NCBI GenBank assembly: GCA_965658655.1
Contig: CBFHTA010000001.1
Span: 250,696 to 314,695, forward strand
Direction of reading: 5' to 3'
From: Candidatus Babelota bacterium
GTDB lineage: Bacteria > Babelota > Babeliae > Babelales > CAIQNR01
Length of the DNA: 64,000 nucleotides
Shown here in pieces: positions 1 through 64,000 of the stretch (the stretch's first letter is position 1; the number at the start of each line of letters is the position of its first letter). The notes beneath the pieces were generated by a model. It saw only the letters and a list, made by a program, of their open reading frames with translations, was not told where the DNA came from and did not search any database. Made by a program: the position numbers and the translations under genes.

Positions 1-2
1 GG

Positions 3-677
3 TACGATTCTGTTGCGCTTGATGCCGACGTTGAACTTGGTGGGACGGACCAAACATTTAATTTGTTGATGGGTCGTTTCTTGCAAGAGCAGCACGACAA
101 AGAACCACAAGTTGTTTTGACTATGCCGTTACTTGAAGGTTTAGATGGTACTGAAAAAATGTCTAAGTCTCTTGGTAATTATATTGGTTTGGCTGAACCA
201 GCAGACAAAGCATTTGGTAAACTCATGTCTATTTCAGATAAACTTATGTGGCGCTATTTTGAGGTGTTGGTACAAATACCAGAAACAGATTTGCGAACAT
301 TGCAAAAAGAAGTAGCTGATGCTAAAAAACATCCTATGGATGTGAAAAAGCAGATGGCTCATGCTATTGTAACTGAGTTCTGGCCAGCGATTGATGCAAA
401 TAGAGCACAAACACAATTTGAAGATGTGTTTCAAAAGGGCGATCATTCTAAAGCTCAATCAGTTGAACTTGCAGTAGACACTAAGAATCCAATCTGGATT
501 GTAGAATTGCTTAAAGCGCTCGGTGCACTTAAGAGTTCTTCAGAAGCAAAACGCTTAATTGAAGGTGGCTCTGTGTCTATTGATGGTGAACAGGTTAAAG
601 ATTTTAAAGCAGAGATCTCTTGGAGTTCTGGTATGACTATTAAAGTGGGCAAGCATAGAATTTATACCTTAAGTTAA
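3..677 (+). CDS. tyrS: Tyrosyl-tRNA synthetase, C-terminal part (5' end lies outside the window)
   Basis: Frame 3 is open from the window edge ([25 protein letters not shown]). The class I KMSKS loop is present as [11 protein letters not shown]-terminal S4-like segment follows ([16 protein letters not shown]). Confidence 0.9.
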
Positions 678-1717
678 TCGTTTGTTGTGTTTTCTATAGC
701 TTCTTTGATTTCACTTTCTATTCGTTTTTGAGTCGCGGCATCAATTGGCTTTGCATGGAAAGGAAAAAGGTTTAATCCTTTTCCTAGGTAGGGATCCGAG
801 GTCACCCAATTTTTAGGGTTGCTGCTTTCTATTGTATCAATGATTTCCCATCCTTCTGTTTGTAATAAGTTTTTAAGAAACATAATATGGGCTAATCCTG
901 CGTGTATAAGGAAAATAGAATGTGGTTGGAATTCTTTAGAGGCAAGCTCTTCCATAAGTCCAAGATCCATTGCAGCTGCCTTAATTTTTACAGGAACTAA
1001 TTCTTTTTCTTCAGATTTGTCATCTCTATTTTCATATTTATTTATCAATAACTGTGATTTTTCATAAGAGTCTTCATAGTGAGGACTGCTTTCTAAAATT
1101 GAGTTAATTATGCTTTGATAAATTGCTATGCATCTTTCTAAAGTTAATTCCTCATTTTCATTTATTTCTCGTATATCATAATTCCTTATTTTAAAATTAT
1201 GATTATTTTGAAAGCTAAAACTAGCCAGTGTTGGTCCATGTAGGTAGGCACTATGTGAATATAAAGTCTGCATAATAAGAGGGATTTTATTTATATTGCT
1301 TCTTTCTTCTTGTGAAGCATTAAGATGTGGTTCAGTTATTTCAGGGGTTATAAGTTTTTCAAGATTAGTTTCAGGGGTGTAAAGCAAAGGATTTAATGAT
1401 ACTCCTTGCCAGAAATTAGATAGTTTTTCTTGCCATGATAGATTCTTAGAAAGTAGTTTTTCTATTCCATAAGCACCTTCATGATAGACAACAACTGTGT
1501 TTGGTTTTTCTTCTTCTATTTTGTTTAATTTGCTTATGAGTTCTTTGAAGAAAGGTTCTTGTTCAGTAAGGGTAAAGGTTTTGTTTTCATGTATATCACC
1601 TATTAAAATGGCTCGTTTATCACCTCGTTCAAGAGTAACAATAAGATTTGCGTACCCAAACAGGCCCGAGAAACTTAAGCTTAAAAAAACTGATATTAAA
1701 ATTTTCTTCATGATCAA
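674..1717 (-). CDS. Secreted hypothetical protein, tentatively TraB/GumN/Tiki-like (GxxH motifs)
   Basis: N-terminal signal peptide ([21 protein letters not shown]). An early AILIGDIHE motif, a VVYHEG motif and a late [22 protein letters not shown] motif resemble the LlGTiH / E / vGagHl..L...Gy pattern of the TraB/GumN family. Distant paralog of 40319..41380. Confidence 0.4.
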
Positions 1718-1731
1718 CCTCCATAATCCAT

Positions 1732-1773
1732 TTAGGATTTAAATATACCAAATTAGGATTTAAATATACCAAA
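1732..1773. repeat. Perfect 21-bp tandem duplication (ttaggatttaaatataccaaa x2) in a divergent intergenic region
   Basis: Read directly: 1732-1752 and 1753-1773 are identical. It lies between the start of 674..1717 (-) and the next + strand gene. Confidence 0.9.
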
Positions 1774-1904
1774 AGAGAGCTTTTAAAAGCAAGAGTTTAA
1801 GCGGTTTGAGCTTATTTACAGAGGTCAGGCTTGAGGCTGTTGCTGTGGGATGCTGGTATGTTATCCTAAAGAGTGTATCTTGGGTTTTTACAGAGAGGGT
1901 TATT

Positions 1905-2348
1905 ATGATAACTACGCTTATTAAATTGATGTATTTTGATAAAGAAGGTGAAGGTAACACGTATTATCCGTTCCAATATTCATGTGGATATACGCTTACT
2001 AAGAAGAAAGAGACAAATATTATTAGAGCTATCATGGCGCAATGGGCAGGTATAGCTTTAATGGGTCTTGCAAAAACTTCTCTTTTTGAATACTTTTCTA
2101 AAGCAAAATCAGCGGTAAAACTTGTAACAAAAGTGAACGGTGTATTGGGTGGGTATAGTCAAGGAGCTTTAGTTCTTGGCGCAATTCTTTTTATAGGAAG
2201 TTTGATTGCTATTTATAACATTACGCAAAAAGCCCCTATTGTAGAACACCGCTTGCCATATACTATCGATCAAGCGTTAGCTATTACAGTGTACTGGATA
2301 GGATTAATTTGTTGCTTGGCTCCGATTGCTCTTTTATTTATTCGTTAA
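1905..2348 (+). CDS. Hypothetical integral membrane protein
   Basis: The ORF 1806..2348 begins with TTG. The internal ATG at 1905 has an upstream gagaggg SD-like sequence. Several hydrophobic spans are present (AGIALMGLAKTSLF, LVLGAILFIGSLIAIY, VYWIGLICCLAPIALLFI). Confidence 0.5.
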   Translation: MITTLIKLMYFDKEGEGNTYYPFQYSCGYTLTKKKETNIIRAIMAQWAGIALMGLAKTSLFEYFSKAKSAVKLVTKVNGVLGGYSQGALVLGAILFIGSLIAIYNITQKAPIVEHRLPYTIDQALAITVYWIGLICCLAPIALLFIR

Positions 2349-3035
2349 AAATTCTTTTTGATTAATAGGATGTGTTTCTAATAAGAACTCTTGAATCTTG
2401 TTAAAATGTTCTTGTTGCGCATCCTGATCTTTTTCAAATTCTGGGTTTCCATCTAAAATAAGTACCGGTACATCTTTTAAAGAGTCTAAAACATTCTCTT
2501 TGTTGAGTAAGTATCGTTCGTGTTGGTCATGCATTTGTTCGAAATATTTTAAAGGCACGGTTTCTTCACCTTTGCGGTTTCGTTGAACAGAGCGCTCAAA
2601 ACAAGTTTCAGGGTTTGATTTAACATAAATAAAGCCTTTAGGAGCAACACATTTTTTGGGAACCAAAAAGTCGAACCATTTATTATAGATATCCCATTCT
2701 GCGTCTGTCATAAATCCTTGTTCGTAGCCATTGCGAGCAAAACAATAATGCCCTGAATATAAAGACCGTTCCATTACTTTAAAAGGTCCAGGCATTTGTT
2801 GTACGCGTAAGTGTTCTTGTACACGGGCGATCATAGTGTAGGTTTCCATAGTGTATGCCCAGCGATTGCTATCACTGTAAAATCGAGCAAGTAAAGAATC
2901 TTCGTTATTGTGTTCTGTTGCCCATGCATCAACTGGTTCTTGAACTGCTTCTACATGAGGTAAGTTTTTTTGAATAAGTTTTAAAAGAGTCGATTTTCCA
3001 ATACCGTTGTTGCCTTCAAGAATATACATGGTCAC
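2334..3035 (-). CDS. Deoxynucleoside kinase (dCK/dGK/dNK family)
   Basis: P-loop ILEGNNGIGKSTLL, ERS motif (MERSLYSGHYCF) and arginine-rich lid (RNRKGEETVPLKYF). Size is about 230 aa. Confidence 0.8.
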   Translation of the reverse strand: MTMYILEGNNGIGKSTLLKLIQKNLPHVEAVQEPVDAWATEHNNEDSLLARFYSDSNRWAYTMETYTMIARVQEHLRVQQMPGPFKVMERSLYSGHYCFARNGYEQGFMTDAEWDIYNKWFDFLVPKKCVAPKGFIYVKSNPETCFERSVQRNRKGEETVPLKYFEQMHDQHERYLLNKENVLDSLKDVPVLILDGNPEFEKDQDAQQEHFNKIQEFLLETHPINQKEFLTNK

Positions 3036-3090
3036 CTCTATAAATAATCTAGAATAGAATTTAGATACTTAAAGTATAATAAAAAACTGG

Positions 3091-4272
3091 CTACACAACA
3101 ATTCGTTTTAGTAATGGATTAATACGAGTAGTTATTTCATAATTAATAGTCTTGCAGTTTTCAGCAAGAGTTTCGGCAGAAATTTTTGAATCTGCTCCCA
3201 ATAATGTTGCAGTATCTTTTACTTTTGCGTTCTTAATATGTGTAATATCTACCACGATCATATTCATAGCAACTCGACCAATCACTTGAGCAAATTGGTT
3301 GTGTATTTTTACTACTGCTTTATTAGAAAGAGCTCTGTCGTATCCATCCCAATAGCCTACAGAAAGAACAGCCGTAATAATTTCTTGTTCTGTGGTAAAT
3401 GTTGCGTTGTATCCTATAACGCTATTGGCAGGAATTTTTTTAATCGCAATAATTTTAGTTTTCCATGTAAGGACTTGTTGTAAAGAGAAATTTTGATGAG
3501 TGTTTAGGGTTTTCTTTCTGTTTTCCAATGAAGGCCAAAGGCCGTACAATCCAATGCCAAAGCGAGCGAAATTATAGGCGGTGTTAAGCACAGAAAGCGC
3601 AGCAGAGCAGGAAAAATGCTTATAAGGTATAGCGGGGAATTGCTTAATTAATACGTTGAAATGTTGTTGTTGGAGCGGGCAATATTTGGATTCACTATCT
3701 TCTGCATCAATATAGTGAGAAAAAAGTGCAACAACGTTTAAGTTTGGTAGAGAAAGGCACTGTTTAATAAAAGCTTCTGCTTGAGTGTAATGTATACCCA
3801 GTCGAGACAAACCAGTATCAATTTTAATATGTACACGAGCTCGAGTACTCTGTTTTTGGGCAAGCGTATTAAGGGTTTTTGCTGTATCAACATCATAAAT
3901 AACAACATCAATATTGTTTTGAATGGCTTGTTTAAGTGGTATGTCTAAAATGCTTAAAACAAGAATGGGTTTGGTGATTTGTTGTGAACGTAAAAAAAGA
4001 GCTTCAGATAAACTGACTACGCAGAGATAGTTTATTAAATTTGTTTTTTCCAACATCTGTGCAACTTCTAATAGGCCGTGTCCGTAGGCGTTGCCTTTAA
4101 TTACGGGAGCAAGAAGAGTGTGTGGCGGAACTATTTGTTTGTATTGATTAATGTTGTGCAGAAGTGCTTGGGCAGAGATTTCTACCCAGGAATTTTGAGG
4201 GCAATAAAAAAGGGAAGCACGAAGCTTCCCTTGATCTTCTAAGTGGTTGTTTTTACTTGATGTTAACTGCAA
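3091..4272 (-). CDS. alr: Alanine racemase
   Basis: PLP-lysine motif VIKGNAYGHG. About 390 aa, with an N-terminal barrel-like region and a C-terminal beta domain (YGLWPS, VGYWDGY, GRVAMNMIVVD). Confidence 0.85.
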   Translation of the reverse strand: MQLTSSKNNHLEDQGKLRASLFYCPQNSWVEISAQALLHNINQYKQIVPPHTLLAPVIKGNAYGHGLLEVAQMLEKTNLINYLCVVSLSEALFLRSQQITKPILVLSILDIPLKQAIQNNIDVVIYDVDTAKTLNTLAQKQSTRARVHIKIDTGLSRLGIHYTQAEAFIKQCLSLPNLNVVALFSHYIDAEDSESKYCPLQQQHFNVLIKQFPAIPYKHFSCSAALSVLNTAYNFARFGIGLYGLWPSLENRKKTLNTHQNFSLQQVLTWKTKIIAIKKIPANSVIGYNATFTTEQEIITAVLSVGYWDGYDRALSNKAVVKIHNQFAQVIGRVAMNMIVVDITHIKNAKVKDTATLLGADSKISAETLAENCKTINYEITTRINPLLKRIVV

Positions 4273-4906
4273 CTTTGCGGACTTCCTTTTCAGGTGTTGG
4301 TTTCTTTGGAATTACAATTGTGAGAGTTTTGTCTGCTTTTGTAAAATCTGCAGAAAGTTTTTCTAGTTCTAGTTGGTCAAAGATGGTGCGTTGTATTACA
4401 GAGCTTTGAACCGCATTGCTTTCGGTTGAAGCGTCCTTGGTTACTTCTTCTCTATAGCCAATAATTTGAGCAACTAAAAGATTTCGATTAATGCTTCCAG
4501 AAATTTCAACACTGTTACCAGCATCTTTCATTTCGACTTTAAAAGTGTTATCTGTAACGGTGATGTTTGCATCTTTATTAGGTGTAATTTCACCAATTTG
4601 AGCGCTGATGAGTACTTTTTTTTCTTCATCCTTTACAAAGATGCTTGAGCGTTGGCTAGGAGATTCAAGAGCGTTTTTAACGCGTCCGGCACGGTGGCCA
4701 GCTTCTGTCCAGAGATCGTCAATTTCTTTCACAAACGATTCACCAAAGTTTGTGACTTCATTACCAACAGTTTTCATTTCTTCGCTAACTTTGTCCATCT
4801 CGTTGGCAATGCGGCGAAAAAGATCGCTTGGTTTGGCGGGTTGGGGCTCCTTGCCAATCGCTTGAGAAGCTAAAAGAAACAGAGAAAGTGAAAGTGTTTT
4901 TTTCAT
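4253..4906 (-). CDS. Signal-peptide protein with a possible Hsp20/alpha-crystallin-like domain
   Basis: Signal peptide MKKTLSLSLFLLASQAIG. The C-terminal half has an ACD-like pattern (VKDEEKKVLISAQIGEI...ANITVTDNTFKVEM ... LSADFTKADKTLTIVIPKK, compare A.y.nGvL.i.iPK). Confidence 0.4.
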   Translation of the reverse strand: MKKTLSLSLFLLASQAIGKEPQPAKPSDLFRRIANEMDKVSEEMKTVGNEVTNFGESFVKEIDDLWTEAGHRAGRVKNALESPSQRSSIFVKDEEKKVLISAQIGEITPNKDANITVTDNTFKVEMKDAGNSVEISGSINRNLLVAQIIGYREEVTKDASTESNAVQSSVIQRTIFDQLELEKLSADFTKADKTLTIVIPKKPTPEKEVRKVAVNIK

Positions 4907-4988
4907 AATGAATCCTCCTGAAAGAGTTAGTCATATGTTTCATCGAGGCAGTATACTCTTGTGTTCTTAAAATGCAACTGGGTGAATA

Positions 4989-5450
4989 TTACTGCTTTTC
5001 TTTGAACGGAATGGTGATTACTAGGCAATGATCATTACCTTCTTCAATTTCATATGTAGGTTGATATATAGATGGATCTTGTGGTAAAAAAGTGTGCATA
5101 CCAACAGGTCCATTGATTCCTAAGGGATGTTGCTCGCTAGGGAATGTGGAATAATTGGTAACTATTTTGTTCTGTGGTGCTAACCATTTGCAGCTAACAA
5201 AATATATAGTTCCAACTTCTAGTGCGAAGGCATTGAGATAATTACCGACTTCTTTAATTTGAGTGTCTTTTATACTCTCATAGCAATTTATTTTTATGAC
5301 TGCCCCTTTATTTGTTACTTTGTGTGAGCAGACAACATGATTATTTCTAATATAGCATCCAGGAGTACCCGGTTTTGCGATATTAACGGTTGAATCTGCA
5401 GCTTCTAATAAAGGAAGAAGCAAAAGAATGACTAATATTTTTTTTATCAT
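4989..5450 (-). CDS. Small secreted hypothetical protein
   Basis: Signal peptide MIKKILVILLLLPLLEA. Cys-containing, 153 aa. The C-terminal HCLVITIPFKEKQ resembles the C-terminus of 7149..7595. Confidence 0.55.
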   Translation of the reverse strand: MIKKILVILLLLPLLEAADSTVNIAKPGTPGCYIRNNHVVCSHKVTNKGAVIKINCYESIKDTQIKEVGNYLNAFALEVGTIYFVSCKWLAPQNKIVTNYSTFPSEQHPLGINGPVGMHTFLPQDPSIYQPTYEIEEGNDHCLVITIPFKEKQ

Positions 5451-5522
5451 GAGTTTTCTTATTAGAGTTAATTATACATTTTATTAAGTCAGCACATTTT
5501 TTAGGATTAAAATATAACATGG

Positions 5523-5996
5523 TCACTTGAAGTATCTTGAAATATCCGTTTTTTGGGTTCCTGGTATAACAAGAATATATTTATTGTTAGAGAGAAGTTT
5601 ATGGGAAGCTTTAACATCAAAAAAATTGCCTTCTACGCGAGGGGGTATCTCTAGTATGTTTTCTTGATCTGCAGGATTTAGTTTTTGTTTAAAATCAATC
5701 CTGTTTTGAAAAAAATAATTTAATTGGGCGACAATGCTACCATCTGCATGAATATTATAAACATTTCCGTCAGTTTCTCCGTTTGGGCCCGATAAAAAAG
5801 GACCTTTTTTTGAAGTAACGATGACTTTGAGATAACTGAGTCTATCTGTGTAGCATTCAAGTTTATAGTCTTCTCCATTATAGGATCCATAGAAAGGGGT
5901 TTCTGGTCTAGGGCATGCACTATATGACAAAGAAAAAATAAATAAAGAGAAGAGAAATGGTTTTTTCAAAAGAATACCTTTATGCGAATTATTCAA
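5523..5996 (-). CDS. Small secreted hypothetical protein
   Basis: Hydrophobic N-terminus (KKPFLFSLFIFSLSYSAC). 157 aa. No recognisable catalytic motif. Confidence 0.5.
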   Translation of the reverse strand: MNNSHKGILLKKPFLFSLFIFSLSYSACPRPETPFYGSYNGEDYKLECYTDRLSYLKVIVTSKKGPFLSGPNGETDGNVYNIHADGSIVAQLNYFFQNRIDFKQKLNPADQENILEIPPRVEGNFFDVKASHKLLSNNKYILVIPGTQKTDISRYFK

Positions 5997-6044
5997 AAAT
6001 TTTGATCTATGATATACTAAAAAGTACTAATTAGAAAGGATATC

Positions 6045-6782
6045 ATGGCAAAAACATTCAAGAAAAAGACAGTTTTAAGCGAGGTAGTATACGGAGTTCA
6101 TCCGGTTGTTGAACTTTTAAGGCAGAAACGCCGAAAGGTTCTTGATCTATTTATGCTTAATCCTGAGCCTAAAGCTTGGATGGAAATTCGTGATATGCTG
6201 CCTAAGTATCCAATTCGAATCCATAAAATGCCTAAGGAAGCGCTTTCTCAGCGATTAGGAACGACAGATCATCAAGGGATTGGTGCATTTGTACAGCCGT
6301 TTCCTTTCAGGAAAAAGTTCTTTGAGCCTAAAAAACAGCCATTTTTACTTCTTTTAGACGGTGTTCAAGATGTTAGGAACTTTGGTGCAATTGTTCGTTC
6401 AGCTTATTGCACGGGCGTTGATGGCATTATTGTTTGTAAAAGAAAAGGTGCTCCTTTAAGTGGTGCAAGCTTAAAAGCTTCTGCTGGGCTTGTTGAACGT
6501 ATGGAGATTTACCAATCTTCATCAATTAACAATGCGCTTCAAGAGCTTAAAGAAGCTGGATACAATTTATATGTTGCAGCTCTTTCTAAAAAAGCGAATG
6601 CTTTTACTCAAGACTATAAAAAACCACTTTGTTTGGTAATTGGTTCAGAAGGAACTGGTGTTTCTCCTGCAACTCTCAAAGCAGGAACGATTATCACGCT
6701 GCCACAAAAAGCAAAAGATGTTTCTTATAACGCTTCTGTAGCTGCTGGAATTTTACTTTCTGTTATTGGTCAACAGAGTTAA
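6045..6782 (+). CDS. rlmB: 23S rRNA (guanosine-2'-O)-methyltransferase, SpoU/TrmH family (RlmB-like)
   Basis: Substrate-binding N-domain (VYGVHPVVELL). SpoU motifs LLLDGVQDVRNFGAIVRSA, LVIGSEGTGVS and ITLPQKAKDVSYNASVAAGILL. Confidence 0.85.
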   Translation: MAKTFKKKTVLSEVVYGVHPVVELLRQKRRKVLDLFMLNPEPKAWMEIRDMLPKYPIRIHKMPKEALSQRLGTTDHQGIGAFVQPFPFRKKFFEPKKQPFLLLLDGVQDVRNFGAIVRSAYCTGVDGIIVCKRKGAPLSGASLKASAGLVERMEIYQSSSINNALQELKEAGYNLYVAALSKKANAFTQDYKKPLCLVIGSEGTGVSPATLKAGTIITLPQKAKDVSYNASVAAGILLSVIGQQS

Positions 6783-7135
6783 TACCATTTCTGTGGGAAG
6801 TAAGTTTTAAGTTCTGTTCTATTATGAAAAAAGGTTATTTTTGTTTTATAATAATCAGGATTAACGAGCAAAAAGTTGCCAGAGGTATTATTAATTAAGT
6901 GGTTAAAAAACACTTTACCATCTTGGCCTTCTACTTTTAATCCACCTCCTTCTGTACAAACATAATCTTTGCTTCTTTGTATTCGAATCTTTTCTTCTGA
7001 AGGTTCTTTCCCATAGAAAGTAAAGGTATTGGTATGGCTAGCTACAAAACCATTACGATCTAATTTGTTGAACGTTGATGAATGCCATAAAGATGAGCAA
7101 ATTAGTGCTGCAATTGTAGCTCCTAATACTTTCAT
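6779..7135 (-). CDS. Small secreted hypothetical protein
   Basis: Hydrophobic N-terminus MKVLGATIAALICSSLW. 118 aa. Confidence 0.45.
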   Translation of the reverse strand: MKVLGATIAALICSSLWHSSTFNKLDRNGFVASHTNTFTFYGKEPSEEKIRIQRSKDYVCTEGGGLKVEGQDGKVFFNHLINNTSGNFLLVNPDYYKTKITFFHNRTELKTYFPQKWY

Positions 7136-7148
7136 AAGAGCCTTTTAA

Positions 7149-7595
7149 TTAGTTAGATTTTATAAGTGGAATAGTCAAAAATAATGTATGTGCATCTACT
7201 ACAAAAAACATAATCTTTTCTAAGTCTAGTTTGTGCATAGGTATATAAGGTGCTCCAAAGGCTTTAGAAGATATGTCTTTAGGGTATGGGGTATCTGTTT
7301 GCAATAAGGCCACAGTAAAACACTGACGTGGGCCCGAAAAGCCATTGACTATAAACTGGGTATTATCGCGAGAGTTGGTGATTGCTATTTCAAAGTACTG
7401 ATCTTTGAGATTAGTGTTAAGTTTAATGTCTGAGCATCGAAGATCTGTATCATTAATAGTGAACATAAGCGCAATGGTTTGTCTTCCATCTCTATCATCA
7501 TACCCCCATTTTGTTTTATCGTGCGCAAATAAGGTGCTTCCAAGAAAAAAAGGCAGAAAAAATGCTAGAAAAAGAGATCGGTAGTGTTTGAACAT
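7149..7595 (-). CDS. Small secreted hypothetical protein
   Basis: Signal peptide (SLFLAFFLPFFLGSTLFA). Two Cys. The C-terminal HTLFLTIPLIKSN is similar to that of 4989..5450. Confidence 0.55.
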   Translation of the reverse strand: MFKHYRSLFLAFFLPFFLGSTLFAHDKTKWGYDDRDGRQTIALMFTINDTDLRCSDIKLNTNLKDQYFEIAITNSRDNTQFIVNGFSGPRQCFTVALLQTDTPYPKDISSKAFGAPYIPMHKLDLEKIMFFVVDAHTLFLTIPLIKSN

Positions 7596-7784
7596 CTGTA
7601 TAATCCTTAGATTTTGTATCGTTAAAATATCAAACTGCCTTGTAGATGGTAATACAGATTATCATAATCTGAGAATATTGGCAGACTTAAGGTTTTGCTT
7701 TTCTCCCCCTTAAATTATTGACTAATGTGAATCAAAACCTGTAAAAATAAAGGATAGGGTTTATGTTAGAAATTAGGGGAAAGT

Positions 7785-8522
7785 GTGAAGAAGTTCAGGG
7801 GCGTTGTTCAACTTACAGTTCTTTTTTTTATCTGCTGGGGTGTGCGCGGTTCTATTAAAAAAAGATATGCCGCTCCTTTGCCTAAAAAAATTTCAGTACA
7901 CTTAGACGCTCATTTTTCAAAAGAATTCAAAAACAAGGTGCAAGCGTTTGCCCATGAACATCAAAAGGTCTCGCTTTCTGCCAATTTGTTAAGTGAGTTG
8001 ATTAAAGAAACGTTTCCGGTTGTTGAATCGGTAACCCTTAGAAATTATTTGTCTGATCACGTTAAAGTTGTTTTAAGGGGTGGGCATCCGGTTGCATTGG
8101 TTAATGAAGATCTAGTGTTGGCGAGTAATAATGCGTTGGTATACCGTAGTGTTTATCCGTCTGAAAAATATAAAAATTTGCCTTTTTTGCATGTTGCTCA
8201 GTCTTCAAAAGATAAAAAACAGCTTTACCTTTCAGATGCCTGTAAAAAATTTATCAAAACGTTTGACCGTTCTTTGTTGCAAGAGTACGAAATGCAATGG
8301 ATCAATGAAACGTTGATTCAATTGCGAGACCGTAAGCATCAAAAGCTTACTTTATTGATAGACGTACAAACCGAAGTAACAGATGAGGTTAAAGCAGCAT
8401 ATGGGCGTATACGAGATAAAAAATTGCACCAACAAGCTAAGCTTAAAAGGGGGCGTGGCTGGTTTGTTGATGCTCGGTTTAGGAATCAAATGATAGTCTT
8501 TCTAAGGGGGGAAAAGGTATGA
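7785..8522 (+). CDS. ftsQ: Cell division protein FtsQ-like (call rests mainly on position)
   Basis: GTG start with an upstream GGGGA. Single N-terminal TM (VVQLTVLFFICWGV). Lies immediately upstream of ftsA-ftsZ and overlaps ftsA by 4 nt. Size (245 aa) and topology fit FtsQ/DivIB. Confidence 0.6.
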   Translation: MKKFRGVVQLTVLFFICWGVRGSIKKRYAAPLPKKISVHLDAHFSKEFKNKVQAFAHEHQKVSLSANLLSELIKETFPVVESVTLRNYLSDHVKVVLRGGHPVALVNEDLVLASNNALVYRSVYPSEKYKNLPFLHVAQSSKDKKQLYLSDACKKFIKTFDRSLLQEYEMQWINETLIQLRDRKHQKLTLLIDVQTEVTDEVKAAYGRIRDKKLHQQAKLKRGRGWFVDARFRNQMIVFLRGEKV

Positions 8523-9754
8523 AAAAAGTTTTTGCTGACAAAATTGTGTCAGCTATAGACATTGGAACCACCAAGATTTGTGTATTAATCGGCCATAAGC
8601 TTGGCGATGGTCAGGTAGAAATACTGGGTGTAGGAAAAGTGCCATCAGAAGGTTTGAAAAAAGGTGTGGTTGTGGATATTGCCAAAACGGTGCGCTCGAT
8701 TCGAGCTGCTGTGAAAGAGGCAGAATTAATGGCAGACATGACGATTGAATCTGCAGTTGTAGGAATTGCTGGGGCACATATTACGTCTCGTAATGCATAC
8801 GGTGCAGTGCCGATTGAAAAAGGTCAAGTGACCGATGAAGATATTTCGGCAGTTGTTGCTGCAGCTAAAGCAGTTCCACTTGCAGAAGGCCAACAAGTGC
8901 TTCATGTGCTTCCACAGTTTTTTAGCATTGATGGTTCAGATAGAATTCAAGATCCACTAGGAATGCATGGAATTCGACTCGAGGCGCAAGTTCACATGGT
9001 AACTGGTGGCATTACTTCAGTTCAAAATTTAGTGACCTGCTGTGAGCGTGCTGGTGTAAAAGTACAAGATGTAGTGCTTGAGCAACTTGCTTCTGCCCAA
9101 GCAGTTCTCAACCAAGATGAGCGTGAGTTGGGTGTGGGCGTTATTGATATTGGCGGTGGAACTTCTGATTTGGCTTTGTATCAAAATGGAAGCATTCGTC
9201 ATACAATGGTGCTTCCCATAGCTGGGAACCATTTTACCAATGACCTTGCAATAGGATTGCGTGTTACAGTCAGTGATGCTGAACGCGTTAAGCGAGAATA
9301 TGGACTTGCAAGCACCGATTTGTTATTAGAAGACAAAGAGGTAGAAGTAGAGATGGTCCAAGGGGGAAGGAGACAAATGACAAACACAAACACAATTGCC
9401 GAAATTCTCGAACCGCGAGCACAAGAGCTTCTTTCTATTATTCATGAAGAAGTTATTGCTCGTAACATGCAAGGTTTGCTTGTCTCAGGATTAGTTATTA
9501 CCGGCGGCGGATCTCTACTCGATGGCATCAAAGAAGTTGCAGAGTCTCTTTTTGAGGTTCCTGTACGAATAGGAAAACCAAAAATTGTGCATGATGATCC
9601 AGAGATTTTAGGGAATCCGATTTATGCAACAGGCTACGGTCTTCTTCTTTATGCGACCAAAAAGAATCATGGCGGCGGGCTCTTTGATGATGATCAAAAA
9701 GGAGTTGCGCGTCTTTTAACACGAATGAAATCATGGGTATCTGATTTCTTTTAG
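8519..9754 (+). CDS. ftsA: Cell division protein FtsA
   Basis: Actin-fold phosphate motifs (AIDIGTTKICVLIG, GVIDIGGGTSDLALY, VITGGGSLLDGI). Position directly upstream of ftsZ. Confidence 0.92.
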   Translation: MKKVFADKIVSAIDIGTTKICVLIGHKLGDGQVEILGVGKVPSEGLKKGVVVDIAKTVRSIRAAVKEAELMADMTIESAVVGIAGAHITSRNAYGAVPIEKGQVTDEDISAVVAAAKAVPLAEGQQVLHVLPQFFSIDGSDRIQDPLGMHGIRLEAQVHMVTGGITSVQNLVTCCERAGVKVQDVVLEQLASAQAVLNQDERELGVGVIDIGGGTSDLALYQNGSIRHTMVLPIAGNHFTNDLAIGLRVTVSDAERVKREYGLASTDLLLEDKEVEVEMVQGGRRQMTNTNTIAEILEPRAQELLSIIHEEVIARNMQGLLVSGLVITGGGSLLDGIKEVAESLFEVPVRIGKPKIVHDDPEILGNPIYATGYGLLLYATKKNHGGGLFDDDQKGVARLLTRMKSWVSDFF

Positions 9755-9777
9755 ATCTCAAAAAAAAGGAGAGCACA

Positions 9778-11097
9778 ATGATAGAGTTTGATCGGGAGGA
9801 AAGTCACGCAACACCCTTAGCATCGATCAAGGTTGTAGGTGTTGGTGGAGCTGGAGGAAATACTATAAATTGTATGATTGAATCTGGATACAGTGGTGTT
9901 GAATTTTTAGCGGTTAACACCGATGCGCAAGCACTTAAAGATTCTCGTGCACATGTAAAACTGCAAATCGGTCAAAAGTCTACTAAGGGTTTAGGTGCCG
10001 GTGCTAATCCAGACGTTGGTCAACGTGCTGCAGAAGAAGATATCGATAAAGTTATGGAACATCTTCAAACAGCAGACATTGTGTTTGTAACTGGTGGCAT
10101 GGGTGGTGGGACTGGTTCTGGTGCACTTCATGTAATTGTTAAAGCGCTTAAAGAAAAAGGTATTTTAACTATTGCAATTATTACTAAACCATTTGGTTTT
10201 GAAGGTAGAAAACGCTCGCGTATTGCAGAAGAAGCGGTAGCAAAAGTTAAAGAGGGCGCAGATACACTGCTCATTATTCCAAACCAAAAATTACTCGATC
10301 TTGTTGACGACAAAGTTTCTATGATCGACGGTTTTAATATGATCAATGAAGTGCTTAACCAATCGGTTAAAGGTATTTCAGACATTATTACGCGTGCAGG
10401 TCACATTAATGTAGACTTTGCAGATGTGCGAGAAATTATGAAAGACCAAGGTCTTGCGGTAATGGGAACTGCTCGTGCAACTGGTGATCATCGTGCTAAG
10501 AAAGCGGCACTCGAGGCAATTTCTTCTCCATTATTAGAGAACATGAGCATTGCAGGAGCACGTGGTGTCCTTCTTAATATTACTGGTGGTTCGAACCTTG
10601 GATTGCATGAAATTAGCGAAGCAGCTTCAATTATTTATGATCAAGCAGATGAAAATGCAAATATTATTCTGGGTTCGGTTATAGATAAAGAAATAGGTGA
10701 TGAAGTTTCTGTTACTGTTATAGCAACAGGTTTTGACGAAAGTTGCGAAGTTGTAGACCGTTCAATTCCAACTGCAGTGCGTGATGAACATCCTGAAGTA
10801 CGGCAAGCTACTGGTGGAGACGGAAACAGTGGAGATGTTGAAGAGATTGTTGAAGACGAAAGCACTCCTCTTCCACCAATAGAACCAGAAGAAGATGAGC
10901 ACTCAATGAAGCCTGCGCAAGATTCAGGTGAATTAAAACCAGAAGCGCCTCGCCCTCAAGAAGAACAACGTCAAGAACAAAGAGAAGCGCAATCTGTTGT
11001 AGAAGAACAATCAGGTTCGGTCAATGTTAATGATCTTGATGTTCCAACATTTATGCGCAAAAAGGGTCAGCATCAAAAATATAATAAGAACGACTAA
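9778..11097 (+). CDS. ftsZ: Cell division GTPase FtsZ with a long acidic/Pro-rich linker
   Basis: IKVVGVGGAGGN and the tubulin signature GGMGGGTGSGA. About 100 aa E/Q/P-rich linker. Conserved C-terminal peptide DLDVPTFMRKK. Confidence 0.95.
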   Translation: MIEFDREESHATPLASIKVVGVGGAGGNTINCMIESGYSGVEFLAVNTDAQALKDSRAHVKLQIGQKSTKGLGAGANPDVGQRAAEEDIDKVMEHLQTADIVFVTGGMGGGTGSGALHVIVKALKEKGILTIAIITKPFGFEGRKRSRIAEEAVAKVKEGADTLLIIPNQKLLDLVDDKVSMIDGFNMINEVLNQSVKGISDIITRAGHINVDFADVREIMKDQGLAVMGTARATGDHRAKKAALEAISSPLLENMSIAGARGVLLNITGGSNLGLHEISEAASIIYDQADENANIILGSVIDKEIGDEVSVTVIATGFDESCEVVDRSIPTAVRDEHPEVRQATGGDGNSGDVEEIVEDESTPLPPIEPEEDEHSMKPAQDSGELKPEAPRPQEEQRQEQREAQSVVEEQSGSVNVNDLDVPTFMRKKGQHQKYNKND

Positions 11098-11120
11098 GTT
11101 TTAAGTAAGACAACGAGCTG

Positions 11121-11149
11121 GGAGCAGGTGACCGCTGCTCCTTTTTTTT
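11121..11149 (+). terminator. Rho-independent terminator after ftsZ
   Basis: Stem ggagcag / ctgctcc with a 7-nt loop, followed by an 8-T run. Confidence 0.8.
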
Positions 11150-11301
11150 GTTCATTTTTAGTTGTATTTATTTTCATAATAAGCTTAATTTAGTTTGCTT
11201 TTGAGTTAAAGAACTTACTGAATGCGTGTATTCTTGTTTTTTCAATTTCTGAAATGTTATCCTAAAGAGGTTATTTAAGAATATTATTTCAGGAGGTTAA
11301 G

Positions 11302-12390
11302 ATGAAGAAGTTATTTTTACTATTAAGTTTATATGGAATGGCGATACAGGGCGGTTCGATTTCTGAACATAAAACTTTTGCTTCTCTAGTAGCAAAAGAT
11401 AAGATTCCAAAGGTTGTTAAAGGTGTTTTAAATTTGAAGGACTTGGATCTCGAAGGTCCGCTCAGAGCTCATGATTTTAAAAATATGCCTGATAAAGAGA
11501 AAGTAACAGCGATTTATTTCTATGCCAATAAGCTTACTCGAATTGAGCCAGGAGCCTTTGAAGGATTTACTGCTTTAAAAACACTGGGTCTTGGTAATAA
11601 TAAGATTACTGATATTGAATCAAAAACATTTGCAGGGCTTGCTAATTTGACAGCGCTTGATATGGCGAATAATAATATTACTCGAATTGAGCCAGGAGCC
11701 TTTGCTGAACTTACTGCTTTAAGAACATTGGGTCTTAGTAATAATAAGATTACTGATGTTGAATCAAAAACATTTGCAGGGCTTGCTAGTTTGACAACGC
11801 TTGATATGGCGAATAATAATATTACTCGAATTGAGCCAGGAGCCTTTGCTGAACTTACTGCTTTAAAACTTCTTCACCTTTCTTATAATGAGATTGCTCG
11901 CATTGAATCAAAAACATTTGAAGGGCTTGCTAGTCTCACTCATCTTAGTTTTACGGGTAATAAGATTAGTCATATTGAGAAAGAAGCTTTTGCTGAACTT
12001 ACCGCTCTACAGGAGCTTGCTCTTGCTCATAATAAGATTAGTCATGTTGCATCAAACACATTTAAAGGGCTTGCTGCTTTAGTAAGGCTTTATCTTTATA
12101 AAAATAACATCACCCATATTGAGAAAGGAGCTTTTACAGGACTCCCTGCTCTAAAAGAACTTGCTCTTTTTAGTAATAAAATTACCCATATTGAGAAAGG
12201 AGCTTTTGTTGGGCTTACTGCTTTAAGAAAGCTTAATCTTGGAAGTAATGAGATTACTCATATTGCAGAAGGCGTTTTTGGTGATCTTATTGGTTTAAAA
12301 TACCTGGACATTACGGACAACAAACTGTCTCTAGACAAAGAAAAAGCAATTAGGAAAGAGGTTCCTCAAGGTTGTATTGTAAGTTTTTAG
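11302..12390 (+). CDS. Secreted leucine-rich repeat protein (about eleven 24-residue repeats of the typical type)
   Basis: Signal peptide MKKLFLLLSLYGMAIQG. Repeated LxxLxLxxNkIxxIexxaFxgLxx units (LTALKTLGLGNNKITDIESKTFAG, LANLTALDMANNNITRIEPGAFAE, and so on). Confidence 0.85.
   Translation: MKKLFLLLSLYGMAIQGGSISEHKTFASLVAKDKIPKVVKGVLNLKDLDLEGPLRAHDFKNMPDKEKVTAIYFYANKLTRIEPGAFEGFTALKTLGLGNNKITDIESKTFAGLANLTALDMANNNITRIEPGAFAELTALRTLGLSNNKITDVESKTFAGLASLTTLDMANNNITRIEPGAFAELTALKLLHLSYNEIARIESKTFEGLASLTHLSFTGNKISHIEKEAFAELTALQELALAHNKISHVASNTFKGLAALVRLYLYKNNITHIEKGAFTGLPALKELALFSNKITHIEKGAFVGLTALRKLNLGSNEITHIAEGVFGDLIGLKYLDITDNKLSLDKEKAIRKEVPQGCIVSF
11575..11862. repeat. Near-identical 144-bp tandem DNA duplication (two LRR pairs) inside the LRR gene
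   Basis: tatggcgaataataatattactcgaattgagccaggagcctttgctgaacttactgctttaa occurs at 11661 and again at 11805 (period 144 bp), with only a few substitutions across the unit. Confidence 0.8.
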
Positions 12391-12532
12391 TAATTAAACT
12401 AGGATTTGACATTAGGCATAAATTTAAAATTTTATGTCAGGTTGGTGTCTTACCACAAGAAACTTATAACAGCTAAAGGTAGTTAAAAGTTGTATGGCAA
12501 AGTTTAAATTGAATTGTCATTGTATACTTTAT

Positions 12533-13531
12533 TTATCTTACTTTATTAATAGGTTTTTTCTTTAAGAATGCTTTAATGTTTTCAATAGTGCTATCTAAAA
12601 TCCTTTTAAGAGCAGCTTCTGTGTTAAAAGCATTATGAGGTGTAACCACTACATTGGGCAACTTCATAAGTTTGTGTTGTAGCCTTAGAAGTCGTTTCGA
12701 ACATAATCGCGGATACTTTTTGTGTAAATTTTGTTGACGCTTACTGAATACACATTCTTCTTCAAGGACATCAAGCCCGGCACCAGATAAGATTTTTTTA
12801 TGGAGAGCTGTCCACAAAGCTTTAGTTTCTATCAGCCCACCACGAGCAGTGTTGATTACAATAGTTCCTGGTTTAATTTTCTCTATGTTGTTCATGTTGA
12901 GCATATGTTTGGTGCTTGGTAAAAGTGGTGTATGAAATGTAATTACATCAGACTGTTTAAGTAACTGGTTAAACGTGACGTACTTAAAGTCGTATTTTTT
13001 AGGAAGCTTTGCGTCTTTATGAATATCGTAGGCGATAACATTCATGCCAAAGCCATTGGCAATTGTAATAACATGTTTTCCAATATCTCCTATTCCTACA
13101 ACGCCAATTGTTTTTTCTTTAAGATCAATTCCAGTGAGTTGAGAATGGAGTACATTGCCTTTCTGTGCCTTGTGTTCTGAAACTAATAGTTTACGTGCTA
13201 CAGCAAGTAGGAGTGCAAACGCGTGCTCGGCAACTGTGTTTTGGCCATATCCAGGAACATTGCAGGTAGTGATGGTATTGATAATGTTTTGATCAATGTG
13301 GTCGTAACCGGTAGAGGTTGTGACAATCATTTCTACGTTGGGCAATTCGCACATAATATCGTTATCTATTTTGGAGTAAATAAATACAGCTATAATGTTC
13401 GCTTTTTTTGCTTTAGAGACAGTTTTATCGCTTAATGGTTGAGATGTAAAACTGAATGTATGCTTGGGAAGTTTTTCTTTAAGATAGGTTTCCATCCATG
13501 GTTCTACTTCATAAAAGGCGATGTGGGCCAT
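12533..13531 (-). CDS. D-isomer-specific 2-hydroxyacid dehydrogenase (D-lactate/phosphoglycerate dehydrogenase family)
   Basis: NAD fold GVVGIGDIGKHV. Catalytic region INTARGGLIET, GAGLDVLEEE and VVVTPHNAFNT. Start set at the ATG 13531 (MAHIAFYEV), preceded by aaggag. The ORF track extends to 13567. Confidence 0.8.
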   Translation of the reverse strand: MAHIAFYEVEPWMETYLKEKLPKHTFSFTSQPLSDKTVSKAKKANIIAVFIYSKIDNDIMCELPNVEMIVTTSTGYDHIDQNIINTITTCNVPGYGQNTVAEHAFALLLAVARKLLVSEHKAQKGNVLHSQLTGIDLKEKTIGVVGIGDIGKHVITIANGFGMNVIAYDIHKDAKLPKKYDFKYVTFNQLLKQSDVITFHTPLLPSTKHMLNMNNIEKIKPGTIVINTARGGLIETKALWTALHKKILSGAGLDVLEEECVFSKRQQNLHKKYPRLCSKRLLRLQHKLMKLPNVVVTPHNAFNTEAALKRILDSTIENIKAFLKKKPINKVR

Positions 13532-13593
13532 AGGTTTCTCCTTTAGTTTTGGTAAGAAGTATACCATGCTTGTGTTATGTTAAAGCAATAAAA

Positions 13594-13613
13594 AAGGGCC
13601 CCATAGGGCCCTT
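13594..13613 (-). terminator. Terminator hairpin after 13637..14137
   Basis: Perfect 8-bp stem aagggccc/gggccctt with a 4-nt loop. On the minus strand it runs into a T-rich tract (tttttatt). Confidence 0.7.
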
Positions 13614-13636
13614 GTACTTTAATATGCTAATAATAT

Positions 13637-14137
13637 TTAGAGTGGTTTTTCTTTAGCACGTCTGTTCTTAAGACCGTTTTCTGATCCAACGTGGTTAAGA
13701 AGACGAGAAAGATGAGGCATGTTGCTGTCAATAAAGCTACCCATTGTCTCTGTTGTTAATACTGCGTGTGTTGCTGCAACAGCTACACAACCAGCTACCA
13801 AGCGAACAAGAGCATTGTTTGCTTCTGTTCCGTAAGGTAGGCCATTGATAGTTTCGTTTACAGCTACTGGGTACGATGGTGTCAAATCTTTAGGCAGTTG
13901 TGTAACTACCTGGTTTCCTACAACATAAAATGCTGCTGGATAAAGTAGTTGATCAATGCCTCGGGCAACAGCGCTCACAGCTGTTCTAATTTGTGTTCCT
14001 GCTAAGTTACGAGTTTTGTGAGCTGTGTCTTTGGTCATTCTTCTGATGCCACCAAAACGAGATGTTTTTGCTTCCATTGATCCTAATGAAAGTAGTAGTA
14101 AGGCGGAAAGTGCAATAGTTCCTTTAGTACGCTTCAT
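13637..14137 (-). CDS. Secreted hypothetical protein
   Basis: Signal peptide (TIALSALLLLSLGSMEA). 166 aa. No recognised motif. Confidence 0.5.
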   Translation of the reverse strand: MKRTKGTIALSALLLLSLGSMEAKTSRFGGIRRMTKDTAHKTRNLAGTQIRTAVSAVARGIDQLLYPAAFYVVGNQVVTQLPKDLTPSYPVAVNETINGLPYGTEANNALVRLVAGCVAVAATHAVLTTETMGSFIDSNMPHLSRLLNHVGSENGLKNRRAKEKPL

Positions 14138-14278
14138 ACGTATCTCCTTTAAATAGATTACAAGTTTCCTTTAAGAAAACGGTATCATACTTGTTTATGT
14201 CTGTAAAATACAAGAAAAAATACAAACATAACTAAAGACGATAACATAAAAAGAGCACTTTATGGCAAGGATATGTAA

Positions 14279-15007
14279 ATGATTATCTATGAAAATCTTT
14301 CTTTTACTCTTTACTTTGGCGATCAGGCACAGCAGATTGAACCGAGTAAATGTAAATCTTTAACAAGCAGTTCTTTATTTTCTCAAGATCCCTTTGGACT
14401 ATTAGAAAAAAGGTTGAATGTCTCTGTACTTACTTTTTTGCATCAGGTACATAAGGCAGATGGCAAAATTGTTAAAAGTAAAAAATCTATAGAAGATGTC
14501 CCGTTATTTTTTGAAGAAGGGGATTATCTTGCAACTAATCAATCTACTGTAGGGTTAGGTATTGTAACAGCAGACTGCTTACCCATTGTGTTTTTTGATA
14601 GGTTGCATAAGGTAGTAGCTATTGCTCACGCAGGTTGGAGAGGTTCGATTGCAGGCATTGCTATAAAAGTAATGAAAGATCTAGAAACGTATTTTTTTAC
14701 TCAAAAAAAAGATGTAACAGTTTTTTTTGGCCCAGCAGCAAAAAATTGTTGTTATCAGGTTGATGAACCATTTTTAGAAAAAATAGGATCAGGTTATTCT
14801 GTTGAGAAAGCGCTTTCTCAAAAAAATAATCACTATTATTTTGATTCAGCTTTATACAATGCACAAGAACTCATTTCGTTTGGATTTTCAGAGCAGCAAC
14901 TTGTATTTGATTATAATGTATGTACCATATGCAACGATAATTTTTGTTCGTATCGTCGTCAGGGAGGCTTAAGCACACGGCAGATTACGGTGGTTTCATT
15001 GAAATAG
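14279..15007 (+). CDS. pgeF: YfiH/PgeF (DUF152) family protein: peptidoglycan editing factor / multicopper-oxidase-like purine nucleoside enzyme
   Basis: Family motifs VTADCLPIVFFD, AIAHAGWRGSIAGI and the C-terminal CTICNDNFCSYRR. Confidence 0.8.
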   Translation: MIIYENLSFTLYFGDQAQQIEPSKCKSLTSSSLFSQDPFGLLEKRLNVSVLTFLHQVHKADGKIVKSKKSIEDVPLFFEEGDYLATNQSTVGLGIVTADCLPIVFFDRLHKVVAIAHAGWRGSIAGIAIKVMKDLETYFFTQKKDVTVFFGPAAKNCCYQVDEPFLEKIGSGYSVEKALSQKNNHYYFDSALYNAQELISFGFSEQQLVFDYNVCTICNDNFCSYRRQGGLSTRQITVVSLK

Positions 15008-15067
15008 TAGTCATCGTAGTCTACACTGTCAGGATACATTCGAATGAGAAATAAAGGATAAAAATAG

Positions 15068-17608
15068 ATGATTACCAATATTATTGCCAAAGTCATGGGT
15101 ACTCAAAATGATAGGGAGCTGAAAAAGCTACAGCCCCTGGTTGATCAGATTAATAATTTTGAGCCTACAATAAGCGCATTACGCGATGAAGATCTTGCCC
15201 ATAAAACAAATGAATTTAGAGAGCGTTTAAGTAAAGATGAAACGCTTGACGATATTCTGCCAGAAGCATTTGCTGTTGTTCGTGAAGCAGCAAAAAGAAA
15301 ACTTGGCCAGCGTCATTTTGATGTTCAGTTAATGGGTGGCATAGTATTGCATCAGGGTAAAATCGCAGAAATGAAAACCGGTGAAGGTAAAACATTAACT
15401 GCAACATTGCCTCTCTATTTAAATGGTTTGACTGGAAAAGGAGCTTTCCTTATTACGGTTAATGATTATCTTGCTCGTCGTGATGCTGATTGGATGCGTC
15501 CTATTCTAGAGTTTCTAGGATTAACTGTTGATATTGTTCAACACGATATGAGTGATGAGGATCGTAAAAAAGCTTACGAGGCAGATGTTATTTACGGAAC
15601 TAATAATGAATTAGGTTTTGATTATCTTCGAGATAATATGAAGTTTCGCTTAGAAGACTATGTGCAGAATACTTTACCGTTTGCCATTGTTGATGAAGTT
15701 GATTCTATTTTGATTGATGAAGCCCGTACTCCTTTAATTATTTCTGGTTCTTCTGAGCAAGGGGCAAAGCTGTATGAAGCTGCTAATAATGCAGTTAAAA
15801 ATTTACAGAAAGAAGTTGATTATGAGGTAGATGAAAAACAAAAAAGTGTATTGTTGACCGAAGCAGGGACCGACAAAGTTGAGGCCTCTTTTGGTGTAGA
15901 CAACATGTATGCTATTGAAAATTTAAATATTCTTCATCATGTTAACCAAGCTTTGCGTGCACATACTTTATTCCGTAAAGATGTTGAGTATATGGTACGA
16001 GACAATCAGGTCTTGATTGTTGATGAATTTACTGGCCGTGTATTGAGTGGCCGTCGATATAGTGATGGGCTGCATCAAGCGCTAGAAATGAAAGAAGGCG
16101 TTGCGGTTGAAAAAGAAAGCCAAACACTTGCATCTATTACACTTCAGAATTTTTTCAGATTATTTGGAAAACTTTCAGGTATGACTGGTACGGCAATGAC
16201 CGAGTCGGAAGAATTTCATAACATTTATAAATTAGATGTTGTAGCGATTCCAACTAATAGAACTTTGTTAAGAAAAGATAAGCAAGATCTTATCTTCTTA
16301 ACAGAAGCAGGAAAGTTTAAGGCAATTGTTGAAGACATTCGAGAACGTCATAAAAAAGGTCAGCCAGTTTTAATTGGTACTATTGCGGTTGAAACTTCAG
16401 AGCGCTTGAGCCAGGTTTTGCGAGCAGAAGGGATTCCTCATGAAGTTTTAAATGCAAAACAGCATGAGCGAGAAGCAGAAATTGTTGCACATGCTGGTGA
16501 GCCGGGACACATTACGATTGCAACCAATATGGCTGGTCGTGGTACTGATATTAAATTGTCACCACAATCTTTAGAGGCTGGCGGATTGTATATTTTAGGA
16601 ACCGAGCGTCATGAATCTCGTCGAATTGATAATCAATTGCGTGGTCGTTCTGGTCGTCAGGGAGATCCTGGAGAATCTCGTTTTTATATTTCATTAGAAG
16701 ACGAGTTAATACGTGTCTTTGGTGGTGGAAACTTCGACCTGCGTGACCGAATGAGGTATGCAGGGATGACTGATGATGAGGCAATTGAATCATCTTGGGT
16801 ATCTGGAAGTATTGAGAGTTCACAAGAAAAAGTTGAGAAGCATAACTTTGACATTCGTAAACATTTGCTTGAGTACGATGATGTTATGAACCAACATAGA
16901 AAAGTTATTTACACATATCGTCGCGATATACTTGAGGGTGCAGAACAAATACATGAGCTTGTGCGTGATATGATTATTACGGGTGTTCAAGATGCATTTG
17001 CATATATGGTTCCAGACCGTTCTCTTAATCAAAAGCAAATAGATGAATTATATGAGTTCTTATCTAGAATGACTCATTTAGAAAAATCACTTTTTGAGAA
17101 ACAACAGTTTAATCTTTCAAATAGTGACATTTTGAAAAAAGATATTATTAACTTCTTGCTTGCACAATATGCTTTGTACCGTCAAGGGCAAGAAGAAGAG
17201 AAAATTAGTGAAGCAGAGAAATGGGTTATGCTTGAGACTGTAGATCATGCTTGGAAGCAACATATGTTAAACCTTGATCATTTAAAAGAAGGTATTAATT
17301 TACGTAGTTGGGGGCAAAAAAATCCATTGATCGAGTATAAACGAGAAGCCTTTCAAATGTTCGAGGAAATGATGGGGCAAATTCGTTGGGAAATTGTTCA
17401 CAGAATTTTTCATTTAAATACCGCACGCTTTAATACGGAAGAAATTGAACGTAAACGCCAAGAAGAGCTTGATGCTCTTCAGATGACTGGTGGCCAGGAG
17501 AATAGCTCTGGAGAGCGCGAACCAGTTCTTCGTGATGAGCCTCGTATTGGGCGGAATGATCCCTGTCCATGTGGGTCGGGTAAAAAACATAAAAAGTGCT
17601 GCGGCTAA
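15068..17608 (+). CDS. secA: Preprotein translocase ATPase SecA
   Basis: Walker A MKTGEGKTL, DEAD-like box VDEVDSILIDEARTPLIISG, TNMAGRGTDI. C-terminal zinc motif CPCGSGKKHKKCCG. Confidence 0.97.
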   Translation: MITNIIAKVMGTQNDRELKKLQPLVDQINNFEPTISALRDEDLAHKTNEFRERLSKDETLDDILPEAFAVVREAAKRKLGQRHFDVQLMGGIVLHQGKIAEMKTGEGKTLTATLPLYLNGLTGKGAFLITVNDYLARRDADWMRPILEFLGLTVDIVQHDMSDEDRKKAYEADVIYGTNNELGFDYLRDNMKFRLEDYVQNTLPFAIVDEVDSILIDEARTPLIISGSSEQGAKLYEAANNAVKNLQKEVDYEVDEKQKSVLLTEAGTDKVEASFGVDNMYAIENLNILHHVNQALRAHTLFRKDVEYMVRDNQVLIVDEFTGRVLSGRRYSDGLHQALEMKEGVAVEKESQTLASITLQNFFRLFGKLSGMTGTAMTESEEFHNIYKLDVVAIPTNRTLLRKDKQDLIFLTEAGKFKAIVEDIRERHKKGQPVLIGTIAVETSERLSQVLRAEGIPHEVLNAKQHEREAEIVAHAGEPGHITIATNMAGRGTDIKLSPQSLEAGGLYILGTERHESRRIDNQLRGRSGRQGDPGESRFYISLEDELIRVFGGGNFDLRDRMRYAGMTDDEAIESSWVSGSIESSQEKVEKHNFDIRKHLLEYDDVMNQHRKVIYTYRRDILEGAEQIHELVRDMIITGVQDAFAYMVPDRSLNQKQIDELYEFLSRMTHLEKSLFEKQQFNLSNSDILKKDIINFLLAQYALYRQGQEEEKISEAEKWVMLETVDHAWKQHMLNLDHLKEGINLRSWGQKNPLIEYKREAFQMFEEMMGQIRWEIVHRIFHLNTARFNTEEIERKRQEELDALQMTGGQENSSGEREPVLRDEPRIGRNDPCPCGSGKKHKKCCG

Positions 17609-17620
17609 CACTGGATTGTA

Positions 17621-18622
17621 ATGAAGCAAAAAACAATTTTAGTAACCGGCGGAGCGGGCTACATTGGTTCGCATACCGCTTGGTTGTTATCCCAAAAAAA
17701 ATATCAAATAATTATTCTTGATACGCTTTATCAAAATCAACCGTTCAACCATTCCTGGGCAACCCTCATTAAAGGTGATTTTGGAGATAAAGCATTGCTC
17801 GAAAAGATTTTCACCGAGTATAGCATTAGTGCCGTAATGCATTTTGGAGCTTATCTCGCTGTAGGCGAGTCGGTAAAGCATCCTCTTGAGTATTATCAAA
17901 ATAATGTGGTTAAAACGCGTACATTGCTCGACACTATGATTAAACACAACATATTAAAGTTTGTTTTTTCTTCTAGTTGCGCAGTGTATGGATACCCACA
18001 AACGTTACCGTTAACAGAAGAACATTCACGCAATCCTATTAATCCTTATGGTAAAACAAAGTATGTAGTTGAGCTCATGCTCGAAGACTGTGCTCAAGCG
18101 TATGGGTTAAATTATGTAAGTTTACGATACTTTAATGCAGCTGGTGTTATTCCATATGAGAATTTATATGAATGGCATATTCCAGAAACGCATTTAATTC
18201 CACTTGTTTTACGTGCAGCACTAACGAATAAACCGATCTCTATTTTTGGAACAGACTATAACACACCAGATGGCACTTGTGTGCGTGATTATATTCATGT
18301 ACAAGATCTAAGCACTGCTCATTATAAAGCGTTGCAACATGTTGAGTATAACCGTCCTTCCGATGTTTTTAATTTGGGAACCGGGACCGGATACTCAGTA
18401 CAAGAAATTATTACGGCTGCGCAAGAGGTAACAGAACAAGAGATTAAAATTACTTATGCCGATCGGCGAGCGGGAGATCCCCCAGTGCTAGTGGCCAATG
18501 CTACAAAAGCAGCAAATATTTTACAATGGAAACCGCAGTCTTCTGACATGCATACTATTTTAAAAACTGCATGGATAGCGGAGCGCTTTTGTTTTGAGCA
18601 AGAAAAAAGGCCTCAACTTTGA
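17621..18622 (+). CDS. galE: UDP-glucose 4-epimerase
   Basis: Rossmann motif ILVTGGAGYIGSH. SDR catalytic YGKTK. 333 aa, with DYIHVQDL typical of GalE. Confidence 0.88.
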   Translation: MKQKTILVTGGAGYIGSHTAWLLSQKKYQIIILDTLYQNQPFNHSWATLIKGDFGDKALLEKIFTEYSISAVMHFGAYLAVGESVKHPLEYYQNNVVKTRTLLDTMIKHNILKFVFSSSCAVYGYPQTLPLTEEHSRNPINPYGKTKYVVELMLEDCAQAYGLNYVSLRYFNAAGVIPYENLYEWHIPETHLIPLVLRAALTNKPISIFGTDYNTPDGTCVRDYIHVQDLSTAHYKALQHVEYNRPSDVFNLGTGTGYSVQEIITAAQEVTEQEIKITYADRRAGDPPVLVANATKAANILQWKPQSSDMHTILKTAWIAERFCFEQEKRPQL

Positions 18623-18632
18623 GGCCTTTTTT
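18603..18632. terminator. Bidirectional terminator between convergent galE and 18658..19929
   Basis: Stem ggcctca/tgaggcc with a 4-nt loop, flanked by an A-run upstream and a T-run downstream. It overlaps the galE stop codon. Confidence 0.8.
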
Positions 18633-18657
18633 AATTTAAAGCGATAGTGGTTTATGA

Positions 18658-19929
18658 TCAGTTTTCGTCGTCACCATCAAATCTGCTTTTTAAAATCGCT
18701 CTTTCTTCTGCTGATAGGCGACCTCTAATTCCAGCATCTTGTAAAGCGATACCTAAGCAACTGTTAAAAGTTGTAGCGATACCGTCTGCAAATGTTTCAT
18801 TCATTATCTGTGTAACGCGTGCTCTTTGATGACCGGTTAGTGTTATGCCGTCTGAAGAACTTGTGTTTCCTCTATTGCCTGCAGGTGGTTCCGGAGGGAG
18901 ACCGCCTGGGAAAGCATCTGGTGCCGGAGGAACATTATCATAGTTTGGTGCCGGAGGGAGATCACCTGGTGTACCAGCGCTGTCATCTTCCCAAGGCTCT
19001 TCTTGACTATCGTCGCTATTAGAATCATATATTATGTCCATTAATCTTTCTTTTTCTTGGTACGCATAATTTCTAAGAACTTCAAGGTCTGCTGGGTTTA
19101 GGCCATAACTATCTAAATTAAGATAAGCACCTGGATTGTCCTGAAGTTCTTCTCTAATCCATTGTTCCCATCTTTGCATTCCAGTTGAATCTAATCGGTC
19201 AATAGGTTCAACTGATTCTGCGCCAGGAGCTTCTCTAACAATTGCAGCTGCTTTGTATGTGTCATGACATGCTTTTAAGTCTCTGCGTGCAAGTTTTGAA
19301 ACATCATGTCCTGAGTTTCTCAAAATTGTTGCAACATCCTCATGCGAGCCTGCCTCAACGCGTTGTCTTATTGTTCTTAGTAGAGCTTCTAGTTTTGTTT
19401 TTGAAAGAGGTTTGTTTGATATTGCAGGTTTACGTGAAGCAGATCCGTCGTGTCCACTAGCCCCAGATGGATGAAGTAGGCGAGCAGGTGGAGGAGGTAG
19501 GGTTCCAGTACCAGAGTCACCTTCAGGTGATGTTGATCTTGCAGGTGTACGTGAAGCAGATCCGTCGTGTCCACTAGCCCCAGATGGATGAAGTAGGTGA
19601 GCAGGTGGAGGAGGTAGGGTTCCAGTACCAGCGTCACCTGCAGATGATGCTGATCCTGTGGAGGAAGAAGACAATCTTTCGCATGCCTCACTTACACTTT
19701 CTCCATATACTTCCTTAAAGCCGCCCCCTACTCCAGAGTTATCGAGAGTATTGATTGGTTTTTTATATTTTTTAAGGTTCGTACACAGGCTTCTCAGGTT
19801 TCTTTCATTTCTTCCTCCTTGATATGAGGATTTAATTAATTTTTTTGCTTGACTAGATGTTAATCCATACATCGAGAAAGTTGTAGCTGAGAAAGCAAGT
19901 AGTATTAAAATTTTATATTTCATAAACAA
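18658..19929 (-). CDS. Secreted proline-rich repeat protein (LPPPP, LPPAP, VPPAP and LPPEPP motifs)
   Basis: Signal peptide (YKILILLAFSATTFSMYG). A 39-aa unit GTGTLPPPPA[HR]LLHPSGASGHDGSASR occurs twice. A C-terminal polyproline cluster reads PGDLPPAPNYDNVPPAPDAFPGGLPPEPPAG. Confidence 0.75.
   Translation of the reverse strand: MFMKYKILILLAFSATTFSMYGLTSSQAKKLIKSSYQGGRNERNLRSLCTNLKKYKKPINTLDNSGVGGGFKEVYGESVSEACERLSSSSTGSASSAGDAGTGTLPPPPAHLLHPSGASGHDGSASRTPARSTSPEGDSGTGTLPPPPARLLHPSGASGHDGSASRKPAISNKPLSKTKLEALLRTIRQRVEAGSHEDVATILRNSGHDVSKLARRDLKACHDTYKAAAIVREAPGAESVEPIDRLDSTGMQRWEQWIREELQDNPGAYLNLDSYGLNPADLEVLRNYAYQEKERLMDIIYDSNSDDSQEEPWEDDSAGTPGDLPPAPNYDNVPPAPDAFPGGLPPEPPAGNRGNTSSSDGITLTGHQRARVTQIMNETFADGIATTFNSCLGIALQDAGIRGRLSAEERAILKSRFDGDDEN
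19424..19657. repeat. 2 x 117-bp tandem repeat encoding the LPPPP unit
   Basis: gcaggt[tg]tacgtgaagcagatccgtcgtgtccactagccccagatggatgaagtagg starts at 19424 and at 19541. A handful of substitutions separate the copies. Confidence 0.9.
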
Positions 19930-19950
19930 TACTCCTGTTTATTTATATTT

Positions 19951-21471
19951 TCAAAAATTGATGAGCAATTTACCGTATACATTCCAACGAGAAATTCCTG
20001 CGTTTTGTCTCGAGGTATCAACAGAACCACCAACTTCGTAATTTTGAGAAAATTCACCTTCGTTGAAGTAAGCAGCTGAAGCATGGAGTGTACTTAGAAT
20101 AACGCTTGGATGCGCAGCAGAAACTAGATTTATGTCACTTTCTTTAATAAAGATATTAGCGTTTGCACCTAGATTTGCTAAATCAAGATTGCGCCCCATT
20201 TTACGGTTTGGCATAACTTCTCCAGGGTTTCCTGCCGGTTCAGACAAGTCTGCAATCATTGGGCCTTCTTTCCATGCGTTAACAAGTTTAACATCTTCTG
20301 CTTGGCGGAAGCGATTCATAATCCCTGCATTAATATTCCAGTTTTTCCCTACTAATGAAACTTGCGTTGCCATTCCCAAAGCAAAACCTGGATTCACCTT
20401 AACGTCTTGAGTCATAATGTTAATCCCGAAGGTTCTTCTGTATGGCACGTCAGCAGTTCCTGCAGCATTACGAGCGGTAGCATTTTCAAACATTGCCAAG
20501 TAGCGAGTCCATTGACCGTTGTATAAATCAAGGGAGCGTTTTTGTGTGTTTTCAAAAAGATAGTGGCCAGTGAGCGAATTGGTTATCCACCAATTACATG
20601 CTTTTGCTTCATGCATGCAGTATTGAAGCGTATTACCCCAGTCAATACCTGCGTGGTGTCCGTTACCAACCATAGCTTCCCACATATATTCTGCAGTTCT
20701 GCGATTACCGGTAGGAATAATAACACCTACATATTGGCTTACAAAAAGATCATCTTTGTCAATGGCATTGCGACCAATTCTTATTTTGAGATCAGCCATT
20801 CCATCTTTTTTTTGAGTTCCGTCGATACGGCCATATTTTAAACCGGGTTGTCTGAAAGCCTCAAACATATTGGTTTGTGCAAGTAACCTTCTACTTGTGC
20901 CTGTTTCGTAAAATGGATTGGCAGTAGAAGCTCTTTGGTCATCAGCATTTTGTTCAATGATTACTGTTTCTGATAGCCCGACTGATTGCTTAACGTGCAC
21001 AAAAGGAGCATCAAAGTTTACCCAATATTTTTTGCTGAGTGGGTGGCGATAAGAGATCATAAATCCAAGGGTACTTTGTTTTGGGTCCACTGTAAGCTTA
21101 GAGTGGTGAGTGTCTCCTCTTGTTCTTACATTAAAATCCCTAGCAAGAAGATCTTGGCTTAGGTCTTCTGTGTAACTATCAGGAATATCTTCTTTTACAA
21201 CAAGCTCTTTTTTGTTGTTGAACAAAAGGTATTCGCGTAGGTCTTCTCGCCCACTTTGAGTTGTTTTCCCTCCAAAGATAGAGAGAGCGAGTTCGGGCTT
21301 TTCTGCCATATGTCCTTTTTCATGCTCCTGGTTAGTAATAAGTGTATATCCTGTGGTGCTGTAGAGTTCGTAGGTGGGGAAATCAACGAATACACTTTTT
21401 CCAGAGATATTTTGTGCATGAGCACAGGAGTGGAGCAGAATAAGGGCTAAAGCATAAATGCGGTACTTCAT
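19951..21471 (-). CDS. Outer-membrane beta-barrel protein (porin-like), family unassigned
   Basis: Signal peptide MKYRIYALALILLHSCAHA. Aromatic-rich alternating segments. C-terminal beta-signal ending in Phe (WNVYGKLLINF). Confidence 0.55.
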   Translation of the reverse strand: MKYRIYALALILLHSCAHAQNISGKSVFVDFPTYELYSTTGYTLITNQEHEKGHMAEKPELALSIFGGKTTQSGREDLREYLLFNNKKELVVKEDIPDSYTEDLSQDLLARDFNVRTRGDTHHSKLTVDPKQSTLGFMISYRHPLSKKYWVNFDAPFVHVKQSVGLSETVIIEQNADDQRASTANPFYETGTSRRLLAQTNMFEAFRQPGLKYGRIDGTQKKDGMADLKIRIGRNAIDKDDLFVSQYVGVIIPTGNRRTAEYMWEAMVGNGHHAGIDWGNTLQYCMHEAKACNWWITNSLTGHYLFENTQKRSLDLYNGQWTRYLAMFENATARNAAGTADVPYRRTFGINIMTQDVKVNPGFALGMATQVSLVGKNWNINAGIMNRFRQAEDVKLVNAWKEGPMIADLSEPAGNPGEVMPNRKMGRNLDLANLGANANIFIKESDINLVSAAHPSVILSTLHASAAYFNEGEFSQNYEVGGSVDTSRQNAGISRWNVYGKLLINF

Positions 21472-21694
21472 AGGGGGTTCTCCTTTTTTATGTCCCTATT
21501 TATTATTTTGACTATATCTATTATTCCTACCATGATTTTTTATAAAAATGCAATATTTAATTCTATAGTTTATTAAAGGTATAAGGAGTGTTTAGTGACT
21601 CATGTTTCTTTGAGGTTGTTTGGTCCTCTGAGCAATCCATGGTAGACTTTTGAGATAAAAAGACCGGAAAATTTTCTTACTAGGGTGTGTTATT

Positions 21695-22951
21695 ATGATT
21701 TCACGAGTGCGCGGAACGCGGGATATTTTTAAAGCTCAAGAGTTTTTAGAAATTTTTAGAATCATCAAAAAACATCTTCATCAGTATCGTTTTCAACAAG
21801 TTATATTGCCTTCTATAGAGTCGGTTGATTTATTTAAACGTGCTTTAGGGCAAGAAACCGATGTGGTTTCTAAGGAAATGTTTGTAGTTTCTTCTTCTTC
21901 TGCCGATAAAAAAAAAGAACAGATCTGCTTGCGTCCTGAGGCAACCGCCCAAATGGTTCGAGCCTTTATTGAGAACGGTGTTCAAGATCTGCCTTGGAAA
22001 GTATTTTGTAATGGTTCTATGTTCCGGTATGAGCGTCCACAAAAAGGTCGGTTTCGTGAGTTTTATCAATGTAGCATGGAGATTATAGGTTCGGCTTCTG
22101 TTTCTGAAGACGTGCATTTAATTGCAATGCTGGATGCACTTTTTGCACAAAAATTTAATTTTAGTGAGTATGCTTTGCATATTAATTTTCTAGGGTCTCC
22201 AGAAGATAGAAAAAACTTTAAAACAAAATTATACGATTTTCTAAGTGAACATGATTCTGGTATTTGTGCTACTTGCAAAAGACGTAAAGAAGCTAATATT
22301 TTACGTGTCTTTGATTGTAAAAATGATGATTGTCAAAATGTTTACAACAACGCTCCCATGTTAACAGATCATCTTTCTGAAGAATCTGCTAAAGAGTGGC
22401 AGCACGTGCAAGATAGGCTAGAAGAGCTTTCCGTTTCTTTTGTGCATAATACTAAGTTGGTTCGTGGACTGGATTATTATAATAAGACAATTTTTGAATT
22501 TGTAAGTCCACTACTTGGTGCACAAAGTGCTTTTTGTGGTGGTGGTCGTTACGACTCTCTAGTTTCATTGCTTGGCGGCAAGCAAGACCAACCTGCGATT
22601 GGTGCAGCTATTGGAGTAGACCGGTTACAATTATTGTTAGAAGCAACGGAATCTGCGTTGCTTGAGCAACAACTTACACCCCTTTATGTTGTAGTACCGC
22701 TAGAAAAAGAACAGCATCCAGTTGCATTAAAACTTGCTCAATCTCTTTTGAATCAAGATTTTTGTGTAGATGTATTGTTTGAGGGGAAAGTAAAAAGCAT
22801 GATGCGCAAGGCAAACAAAATGGGTGCCGAGGCAGTGTTGCTTGTTGGTGGTGATGAACAAAGTAATGGCACTGTTACCTTTAAAGATATGCAGTCTGGC
22901 GAATCTCAAACAGTTAAGCAGATTGACGTTGCAGGATTGTTAAAGAGGTAG
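21695..22951 (+). CDS. hisS: Histidyl-tRNA synthetase
   Basis: RGTRD, class II motif 2 MFRYERPQKGRFREFYQ, motif 3 region GGGRYDSL / AIGAAIGVDRL. C-terminal anticodon-binding domain. Confidence 0.92.
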   Translation: MISRVRGTRDIFKAQEFLEIFRIIKKHLHQYRFQQVILPSIESVDLFKRALGQETDVVSKEMFVVSSSSADKKKEQICLRPEATAQMVRAFIENGVQDLPWKVFCNGSMFRYERPQKGRFREFYQCSMEIIGSASVSEDVHLIAMLDALFAQKFNFSEYALHINFLGSPEDRKNFKTKLYDFLSEHDSGICATCKRRKEANILRVFDCKNDDCQNVYNNAPMLTDHLSEESAKEWQHVQDRLEELSVSFVHNTKLVRGLDYYNKTIFEFVSPLLGAQSAFCGGGRYDSLVSLLGGKQDQPAIGAAIGVDRLQLLLEATESALLEQQLTPLYVVVPLEKEQHPVALKLAQSLLNQDFCVDVLFEGKVKSMMRKANKMGAEAVLLVGGDEQSNGTVTFKDMQSGESQTVKQIDVAGLLKR

Positions 22952-22957
22952 GTTTTT

Positions 22958-23731
22958 TTATACCTGTGAACTTTTTTCTATTATTGTTCCATCTGGAGTG
23001 GTTGGAAGTACTTTGTCTTTATAAGAATAGTATGGCATACCATTGTGTTCGGACCTTTCATATTCTTCTTTAGTATAAGGTTTTAAAAAGCCTTTTGGTA
23101 TTCGGAATTCTTGTTCGCGGGCGTTAGGATGTTCTCTTGTTGTTTTAAGTTCTTTTTTTTCTCTTTGGAAGTGTTCAACATATAAGCATTTTTTTGGTAT
23201 TGCTCCAGCACTAAGCAGATGTGTAACTACTTCATCATTGTTTTGTTTATCGAAAACCATACCGAGTGGGGTGAGTATTACACCATCCTTATTTATGCTT
23301 CCGTGGTTAAGCTCAGCATTGGCTGCAATCATGACTTTAACGGTTGATGCCATTAGATTCTGACTTGCTAGTCCAAGTGGAGTGGTTTTATTTTCGTAGG
23401 TTTCTCCAGTAAAATACTGACTTTTTCTTTTTGGTCCTGTTATTCCTTTATTAGGGTCAGCATTGGCTACAATAAGCTGGTTAGCATTTTTGGGATAGTT
23501 TTCTAAGCACATTTTCCCAAGTGCGGTTATGGTTGAATCTTTCTTATACACTGCACACGCGTTAGGATTAGCATTGTTACGCAGAAGTAATTCAATGTAA
23601 TGAGGATTATCACATGTTATCCCTAGTAAAGGGTTGATTTCTTCAGAGTGAACTTTTTTAACGCTATTTCCCGTAACAATTGAGTTTATAGAAAGTGATA
23701 ATGCTAAGAGTAGTGTTAATTTTTGATGCAT
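22958..23731 (-). CDS. Secreted ankyrin-like repeat protein (no U-box)
   Basis: Signal peptide MHQKLTLLLALSLSINS. Degenerate ANK units with the same variant core as the 27-32 kb cluster (TITALGKMCLENY, TTPLGLASQNLMASTVKVMIAANAELN, ILTPLGMVFDKQNNDEVVTHLLSAGA). Confidence 0.55.
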   Translation of the reverse strand: MHQKLTLLLALSLSINSIVTGNSVKKVHSEEINPLLGITCDNPHYIELLLRNNANPNACAVYKKDSTITALGKMCLENYPKNANQLIVANADPNKGITGPKRKSQYFTGETYENKTTPLGLASQNLMASTVKVMIAANAELNHGSINKDGVILTPLGMVFDKQNNDEVVTHLLSAGAIPKKCLYVEHFQREKKELKTTREHPNAREQEFRIPKGFLKPYTKEEYERSEHNGMPYYSYKDKVLPTTPDGTIIEKSSQV

Positions 23732-23739
23732 ATAAATCC

Positions 23740-24096
23740 TTATTCGTAAAATGCGTTGGGAATATAGGTAATATTCGCTGATTGCTTTTCTACAAGTGCA
23801 ACATCAAAGCGGTATACTTTGGCTATAAAGTTATGTTGTGTTAAGAAAGTTTTTGCTGCTAGAATAATTTTTTTTTGTTTTGACCGTGTAATAACTTCTG
23901 AAGTGTTAAAATAAACATGCGAACGAGTTTTGACTTCTACAAAGACAACGAGCTCATTTTTGCAGGCAATAATATCTACTTCGCCACTGCGTACGGTAAA
24001 ATTACGTTTAAGAATTGAGAATCCATTTTCTTCTAGATGGTGTGCAATGCGTGTTTCTCCGGCAGCTCCAATTGCAGCTTTAGAAGAGTGAGACAT
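23740..24096 (-). CDS. yraN: YraN-family (UPF0102) endonuclease-like protein
   Basis: GAAGETRIAHHLEENGFSILKRNFTVRSGEVDIIACKNELVVFVEVKTRS matches the YraN core (GE.DlI...lvFVEVK.R). Start taken at the internal ATG (MSHSSKA). The ORF track extends to 24165. Confidence 0.75.
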   Translation of the reverse strand: MSHSSKAAIGAAGETRIAHHLEENGFSILKRNFTVRSGEVDIIACKNELVVFVEVKTRSHVYFNTSEVITRSKQKKIILAAKTFLTQHNFIAKVYRFDVALVEKQSANITYIPNAFYE

Positions 24097-25012
24097 AGTC
24101 AAATGCTTTTTTAATAGGAGACTTGTGAGCAAGTTTTTGTGTGTAATTTGGGTAAAGACTAGCAAGTTTTTTATGTACCTTTTCGGCGTTCACAGTATCA
24201 TTTTTTGCTAATGCTACACGGTATTCCATATGAAGATTTTTTGGTTGTGTATCTGGTAAAAGAGTTTGGTAAGAGGTCTTTAAGTTGGCCAATCGAGTTT
24301 CAGCGGCTTTAGGGCTACCCTTTTTCATGTAGTATTCAAAAACAGTAACTTCGTGATCGTACAATGCATAATAACAACGCTCTTTAATTGCCTTTACATC
24401 ATTATTGAATTGTTTGTATGTATCACTTTTTTCTAAGAATGCATCTGCTAATTTAATGGTGTTGAGTGTTGGGGTTTGGTCTCTATCGGCAGAAAGCATA
24501 GTATAAAAATGGCTTAAGAGGCCTTTGTATTGAGCATACTCAGCTTTCTTGTCTCCAGGATATAATTTCAAAAACTCTTCATATTCGCGTGCTGCAAGTT
24601 TTAATGCATTACGATCAAAGTTAATATCGGCAATTTCAAGTTTAATATTTTTAATAGCAACAGTGCTTTTGAGTAAAGACATTAAGCGAGTTAAAAATTT
24701 AACAGCTTCATCTTGCCATCCCAACTTAAGGGCTAAATTGGCAATGGTTCTCAGTTCTTTTTCGTTCATTAACTTAAGAGGTTTTTTGTCTATGGCTCTA
24801 TATTTTTTAAGGACAATCTTTTTTTCAGGTCCCTTAAGGTGCTGGTTTTTGATAGAGAATACCAAAGGGCTTCGTTCTTTTTCTGGGGCTTTAACTTGAT
24901 AATACCTGACAGGAGCCTTTTTGGGCTTCATATATTTCATAGGGTTAGCAATAAGTTGGTGCGAACCACATAAAAGCACAAGCCATAAGAGATTTTTTTT
25001 AGAAGTAGACAT
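24080..25012 (-). CDS. TPR-like envelope protein, tentatively BamD/YfiO-like
   Basis: Start at MSTSKKNLLWLVLLCGSHQL, preceded by gagga. Helical-repeat sequence with a BamD-like segment (AAREYEEFLKLYPGDKKAEYAQYKGLLSHF). Confidence 0.4.
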   Translation of the reverse strand: MSTSKKNLLWLVLLCGSHQLIANPMKYMKPKKAPVRYYQVKAPEKERSPLVFSIKNQHLKGPEKKIVLKKYRAIDKKPLKLMNEKELRTIANLALKLGWQDEAVKFLTRLMSLLKSTVAIKNIKLEIADINFDRNALKLAAREYEEFLKLYPGDKKAEYAQYKGLLSHFYTMLSADRDQTPTLNTIKLADAFLEKSDTYKQFNNDVKAIKERCYYALYDHEVTVFEYYMKKGSPKAAETRLANLKTSYQTLLPDTQPKNLHMEYRVALAKNDTVNAEKVHKKLASLYPNYTQKLAHKSPIKKAFDYVSLF

Positions 25013-25446
25013 TCCTGTCCTCAAAAGCGTTACGGTATAATATTGTACAAAACCAGTATGCGGGTAAGAATACCACATCATTTTTGAGCTCGCAACTTGG
25101 CAAAGATTTATTAAAATACTATTTTCTGTCTTTAAAGGTCCTGGCTAGAGCTTAATCATCATTGATTTGAGCAGCTGGTTTAGGTGATTGTTTTGATTCA
25201 ACAGGAAGAATCTCTCCAATATAGAGTTATCTTTATTTCTAAATTACCTTTTTTTGAAGTTTCTAGCATTTTAAAAATTATCTTGAAAGTGGTCAATAAA
25301 ACTGTACAGAGCGTACCACGTCATTCAATAGCTTGTAATAAGAGTAAGAGCTATCAAAATTAGCTTGAGTCTGGTATTTTCGATAAAGAAGTGACACATT
25401 CATCGGTAAGCATAAGCTTATGGTATTGGGTAAGACGGAGAAAAGT

Positions 25447-27156
25447 ATGGTAAATAAAACATTAGGTCAGCTGTTAGTTGAGAGCGGAGCAATTACGGAG
25501 GAACAAGCAAGAAAGTTCCAAGAAGAGGCTCAAAAAGCACACATTCCTTTTGCGCGTTATCTGTATGACAAACACTTGGTAGCAGAAGAATCTATTGCTC
25601 AAGCCTATGCAACTATGACTGGTCTTACCTTTCTTAACGATATAACAGACGAAATGGCAGATCCGCTTTTATTAGCAAAGGTACCTCTTAAGTTTTTGCG
25701 CGAGAACAGAGTGATTCCTATTAAAGATAAAGGCACTTCTCTAGTTACCGCTAACCCTACAGACTTTTCTCCTGTTGATGAACTTCAATTACTTTTTGGT
25801 AATGATGTAAAGATTGTAATCTCTACTCCCAAATCTATTCTTGATGCCCTTAATCATTATTATCCGCTTGAGGGTACCGACGAAATGATGGAAGATCTGG
25901 AGAAAGACGGTGATGCAGCAGATCTCTCTTTTGCAGACATTGACGAGAAAGACATTTTAAGTAGTGCCAACGATGCGCCTATTATTAAATTAGTTAACTA
26001 TATTCTTTTTCAAGCAGATAAAATGAATGCATCTGATGTGCACGTTGAACCTGGAGAGAAAGAAATTAGAATACGTTTTAGAGTTGACGGCCGCATGCAC
26101 CAATTCATGACAGTTCCTAAAAGAATGGAGGGCGCTGTTGCTTCTCGTATTAAAATTATGTCGAATTTAAACATTGCAGAAAAACGTAAACCTCAAGATG
26201 GGCGTATTGAAATTCGTATTGGTGACAAACGTATTGATCTTCGTGTTTCTTTTTTACCAGCGGTATATGGAGAAAGCGTTGTTATGCGTCTACTTGATAA
26301 AGACAAAGGGTTTTCTGAGTTAGACAATCTTGGTTTAAGTAAGCGAGACTACGAAGTAGTTACCCAAAGCATTGCTCGACCTAACGGAATATTCTTGGTG
26401 TCTGGGCCAACCGGTTCTGGTAAAACTACCACGCTGTATTCTATCTTGAGTCGCATTAATGTTCCTACGGTTAATGTTATTACGGTAGAAAACCCGGTTG
26501 AGTATCAGTTGCCTGGTATTACACAAGTACAAGTAGACCCTAAAGTAGACTTAACCTTTGCCAGCGCGCTTCGTGCAATTTTACGTCAAGATCCAGACAT
26601 TGTAATGATTGGTGAAACACGAGACCAAGAGACAGCACAGATTGCTATTCAAGCAGCATTAACTGGTCATTTAGTGTTAACAACCATTCATACTAACGAT
26701 GCTCCTTCTATTATCACTCGTTTAATAGACATGGGCATTGAACCGTTTTTAATTGCCTCTTCTATTGTTGCTGGTATGGCGCAACGTTTGGTTCGTAAAC
26801 TCGACCCTGCATGTAAAGAAGCATACAAACCATCAGAAGAAGTACTTAAAAGTTTAGGCATGGATCCGGCAAAGAACAAAAACGTTACCTTCTACCGACC
26901 AAAAGGGTGCAAGGAATGTAATATGATGGGGTATAAAGGTCGGCTTCCAATCTTTGAAGTTATGGACCTGACAGACTCTATCGCAGATCTTACTATGGCC
27001 CGAGCAGCTACACTTAAAATTAGGCAGCAGGCACAAAGAGATGGTATGACCACATTGCTTGATGATGGTATTAAGAAAATAAAAGAAGGCTTGACGAGTG
27101 TAGAAGAGGTTGTTTCTGTAGCAACTGTTTTTGATAATCCCGCAGATTCTGAATAA
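25447..27156 (+). CDS. Type II secretion / type IV pilus assembly ATPase (GspE/PilB family)
   Basis: N-terminal T2SSE_N-like domain (LGQLLVESGAITEEQ...). Walker A SGPTGSGKTTTLYS, Asp box and Walker B (DPDIVMIGETRD), His box LTGHLVLTTIHTN, and a Cys cluster (CKEAY...GCKECNMMGYKGR). Start at 25447 (GGAG 6 nt upstream). An alternative ATG lies at 25420. Confidence 0.9.
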   Translation: MVNKTLGQLLVESGAITEEQARKFQEEAQKAHIPFARYLYDKHLVAEESIAQAYATMTGLTFLNDITDEMADPLLLAKVPLKFLRENRVIPIKDKGTSLVTANPTDFSPVDELQLLFGNDVKIVISTPKSILDALNHYYPLEGTDEMMEDLEKDGDAADLSFADIDEKDILSSANDAPIIKLVNYILFQADKMNASDVHVEPGEKEIRIRFRVDGRMHQFMTVPKRMEGAVASRIKIMSNLNIAEKRKPQDGRIEIRIGDKRIDLRVSFLPAVYGESVVMRLLDKDKGFSELDNLGLSKRDYEVVTQSIARPNGIFLVSGPTGSGKTTTLYSILSRINVPTVNVITVENPVEYQLPGITQVQVDPKVDLTFASALRAILRQDPDIVMIGETRDQETAQIAIQAALTGHLVLTTIHTNDAPSIITRLIDMGIEPFLIASSIVAGMAQRLVRKLDPACKEAYKPSEEVLKSLGMDPAKNKNVTFYRPKGCKECNMMGYKGRLPIFEVMDLTDSIADLTMARAATLKIRQQAQRDGMTTLLDDGIKKIKEGLTSVEEVVSVATVFDNPADSE

Positions 27157-27251
27157 ATTTATTGGTTAAAGATTAATAATCTATTACGAAAAAAGTTTGA
27201 ATGATATAGTTCTATTTTTTGCTTAGGTATTTTTTATTATTCTATGTATTT

Positions 27252-27286
27252 AAAGCCCCATGAAAGATCGTAATTCATGGGGCTTT
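27252..27286. terminator. 13-bp perfect hairpin between convergent genes
   Basis: aaagccccatgaa / ttcatggggcttt with a 9-nt loop, 8 nt beyond the stop of 27294..28442. There is no long U tract beyond the stem, so terminator function is presumed rather than canonical. Confidence 0.55.
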
Positions 27287-27293
27287 AATGGTA

Positions 27294-28442
27294 TTAATTA
27301 GATTGATCGATATGGCGTGATTCTTCAGCAGCTGCAGCAGCAGGACCGGTTGAAGATTCCTCTTCATCTTTACTTTCATAGGGATAAATGAATGTATCGA
27401 GTTTTTGATTTATGTTCTCTGTACCGCATGAAGGGCATCTTAGAGGGCCTCGGTTGTTACTTTTCCATGTTGTAAATGCATCTTCTCCTACAAAGTTAAG
27501 GCAACAGCTTAGATAGTGTAAAGATTGGTCTTTTTTAAAAGACTCTAACATAATAGGACACGTGGATTGTTCTTTAATAGTATGTTGTTTGAGGATTGTT
27601 TTGATCTGATCGTTCCTTGTAAGTTGGTATGCATTTCTTCTTTTAAGATCAACTCTTTTATAGGGTGCTCCATTTTCTAGCAAAAATTTTACAATGGTAT
27701 GCTTTCCGGCATAGCAGGTTAATCCAAGAGGTGTTGTTTTTGTTCCATCAGGAGATGTTGCACCATCTTTGATATCGGCTCCGTTTTCTAGTAAAAATTT
27801 TGCAACAGTATGGTTGCCATTATAGCAGGCTAATCCAAAAGGTGTTATTTTTGTTCCATTAGCATATGTTGTACCATCTTTGATATCGGCTCCGTTTTCT
27901 AGTAAGAATTTTGCAATATCATACTTACCTTGAGAAGAGGCTAATCCAAAAGGTGTTGTTTTTGTTTTATCAGGAGATGTTTCACCGTTTGTGATATCTG
28001 CACTATGTGTTAATAATAAACCTACAATTTCTAGTTTGTTGTTTCGTATTGCTATGCTAAGAGGGCTTGTTATCATTCCATTCTTATAAATAGAACCTGT
28101 TTCTAGATTAACTCTGTTTTTTAATAGAATGCTTACTATCTTAGAATGACCATAACGGCATGCTTCAGCAAGAGGCGTTGTTTGTTCATCTTCACTAATA
28201 AAAGTTGGTTCATTAATTGGTGTTTTCTCTTTTATTAATTTTTCTACAGTATCTATATTTCCTGATTGACAAGCTGTTACCAGTGATTTTAAGGCAAAAT
28301 CTTTATCAATTTTTATTGATGCAGCTTCTTGATTACTGTTCTCTCTAGAAAGTTCACTTTTTTTATCATCAGGATTTCCTGTAAAAATAGACCCTGCATG
28401 TAAAAGAGCAAAAGAAAGGAATAGTAGTTTTTTGGTTTTCAT
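27294..28442 (-). CDS. Secreted ankyrin-repeat protein with C-terminal U-box/RING-like domain (paralog 1)
   Basis: Signal peptide MKTKKLLFLSFALLHAGSIFTG. About 6 ANK-like units of 37 aa (TPFGLACYNGNHTVAKFLLENGADIKDG). C-terminal module CPIMLESFKKDQSLHYLSCCLNF..FTTW..RCPSCG...LDTFIYPY, then the tail ESKDEEESS. Confidence 0.8.
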   Translation of the reverse strand: MKTKKLLFLSFALLHAGSIFTGNPDDKKSELSRENSNQEAASIKIDKDFALKSLVTACQSGNIDTVEKLIKEKTPINEPTFISEDEQTTPLAEACRYGHSKIVSILLKNRVNLETGSIYKNGMITSPLSIAIRNNKLEIVGLLLTHSADITNGETSPDKTKTTPFGLASSQGKYDIAKFLLENGADIKDGTTYANGTKITPFGLACYNGNHTVAKFLLENGADIKDGATSPDGTKTTPLGLTCYAGKHTIVKFLLENGAPYKRVDLKRRNAYQLTRNDQIKTILKQHTIKEQSTCPIMLESFKKDQSLHYLSCCLNFVGEDAFTTWKSNNRGPLRCPSCGTENINQKLDTFIYPYESKDEEESSTGPAAAAAEESRHIDQSN

Positions 28443-28604
28443 CTTGTATCTCCATTTTAATACTATATCATAAATTTATAATTCTAATTGTAATATATTT
28501 AGCATATTTGTCAATCGGCTATTTAAGCTTAAATAATACGTTTAGGGAAGTTTTGGTTGCAGAGTAAAGAATTGGCTTTGAGCTTAAGTGAGCTTGTTTA
28601 GCTA

Positions 28605-29888
28605 TCAGTGCTCTTTGAGATCTGAGGATTCTTCTTCATCTTTACTTTCATAGGGATAAATGAATGTATCGAGTTCTTGATTTATGTTTTCTGTACCGCA
28701 TGAAGGGCAGCTTAGAGGGCCTTGGTTGTTACTTTTCCATGTTGTAAATGTATCTTCTCCTACCCAGTCAGAGAATTCTTCAGCGCCTGTAAAGTTAGAA
28801 CAGCAATTTAGAAAGTGTAATTCTTCGTCTTTTTCAAAAGAAGATAAACGAATAGGGCATGTGGATTGTTCTTGAATAGCACGTTTTTTAATGAGTTCTC
28901 TAATTTGGTTCTTATTAATTTTTTGATCTTCACTATCTAGTTGATATGAATGAGCTACTTGATATGCATTACGGTCTTTAGATGTAACTCTCTTAAAAGA
29001 AACTCTTGGGTCATCAAGTAATGTTTTTACAGTATCAACATAACCCTCTTCAGAGGCAAGACTAAGCGCGGTCACTTGTTTTCCGTTAGGATAAGCATAA
29101 GCAAAAGCATTAGGTTCAATTCTTTGATTAGTAAGTAATGCTTGTACCGTAGCGGTACGGCCGTTATAAGAGGCAAGGCCAAGTGCGGTTATTCCTACTC
29201 CAGAAGTATTGATAAACTGATAAGCTGTGGCGTTAATTCTTTTGTCACCAAGGAGTGCTTTTGTAGCATCAGTATGGCCGTTTTGACAAGCAAATCCAAG
29301 AGCCGTCGCTTGTGCTCCATTAGGATTCATATGCTGATACATTGTGGGGTCAACTCTTTTGTCACCAAGGAGTGCTTTTGCAATATCAGTATGGCCTTTT
29401 TCACAAGCTAAACTAAGTGCGGTCAGTTTTTTTCCTTTAGGATGAGCATAAGCAAAAGCATTAGGTTCAATTCTTTTGTCATCAAGGAGTGCTTTTGCAA
29501 TATTAGTATGGCCTTTTTTGGTAGCAAGGCCAAGTGCGGTCATTTGTACCCCACTAGGATAAGTAAACTGAAAAGCATTAGGTTCAATTCTTTTATCAGC
29601 AAGTAGTGTTTTTACAGTGCTCATATAGCCTTCTTGAGTAGCAATGCCAAGCGCAGATATGTGTATTCCATCAGGTTCCGTTATTAATATATTGGGATCA
29701 AAGTCAAAAGACCCATTAAGTAGGCTTTGTATAGCTTTTATATCCTGGTTTTTACAGGCTTCAATAAACTTTATTTGATTGTGCATAGTTGATTTATCTG
29801 CACTTCCTGCATAAGAGTTATTGTCACTTGTAAAAATACAACCTGTGTACACCAAAGATAATCCAAAAAGAAGTAAGTTTTTATTCAT
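28605..29888 (-). CDS. Secreted ankyrin-repeat protein with C-terminal U-box/RING-like domain (paralog 2)
   Basis: Signal peptide MNKNLLLFGLSLVYTGCIF. About 7 units of 39 aa (LTALSLACEKGHTDIAKALLGDKRVDPTMY). C-terminal CPIRLSSFEKDEELHFLNCCSNF...FSDW...FTTW...SCPSCG...LDTFIYPYESKDEEESS. Confidence 0.8.
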   Translation of the reverse strand: MNKNLLLFGLSLVYTGCIFTSDNNSYAGSADKSTMHNQIKFIEACKNQDIKAIQSLLNGSFDFDPNILITEPDGIHISALGIATQEGYMSTVKTLLADKRIEPNAFQFTYPSGVQMTALGLATKKGHTNIAKALLDDKRIEPNAFAYAHPKGKKLTALSLACEKGHTDIAKALLGDKRVDPTMYQHMNPNGAQATALGFACQNGHTDATKALLGDKRINATAYQFINTSGVGITALGLASYNGRTATVQALLTNQRIEPNAFAYAYPNGKQVTALSLASEEGYVDTVKTLLDDPRVSFKRVTSKDRNAYQVAHSYQLDSEDQKINKNQIRELIKKRAIQEQSTCPIRLSSFEKDEELHFLNCCSNFTGAEEFSDWVGEDTFTTWKSNNQGPLSCPSCGTENINQELDTFIYPYESKDEEESSDLKEH

Positions 29889-29894
29889 TATAAC

Positions 29895-29972
29895 CTTTAT
29901 TAATATGATATTATTTTGTGTGATAACATTTTTAATTTAGTTATCACACAAAATAATATCATATTAATAAAG
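29895..29972. repeat. Perfect 33-bp inverted repeat (12-nt loop) between paralogs 2 and 3
   Basis: 29895-29927 ctttattaatatgatattattttgtgtgataac is the exact reverse complement of 29940-29972. The stem ends 6 nt from the paralog-2 ATG and covers part of its AAAGG SD-like sequence. Confidence 0.95.
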
Positions 29973-29988
29973 ATAAAAAAGTTTCAGA

Positions 29989-32097
29989 TTAATCAATATC
30001 CATAACTGGCTCATCATCCATAACTGGCTCACCTGAGGATTCTTCTTCATCTTTACTTTCATAAGGATAAATGAATGTATCGAGTTCTGTTGGTATGTTT
30101 GGTTTTTGGCATGCAGGGCAAATGACAGTACCATGATATCGCATTCTTTGTCCTACCCAGTCAGAGAATCCTGCAGTGCCTGTAAAGTTAGAACAGCAAT
30201 TTAGAAAGTGTAATTCTTCGTCTTTTTCAAAAGGCGCTAAAGTAATAGGATCTTCGGATTGTTCTTGAATAGCACGTTTTTTAATAAGTTCTTTGATTTG
30301 ATTTTTATTAACTTTTTGATCTTCACTAGTTGCTGGATATGCATTAGCTATTTTGTATGCATTATGTCCTGCAGATGTAACTCTCTTAAAAGAAACTCTT
30401 GGGTCATCAAGTAATGCTTTTATAGTATTAATATGACCATTTATAGAGGCAATACCAAGTGCAGAAAACTGCCTTCCGTCATCGCCCTTCATCGCAACAG
30501 CATTAGGTTCAACTCTTGGGTCAGCAAGTAACGCTTGTGCCAGAGCAGCACGATCATAACGAGCAGCAAGGCCAAGTGCAGTGGTTTGTGATCCATTAGG
30601 AAAAGTAGCCTGAAAACCATTAGGTTCAACTCTTGGGTCAGCAAGTAACGATTTTATAGTATTAATATTACCATTTATAGAGGCAAGACCAAGTGCAGAA
30701 AAATCCCTTCCTTTATCGTCCTTAATCGCACAAGCATTAGGCTCAACTTTTGGGTCAGCAAGTAACGCTTGTGCCAGAGCAGCACGGTCATAACGAGCAG
30801 CAAGGCCAAGTGCAGTGATTTGTGATCCATCAGGAAAAGTAGCCTGAAAACCATTAGGTTCAACTCTTTCATCAGCAAGTAATGCTTGTGCCGAAGCGGT
30901 CTGGTTTGCGATAGAAGCAGCTCCAAGTGGGGTGACTTCTGCTTTATATTTTGTCTGCGCAACAGCATTAGGTTTAATTCTTTCATCAGCAAGTAATGCT
31001 TTTACCGTATTAATATGACCATTTTGAGAGGCAATAGAAAGTGCTGTATGCCTTGTTCCTTGAGGATCAATAATTAAAGAATTGGGGTTAGTTCTTTCAT
31101 CAGCAAGGAGTGCTTTTACCGTATTAATATGACCATTTTGAGAGGCAAGGCCAAGTGCCGTATGCCTTCTTCCTTGAGGATCAATAAAGGACAAAGAATT
31201 GGGGTTAGTTCTTTCATCAGCAAGGAGTGCTTTTACAGTAGCAACATGACCTTTTTTAACAGCAAGGCCAAGTGCCGTATGCCTTTTTCCTTGAGGATCA
31301 ATAAAGGAAAAAACATTGGGGTTAGTTCTTTCATCAGCAAGGAGTGCTGTTACAGTATCTGTATCACCTTTTATAGAGGCAATGCCAAGTGCCGCCTGTT
31401 TTCTTCCATTAGAAGCAATTCCGGAAACAGCATTAGGGTCAATTCTTGGGTGAGCAAGGAGTGCTGTTACAGTATCTGTATCACCTTCTATAGAGGCAAT
31501 GCTAAGTGCTGCATGTTTTGTTCCGTTAGGATCAATAAAGGAAAAGGCGTTAGGGTCAATTCTTCGGTCAGCAAGGAGTGCTTGTACAGTAGCAGTACGC
31601 CGATTTTGACAGGCAATACCGAGTGCATTACATTGTGATTGGTTTTTATCAAGATATTGATAAGCGTTAGGGTCAATTCTTCGGTCAGCAAGGAGTGCTT
31701 GTACAGTAGCAGTATGGCCATTTTGAGAGGCAACACCGAGTGCGGTAAGCTGTGTTCCATTAGGATGAATAGATTGATAAACTGTAGGGTCAATTCTTGG
31801 GTGCTTAAGGAGTGCTTGTACAGTCGCAGTATGGCCGTGACGAGAGGCCACACCAAGCCCAGACACTTGTATTCCATCAGGTTCCATTATTAACATATTG
31901 GGATCAAAGTCAAAAGACCCATTGAGTAAGCTTTGTAGAGCTTTTATATCCTGGTTTTTACAGGCTTCAATAAACTTTATTTGATTGTGCATAGTTGATT
32001 CATCTGCACTTCCTGCATAAGGGTTATTGTCACTTGTAAAAATACAACCTGTATACACCAAAGATAACCCAAGAAAAAGTAGGCTTTTAACTTTCAT
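29989..32097 (-). CDS. Secreted ankyrin-repeat protein with C-terminal U-box-like domain (paralog 3, expanded array)
   Basis: Start set at MKVKSLLFLGLSLVYTGCIF. The 12 nt upstream (atggagatcaaa) align with the GGAG 5'-UTR of paralog 1. About 14 units of 38-39 aa. C-terminal DPITLAPFEKDEELHFLNCCSNF..FSDW...ICPACQ...LDTFIYPYESKDEEESS. Confidence 0.8.
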   Translation of the reverse strand: MKVKSLLFLGLSLVYTGCIFTSDNNPYAGSADESTMHNQIKFIEACKNQDIKALQSLLNGSFDFDPNMLIMEPDGIQVSGLGVASRHGHTATVQALLKHPRIDPTVYQSIHPNGTQLTALGVASQNGHTATVQALLADRRIDPNAYQYLDKNQSQCNALGIACQNRRTATVQALLADRRIDPNAFSFIDPNGTKHAALSIASIEGDTDTVTALLAHPRIDPNAVSGIASNGRKQAALGIASIKGDTDTVTALLADERTNPNVFSFIDPQGKRHTALGLAVKKGHVATVKALLADERTNPNSLSFIDPQGRRHTALGLASQNGHINTVKALLADERTNPNSLIIDPQGTRHTALSIASQNGHINTVKALLADERIKPNAVAQTKYKAEVTPLGAASIANQTASAQALLADERVEPNGFQATFPDGSQITALGLAARYDRAALAQALLADPKVEPNACAIKDDKGRDFSALGLASINGNINTIKSLLADPRVEPNGFQATFPNGSQTTALGLAARYDRAALAQALLADPRVEPNAVAMKGDDGRQFSALGIASINGHINTIKALLDDPRVSFKRVTSAGHNAYKIANAYPATSEDQKVNKNQIKELIKKRAIQEQSEDPITLAPFEKDEELHFLNCCSNFTGTAGFSDWVGQRMRYHGTVICPACQKPNIPTELDTFIYPYESKDEEESSGEPVMDDEPVMDID
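30967..31431. repeat. Tandem 114/117-bp DNA repeats (one ANK unit each) within paralog 3
   Basis: att[ag]gg[gt]tta[ga]ttctttcatcagcaag[gt]a[ga]tgcttttac recurs at 30967, 31081, 31198 and 31315. Confidence 0.8.
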
Positions 32098-32198
32098 TTT
32101 GATCTCCATTTTAAATATTTTTATTATAATTCTAATTGTAAATAAGCGATATGGTCGTTGTCAACAGTATATGTACATTAAGCATTGTGCAAAGGTGC

Positions 32199-32251
32199 TT
32201 TTATAAAGAGATAAGCTTAAAAAATTATTTTTAGTTTATCTCTTTATAAAA
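32199..32251. repeat. 16-bp perfect inverted repeat in the divergent intergenic region between paralog 3 and the tamB-like gene
   Basis: ttttataaagagataa (32199-32214) and ttatctctttataaaa (32236-32251) with a 21-nt AT-rich loop. Confidence 0.85.
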
Positions 32252-32361
32252 TTTATAATTGTAGCCTTTAAGGCTCAGGCCTTTTTTATCTATTTTTATC
32301 TTTTTCTCTGGCCGAGAGAATGTTTTTTCGATAAGCTCTAGGCATCATAAAGGGTCCCTTC

Positions 32362-35082
32362 ATGCGTAATTTTCGTTTACTGTCAAAAATAGTTTTATCT
32401 CTTTTTCTAGGTCTTTTCTTGGCTTTGGCATGGTTTCAATTTGATGAACGATTTATTGCGCTCGCAAATAGTGGTATGGAAAAAGTTTTTGAAAAACAGT
32501 TGAATTGTCAATTTAAAGGAAAGGTGGTTCGAGTAAATCCGTTTTTATTAACCATTCATTTTGAAGATGTACAAGTAGAACCTTTTGATATGAGTAATAA
32601 CTGGTCTTGGAGTGTTGCTCAAATGACCATGAAGCTTTCATTTCTTGAGTATCTTTACTACGGTGCTTTTGGGCTACACGTAAATCTTACAACATTGCAT
32701 TCCTTCTCTGGGCTCAAAAAAAATGGTGTTCCTATGGTAAGCGATCATTTGCTAGATCTTTTTGCAGGAGCTAACTTTAGTGTGCCCATTTCATTTCAAA
32801 CAGTTGCAATTGTTGATGGTTCGTTACTTGTTGACGATGTTGATAGAAAAGTTTCATTCATATGTCATTGGAATAGTAATGCAGGGAAAGCGGGCAGAGA
32901 TTTTAAGTCTAAGTTTTATCTTTCAGATACCTCTTTAACGTTAGATAATAAAAAAATATTTGAGCAATTTAGTGGACAAATAACATTTGATGCTTTGCAT
33001 GGCAATGCGTTTATTAGGATGGCAACCGATGCTATGTTTATGTTGCCGCAGTTACCAGAAGATCAACGAGATTGTTACGTTCTTGGTTCTTGGGATAAGA
33101 ATGCAGGAAGCTTTGTGGTTTACAATCAAGATAGAACATTGTCCTTTGTTCCTATTGAATTGGTGATGGGTAAAAAGGGTCTGTTGGTGAATGCTGAAGG
33201 GGTGATTTTATTAGAATATTTAAAGCGATTTTTTTATCCGCATATATCACAAACACTTAAGGGCATGGGTTACTTAAAAGTTTCTGGAGATCTTAACGGA
33301 TCGTTGCAGACAAAAGTGCGTATGCAAGATGTGGGTTATGGTAGTTATTTGTTAGATGAATTGTATGGTGATGTAATGCATGTTTCTTCTGAATGGCGTG
33401 GCTCAATTGGTGCCACTAAAAATAATGCTGCAGTAACTGGTACATGGTGGTGGTCTGATAGTGTTAAACAGGGAGTAGTACAATTGGTTAATAGAAATAC
33501 CTTACCTTTTTTAACAAGTACTTATTGGCAGACTTTGCCAGGAAGAACTGCGCTGCAGATTGTATTTAAAAACGATGGTAATGGTAAATTAGAGTATGTT
33601 ACACAGCTTGCGCATAAAAAAACTGAGCATACTGTAAACAGTTCAGGTACGGTGACACATACGAATACCACCATTAAATGTAGCGGATCAGTGGGAGACA
33701 ACACTTATACAGCAACGGTAAATACCAAGCCGATGTGGCTAAAGTCATTTATATATGCCAATGGTGCCAAGAAGAAATTGATCACTTTAACTACTAATAA
33801 ACAAAATAAATTTTCTTTGTCTTTTGATTATGATGCTGCCCAAATGTTTGCGCTTGATTGGTTAGATCTTGATCTATATGGGCAAGGAGTTTTTGATGTT
33901 TCAGGTTGTATGGAATTTCCTAAATTTGTGGGAACACTTTCCTTTAAGAATGGAACTATTCGTCCAGCAGGGATGTATAATTTTATCTCAGATATTACAG
34001 CTCGATTTATTGGTGATGTTAATAAAAAAGAATGTAGTATAAAAGATACACTTATTACACTTCATCAAGGGAAAATAGTAAGTGACAAAATTTCCTGCTT
34101 CTTTAACGATGATGGTTCAGTTTATGGATTGCATAGTCCATTTAGGTTTGAAAGTTGTTTTTTAAATTGGAGTAAATACTTATACGCTATTTGTACCGGG
34201 AGCTTTGTGCTTCAAGTTGGATCGGGGGTAGAGAATGCTCTTGATGGATTCCTTGTGTTTGAACGTTCACAATTTAAAGAAAATATCTTTGCTCTTCAGA
34301 CACAAAAAAGTGCAATTAACGCTTTACCAAGACAACATGCTTTAAGTTCTTTATCTTTAAACCTTGGAGTATCTACGCAGGCTCCTTTACTTGTGTCTAC
34401 ACCTCATTTACAAACACAGGCAATTTTAGATTGGTTTTTAACTGGAAAATTAGGTGCTCCAGAGTTGCAAGGATCATTGCAATTAAAAGGTGGAAAACTG
34501 GTATTTCCTGGACAAACATTGGCTATTTCTCAAGGTAAGCTTACGTTTGCTCCTACGCATTCTGAAGATCCTCTTCTTGATTTAACAGCACAAGCGCGTA
34601 TTAAAAAATATTTGGTAACCATGAATATTGGTGGAACCATTAAAGAACCGGAAGTTCTTTTACAAGCAACACCAGGGCTTTCTGAAGAGCAAATTATTAT
34701 GTTACTACTGACGGGAAGTGAGCAAGAATCTTTTAATATTATGGTTCCATCGCTGGTTATGCGTAACCTAGAAACTATTCTTTTTGGTCCATCAAAAGCG
34801 TTGGGCCATGCTTCGAACACGCTTTCCTCTTGGTTAAAGCCTTTAGAAAAAGTAACGTTTGTACCTCGATTTAATGATCAAACAGGAACGGGAGGCTTTA
34901 AGGGAGTGCTTGAGGTAGAAGTAAGTAAGCGATTGCGCGCAGTTCTGGAGAAAGACTTTAGTTTGGCAGAAGATACTGCGGCAGAAATAGAGTATCTTGC
35001 TTCCGATGATGTAAGTTTTAAAGTTAATAGAGATGAGCGTGGCGATATTGGCGCTGAGGTAGAGATGCGATTTAAATTTTAA
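32362..35082 (+). CDS. tamB: TamB/AsmA-like translocation and assembly module protein
   Basis: N-terminal membrane anchor (IVLSLFLGLFLALAWF). About 900 aa, beta-rich. C-terminal DUF490-like region (DPLLDLTAQARIKKYLVTMNIGGTIKEPEVLLQATPGLSEEQIIMLLLTGS). Confidence 0.7.
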   Translation: MRNFRLLSKIVLSLFLGLFLALAWFQFDERFIALANSGMEKVFEKQLNCQFKGKVVRVNPFLLTIHFEDVQVEPFDMSNNWSWSVAQMTMKLSFLEYLYYGAFGLHVNLTTLHSFSGLKKNGVPMVSDHLLDLFAGANFSVPISFQTVAIVDGSLLVDDVDRKVSFICHWNSNAGKAGRDFKSKFYLSDTSLTLDNKKIFEQFSGQITFDALHGNAFIRMATDAMFMLPQLPEDQRDCYVLGSWDKNAGSFVVYNQDRTLSFVPIELVMGKKGLLVNAEGVILLEYLKRFFYPHISQTLKGMGYLKVSGDLNGSLQTKVRMQDVGYGSYLLDELYGDVMHVSSEWRGSIGATKNNAAVTGTWWWSDSVKQGVVQLVNRNTLPFLTSTYWQTLPGRTALQIVFKNDGNGKLEYVTQLAHKKTEHTVNSSGTVTHTNTTIKCSGSVGDNTYTATVNTKPMWLKSFIYANGAKKKLITLTTNKQNKFSLSFDYDAAQMFALDWLDLDLYGQGVFDVSGCMEFPKFVGTLSFKNGTIRPAGMYNFISDITARFIGDVNKKECSIKDTLITLHQGKIVSDKISCFFNDDGSVYGLHSPFRFESCFLNWSKYLYAICTGSFVLQVGSGVENALDGFLVFERSQFKENIFALQTQKSAINALPRQHALSSLSLNLGVSTQAPLLVSTPHLQTQAILDWFLTGKLGAPELQGSLQLKGGKLVFPGQTLAISQGKLTFAPTHSEDPLLDLTAQARIKKYLVTMNIGGTIKEPEVLLQATPGLSEEQIIMLLLTGSEQESFNIMVPSLVMRNLETILFGPSKALGHASNTLSSWLKPLEKVTFVPRFNDQTGTGGFKGVLEVEVSKRLRAVLEKDFSLAEDTAAEIEYLASDDVSFKVNRDERGDIGAEVEMRFKF

Positions 35083-35159
35083 AAAATTATTGCCTTTCTT
35101 ATTTCTAGTTATGTACAGTTTTCAAGACTTTGATTAAACCGAGGGGAAGGGGGAACGCG

Positions 35160-54245: not shown

Positions 54246-54912
54246 CTTTTTCTCCCTTTTTTAGTTTTGTAAGAAAAGTGGTTCTATGGATAACGGATGG
54301 CTGATGAGTGTGGATTCCTGTTTGATGAGCCTTTGATCCATATCCTTTATTTGAGCTTAAATCGTATCCAGGAAAAAAGCTATCCATGCGTTTCATGAGT
54401 TCATCTCGCTTAACTTTAGCTAGAATAGAGGCTGCGGCTATAGAGATAGACTTACTTTCTCCCTTAGTAAAAGAGGCTATTCTTATTGAGCTTAAATCTC
54501 CAGCTAAGCTTAACGGCATAGCATCGATTAAAATGAGCTCCGGCCTTGGGGCCGAATTATGAGAGAAGAGCCCATAGAGGGCCTTTTTCATCGCTAGTTG
54601 AGTGGCTTTATAGATATTAAGCTTATCTACTAAATGGGCATCTACAATGCCAAAACTATGCCAAGAATTGTCGTAAATCCACGCTGCGGCTTCATTCCGC
54701 TTATTTTCAGTCAGAATTTTTGAGTCTTTGAGTAAAGGGTGGGTCTTAAAGGGTTTTAAGATCACCGCCGATGTTACAACTGGTCCAGCTAGACATCCTC
54801 GGCCAACTTCATCAATTCCGCACAAATAAGCCTGTAAAGACCAGATTTTCTTCTCAAATTGAGAGGGGTTTAATGAAGATGAGCTTAACATTTTTTCTTT
54901 TCCATTTGACAA
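54211..54912 (-). CDS. rnhB: Ribonuclease HII
   Basis: Active-site motif GIDEVGRGCLAGPVV, plus later DSK and ASILAKV segments. Confidence 0.9.
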   Translation of the reverse strand: MSNGKEKMLSSSSLNPSQFEKKIWSLQAYLCGIDEVGRGCLAGPVVTSAVILKPFKTHPLLKDSKILTENKRNEAAAWIYDNSWHSFGIVDAHLVDKLNIYKATQLAMKKALYGLFSHNSAPRPELILIDAMPLSLAGDLSSIRIASFTKGESKSISIAAASILAKVKRDELMKRMDSFFPGYDLSSNKGYGSKAHQTGIHTHQPSVIHRTTFLTKLKKGEKDGDKARQASLF

Positions 54913-54994
54913 GCCTGCACAATCCTGTATTCTATTAGAAAATACGCAGTGTTAATAAAACAGTAACCAAAGCTAACAAATTAAGGAGTTGAGC

Positions 54995-55666
54995 ATGTCA
55001 TCAACAGCCCTTAGAGTCAAGGAGCTTCTGAGAGAAAAAGGATGGACAACCAAGATCTTAGCCGAGAAAACTGGTATGTCTGAAAGTTACTTGACGCATA
55101 TAAAAAATGGAACAAGACGTTGGAATGAAGATTCTCTTAAGAAATTGGCCAACGCATTTGAGATTAGCCCAATAGATCTTTTTGCCGAACGCAGAAAGAG
55201 AACAGATAATATAGACAGCAATGTGAGCATGCCAGAGAAATCTGATATTGACCTTAAAGTACAGGTAGTACCGGTTGTGGGAGAAATTCCTTCAAATCCA
55301 TCTCCTTATAATAATCAGCTTATGCAGACTACTACAGGTTATAAAGATATTTTTGTCCCTACCCTTAATACAACCGATGCATCTATGTTTGCTTTGGGAG
55401 TAGATAATAATCTCTTAGCGCCAGCTTTTGTAAAGGGTGATTTACTTATTATCTCTCCAGAAGTATGGACTCGGTCAGGTGATGTTGCAGCTGTAGAATA
55501 TGGTAATGATACGCCAATTAAGGCTATTATGCAGGTCACCTTCAGTGAAGATTTTATTGTTCTTGAGTCTCCAAATAGAAAGCAAGCTCCAGCTGCTTTA
55601 GTGAGAGGTAAAGATCATTTCAGAATTATTGGAAGAGTGGTTCAGCGAATTCAGAAATTTGCTTAA
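54995..55666 (+). CDS. XRE-family HTH regulator with C-terminal LexA/S24-like domain
   Basis: HTH (LRVKELLREKGWTTKILAEKTGMSESYLTHIKNGTR). C-terminal S24-like layout (VPVVGEIPS...ASMFALGV...FVKGDLLIISPE...GDVAAVEY...IKAIM...IVLESPN). ATG at 54995 sits 6 nt after aaggag. Confidence 0.6.
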   Translation: MSSTALRVKELLREKGWTTKILAEKTGMSESYLTHIKNGTRRWNEDSLKKLANAFEISPIDLFAERRKRTDNIDSNVSMPEKSDIDLKVQVVPVVGEIPSNPSPYNNQLMQTTTGYKDIFVPTLNTTDASMFALGVDNNLLAPAFVKGDLLIISPEVWTRSGDVAAVEYGNDTPIKAIMQVTFSEDFIVLESPNRKQAPAALVRGKDHFRIIGRVVQRIQKFA

Positions 55667-55834
55667 AAACCTCTTCTAAGCTTACTTTTGATACCAGGAA
55701 GACTATCTTTTTATAGTGTTTCTGGTATTCTTATTAGCTTAAATCTATTTACTAAATAGAATAACTGGTTATTTGTTATTTTATAGTGCCCAGCGGAGGG
55801 CATTTCCAGTTAGTAACTATAAGGGAATCGTACA

Positions 55835-56416
55835 ATGACTAAGTACGAATATTTGATGCTTGCAAATCCCGGAATTACCGGAGATGAGACAAGTGGTCTT
55901 GAACAAAACTTTGAAAAGCTCGTTAAGCAGTTCAAAGGTAATCTCGTTTCTTTCGATCGTTGGGGAAAGTGTCGTTTAGCATATCCTGTAAAACATCAGG
56001 ATTACGGTGTTTATTACATGGTTCGTTTTGAAATGGACGCTCCTCAAGAGTTCTTAAAAGAAATTAAGCTATTGCTTGATGTTAAATACAATGATCTTAT
56101 TATGCGTACAGCAACTGTTAAGATTGAAGAAAATGAATCTTACAGTGATTATCGCCCTGAGTCCGTAGAGGATCTTCCAACACGTAATGTTGATCAATTC
56201 TTACGTGAAAACAAAATGGAAGGCTTAATTGGTAAAGCCGAAAAAGAAGAGAAGAAGGCAGAAGTAGAAGCTGCTGATAAAGCGGCAGTAACTGAAGCGG
56301 TTAAAGAAGCTTCAGCTGCATCAACCGCAACACCAGAAGCTGCAAAAACTTCAGAGATGAATGCAACAGAAGGCAAATCTGAAGATAACTCTAACGATGA
56401 AGGGGCATCTGCATGA
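55835..56416 (+). CDS. rpsF: 30S ribosomal protein S6 with about 90-aa acidic/Ala-rich C-terminal extension
   Basis: [15 protein letters not shown]...[27 protein letters not shown] matches the S6 core. The tail reads [28 protein letters not shown]... Confidence 0.9.
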
Positions 56417-56700
56417 CTAAAAAATTAAAACTTAAAATCAGTGCCCGCTTGTTAAAGAAAAAAAGCAAACGTTTTTCTTCTTCACAAAAAAAGCATTGCC
56501 GATTTTCTGGAGATCCAGAACAAGCAAAAGCACTTGATTATAAAAATACCAAGTTATTACGTAATTTTTTGACAGAGCGTGGTAAGATTCTACCTTCACG
56601 TATCTCAGGAACCTCTGCGTATTATCAGCGTAAGTTGAGTAAGGCAATTAAACTTGCTCGTACTATGGCGCTTTTGCCTTACGGATCAACTCGCTACTAA
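56413..56700 (+). CDS. rpsR: 30S ribosomal protein S18
   Basis: [54 protein letters not shown] overlap with rpsF. Confidence 0.92.
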
Positions 56701-56722
56701 TTAATAACAAGTATTAAAAATT

Positions 56723-56755
56723 AAAGAGGTTGCTTTTTGAGCGACCTCTTTTTTA
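56723..56755 (+). terminator. Rho-independent terminator after rpsR
   Basis: Stem aaagaggttgc / gcgacctcttt (one G-U pair) with a 7-nt loop, followed by a T-run. Confidence 0.8.
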
Positions 56756-56766
56756 TGAAGGTGGTT

Positions 56767-57123
56767 ATGAAATCTCATTTATTCTTATCTTTATGTATTT
56801 ATTCTTTTTCTTATGGATCTGCACCTTTTCTTTCTTCAAATCAATTAAGAGTTTTGCCTGATCGATCAAAAATAGTCGTTTCTTATCTGTTTAAGCATGC
56901 TGAAGAAGGTCTTGTGCATCTAGAAGCAACAAATTTTCCTGGTAATAAAAAAAATGATTCATTTTATGCAGATCTAGAAAGTAAGATACGTAAAGTGAAT
57001 CCCAATGCTGAATGTTTAGACTTGATCAGCGGGTATATTAAGGGAACCGTTCGTATGCAGATAAACAATGGATCGAACGCGGCAGTTTCTAGACAAGATT
57101 ATATGCTAACTTTTAAAGAGTAG
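56767..57123 (+). CDS. Small secreted hypothetical protein
   Basis: MKSHLFLSLCIYSFSYGSA signal peptide after ggtgg. The ORF-track start (56737) lies inside the terminator. Confidence 0.45.
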   Translation: MKSHLFLSLCIYSFSYGSAPFLSSNQLRVLPDRSKIVVSYLFKHAEEGLVHLEATNFPGNKKNDSFYADLESKIRKVNPNAECLDLISGYIKGTVRMQINNGSNAAVSRQDYMLTFKE

Positions 57124-57137
57124 AATTAAGGGTGGTT

Positions 57138-57893
57138 ATGAATTCGTATAAACTTATTGTTGCGTATGATGGGACCAGCTATCATGGTTGGCAGTGGCAA
57201 GACAATGCTATTTCTATTGATAATGTTTTAAGAGAAACATTCTTAAAGACATTTAAACAAACAGAAATGCATATTGTAGGTGCCTCTCGTACTGATGCTG
57301 GTGTTCATGCGCAAGGGCAAGTTGTACGGCTCGGAACTCTTCTTTCCATTGATCCTCAAAAACTTATGTATGTTTTTAACAATGCCTTGCCAGGTGAGAT
57401 TGTTATTACAGAGTGTACACGTGTTGACCCGGGCAGCAGGTTTCATCCGCAGCATGATATTGGAATCAAAACGTATACGTATCGTTTCTTTTTAAAGCGT
57501 CCTGAGCCAATGGTGCAACGTTACGGTCATTTTGTGGAATACCCTATTGATACACAAAAATTGGTCCAGGCGTTGACTGTCTTTGTAGGAACGCATGACT
57601 TTCGAGCTTTTTCTAAGGAACTCAAAGAAAAAGATACACAGCGAACGGTAGAAAGCGTTACGGTTACTCCATGTAGAAAATTTGGTGGTTATACTATTAC
57701 GTTTACGGGGAAGTCTTTTTTGCGGCATATGATTCGAAGAATGGTAGGAGCGGCTTTTGAGGTTGCACGACGCCCGAATCGTTCATGCCAGGAGCTTAAG
57801 CAGTTACTTTTTGTGCCGCGTACTACAGAAAATCTTCCCACAGCACCTGCAAAAGGGTTATGCTTAGAGTCTATTACATACAAACAGTTATAA
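57138..57893 (+). CDS. truA: tRNA pseudouridine(38-40) synthase TruA
   Basis: IVAYDGTSYHGWQWQ and the catalytic GASRTDAGVHA. FLRHMIRRMVG. Confidence 0.9.
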   Translation: MNSYKLIVAYDGTSYHGWQWQDNAISIDNVLRETFLKTFKQTEMHIVGASRTDAGVHAQGQVVRLGTLLSIDPQKLMYVFNNALPGEIVITECTRVDPGSRFHPQHDIGIKTYTYRFFLKRPEPMVQRYGHFVEYPIDTQKLVQALTVFVGTHDFRAFSKELKEKDTQRTVESVTVTPCRKFGGYTITFTGKSFLRHMIRRMVGAAFEVARRPNRSCQELKQLLFVPRTTENLPTAPAKGLCLESITYKQL

Positions 57894-57903
57894 GGGGATT
57901 TTG

Positions 57904-58467
57904 ATGAGAATAAAAGTACTGGGGGCCATCTTACTGGCAGGCGCTATGTTGATGTCTGGGATTACATTTAATGCATACCGTTCTTCTAACTTGGATGCTA
58001 TTGGGTATGGACCAATTCGTTTATATAAAAAAGAAAGAGATCGTTCTTCTGTAGAGCAGCTGTTTAAAGATAATTTCTATGCATTGACCGCAAATCCTGA
58101 TCATGATTTTGACACTATGCTCGAAAAAAAATCTCCTAATAGATTCCAATCTAAATATTTTGGTAAAATGGACACTGCGGTTCTTTACGATGGAGATAAG
58201 CTTGCAGGATTTGTTTCGTATTACATGCAAAATTCTTTTGTAGGTAAAATATTATATTTGAGTGTAAATAAAGATTTTCGTCGAAAAGGGTATGCAGTAA
58301 AGCTCATGAATATGACTATTGATCGTTTAAAAAAGCAAGGTGCTAAAGTTATAAAAGTATGTACTCGTACTGATAATGCTCCAGCACAAAATTTATACGC
58401 TAATAAATTTAAGTTTGTAAAAGAGCATACTTTAGATGGTTTTGTTTTTTATCGTAAAGATGTTTGA
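57904..58467 (+). CDS. GNAT-family N-acetyltransferase with N-terminal hydrophobic segment
   Basis: Acetyl-CoA motif LSVNKDFRRKGYAVKLMN and NAPAQNLYANKFKF. N-terminal VLGAILLAGAMLMSGI. Confidence 0.75.
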   Translation: MRIKVLGAILLAGAMLMSGITFNAYRSSNLDAIGYGPIRLYKKERDRSSVEQLFKDNFYALTANPDHDFDTMLEKKSPNRFQSKYFGKMDTAVLYDGDKLAGFVSYYMQNSFVGKILYLSVNKDFRRKGYAVKLMNMTIDRLKKQGAKVIKVCTRTDNAPAQNLYANKFKFVKEHTLDGFVFYRKDV

Positions 58468-59966
58468 AGGCCATCGATCATAACTTGAGCAATAAAAGGT
58501 GCTACATCACTCAATTGATTCAGTGGCAGGTGTAGTTCGATATCTTTGAGCTCTTGAGTTACCATAATAAAGAATACCGGGTTTTGGGTGTGCGAGGTTA
58601 AGGGTTGTTTGGTTTTAGGATCAATCATTTCTTCTGCATTGCCATGATCGCCGGTGATATACAAGATTCCTTTTTGTTTGATAACAATTTCTTCAACCAG
58701 TTTCTTTAATTGTTTATCTAAACATTCAACTGCTTTGATTGTTGCATGTAAGTCTCCCGTGTGTCCAACCATGTCGGCATTAGGGTAATTAATAACATAA
58801 AAATCATGCGGGTTAGTTCTTGCTGTTTCGAGTACAGCTTCTGTGATAGTTGGAGCGCTCATTTCTGGGAATTGATCATATTGTTTACGTGTGGTTGAAG
58901 GAACCAGTATTCGTGTTTCATTGTCTAGTTTCTTTTCTCTGCCCCCGTTGAAGAAATAAGTTACGTGAGCATATTTTTCTGTTCCTGCGATAGAGGCAAT
59001 AGAATAATCTTTGTCGTGTAAAAATTGTGTGAGGGTCTGTGGGATTTGTGGTCGATCGAAGAGTCTGGTTGTAGGATAATCTGCACCATAAGAAACAGGA
59101 GTAATAAAAAATGCAATTTGAGGAGCAGGAGCATCTTGAATTCTGTTTCCATTAAGAAAGAAAGAGGTTAGTTGTCGTGCTCGATCTGCGCGAAAATTGA
59201 AAAAAATTATACCATCATTGGGTTGAATGCAGGCTTTAGTGTCAAATTGCACGGGATCGAAAAACTCTTCTGATGGATGGAGTTTTTGCTGTTCTTTTAG
59301 ATATGTTCCCCATGAATTTACAGTTGTTGGTTGTGGTTCGGTTAAGACAAGAAAGCTTTTTTCTGTTTGTTGCCAATTTCTGTTTCTATCCATTGCATAG
59401 AATCGACCATGAAGGGAACCTATTTTTCCTACACCAAGCTTTTTGCATTCTTGCTCTATTTGTTCTAAATAATTCTCTGCACTATCGAGAGGGACATCTC
59501 TTCCATCTAAAAAACCATGGATAATTACATCTTCAATCTCTTGTTCTGCTGCAGCCTTGAGTAATGCAAAAAGATGCTGAAGAGAGCTATGGACACCACC
59601 GTCAGAGAGTAGTCCCATCAGATGGAGTACTTTTTTTGAGGTCTTTAATTCTTGGAGTGCTTTCTTAAGTTTTTTGTTTTTATAAAAAGAACCGTTGTGA
59701 ATAGCCTCTTCTATGAGAGTGAGAGATTGTGGGACAATAGTTCCACAGCCAAGAGTAAGGTGACCAACTTCTGAGTTGCCGTTGTAACCATCAGGTAATC
59801 CGACTGCTGCTCCAGCGGATTTAAGTGTAGTAGCAGGATAGGTTTCAAGTAGTTTGTTGAACGTGGGCATTGAAGCTTGAGCAATTGCATTGCCCTCTTC
59901 GACTTCGCGATAGCCAAATCCATCAAGTATCACAAGTGCGGTCGGGAAACGGTTTTTCATGGTCAT
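58449..59966 (-). CDS. gpmI: 2,3-bisphosphoglycerate-independent phosphoglycerate mutase
   Basis: LVILDGFGY, NSEVGHLTLGCG, the GLLSDGGVHS motif, ITGDHGNAE. Confidence 0.93.
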   Translation of the reverse strand: MTMKNRFPTALVILDGFGYREVEEGNAIAQASMPTFNKLLETYPATTLKSAGAAVGLPDGYNGNSEVGHLTLGCGTIVPQSLTLIEEAIHNGSFYKNKKLKKALQELKTSKKVLHLMGLLSDGGVHSSLQHLFALLKAAAEQEIEDVIIHGFLDGRDVPLDSAENYLEQIEQECKKLGVGKIGSLHGRFYAMDRNRNWQQTEKSFLVLTEPQPTTVNSWGTYLKEQQKLHPSEEFFDPVQFDTKACIQPNDGIIFFNFRADRARQLTSFFLNGNRIQDAPAPQIAFFITPVSYGADYPTTRLFDRPQIPQTLTQFLHDKDYSIASIAGTEKYAHVTYFFNGGREKKLDNETRILVPSTTRKQYDQFPEMSAPTITEAVLETARTNPHDFYVINYPNADMVGHTGDLHATIKAVECLDKQLKKLVEEIVIKQKGILYITGDHGNAEEMIDPKTKQPLTSHTQNPVFFIMVTQELKDIELHLPLNQLSDVAPFIAQVMIDGLQTSLR

Positions 59967-60030
59967 TCCTTTTTTCTAGAAGCATATGATATACTATATA
60001 GGAAAATTGGGATAAAAAATAAGGAAAAAT

Positions 60031-60306
60031 ATGAAGAAAAAAATAATGATCATTCTCTTAAGTATAAGTCTGTTTCAATCACTCCAAGCTGAGAGTTTTG
60101 ATGAGCAACTTTTCTTTGAAGGAAGTCATCCCGCGTTAAATGATATTACAGTAGTAAGAGAGCCAGAGAAAAAAAATATTTCTGTATGGGCTGCACTTAG
60201 ACTTGCCCCGCGTTATATTTATGAAACGCATGTAAAAACATTTAGACCAAAATTCTATGCATTTATTGCAGCGATCGTTAAATCTAAAAAAAGAAATAAA
60301 TGGTAA
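60031..60306 (+). CDS. Small secreted hypothetical protein
   Basis: Signal peptide MKKKIMIILLSISLFQSLQA. 91 aa. Confidence 0.45.
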   Translation: MKKKIMIILLSISLFQSLQAESFDEQLFFEGSHPALNDITVVREPEKKNISVWAALRLAPRYIYETHVKTFRPKFYAFIAAIVKSKKRNKW

Positions 60307-61031
60307 AAGATAATAAACACGAATTTGCACTTTTTTACTCTGATCTTTCATCGCAAAAGTCTGGTGATACCCTTTTGATTAGTAATGTGTCGTTGGTCCA
60401 ACGAATTACTTCTATATTGCGTTTAAAGCCTAATGACCGATTGGTTCTCTTTAATCAAGAAATGCATGTACAAGTACAGCTGAAAAATTGTTCAAAAAAA
60501 AGCTGTTCTTTTATGGTTGAGTCTGGGAGTAAAAATAAAATTCTTAAACCAGAGATCACTGTTCTTTTGCCTGTGCTTAAAAGGGATGCTCTTGAATCAG
60601 CTCTTTATTCATGCGTTGCATTAGGTGCTTCTATTGTTCAATTGATAACAACTGAGAAAACGCGCAAATGGCAGGGGGGAAAAGAATTTGAACGTTTACA
60701 GCGCATAACTATTTCAGCAGCAGAACAATCAAAACATTTTGCATTTCCCACTGTTAAGCCACCTTTATCTTTGGCTAATGCCCTTGAACAGTATAAAGCA
60801 ACCACACACAAGTTTTTTGCTGACCCACAAGGAGTTTCTTGTCTAGAAAAAATGTCTACATTGGATGTGAAAAAGGATTTTCTTTTGATGGTAGGTCCTG
60901 AAGGGGATCTTGCAACTGGAGAAAAAGAACTACTAAAAAAAGATTTTATATTTGTAGCACTTGTTCCAACGGTTTTAAAATCAGAGCAAGCACTAGGACT
61001 TTTATTAGGCGTAACTCGAATGGCTACATAG
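60300..61031 (+). CDS. rsmE: 16S rRNA (uracil1498-N3)-methyltransferase RsmE
   Basis: PUA-like N-terminus (RITSILRLKPNDRLVLFN), then AAEQSKH and the knot motif LMVGPEGDLATGEKELL. Confidence 0.75.
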   Translation: MVKDNKHEFALFYSDLSSQKSGDTLLISNVSLVQRITSILRLKPNDRLVLFNQEMHVQVQLKNCSKKSCSFMVESGSKNKILKPEITVLLPVLKRDALESALYSCVALGASIVQLITTEKTRKWQGGKEFERLQRITISAAEQSKHFAFPTVKPPLSLANALEQYKATTHKFFADPQGVSCLEKMSTLDVKKDFLLMVGPEGDLATGEKELLKKDFIFVALVPTVLKSEQALGLLLGVTRMAT

Positions 61032-61698
61032 CTGTTTTGTATTCTTGTGTTTTCAGATACAAAGGTAGAAGCATATCAGCAACATTTTCTTTTTGTTCCC
61101 ACTGTTTATACGCTTGAGTAACAACTGATTCAACTGAACAGTACTCTGGAAGAGGATCGGGGAATTTTGCATAGTCACCAAAGATTGTTTTTATTTCTTT
61201 TTCAAAAAGAATGGTGCCGTTACCTACAAAGGTAATTGGAGTATTAACATAATCTTTGTCTAATGATTCAAAGAATATTGTGTGGTTTTCCCATCCAGTA
61301 GCAATGATTGTGTTTTCTTTTTTGATTCCAAAATAAACATCTTTTGCGAATGCATTTAAAAGTACAACTGTAAGAGGTGTATCGTGTTGTTGTTCTTCTA
61401 AAAAGGTTTTAATACCGTCTACTCCAACAAGTGGAATTTTATGTGCAAAGTTTAAACCATTTGCTGTGGTGATGATTACACGCAATGTGGTAAATGGAGC
61501 AGGTCCTTGATTAAGACCTATGAAAGTAAGATCTTCCCAACTAAGATTCTGGTTATTTAAAAGGGTATTCATTTGTGAAACAAGATTAATACTAGCTTTA
61601 TGCTTAGTGTCGGTGCTGGTTTCAAGAATCGAACTGTTTTTGCAAAGAGCGACAGAAACATTATTATAGTCGGATTGAAGAATGAGAGAGTAGGTCAT
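61024..61698 (-). CDS. tsaB: tRNA t6A biosynthesis protein TsaB (YeaZ)
   Basis: ASKHA-like N-terminus with GLNQGPAPFTTLRVIITTANGLNFAHKIPLVGVDG (compare GPGSFTGLRIG..A.GLA...P..gV). Confidence 0.75.
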   Translation of the reverse strand: MTYSLILQSDYNNVSVALCKNSSILETSTDTKHKASINLVSQMNTLLNNQNLSWEDLTFIGLNQGPAPFTTLRVIITTANGLNFAHKIPLVGVDGIKTFLEEQQHDTPLTVVLLNAFAKDVYFGIKKENTIIATGWENHTIFFESLDKDYVNTPITFVGNGTILFEKEIKTIFGDYAKFPDPLPEYCSVESVVTQAYKQWEQKENVADMLLPLYLKTQEYKTAM

Positions 61699-61701
61699 AA
61701 A

Positions 61702-61881
61702 TTATTTTTTGTTCTTACATTTTTGTTGTTGATAAAAAATTCCAAATGCATCGGTTTCTAAATTTTTTTCTTTTTTTGGAATAACTTTTCCACAATTCAA
61801 GCATTTCCAGCCATCAAAATTTAAAAAATGGTCAAAAAATGATTGAAGAACCATTAGGCCCGAGCATTTTTTACACTTCAT
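61702..61881 (-). CDS. Unlisted 59-aa zinc-ribbon protein (CxxC-x20-CxxC)
   Basis: Own translation: MKCKKCSGLMVLQSFFDHFLNFDGWKCLNCGKVIPKKEKNLETDAFGIFYQQQKCKNKK*. GAGGAG lies 6 nt upstream of the ATG. The stop is 3 nt from the tsaB start. It is below the 60-aa cutoff of the ORF track. Confidence 0.6.
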   Translation of the reverse strand: MKCKKCSGLMVLQSFFDHFLNFDGWKCLNCGKVIPKKEKNLETDAFGIFYQQQKCKNKK

Positions 61882-61944
61882 TAGCGCTCCTCAACATTAC
61901 ATTCACTCAGTTTTTTATAAGTTTAGCACAAATAGCATAAGATA

Positions 61945-62355
61945 CTAAGAATTATTCATTTCTTCTTTAAAACGCAAGTGTGCTAGATAAGCATCGAGAA
62001 TAACTGCTGCTGCTTTAGCATGAACGTGGTGCTTATCTCCTTTTTTTCCTACTGTCTGTGCTTGCTTGCTTGAAAGTCGCTCGTCCCAGAATACCCATTC
62101 AACTGAATTGAATTTCTTTTCGAGTGCTTCTTTTTGAACAACAATTTTTTTTGTTTGTTCGCTTTCTGTCCCTTTGAGTGTTTGTGGGTAGCCAACAACA
62201 ATTATTGAAATTGGTTCATCTGTAAGGAGTTTGGTAAGAAATGATTCAAGCTCTGCCAGTGTTACGGTAGTATGTGGACGGGCAAGGATGCGAGACATAT
62301 CAGTTATGGCAACGCCTACCCATTGGTCTCCTAAGTCTAAGGCAACTATCTTCAT
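61945..62355 (-). CDS. ruvX: Putative pre-16S rRNA nuclease / Holliday junction resolvase-like YqgF (RuvX)
   Basis: KIVALDLGDQWVGVAITD, VVGYPQTLKGTESEQ, WDERLSSKQA. Confidence 0.85.
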   Translation of the reverse strand: MKIVALDLGDQWVGVAITDMSRILARPHTTVTLAELESFLTKLLTDEPISIIVVGYPQTLKGTESEQTKKIVVQKEALEKKFNSVEWVFWDERLSSKQAQTVGKKGDKHHVHAKAAAVILDAYLAHLRFKEEMNNS

Positions 62356-62435
62356 AAAGACATCTTTCGATAAATCACGTATACTGAATCACGATAGTAT
62401 AATCTCACACTTTTTCCTTAAAGGAAAGGAATTTT

Positions 62436-63776
62436 ATGATACACAATTTCCTGACCATGGTTCGTGATATGGTTTGGTCTCTCCCGTTCTTAAGCTTTAT
62501 TATAGGGGTGGGTTGTATCGTGACGGTCGCGTTGAATTTTATTCAGGTGCGTAAATTCTTTACGAGTTGGAGATTAGTACTAGGTGGTCCTGATGAAGAT
62601 CCAAGTACAGGAGCCGGATCAAAAGGAGATATGTCTCCTTTTCAAGCTTTCTTAAACGCTTTGAGTGTTAGTGTTGGTAATGGATCATTAGCTGGTATGG
62701 GTACTGCGATTTATATGGGTGGCCCAGGAGCAGTTTTTTGGATGTTCTTAATTGGTCTTTTATTAATGGCTATTAGATTTGCTGAAGTTTTCTTAGGTGT
62801 TTCATTTGCACATCTTGGTTTTTCAGCTGGAGAGAATAAACTTGGTGGACCATTTTCATATATCGATAAATTACCTCTTGGTAGTGCTTTAGCAATGCTT
62901 TACGCTGCTTCATGTTGGTTTTATGGTGTAGTAAGTGGTTGTGCAATGCAATGTAACGCAATTAGTGTTTCAGTTAATAGTGCTCTTGGGGTTTCTACCT
63001 ATGTTGTAGGAGGAGTGCTTGCAGCATTTGTGCTTTATGTAATGTTTGGTGGAGCACAGCGTATTGTTAAGGTTTCTGAGGGATTGGTACCAGTTAAAGT
63101 AGGCTTGTTTTTTGTTACTATAATTATGGTGCTTGCTTATCACTGGGCAAGTTTTATTCCATCTCTTATATTAATTTTCAAAAGTGCTTTTAATCCAAGT
63201 GCCGCATCCGGTGGAATAGCAGGATTAACTCTTCAACGAATGTTTGCAGTTTCAGCAGCTCGTACTATCAGTTCAACAGAGGCTGGTTTGGGAACAGCAG
63301 CAGTCTTTTATGCAAATACTGCAAGCGACAAGCCAGTTAATGATGGAGCAACGAGTATGTTGAGTACTTTTATTGGAAGTAACATTGTAAACACTATGAT
63401 TGCTTTAGCCATTGTTATGAGTGGTGTTTGGGATAAAGGTCATGATGGAGCACAAGCTATCTTTGCCGCTTATACTACAGTTTTTGGAGCAGTAGGCGGA
63501 TGGCTCGTTTCATTGTTGGCTATTACTTTTGGTATGGGTGTATTCGTAGCTTATGGATATGTAACTCGTCAGTGCTGGTTGTATATGACCAATGGTCGAT
63601 TTGCAGATTTTTTCAGTGTTTTCTTTGCATCAATAGCTTTTCTTGGTTCGATTGCAAAAATACAATTGGTATGGGCGATGGTAGATCTTTCTGTTGCGTG
63701 TTGTTTAATTTTAAATCTTGCAGCCATTCTCTACTTAATTCCTTATATGCGAGCACATGTTTTAGGAAATAAATAA
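62436..63776 (+). CDS. Alanine/glycine:cation symporter (AGCS family)
   Basis: MSPFQAFLNALSVSVGNGSLAGMGTAIYMGGPGAVFWMF matches the AGCS signature. About 11 TM spans. Confidence 0.8.
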   Translation: MIHNFLTMVRDMVWSLPFLSFIIGVGCIVTVALNFIQVRKFFTSWRLVLGGPDEDPSTGAGSKGDMSPFQAFLNALSVSVGNGSLAGMGTAIYMGGPGAVFWMFLIGLLLMAIRFAEVFLGVSFAHLGFSAGENKLGGPFSYIDKLPLGSALAMLYAASCWFYGVVSGCAMQCNAISVSVNSALGVSTYVVGGVLAAFVLYVMFGGAQRIVKVSEGLVPVKVGLFFVTIIMVLAYHWASFIPSLILIFKSAFNPSAASGGIAGLTLQRMFAVSAARTISSTEAGLGTAAVFYANTASDKPVNDGATSMLSTFIGSNIVNTMIALAIVMSGVWDKGHDGAQAIFAAYTTVFGAVGGWLVSLLAITFGMGVFVAYGYVTRQCWLYMTNGRFADFFSVFFASIAFLGSIAKIQLVWAMVDLSVACCLILNLAAILYLIPYMRAHVLGNK

Positions 63777-63779
63777 ATT

Positions 63780-64000
63780 ATGAAAATGCCATCCATTTTT
63801 CCGGTGGCTTCTCATACTGACAATGTTGGCCCCGGATCTACGTTTGTAGCTATCAGGGGCCTTAATTTTGATGGTCACAATTACATTGATCTGGCATTAG
63901 AAAAAGGTGCCACTAAGATTGTTAAAGAATGTAAAGAAACCCCAAATACACGCAAAGTGCTTGCTGAGTTAAGTGCGCAAGCTGCTGGGCACCCTGCAAA
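63780..64000 (+). CDS. murE: Mur ligase N-terminus, most likely MurE (3' end outside the window)
   Basis: Own translation: MKMPSIFPVASHTDNVGPGSTFVAIRGLNFDGHNYIDLALEKGATKIV...RKVLAELSAQAAGHPA. This is the typical tDSR.v.pG.lFvA..G...DGh.fi..A...GA pattern. The ORF runs off the window. Confidence 0.65.
   Translation, partial: MKMPSIFPVASHTDNVGPGSTFVAIRGLNFDGHNYIDLALEKGATKIVKECKETPNTRKVLAELSAQAAGHPA

Follow-up and report, generated by a model that had tools for sequence, protein, structure and literature searches.

Three neighbouring genes of a Candidatus Babelota bacterium encode ankyrin-repeat (ANK) proteins that carry the same short acidic block close to their C-termini and diverge completely beyond it. 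The locus thus raises the question whether this block is kept for a function of its own or merely reflects recent duplication and exchange among the genes, and what its function might be. Protist parasites of the phylum Dependentiae occur widely and are for the most part uncultured, and a large share of their genomes is taken up by functionally uncharacterized ankyrin proteins with leaders. In Babela and Chromulinavorax, most ANK proteins possess signal peptides and are taken as secreted effectors; Babela also encodes ubiquitin-system proteins, one RING protein among them (PMC4378268, PMC6561590).

Organization of the locus

The window, i.e. the whole stretch of DNA analyzed, comprises 64,000 nt of contig CBFHTA010000001.1 (assembly GCA_965658655.1, positions 250,696-314,695, forward strand). 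The three genes (A, B, and C) and their surroundings are listed below in window coordinates; the conserved block is also referred to as the tail.

25420-27156, plus strand: gspE-type ATPase gene (MshEN + T2SSE), convergent neighbour of the array, used as a marker for synteny and lineage
27294-28442, minus strand: gene A, 382 aa; hydrophobic N-terminal leader, ANK array (37-aa period), RING-like module, and tail
27297-27350, minus strand: variable end of gene A, 18 aa, TGPAAAAAEESRHIDQSN, low-complexity; the homology to the paralogues stops exactly at its upstream edge
27351-27404, minus strand: block copy in A, KLDTFIYPYESKDEEESS, residues 347-364
27426-27560, minus strand: RING-like module of A (CPI...H...CC...W...CPSC), residues 295-339
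28605-29888, minus strand: gene B, 427 aa; a chimera, with a variable end of 5 aa (DLKEH)
28623-28676, minus strand: block copy in B, ELDTFIYPYESKDEEESS, residues 405-422
28698-28859, minus strand: RING-like module of B, residues 344-397
29989-32109, minus strand: gene C, 706 aa; long ANK array (39-aa period), RING-like module, and tail, with the variable end GEPVMDDEPVMDID after the tail
30034-30087, minus strand: block copy in C, ELDTFIYPYESKDEEESS, residues 675-692
30109-30252, minus strand: RING-like module of C, residues 620-667, starting with DPI instead of CPI (D replaces the first Cys)
32362-35082, plus strand: TamB-family gene, flanking the array opposite to gspE as a conserved, divergently oriented neighbour

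All three proteins matched the ankyrin-repeat profile Ank_2 (E = 2.5e-31 for A, 1.5e-28 for B, and 4.4e-59 for C), and residues ~50-290 of A formed an ANK solenoid with pLDDT >90 in the AlphaFold2 model. The leaders (MKTKKLLFLSFALLHAGSIF.. and MNKNLLLFGLSLVYTGCIF..) resemble Sec signal peptides upon inspection by eye. A, B, and C are predicted to be exported, and their family has so far been seen only in sequences of the Babeliales (Dependentiae/TM6) type; one homologue (P0005, see below) carries the name Candidatus Babeliales, and the named GspE homologues are from Babeliales. The gspE-type gene adjoined the array in every relative examined. This conserved neighbourhood is a matter of synteny only, and no functional tie to the tail is implied.

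Identity of the block in the three genes

The block [K/E]LDTFIYPYESKDEEESS was present in A, B, and C, and the 17 residues LDTFIYPYESKDEEESS were identical in 3/3 copies. A sequence-only reading of this DNA had reported the identical block, and we found it at exactly the coordinates given there (i.e. those listed above). Near identity at the DNA level was likewise confirmed: a 41-nt pattern gave three matches with 0 mismatches in the window, and 0 matches in window shuffles. The degenerate DNA string reported earlier is real as a pattern, but of its two A/G positions only the first varies. Among the 51 nt coding for LDTF..ESS, three sites were variable (CCC/CCT, GAG/GAA, and TCT/TCC), all of them synonymous third positions. 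Codon choice was identical in all three copies at 14 of the 17 positions (5.1 expected from the codon usage of the window, P ~1e-6), and the codons in common include the rare CTC and TTC. When the A-C mismatches in the block (3/51) were compared with the flanking mismatch rate, the binomial P was 6e-7 (~1e-4, window-corrected).

Homology of A, B, and C ends at one common base, directly after the block. The divergence described earlier for the sequence beyond it was found at both the protein and the DNA level, the post-block parts being unrelated among copies. These parts comprise 5-19 residues, so the distance of the block from the C-terminus varies. An independent Logan assembly (L002) showed the same end of the A tail, the same post-tail sequence, and the same 3′ flank. 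Four Logan contigs from this and related organisms stop at or inside the tail, which fits a repeat at this place but does not prove it.

A young, recombining C-terminal module

Recombination or gene conversion among the tandem paralogues shapes the whole C-terminal module of ~100 residues, which is a mosaic with dS values between 0.05 and 0.9 depending on the block of sequence compared. Gene B resembles C from its N-terminus as far as 'WVGE'; from 'VGED' onwards, up to where the tail ends, it resembles A. Accordingly, the dS between A and B was 0.055 downstream of VGED, compared with 0.90 upstream, and the reverse pattern was seen between B and C (0.50 downstream, 0.18 upstream). At identical residues, A used the same codon as B or C in ~81-82% of cases in the C-terminal module, compared with 41-49% in the ANK part. 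The higher codon sharing indicates that the module is younger than the unrelated ANK arrays to which it is attached, or was transferred between them. The DNA identity of the block, including its common rare codons, is explained by this youth and by the exchange of the module among paralogues.

Purifying selection on the block

Replacements have been purged from the 17 codons of the block, while the surrounding module evolves at a dN/dS of ~0.5-1; the block is thus under purifying selection at the protein level. Between A and C, the tail displayed a dN of 0 and a dS of 0.42, the latter resting on a small sample of 9.3 synonymous sites, compared with a dN of 0.47 and a dS of 0.55 for the flanks, where the alignment of C to A and B contains a gap just upstream of the tail and is uncertain. 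For all pairs, the tail had a dN of 0 and a dS of 0.12-0.42, and the flanks a dN of 0.24-0.47 and a dS of 0.25-0.55. Since dN differs between tail and flanks while dS is similar, what sets the tail apart is purifying selection acting on the protein. With so few synonymous sites in the tail, a conversion event confined to it may nevertheless have occurred.

Further counts point in the same direction. All three variable sites of the block were synonymous (P = 0.006), and the probability of observing no replacement between A and C was 1.6e-8 for the block, 8e-6 for the acidic half alone, and 2e-3 for the hydrophobic half alone. In the tract converted between A and B, the 30 codons beside the tail contained five differences (dN 0.059, dS 0.055, dN/dS ~1), four of which are replacements according to the alignment, whereas the tail contained two synonymous changes only. 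The alternative posed by the sequence-only reading for this conserved island, namely selection or gene conversion, can therefore be answered with both, acting on different things: conversion is visible in the dS mosaic of the module, and selection in the tail dN of 0. The same reading had named very recent duplication as a possible full explanation of the identity. Flanking synonymous sites were indeed about as similar as those of the tail, so the youth of the module explains the DNA identity; homologues elsewhere, on the other hand, keep the tail in a diverged form (see below), and recent duplication is thus not the whole explanation.

A function of the repeat at the RNA or DNA level was also considered and rejected, as the variation is confined to synonymous third positions and the DNA of the orthologues has diverged while the peptide was kept. 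As to a mere spacer role of the acidic half, such a role predicts that composition is kept; within this genome, the exact sequence is kept.

Homologues in related Babeliales

Searched exhaustively with a HMMER profile, 1.84 billion representatives yielded only four true relatives beyond this genome, namely P0002, P0003, P0004, and P0005. Of the two remaining matches, one was gene B itself (P0001) and one a low-complexity match to an unrelated 886-aa repeat protein (P0006). Further family members were supplied by syntenic contigs of related Babeliales metagenomes. In total, about a dozen sequences with the RING-like module were retrieved from ~15 billion proteins (via the 1.84 billion representatives) and the syntenic contigs. 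A word-index protein search with the C-terminal module of B gave no match; repeated with a 7-sequence profile, it returned P0002 and P0005 only.

In the relatives, the tail has diverged and reads ELNLLEYPFETQEEEE, ELDTLEYPFEAQAEEE, TLEYPFEQTAEEQ, and EYPFEQTDTEEE; of its 54 nt, 32-37 are identical to the window (59-69%). That the motif was kept while its DNA diverged places the conservation at the protein level. Across species, the tail was not conserved in excess of its surroundings: it was ~47-59% identical to P0002 and P0003, and the rest of the module 51-53%. The two halves of the block differed in their distribution. An LxxFxY-type stretch was found 6-12 residues (mostly 6-8) past the last CxxC in 8 of the 9 members read at this position, with P0004 (ANEFVC) departing from it. 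The looser pattern [LVA]xxFx[YC] followed the last CxxC in 8/8 aligned members, P0005 included, and strict LxxFxY was present in six of these eight and also in L014. P[YF]E with an acidic run was confined to one subfamily; P0005, L009, and L014 keep the LxxFxY-type part without any acidic run, and some family members at the same locus in relatives have quite different tails (..LPIDL type).

Outside the family, the block was found on no other protein type in the species genomes, viral, and metagenome data searched. A degenerate DNA scan for YPYESKDEE over 185,579 species genomes gave one chance match (YPYETKDEE in a FemAB-type gene); the copies in the window itself were not among the matches, this genome being absent from the collection or masked. 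Viral contigs contained no matches to the strict or the relaxed tail pattern, and metagenome contigs one chance match to the relaxed pattern, in a high-GC junk ORF.

The RING-like module

The domain preceding the block had been labeled a U-box, a zinc-free fold held together by salt bridges and marked by D/E-P-[VI] and L-I-P-N motifs. This label is not supported: there was no match to PF04564 at E-values up to 10, and hhalign against the CHIP U-box (its sequence entered by hand) gave a probability of 0.2% over 1 aligned column. A likeness of F-I-Y-P-Y in the block to the L-I-P-N motif is visible by eye only.

The module appears instead to be degenerate, Cys-poor, and RING-like, with weak similarity. 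The best Pfam match was zf-RING_2 (E = 1.3e-3, 16.8 bits with a cut-off of 27.3), covering profile positions 2-43 of 44, and the Rtf2 RING family followed with an E of 7.8e-3 (14.6 bits, curated cut-off 27.4). A PDB profile search returned the RING domains of MEKK1 (4.6e-3) and TRIM5 (0.039) and a RING-H2 domain (0.062), and hhalign with RNF4 gave an E of 0.005 at a probability of 6.9%. The aligned span always reached from CPI to CPxC, and all matches were below curated thresholds. Instead of the eight ligands of a RING, the module offers four to five possible ones (CPI/DPI, then H-x3-CC, then CPxC). The first CxxC pair is replaced by [TERVSI][CDS]P[ILV] in A, B, C, P0002, P0003, P0004, and L009; P0005 alone keeps it and has more Cys and His than the window proteins. 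H-x3-C-C ... C-x2-C is invariant in A, B, C, and P0002 to P0005, and is the only plausible zinc site left. The L009 member is without even the CC and H pattern.

In the AlphaFold2 model of full-length A, only the ANK array folds; the RING-like module reached a pLDDT of 43-53 and the tail one of 26-38. The C-terminal module alone, modeled with 7 sequences, reached a pLDDT of 50, too low for the model to be used. The low values of the tail are equally compatible with a fully disordered tail and lend no support to packing of LDTFIY on the domain.

Possible functions of the block

The reading that we prefer, and to which we give an even chance, is that the block combines a RING-proximal functional element with an acidic linear motif. 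LDTFIY (the LxxFxY of the family) would complete the RING-like domain at its end, structurally or functionally; it could form a strand or short helix packing on the domain, or take part in dimer or E2~Ub contacts. PYESKDEEESS (P[YF]E and the acidic run), which sits at the start of the fast-evolving, low-complexity tail, would be a short acidic motif to which one partner, shared by all paralogues, docks. E3 activity and such a partner are putative. The earlier description of an unstructured C-terminal tail may not fit the whole block, since LxxFxY is conserved in most members shortly past the last CxxC; the first six residues could be part of the domain itself and not of a free tail.

Alternatively, the tail could be disordered and the entire block a short linear motif directed at the host, through which all paralogues would reach a single host compartment or partner irrespective of what their ANK arrays bind. 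Variants of this proposal are an acidic cluster with CK2-type S/T-x-x-E for sorting or adaptors, a TRAF6-like P-x-E-x-x-[acidic/aromatic] motif, and an acidic-embedded Tyr for host kinases. A conserved island with a rapidly changing domain on one side and a hypervariable end on the other is a typical signature of such motifs; the low tail pLDDT agrees with it, and the lineage consists of protist parasites whose ANK proteins are thought to act on the host (PMC4378268, PMC6561590). S/T-x-x-E occurs in the window proteins (S-K-D-E), P0002 (T-Q-E-E), L013 (T-A-E-E), and L016 (T-D-T-E and T-E-E-E), and P-x-E-x-x-[DE] in the window proteins, P0002, and L016, all scored against general consensus patterns. 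P0003, however, has no phospho-acceptor before its acidic run (EAQAEEEN, A-Q-A-E), and the TRAF6-like pattern fails in P0003 and L013. The CK2 consensus proposed earlier is thus present in the window copies, but orthologues have T, A, or Q in place of the Ser in ESKDEEE. That the block was found on no other protein type in the data searched also speaks against this proposal, and the part conserved most widely is the hydrophobic LxxFxY near the last CxxC, even in P0005, L009, and L014; its retention without an acidic run is more readily expected of a domain element than of a free motif. We regard a purely host-directed motif as possible but doubtful. Somewhat less probable still is that the block is a lineage-specific linear signal of Babeliales effectors, either an acidic/tyrosine docking motif regulated by host kinases or a tag for delivery of Sec-exported ANK proteins to the host. 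If true, it would provide the first sequence handle on effector delivery or targeting in this uncultured phylum, and in its docking version differently targeted ANK-RING-like ligases would be sent to one host compartment or partner.

Two further explanations fare worse. If the block had no function of its own, its identity would be a by-product of recent duplication and of conversion tracts overlapping at the 3′ end. The clearly mosaic array with tracts at a dS of ~0.05, the common DNA descent shown by the shared rare codons, the stop of homology at one base right past the block, and the Logan contigs ending at or inside the tail are all consistent with this. Yet the A-C tail dS is not below that of the flank and dN alone differs, the three substitutions in the block are all synonymous, the A-B tract beside the tail gains replacements while the tail has synonymous changes only, and other organisms retain the motif in strongly diverged DNA; we therefore consider a by-product unlikely. 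Least probable, and in our view very unlikely, is a role of the block as a signal for export or translocation, or as a site recognized by a chaperone or secretin, by which the proteins would cross the outer membrane with the help of the type II machinery encoded nearby or would enter the host. In favour of it, the E-block of Dot/Icm substrates is similar to acidic stretches at the C-terminus, the block is identical on three paralogues despite their differing ANK arrays, and the array lies beside gspE throughout the relatives examined. A type II system (T2SS) is also the only one reported in Babela (PMC4378268). Against this, that adjacency is synteny and not functional evidence, and T2SS substrates are not known to use linear C-terminal signals. 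N-terminal Sec-type leaders are already present by inspection. The block is missing from the fourth leader-ANK gene that the window contains (22958-23731) and from ANK genes of L011 and L007 at this locus, and same-locus relatives carry the ..LPIDL type of tail. In Babela massiliensis, the one cultured relative checked, neither a T3SS nor a T4SS is reported (PMC4378268). The suggestion of a C-terminal translocation signal made from the sequence is weakened by these leaders, the tail-less leader-ANK neighbour, and the T2SS being the only system reported.

Several well-known signals were examined against the residues conserved in orthologues, by eye and with general consensus sequences: LIR/AIM, YxxPhi, di-leucine, YPxL, PPxY, NPxY, SIM, and clathrin box; none fits. 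A KDEL-type retrieval signal was rejected as well, a DDEL end occurring in P0005 only.

In a leader-ANK family of this kind, the block is one clearly selection-constrained element. F351, Y353, P354, Y355, and the acidic run present a concrete target for mutagenesis with respect to a ligase role, an E2 or host partner, and localization. The array also provides an example of effector evolution in which a module is shuffled, converted, and subject to near-neutral change, except for one short block. Nothing known is overturned by this, as conserved C-terminal motifs on effector paralogues are expected.

Comparison with known systems

Effectors that combine repeats with RING- or U-box-type domains include LubX and GobX of Legionella (U-box) and the ANK, F-box, and U-box proteins of Candidatus Amoebophilus. 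The proteins described here share with these, and with the RING protein of Babela, a host-associated bacterium as source, eukaryote-type repeats with a small Cys-containing domain, and fast-evolving tandem paralogues. They differ from LubX/GobX-type effectors in that most zinc ligands are missing and no significant Pfam U-box or RING match was obtained, that a Sec-type N-terminal leader takes the place of a type IV signal, and that E3 activity is putative. They also possess a family-specific C-terminal block, which none of these effectors is known to have.

Acidic-cluster/CK2 motifs of the furin/PACS-1 type and the Dot/Icm E-block resemble the block in having a Glu/Asp run with S/T-x-x-E near the C-terminus of a predicted effector. 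Unlike in the acidic-cluster/CK2 motifs, the phospho-acceptor is not kept here (A in P0003, Q in L013 and L016). The E-block and T3SS/T4SS signals are further set apart by the Sec leaders of our proteins, the lack of the block in other leader-ANK genes, its position 5-19 residues from the C-terminus, and the lack of a reported type IV system in Babela massiliensis (PMC4378268).

Compared with single-zinc RING domains (the SP-RING of Siz/PIAS and Rtf2-type C2HC2), the Rtf2 match is below the curated cut-off, there is no SUMO-pathway context, and L009 is without CC and H; one plausible zinc site and the weak Rtf2 match are the features in common. In RNF4 (..HKRYHPIYI), MDM2 (..IVLTYFP), and BIRC7/cIAP/XIAP (..RTFLS), aromatic and hydrophobic residues 8-14 past the last Cys build the dimer and contact the ubiquitin of E2~Ub. 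These tails form the extreme C-terminus, unlike the block, after whose hydrophobic part the acidic run and 5-19 residues follow, and the RNF4 hhalign alignment stops six residues past CPxC, leaving the tails unaligned. In both cases a hydrophobic, aromatic stretch lies at a similar place, LDTFIYPY being found 9-16 residues past the last CxxC and strictly conserved while the domain varies, a likeness that we take as a lead only.

The array and its C-terminal block

Three tandem open reading frames (A, B and C) lie between a gspE-type ATPase gene and a TamB-family gene.

25420-27156, plus strand: gspE-type ATPase gene, one flank of the array
27294-28442, minus strand: gene A, 382 aa
28605-29888, minus strand: gene B, 427 aa
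29989-32109, minus strand: gene C, 706 aa
32362-35082, plus strand: TamB-family gene, the other flank

Each product consists of an N-terminal leader (basic, then hydrophobic), a strong Pfam ankyrin (ANK) array (Ank_2 E 1e-28 to 1e-59), a Cys-poor module of ~100 residues and the block [K/E]LDTFIYPYESKDEEESS, after which the proteins end in 5-19 residues that are non-homologous among the copies. The sequence-only reading had described such an invariant tail, nearly identical in its DNA and followed by diverging ends, and all three observations were confirmed. The block was recovered in the three paralogues with an exact match of position, a 41-nt string of it occurs three times in the window (zero in shuffles), and the 51 nt coding for LDTF..ESS vary at three sites, every one a synonymous third position. 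An independently made Logan assembly (L002), also of this organism, matches the tail end of gene A, the post-tail sequence and the 3′ flank, and stops inside the block.

In AlphaFold2 models from shallow alignments, the ANK array was folded (pLDDT >90); the module (pLDDT 43-53) and the block with the end (26-38) were not, which is compatible with disorder of the acidic part and the end. The ANK repeats have a period of 117 nt (39 aa) in gene B (28980-29700) and gene C (30380-31830) and of 111 nt (37 aa) in gene A (27667-28019), the canonical length being 33 aa. In gene C, some adjacent repeats share 89-92% identity, suggesting that repeats were amplified recently. Directly 3′ of the gene A stop codon, a GC-rich hairpin aaagccccatgaa...ttcatggggcttt (27250-27290) looks like an intrinsic terminator common to the convergent gspE and gene A.

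Lineage

The GspE of the window is 100% identical to an NCBI protein; its named homologues (58-61% identity) are assigned to "Candidatus Babeliales bacterium", and P0005, distantly homologous to the C-terminal module, likewise carries a Babeliales annotation. Babeliales belong to Dependentiae (TM6), a group of obligate protist parasites. A GspE 85% identical to that of the window (P0013 on contig L014; JGI 3300053698, also NCBI) is labelled 'MAG: Alteromonas naphthalenivorans'; the contig is probably mis-binned, because its synteny is of the Babeliales type. Signal peptides were reported on 79 of 126 ANK proteins of Babela massiliensis, together with one RING protein and type II as the sole secretion system found (PMC4378268), and on 78% of the 98 ANK proteins of Chromulinavorax (PMC6561590).

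A degenerate RING-like module

The module had been taken for a U-box. This identity was not supported: no U-box model matched the A, B or C module in the Pfam profile search, and hhalign gave the CHIP U-box a probability of 0.2%. The only consistent similarity is RING-like and weak, with an aligned span that is always CPI...CPxC: zf-RING_2 (E 1.3e-3), the single-zinc RING of Rtf2 (7.8e-3), the PDB RINGs of MEKK1 (4.6e-3), TRIM5 (0.039) and a plant RING-H2 (0.062), and RNF4 (hhalign E 0.005, probability 6.9%). The first RING CxxC pair is missing from the window proteins, which have TCPI or EDPI at that position; relatives have RSPI, VSPL, SDPV or IDPI. The 'CPI' Cys, the would-be first zinc ligand, is Asp in gene C (residue 620, 30250-30252); most orthologues have Ser or Asp in its place. 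A proper CxxC is present only in P0005, where Cys and His are also more numerous than in the window proteins. Across A, B, C and P0002 to P0005, only H-x3-CC...CxxC is invariant. It seems that this lineage has lost the first zinc site. Given the weak CPI...CPxC similarity and the absent first pair, we call the module degenerate and RING-like, and probably single-zinc; E3 activity is putative.

Mosaic history of the module

In a codon-level comparison, gene B resembles gene C from its N-terminus up to "WVGE", and gene A from "VGED" through the block; dS steps in opposite directions at VGED.

Synonymous and nonsynonymous divergence between paralogues (NG86 estimates)
A-C: tail dN 0, dS 0.42; flank dN 0.47, dS 0.55
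A-B: tail dN 0, dS 0.25; flank dN 0.24, dS 0.47
B-C: tail dN 0, dS 0.12; flank dN 0.24, dS 0.25
A-B: dS upstream of VGED 0.90; VGED to tail 0.055
B-C: dS upstream of VGED 0.18; VGED to tail 0.50

These steps reflect recombination or gene conversion among the paralogues, and the C-terminal module is young and mosaic. It is also younger than the ANK arrays carrying it, since A shares the same codon with B or C at ~81-82% of identical residues in the module, compared with 41-49% in the arrays, and ANK periods differ (37 aa in A, 39 aa in B and C). The youth of the module also accounts for the codon sharing in the block: at 14 of its 17 positions A, B and C use one and the same codon (5.1 expected; P about 1e-6), and the rare CTC and TTC are among these shared codons.

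Purifying selection on the block

At synonymous sites the block is no more similar than its flanks. What is unique to it is dN = 0, with flanks at dN/dS ~0.5-1. For A-C, the probability of no replacement across its 41.7 nonsynonymous sites is 1.6e-8, and replacements are depleted in each half separately (LDTFIY, 2e-3; PYESKDEEESS, 8e-6); that all three block substitutions are synonymous has P = 0.006. Within the recently converted A-B tract, the 30 codons beside the block hold five differences, of which four are replacements (dN/dS ~1); the block itself holds only two changes, both synonymous. From dN of 0 at flank-like dS and the replacements next to the block in the same tract, the excess conservation is purifying selection on the peptide and not a private conversion patch, with the caveat that the block offers only 9.3 synonymous sites.

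Of the earlier proposal of selection or gene conversion, each part thus finds its place: conversion shapes the module, and selection is specific to the block. Recent duplication had been named as what might explain the identity entirely. Its expectation that flanking synonymous sites be as similar as those of the block was borne out, but homologues elsewhere carry the tail, in diverged form.

Homologues and the locus in relatives

Searching 1.84 billion representative proteins with a profile built from the three modules gave six matches: gene B, the four true relatives P0002, P0003, P0004 and P0005, and P0006, a low-complexity match to an unrelated 886-aa repeat protein. P0002 is flanked by tamB-side DNA and by gspE-bamD-UPF0102-hisS in window-like order, and P0004 adjoins tamB. 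Further metagenome loci were recovered using GspE relatives (85-88% identity) as anchors. Compared with L004, L005, L009, L011 and L012, the gspE-tamB interval (27157-32361) is a variable slot.

Content of the gspE-tamB slot and paralogue arrangement
Window: three ANK-RING-like genes
L004: one ANK-RING-like gene
L009: an unrelated 164-aa leader-bearing gene (no Pfam match) and one ANK-RING-like gene
L011, L012: a single 180-aa ANK gene, without the module
L003, L005: tandem paralogues

Tails of relatives
Type 1 (block diverged): P0002, ELNLLEYPFETQEEEE; P0003, ELDTLEYPFEAQAEEE; L013, TLEYPFEQTAEEQ; L016, EYPFEQTDTEEE
Type 2: L014 and L015, ..LRDFEYNPGTKD..LPIDL; L009, ..DAFEYETGTKE..LPIDL; P0004, ..ANEFVCLQDYYDNNALPIDL
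P0005: ..PLNSFLYKGD..

Type 1 tail DNA is identical to the window copies at 32-37 of 54 positions, with codon differences such as Leu CTC vs TTA and Tyr TAT vs TAC; judged from these tails, the peptide of the block, not its DNA, is conserved between organisms. Between-organism identity shows no excess in the block (47-59%, vs 51-53% in the RING-like module). L-x-x-F-x-Y is found in eight of the nine members that could be read through, 6-12 residues (mostly 6-8) past the last CxxC; P0004 departs (ANEFVC), and L013 and L016, ending within this stretch, are outside the count. P[YF]E with the acidic run marks one subfamily.

Four independent Logan contigs, of this organism and of relatives, stop at or inside tail-coding sequence: L002 (7789), L013 (9860), L015 (3290) and L016 (6558). 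Since k-mer assemblers stop at repeats, related genomes, too, may hold several paralogues that have both the tail and the RING-like 3′ part in common.

Outside the family, degenerate DNA scans (strict on species genomes and viral contigs, relaxed on metagenome and viral contigs) gave only two chance matches to the block, and a regular-expression search of the window and every fetched locus, translated in six frames, did not find the motif. A fourth leader-ANK gene (22958-23731, minus strand, 257 aa; phmmer E 1.4e-11 to gene A), four genes off the array on the hisS side, has neither RING-like module nor block.

Directly after the leader, three same-locus orthologues (P0003, i.e. L003 56-1099; the L004 ORF 1289-1945; the L011 gene 11073-11615) carry 'KRPAEEQAGPA..QEE.K.RK', which resembles a bipartite nuclear localisation signal (compare nucleoplasmin, KRPAATKKAGQAKKKK). 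In P0004 (L005 4490-5536) the basic stretch, GKKRKAEKHPEAP.., is weaker, and the signal-like sequence is missing from A, B and C. At the extreme C-termini a few endings recur, following a hypervariable Ala/Gly/Pro/Glu-rich linker after the block: DID (gene C, ..VMDID, 29992-30000; L003, L004), LPIDL (L005, L009, L014, L015), DDEL (L007) and KEDTDS (L013, L016). Gene A has HID, then QSN, and gene B has lost the ending. These endings may form a second terminal motif.

Interpretation

We give even chances to the block being the selection-maintained end of Babeliales-type ANK-RING-like effectors. In the mechanism we infer, LxxFxY would close the RING-like domain, because it lies at a near-constant short distance past the last CxxC, is hydrophobic and aromatic, and is present across most members; P[YF]E with the acidic run would be a subfamily-specific docking motif opening a disordered, indel-prone end.

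A host-directed linear motif (CK2 or acidic cluster, TRAF6-like PxExx[acidic], or phospho-Tyr) is a more doubtful reading. The CK2-type acidic Ser motif proposed earlier is weakened by the absence of the phospho-acceptor from some orthologues, and the PxExx[acidic] pattern is likewise not kept in every one. That the identity is purely a by-product of duplication or conversion is unlikely, being contradicted both by dN = 0 where dS is like that of the flanks and by the conservation seen from one organism to another. Least probable is an export signal: the earlier suggestion of C-terminal translocation loses ground to the Sec-type leaders already on these proteins, the neighbouring leader-ANK genes without the block and the type II-only repertoire reported for Babela massiliensis (PMC4378268).

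Conserved motifs on effector paralogues are unsurprising, and this block offers a clean target for testing. Eukaryote-like repeat-plus-E3-type effectors are well known in amoeba-associated bacteria, and ANK expansions in Dependentiae have already been described. New here are (i) a family of very few members that carries a degenerate RING-like module; (ii) one specific C-terminal block under strong constraint; and (iii) a clear view of module shuffling and conversion. LxxFxY recalls the hydrophobic tails past the last Cys pair in the RINGs of RNF4, IAP and MDM2, although those tails form the extreme C-terminus and LxxFxY does not.

What the first reader, a model, noticed from the sequence alone, without database searches (positions are those of the whole stretch)
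29895..29972. Perfect 33-bp inverted repeat that covers the ribosome-binding region of ANK-U-box paralog 2
29895-29927 and 29940-29972 are exact reverse complements (33/33) around a 12-nt loop. On the coding (minus) strand the stem starts 16 nt after the paralog-3 stop. Its 3' arm ends in ...UUAAUAAAG, only 6 nt before the paralog-2 AUG, so it includes most of the only SD-like sequence (AAAGG). A U-run precedes the stem rather than following it, so this is not a canonical intrinsic terminator. A perfect 33-bp stem (6 G/C pairs) is very unlikely by chance. It could attenuate read-through from paralog 3, mask the RBS (an AT-rich stem would melt with temperature), bind a dimeric regulator, or be a recombination footprint from the duplication.
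Basis: seen in the sequence. Interest (0 to 1): 0.6.

Follow-up and report, generated by a model that had tools for sequence, protein, structure and literature searches.

The report
Perfect hairpin between duplicated effector genes
A real, one-of-a-kind 78-base perfect hairpin fills the gap between two tandem copies of a secreted ankyrin/RING-like gene in an uncultured Dependentiae bacterium; it sits where related genes carry a promoter and ribosome-binding site, so it looks like a young rearrangement scar that locks away the second copy's ribosome-binding site rather than a conserved regulator.

Summary
Bases 29895-29927 and 29940-29972 are exact reverse complements (33/33) around a 12-nt loop, far beyond chance. 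As minus-strand RNA the element folds at -43 kcal/mol and buries the AAAGG upstream of the par2 AUG.

The genome is a Dependentiae (Babeliales) genome. The three ANK/RING-like genes lie between pilB and tamB.

Every other family member examined has a conserved TTGACA...TTACAATTAGAATTAT promoter and/or a GGAG ribosome-binding site: par3, par1 and homologues in three related metagenomic lineages. In one relative, identical tandem copies are joined by a 24-nt GGAG spacer. None has a hairpin. Only par2 lacks these signals and has the hairpin instead.

No second copy of the arm was found in the window, GTDB genomes, JGI metagenomes, IMG/VR, plasmids or phages.

- It is not a thermometer: still folded at 80 °C.
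- It is not a canonical terminator: AT-rich stem, no U-tract.
- It matches no Rfam family.
- No MITE evidence: no target duplication, no other copies.

Best reading: a young, lineage-specific palindrome made by a template-switch-type rearrangement at the paralog junction. Its predicted effect is constitutive masking of par2's degraded ribosome-binding site on the par3-par2 co-transcript.

Conservation is absent and function is untested, so interest is modest.

The parts
29940..29972 (-). 5' arm of the hairpin (RNA sense = minus strand), 33 nt
   Evidence: Exact reverse complement of 29895-29927.
29928..29939 (-). 12-nt loop (UAAAUUAAAAAU in RNA sense)
29895..29927 (-). 3' arm of the hairpin. 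Its last bases (...UAAUAAAG) carry most of the SD-like AAAGG.
29893..29974 (-). Full predicted RNA helix: 35 bp, i.e. the 33 perfect pairs plus a G·U and an A-U pair at the base. -43.3 kcal/mol at 37 °C.
   Evidence: ViennaRNA folds.
29894..29898 (-). Residual Shine-Dalgarno-like AAAGG of par2, fully inside the helix. It corresponds to the family's GGAGAT with 3 nt missing.
   Evidence: P(unpaired) 0.006-0.02 at 4-42 °C. Comparison by eye with par3, par1, L089, L090 and L093 leaders.
28605..29888 (-). par2, 427 aa: signal-peptide-like N-terminus, ANK repeats, Cys-rich RING/U-box-like C-terminus. Intact ORF with no promoter of its own.
   Evidence: The protein is in the public collection from one NCBI contig of 521,004 bp.
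29989..32109 (-). par3, 706 aa as listed; the true start is probably the second ATG at 32097. It is the upstream gene whose transcript would run into the hairpin.
   Evidence: The GGAG lies 6 nt before the ATG at 32097, as in par1 and the homologues.
27294..28442 (-). par1, 382 aa, the third paralog, with its own promoter and GGAG
32135..32164 (-). par3 promoter TTGACA-18-TACAAT (11/12), within the block TTACAATTAGAATTATAA shared with par1 and L090
28487..28514 (-). par1 promoter TTGACA-16-TACAAT (11/12)
29958..29987 (-). Weak promoter-like match CTGAAA-18-TATGAT (9/12, chance level) that overlaps the 5' arm. It is collinear with the promoter of the closest relative, L089, at p = 0.07. This is a lead only.
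29680..29877 (-). par2 segment 93-100% identical to par3 32083-31890, a recent conversion tract that starts next to the hairpin. The rest of the gene is about 65-75% identical.
28640..28767 (-). par2 segment 93-100% identical to par1 27492-27370, where par3 is divergent. par2 is therefore a mosaic.
27250..27288 (.). Canonical GC-rich bidirectional terminator between the convergent genes pilB and par1. It marks the end of the array's transcription.

Best explanation
The element is a young palindrome, found in this lineage but not in the three related lineages examined. It sits exactly at the junction between the tandem paralogs par3 and par2.

Origin (inferred). It was most likely created in one step by a replication template switch or templated inverted insertion during rearrangement of the array. 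It occupies the place where every other member of the gene family carries a sigma-70-type promoter and/or a GGAG ribosome-binding site.

Consequence (partly computed, partly inferred). par2 has no promoter of its own, so it can only be transcribed by read-through from the par3 promoter. On that RNA the 78 nt fold into a 33-35 bp helix of about -43 kcal/mol. The helix permanently buries the already degraded ribosome-binding site (AAAGG) 4-6 nt before the par2 AUG. It therefore acts as a constitutive block on par2 translation, not a temperature-responsive one. As side effects it should shield the 3' end of par3 mRNA from exonucleases, and it offers a perfect double-stranded substrate for RNase III.

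Shown here: the structure, its uniqueness, its energy, the loss of the family promoter and SD, and its absence from relatives.

Inferred: the template-switch origin, co-transcription, the translational block, and any RNase III processing.
For: - Structure and energy.
- No usable promoter for par2, whereas par3 and par1 have 11/12 promoters.
- The promoter and leader regions of par3, par1, L089 and L090 are mutually similar (p <= 0.013 for 9 of 10 pairs; L089 vs L090b p = 0.26). The par2 upstream region resembles none of them (best p = 0.07).
- Nucleotide homology between par3 and par2 begins at the AUG.
- The gene array sits in the same pilB-tamB locus in relatives L089 (PilB 86% identical) and L090 (TamB 62%), without any inverted repeat of 13 bp or more.
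- In L093, identical tandem units (1068 nt) are joined by only 24 nt carrying GGAG. Promoter-less head-to-tail junctions are therefore the normal product of duplication in this family, and they have no hairpin.
- No second copy of the arm was found anywhere that could be searched.
- Perfect 33/33 pairing is what a recent single event gives. Template switching is documented to create perfect stems in one mutation (PMC8794818).
- Other long perfect repeats in Dependentiae loci are GC-core terminators with A/T tracts between convergent genes, a different kind of object.
Against: - The donor sequence of the arms could not be identified. There is no significant similarity to family promoters, leaders, gene tails or junctions, so the template-switch origin is not demonstrated.
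- No strain-level relative was available, so 'young' rests on perfection and on absence from relatives that are only 62-86% identical in neighbouring proteins.
- par2 is an intact 427-codon ORF with recent conversion tracts. That is unexpected for a long-silenced gene and leaves room for a selected function of the hairpin.
- The AUG and the 4 nt before it stay unpaired, so some SD-independent initiation cannot be excluded.
- No expression data exist.
- The rest of the source genome (the contig is 521 kb) was not searchable for further copies.
Confidence: 0.45

Rival explanations
1. A selected cis-regulatory RNA gate. In this reading the hairpin is maintained because it makes par2 expression conditional. 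One version: RNase III cuts the perfect helix, separating the par3 and par2 mRNAs and freeing the ribosome-binding site. Another version: only transcripts that start at a weak promoter inside the 5' arm (TATGAT at 29963-29958, start near 29951) lack the 5' arm and can be translated, while read-through transcripts stay silent.
For: - The helix is 33-35 uninterrupted base pairs, longer than the roughly two helical turns that bacterial RNase III needs (established knowledge; structure).
- par2 is an intact ORF.
- A 9/12 promoter-like match overlaps the 5' arm, and the flank plus 5' arm align collinearly with the true promoter of the closest relative L089 (27 nt, p = 0.07).
- Perfect pairing could be kept up by repeated template-switch correction (PMC8794818).
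Against: - There is no conservation. The three related lineages with the same gene family have no hairpin.
- The promoter match is at chance level: 20 found against 17.4 expected in the region. The p = 0.07 is uncorrected for five comparisons.
- No rnc gene lies in the window, although most bacteria have one.
- No covariation can be tested on a single sequence.
Confidence: 0.2
2. A miniature inverted-repeat mobile element (MITE-like, essentially two terminal inverted repeats) or another foreign insertion that landed between par3 and par2.
For: The size (78 bp) and the long terminal inverted repeats fit small bacterial MITEs. The arm sequence has no detectable relation to the surrounding family sequences. 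The rest of the genome could not be searched.
Against: - No other copy in 64 kb, even at low stringency.
- No exact 22-mer match in 185,579 species-representative genomes.
- Only unrelated single-arm chance matches in JGI metagenomes and IMG/VR.
- Only chance AT-rich hits in plasmids and phages.
- No target-site duplication flanks either the 33-nt or the 40-nt arms (sequence).
- No transposase or integrase in the window.
- A simple insertion would have left the family promoter upstream, but only 16 nt separate the par3 stop from the stem.
Confidence: 0.1
3. A non-canonical terminator or attenuator, and 3'-end stabiliser, of par3. In this reading it was originally the 3' hairpin of the ancestral gene and came to lie next to the par2 AUG when a promoter-less copy was duplicated behind it.
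For: - It starts 16 nt after the par3 stop and is the most stable 3'-flank structure in the window.
- Promoter-less head-to-tail junctions do arise in this family (L093).
- The tail after the stem is AU-rich (UUAUAAU).
Against: - No U-tract follows the stem and only 6 of 33 pairs are G/C. The terminator scan does not call it.
- This genome and its relatives use canonical GC-stem plus U-tract terminators.
- No comparable hairpin follows the homologous genes in L089, L090 or L093.
- No second copy follows par2 or par1.
Confidence: 0.1
4. A DNA-level recombination element. The palindrome extrudes as a hairpin or cruciform, stalls forks or is cut, and so promotes segmental gene conversion between a promoter-less donor copy (par2) and the expressed paralogs. 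The analogue is the inverted repeats at the vlsE / silent-cassette junction of Lyme-disease Borrelia.
For: - par2 is promoter-less yet intact.
- It shares a 93-100% identical 5' segment with par3 that starts about 10-25 nt from the hairpin, and a 93-100% identical 3' segment with par1.
- In vls systems the conserved features are inverted repeats at the junction, a promoter-less copy carrying the 5' end of the expressed gene, and gene conversion. The repeat sequence itself is not conserved there (PMC11499132).
Against: - The arrangement is head-to-tail, not head-to-head.
- There is only one candidate donor, and it keeps a start codon and a full-length ORF.
- There is no evidence of ongoing variation.
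- Mosaic paralogs arise by ordinary gene conversion without any palindrome.
- Relatives with the same family lack the repeat.
Confidence: 0.07
5. An assembly artefact, i.e. a spurious fold-back at a repeat-rich spot.
For: The region 27391-31970 lies between repeats that break an independent short-read assembly of the same organism. That assembly therefore does not confirm the hairpin.
Against: - The palindrome is short and internal to a 521-kb contig.
- It is flanked by unique sequence and two intact ORFs with sensible spacing.
- Known fold-back artefacts are kilobase-scale and sit at contig ends (general knowledge).
- The flanks agree at 99.99-100% with the independent assembly.
Confidence: 0.05
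6. An operator: a palindromic binding site for a dimeric DNA-binding regulator.
For: It has perfect dyad symmetry. TGTGA...TCACA-like motifs flank the loop (sequence).
Against: - Arms of 33 bp with half-site centres about 45 bp apart are far outside known operator geometry.
- There is no promoter to regulate.
- There is no second site and no conservation in relatives.
Confidence: 0.03

Closest known systems
Ribosome-binding-site-sequestering mRNA hairpins, such as translational operators or attenuators and intercistronic stem-loops that give differential expression within operons
   Same: The 3' strand of the stem contains the SD-like sequence a few nucleotides before the AUG. The element lies between two co-directional cistrons. 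A stable 3' hairpin should also protect the upstream cistron from 3' exonucleases.
   Different: Known regulatory examples are conserved, usually imperfect, and 5-20 kcal/mol strong, so that they can open. This one is perfect, -43 kcal/mol, a singleton, and absent from all relatives. The upstream ORF ends 14-16 nt before the stem, so a terminating ribosome cannot open it.
RNA thermometers (ROSE, fourU)
   Same: SD sequestration in an AU-rich stem.
   Different: Thermometers melt between about 30 and 42 °C. Here P(unpaired SD) stays at 0.02 or below up to 42 °C, and the stem is still folded at 80 °C. It is not a member.
Hairpins and palindromes created by replication template switching, including quasipalindrome correction (PMC8794818; PMC7202029)
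   Same: A perfect reverse-complement copy separated by a short spacer. It appears in one lineage only, in a region with other signs of replication slippage and recombination: an 18-nt tandem duplication at 29993-30028 and mosaic paralogs.
   Different: The ancestral (donor) arm could not be identified, so the four switch points cannot be reconstructed.
Bacterial MITEs and palindromic repeat families (Correia, RUP, ERIC, REP/BIME, Rickettsia palindromic elements)
   Same: Small size, terminal inverted repeats, intergenic position next to a start codon.
   Different: Those are multi-copy families, often with target duplications. Here there is a single copy in everything searchable, and no target duplication.
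Inverted repeats at the vlsE / silent-cassette junction of Lyme-disease Borrelia (PMC11499132)
   Same: An inverted repeat at the junction between an expressed gene and a promoter-less copy that shares its 5' end. There is evidence of gene conversion between copies. The repeat sequence is not conserved between strains.
   Different: The vls loci are head-to-head, with many contiguous silent cassettes, on a linear plasmid. Part of the repeat there is the mirrored 5' end of the gene. Here the genes are head-to-tail, with one full-length copy on the chromosome.
Rho-independent terminators of Dependentiae, for example window 27250-27288, L013 1000-1047 and L021 5052-5105
   Same: Perfect stem-loops in intergenic DNA.
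   Different: Those have GC-rich cores flanked by A- and T-tracts and sit between convergent genes. This one is 82% A/T, has no downstream U-tract, and sits between co-directional genes.

Membership tests
Rho-independent (intrinsic) terminator | G+C-rich stem | tested here: not met
   6 of 33 pairs are G/C. Not called by the terminator scan.
Rho-independent (intrinsic) terminator | U-tract immediately 3' of the stem | tested here: not met
   The tail is GUUAUAAUGAAU. The U-run lies 5' of the stem, and the plus-strand tail is AUAAAAAAG.
RNA thermometer | SD paired at low temperature | tested here: met
   P(unpaired AAAGG) is 0.006-0.01 at 4-25 °C.
RNA thermometer | Stem melts within the physiological range | tested here: not met
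   P(unpaired) is 0.017 at 37 °C, 0.021 at 42 °C and 0.26 at 80 °C. The hairpin alone is -43.3 kcal/mol at 37 °C and -6.9 at 80 °C.
MITE / dispersed palindromic repeat family | Several copies dispersed in the genome | tested here: inconclusive
   No other copy in the 64-kb window at up to 3 mismatches or by word-7 BLAST. None in GTDB representatives, JGI metagenomes, IMG/VR, plasmids or phages. The remaining roughly 460 kb or more of the source contig could not be searched.
MITE / dispersed palindromic repeat family | Target-site duplication flanking the terminal repeats | tested here: not met
   The flanks are ...ATAAC|CTTT and AAAG|ATAAA for the 33-nt arms, and ...TTCA| and |AGTT for the 40-nt arms. 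Neither gives a direct repeat abutting the ends.
Integron attC site | Core sites RYYYAAC / GTTRRRY at the outer ends, extrahelical bases, nearby integrase | tested here: not met
   The outer ends are CTTTATT / AATAAAG. GATAAC / GTTATC lie at the loop, not at the ends. Pairing is perfect with no bulges. No integrase in the window.
Rfam RNA families | Match at the gathering score | tested here: not met
   Only sub-threshold miRNA-precursor look-alikes (21-23 bits against gathering scores of 90-140, E 0.4-1). At gathering threshold the whole window yields only two tRNAs.
RNase III substrate | Uninterrupted double-stranded RNA of about 20 bp or more | tested here: met
   Predicted 33-35 bp perfect helix. 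This is a prediction only.
RNase III substrate | Cleavage by the organism's RNase III | not testable with these tools
   No rnc gene in the window and no RNA data.
Template-switch-generated hairpin | Perfect reverse-complement copy next to its template, present in one lineage and absent from sister lineages | tested here: met
   33/33 pairing. No inverted repeat of 13 bp or more at the homologous loci L089, L090/L091 and L093.
Template-switch-generated hairpin | One arm identifiable as the ancestral sequence | tested here: inconclusive
   The best similarity is flank plus 5' arm against the L089 promoter spacer and -10 region, p = 0.07 uncorrected. All other comparisons give p > 0.06.
vls-like gene-conversion locus | Promoter-less copy sharing the 5' end of an expressed gene, with an inverted repeat at the junction | tested here: met
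   par2 has no promoter. 29877-29680 is 93-100% identical to par3. The repeat lies at the junction.
vls-like gene-conversion locus | Head-to-head arrangement and a contiguous array of silent cassettes | tested here: not met
   All three genes are head-to-tail on the minus strand, and par2 is a single full-length ORF.
RING / U-box domain (the flanking proteins) | Significant match to a RING/U-box profile or fold | tested here: inconclusive
   - Pfam zf-RING_2 scores E = 0.008 and 16.8 bits, against a cutoff of 27.3, in par1 only.
- No PDB sequence match.
- The AlphaFold model is unusable, pLDDT 44.
- The distant family member P0005 shows a Cys/His pattern that reads like a RING (CGVC...CC...HLHC...CVHC) (by eye).

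The most novel reading that the evidence does not exclude
The palindrome, the promoter-less but intact par2, and the patchwork identity of par2 to both expressed neighbours might together form a small cassette-type diversification system for secreted ANK/RING-like host-manipulation proteins. In this reading the palindrome is a fork-stalling or cruciform element that triggers segmental gene conversion, and par2 is a translationally silenced donor. That would be a chromosomal, head-to-tail analogue of the Borrelia vls junction repeats, in an intracellular parasite of protists.
Probability: 0.07. Interest if true: 0.75.

Novelty: new member of a known kind. Interest (0 to 1): 0.3.

Why it matters
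If the best reading holds, this is a clean natural snapshot of how a long, perfect RNA hairpin is born in a single rearrangement, and of how it immediately rewires expression of a freshly duplicated effector gene. The duplicate would have lost its promoter, had its ribosome-binding site clipped and buried, and become a silent copy that still exchanges sequence with its neighbours. That bears on how effector arsenals expand and are tuned in Dependentiae, a phylum known almost only from metagenomes. It also bears on the general question of where structured RNA elements come from. It does not reveal a new conserved regulatory class. With one sequence and no expression data, the functional claim remains a prediction.

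Tried and rejected
- Rfam, permissive on 27000-32500 and at gathering threshold on the whole window: only hairpin-shaped miRNA look-alikes below threshold.
- Thermometer idea: rejected by folding from 4 to 80 °C.
- Dispersed copies. A 22-mer of the arm gave 0 hits in GTDB genomes. It gave 4 hits in JGI metagenomes and 1 in IMG/VR, which are two unrelated single-arm chance matches with no partner arm. The outer 22-mer gave 0 hits in IMG/VR. Sensitive BLASTN against plasmids and phages gave only AT-rich chance hits. The best, a Priestia plasmid at 76% over 81 nt, is not a palindrome.
- Tracing the arms to a source. Local alignments with shuffle controls were run against the par3 and par1 upstream regions, the promoters and leaders of L089 and L090, and the gene tails and junctions of L093, L089, L090, par1, par2 and par3. 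None was significant; the best values were p = 0.06-0.10 uncorrected. An eye-catching 10-mer, ATTAATAAAG, shared with the L093 junction, and an 11-mer shared with the ANK repeats, were set aside as chance.
- The search for homologous proteins with the C-terminal domain profile returned nothing, although par2 itself is in the collection. The full HMMER scan was what found the four relatives.
- Exact-protein look-ups of par2 and par3 found no contig.
- AlphaFold on the C-terminal domain (3-sequence alignment) gave pLDDT 44, so no fold search was run. A PDB sequence search gave no hit.
- Translational coupling by a terminating ribosome was rejected, because the par3 stop lies 14-16 nt before the helix (inference from ribosome footprint size).
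- attC, DnaA-box and CRP-site resemblances (GATAAC/GTTATC, TGTGA...TCACA) were checked by eye. They fail on position or spacing.
- The pilB-tamB gap as a general insertion hot spot was rejected. In more distant relatives the extra ORFs there are plus-strand genes that continue after pilB (two of them begin with pilin-like leader sequences, by eye), not effectors.
Full report
**1. The observation.** The plus-strand segments 29895-29927 and 29940-29972 are exact reverse complements (33/33), separated by the 12-nt loop 29928-29939. With three mismatches the symmetry extends to 40-nt arms, 29888-29979.
- 6 G/C pairs;
- 16 nt between the par3 stop (29991-29989) and the stem;
- 6 nt between the stem and the par2 AUG (29888);
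- a U-run before the stem and none after it.

Chance is excluded. The arm matches only itself and its partner, against 0 of 100 shuffles. The minus-strand RNA folds at -45.3 kcal/mol with z = -10.7. It is the longest inverted repeat in the window and in about 470 kb of related genomes. It is also the most stable 3'-flank structure of about 58 genes in the window: -43.8 kcal/mol, against a median of -16.6.

**2. Genomic setting.** The window is chromosomal backbone of a Dependentiae (TM6, Babeliales) bacterium. The closest species-representative genomes share 55-68% PilB identity and carry Dependentiae/Babeliales titles. Housekeeping genes surround the site (ftsA, ftsZ, secA, hisS, pilB, tamB, rluD, mgtE, mutL), with no transposase or integrase.

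Three paralogs lie head-to-tail on the minus strand: par3 (32109-29989), par2 (29888-28605) and par1 (28442-27294). Each has a signal-peptide-like N-terminus, ankyrin repeats and a Cys-rich C-terminal domain. Secreted ankyrin proteins are the hallmark effector class of this phylum (PMC6561590).

The order hisS-yraN-bamD-pilB-tamB-pld-rluD-mgtE is conserved in 24 Dependentiae loci. In the three closest GTDB genomes pilB is followed directly by tamB. The 5.2-kb ANK array is therefore an insertion in that gap.

**3. The gene family and its normal expression signals.** A full HMMER scan of 1.84 billion representative proteins with the C-terminal domain found only par2 itself and four relatives. 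par2 comes from one NCBI contig of 521 kb. The contexts of the relatives are informative.
- L089 (PilB 86%, HisS 89% and TamB 77% identical to the window) has a family gene in the same pilB-tamB gap.
- L090/L091 (TamB 62%) has one gene next to tamB, then a dead 5' remnant, then a second paralog.
- L093 is a 1209-nt contig with a 141-nt terminal overlap. It is therefore a tandem array with a 1068-nt unit, whose copies are joined by only 24 nt, TAAAGAACTTAAATGGAGATAAAA.

par3, par1, L089 and both L090 genes have a TTGACA(A) -35 element and a -10 block (TTACAATTAGAATTAT in par3, par1 and L090). All except the second L090 gene have GGAG 6-8 nt before the AUG. These upstream regions are significantly similar to each other: p <= 0.013 for 9 of 10 pairs, with L089 vs L090b the exception at p = 0.26. 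None of these loci contains an inverted repeat of 13 bp or more.

**4. What is different at par2.**
- Nucleotide homology between par3 and par2 begins at the AUG.
- The 100-nt spacer holds no promoter better than chance level, whereas par3 and par1 have 11/12 matches.
- The spacer shows no significant similarity to any family upstream region (best p = 0.07).
- The family's GGAGAT is reduced to GG, giving AAAGG.
- The hairpin takes up 78 of the 100 nt.

Only par2 has lost the family's expression signals, and the hairpin stands in their place.

par2 is also a mosaic. Segment 29877-29680 is 93-100% identical to par3. Segment 28767-28640 is 93-100% identical to par1 where par3 differs. The rest is about 65-75% identical. 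The par3 tail carries an 18-nt tandem duplication. The array is recombinationally active.

**5. What the hairpin can and cannot do.**
- Folded alone it is -43.3 kcal/mol at 37 °C and still -6.9 at 80 °C. The probability that AAAGG is unpaired is 0.006-0.02 from 4 to 42 °C and 0.26 at 80 °C. The thermometer idea is rejected. RBS masking on any transcript that contains both arms is strongly predicted.
- The leaders of par3 and par1 are open, with P(unpaired) 0.44-0.53.
- It is not a canonical terminator. The stem is AT-rich and no U-tract follows it on either strand. This genome and its relatives use ordinary GC-stem plus U-tract terminators.
- It matches no Rfam family.
- The par3 stop lies 14-16 nt before the helix, so a terminating ribosome would not open it. 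This is an inference.
- A 33-35 bp perfect RNA duplex is a textbook RNase III substrate. That is established knowledge; cleavage was not tested and no rnc gene lies in the window.

**6. Is it a mobile or repeated element?** No evidence supports this.
- No second copy in the window, even with word-7 BLAST.
- No exact 22-mer match in 185,579 representative genomes.
- Only unrelated single-arm matches in JGI metagenomes and IMG/VR.
- Only chance hits in plasmids and phages.
- No target-site duplication.

The limit of this test is that the rest of the source genome could not be searched.

**7. Origin.** Four things fit a single recent event at the paralog junction: the perfect arms, the position exactly at the homology breakpoint, absence from three related lineages, and a family in which duplication normally leaves short plain junctions (L093). 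Replication template switching is documented to create perfect stems in one mutation and to re-perfect existing ones (PMC8794818).

My own rough estimate: at the roughly 3-5% divergence seen in the young par3/par2 tract, about one in five 33-bp stems would still be perfect. Perfection alone therefore does not prove selection.

The donor arm could not be identified. The one lead is that the flank plus 5' arm align with the spacer and -10 region of the L089 promoter (27 nt, p = 0.07 uncorrected). This is collinear with the weak CTGAAA-18-TATGAT match at 29987-29958. If that is real, the 5' arm is a decayed family promoter and the 3' arm is its inverted copy, overwriting the old leader up to the SD.

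**8. Verdict on mechanism.** Best supported (0.45): a young rearrangement-born palindrome. Its effect is to leave par2 dependent on read-through from par3 and to lock its residual RBS in a helix that cannot open. par2 would then be a silent or very weakly translated copy. Secondary effects would be 3' protection of par3 mRNA and possible RNase III processing.

Rivals:
- a selected RNase III- or promoter-origin-dependent gate (0.2);
- a MITE-like insertion (0.1);
- a non-canonical attenuator or old 3' hairpin (0.1);
- a palindrome that promotes gene conversion, like the Borrelia vls junction repeats (0.07; PMC11499132);
- an assembly artefact (0.05);
- an operator (0.03).

An independent short-read assembly confirms the flanks at 99.99-100% but breaks at the paralog repeats, so it neither confirms nor refutes the palindrome.

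**9. Novelty and score.** The kinds involved are known: RBS-sequestering intercistronic hairpins and template-switch palindromes. This is a new and unusually extreme example in a poorly known phylum, with no conservation and no expression data. Interest is 0.3. It would rise if strain comparisons caught the birth event, or if par2 proved to be a silent donor in a cassette-type diversification system.

Noticed in passing
window 32097-32109: The listed par3 start (ATG at 32109) is probably wrong. The sequence AUGGAGAUCAAAAUG places GGAG 6 nt before the second ATG (32097), exactly as in par1, L089, L090 and L093. The first 'ATG' is part of the ribosome-binding site, and par3 is then 702 aa.
   Followed up: partly
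window 32199-32251 and 32270-32291: The second-longest inverted repeat of the window (24-nt arms, 92%, AT-rich) lies 35-87 nt upstream of the par3 -35 box, in the divergent par3/tamB spacer. Just beyond it is an orphan plus-strand terminator-like site (AAGGCTCAGGCCTTTTTT) with no gene to terminate. That site may be the old pilB terminator left behind when the ANK array was inserted, or the end of a small RNA.
   Followed up: partly
window 28605-29888 versus 29989-32109 and 27294-28442: par2 is a patchwork. Segments 29877-29680 and 28935-28775 are 80-100% identical to par3. Segment 28767-28640 is 93-100% identical to par1 where par3 is divergent. The remainder is about 65-75% identical. This indicates recent segmental gene conversion among the three paralogs.
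   Followed up: yes
window 29993-30028: An 18-nt tandem duplication (89% identical) in the par3 tail encodes EPVMDD / EPVMDI just before the stop. It is a slippage event 20 nt from the hairpin.
   Followed up: no
window 27157-32361; loci L003-L005, L089, L090: The ANK/RING-like array is an insertion in the otherwise conserved pilB-tamB gap. It is absent in the three closest GTDB genomes (pilB is directly followed by tamB). It is present at the same place in two metagenomic relatives (L089, L090).
   Followed up: yes
L093 1-1209: The contig has a 141-nt exact terminal overlap. It is therefore a collapsed tandem array of (near-)identical family genes with a 1068-nt unit and a 24-nt GGAG-bearing junction. 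This is the 'plain' version of the par3-par2 junction.
   Followed up: yes
L090 5550-5610: A dead 5' fragment of a family gene (AATGGAATTTTTATGAATAAAAAACTATTACTTTCACTTGG..., stop after about 16 codons) lies between two intact paralogs. It is evidence of birth-and-death turnover in these arrays.
   Followed up: no
proteins P0001-P0005: The C-terminal domain family is tiny: five proteins among 1.84 billion cluster representatives, all singletons. One member, P0005 from a Babeliales MAG, keeps a Cys/His pattern that reads like a RING. In par3 the first Cys is lost. 'U-box' is a guess, and RING-derived seems more apt.
   Followed up: partly
tool behaviour: The word-indexed protein search and the exact-contig look-up did not return par2, although the same sequence is the representative of a cluster in the collection. 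Negative results from those two tools for this genome should not be read as absence.
   Followed up: yes
window 48430-50238 and 50307-52442; also 11302-12390: Two tandem leucine-rich-repeat paralogs lie on the minus strand with a 68-nt spacer, and a third LRR gene lies elsewhere in the window. This is a second family of likely host-interaction proteins expanding by tandem duplication.
   Followed up: no
window 54989-55666: A LexA-like protein (HTH plus Peptidase_S24) in a reduced intracellular genome. It lies close to rnhB (54211-54912), and mutL is at 45735-47498.
   Followed up: no
window 38556-38837: tRNA-Lys(UUU) and tRNA-Glu(UUC) are the only RNA genes detected in the window.
   Followed up: no
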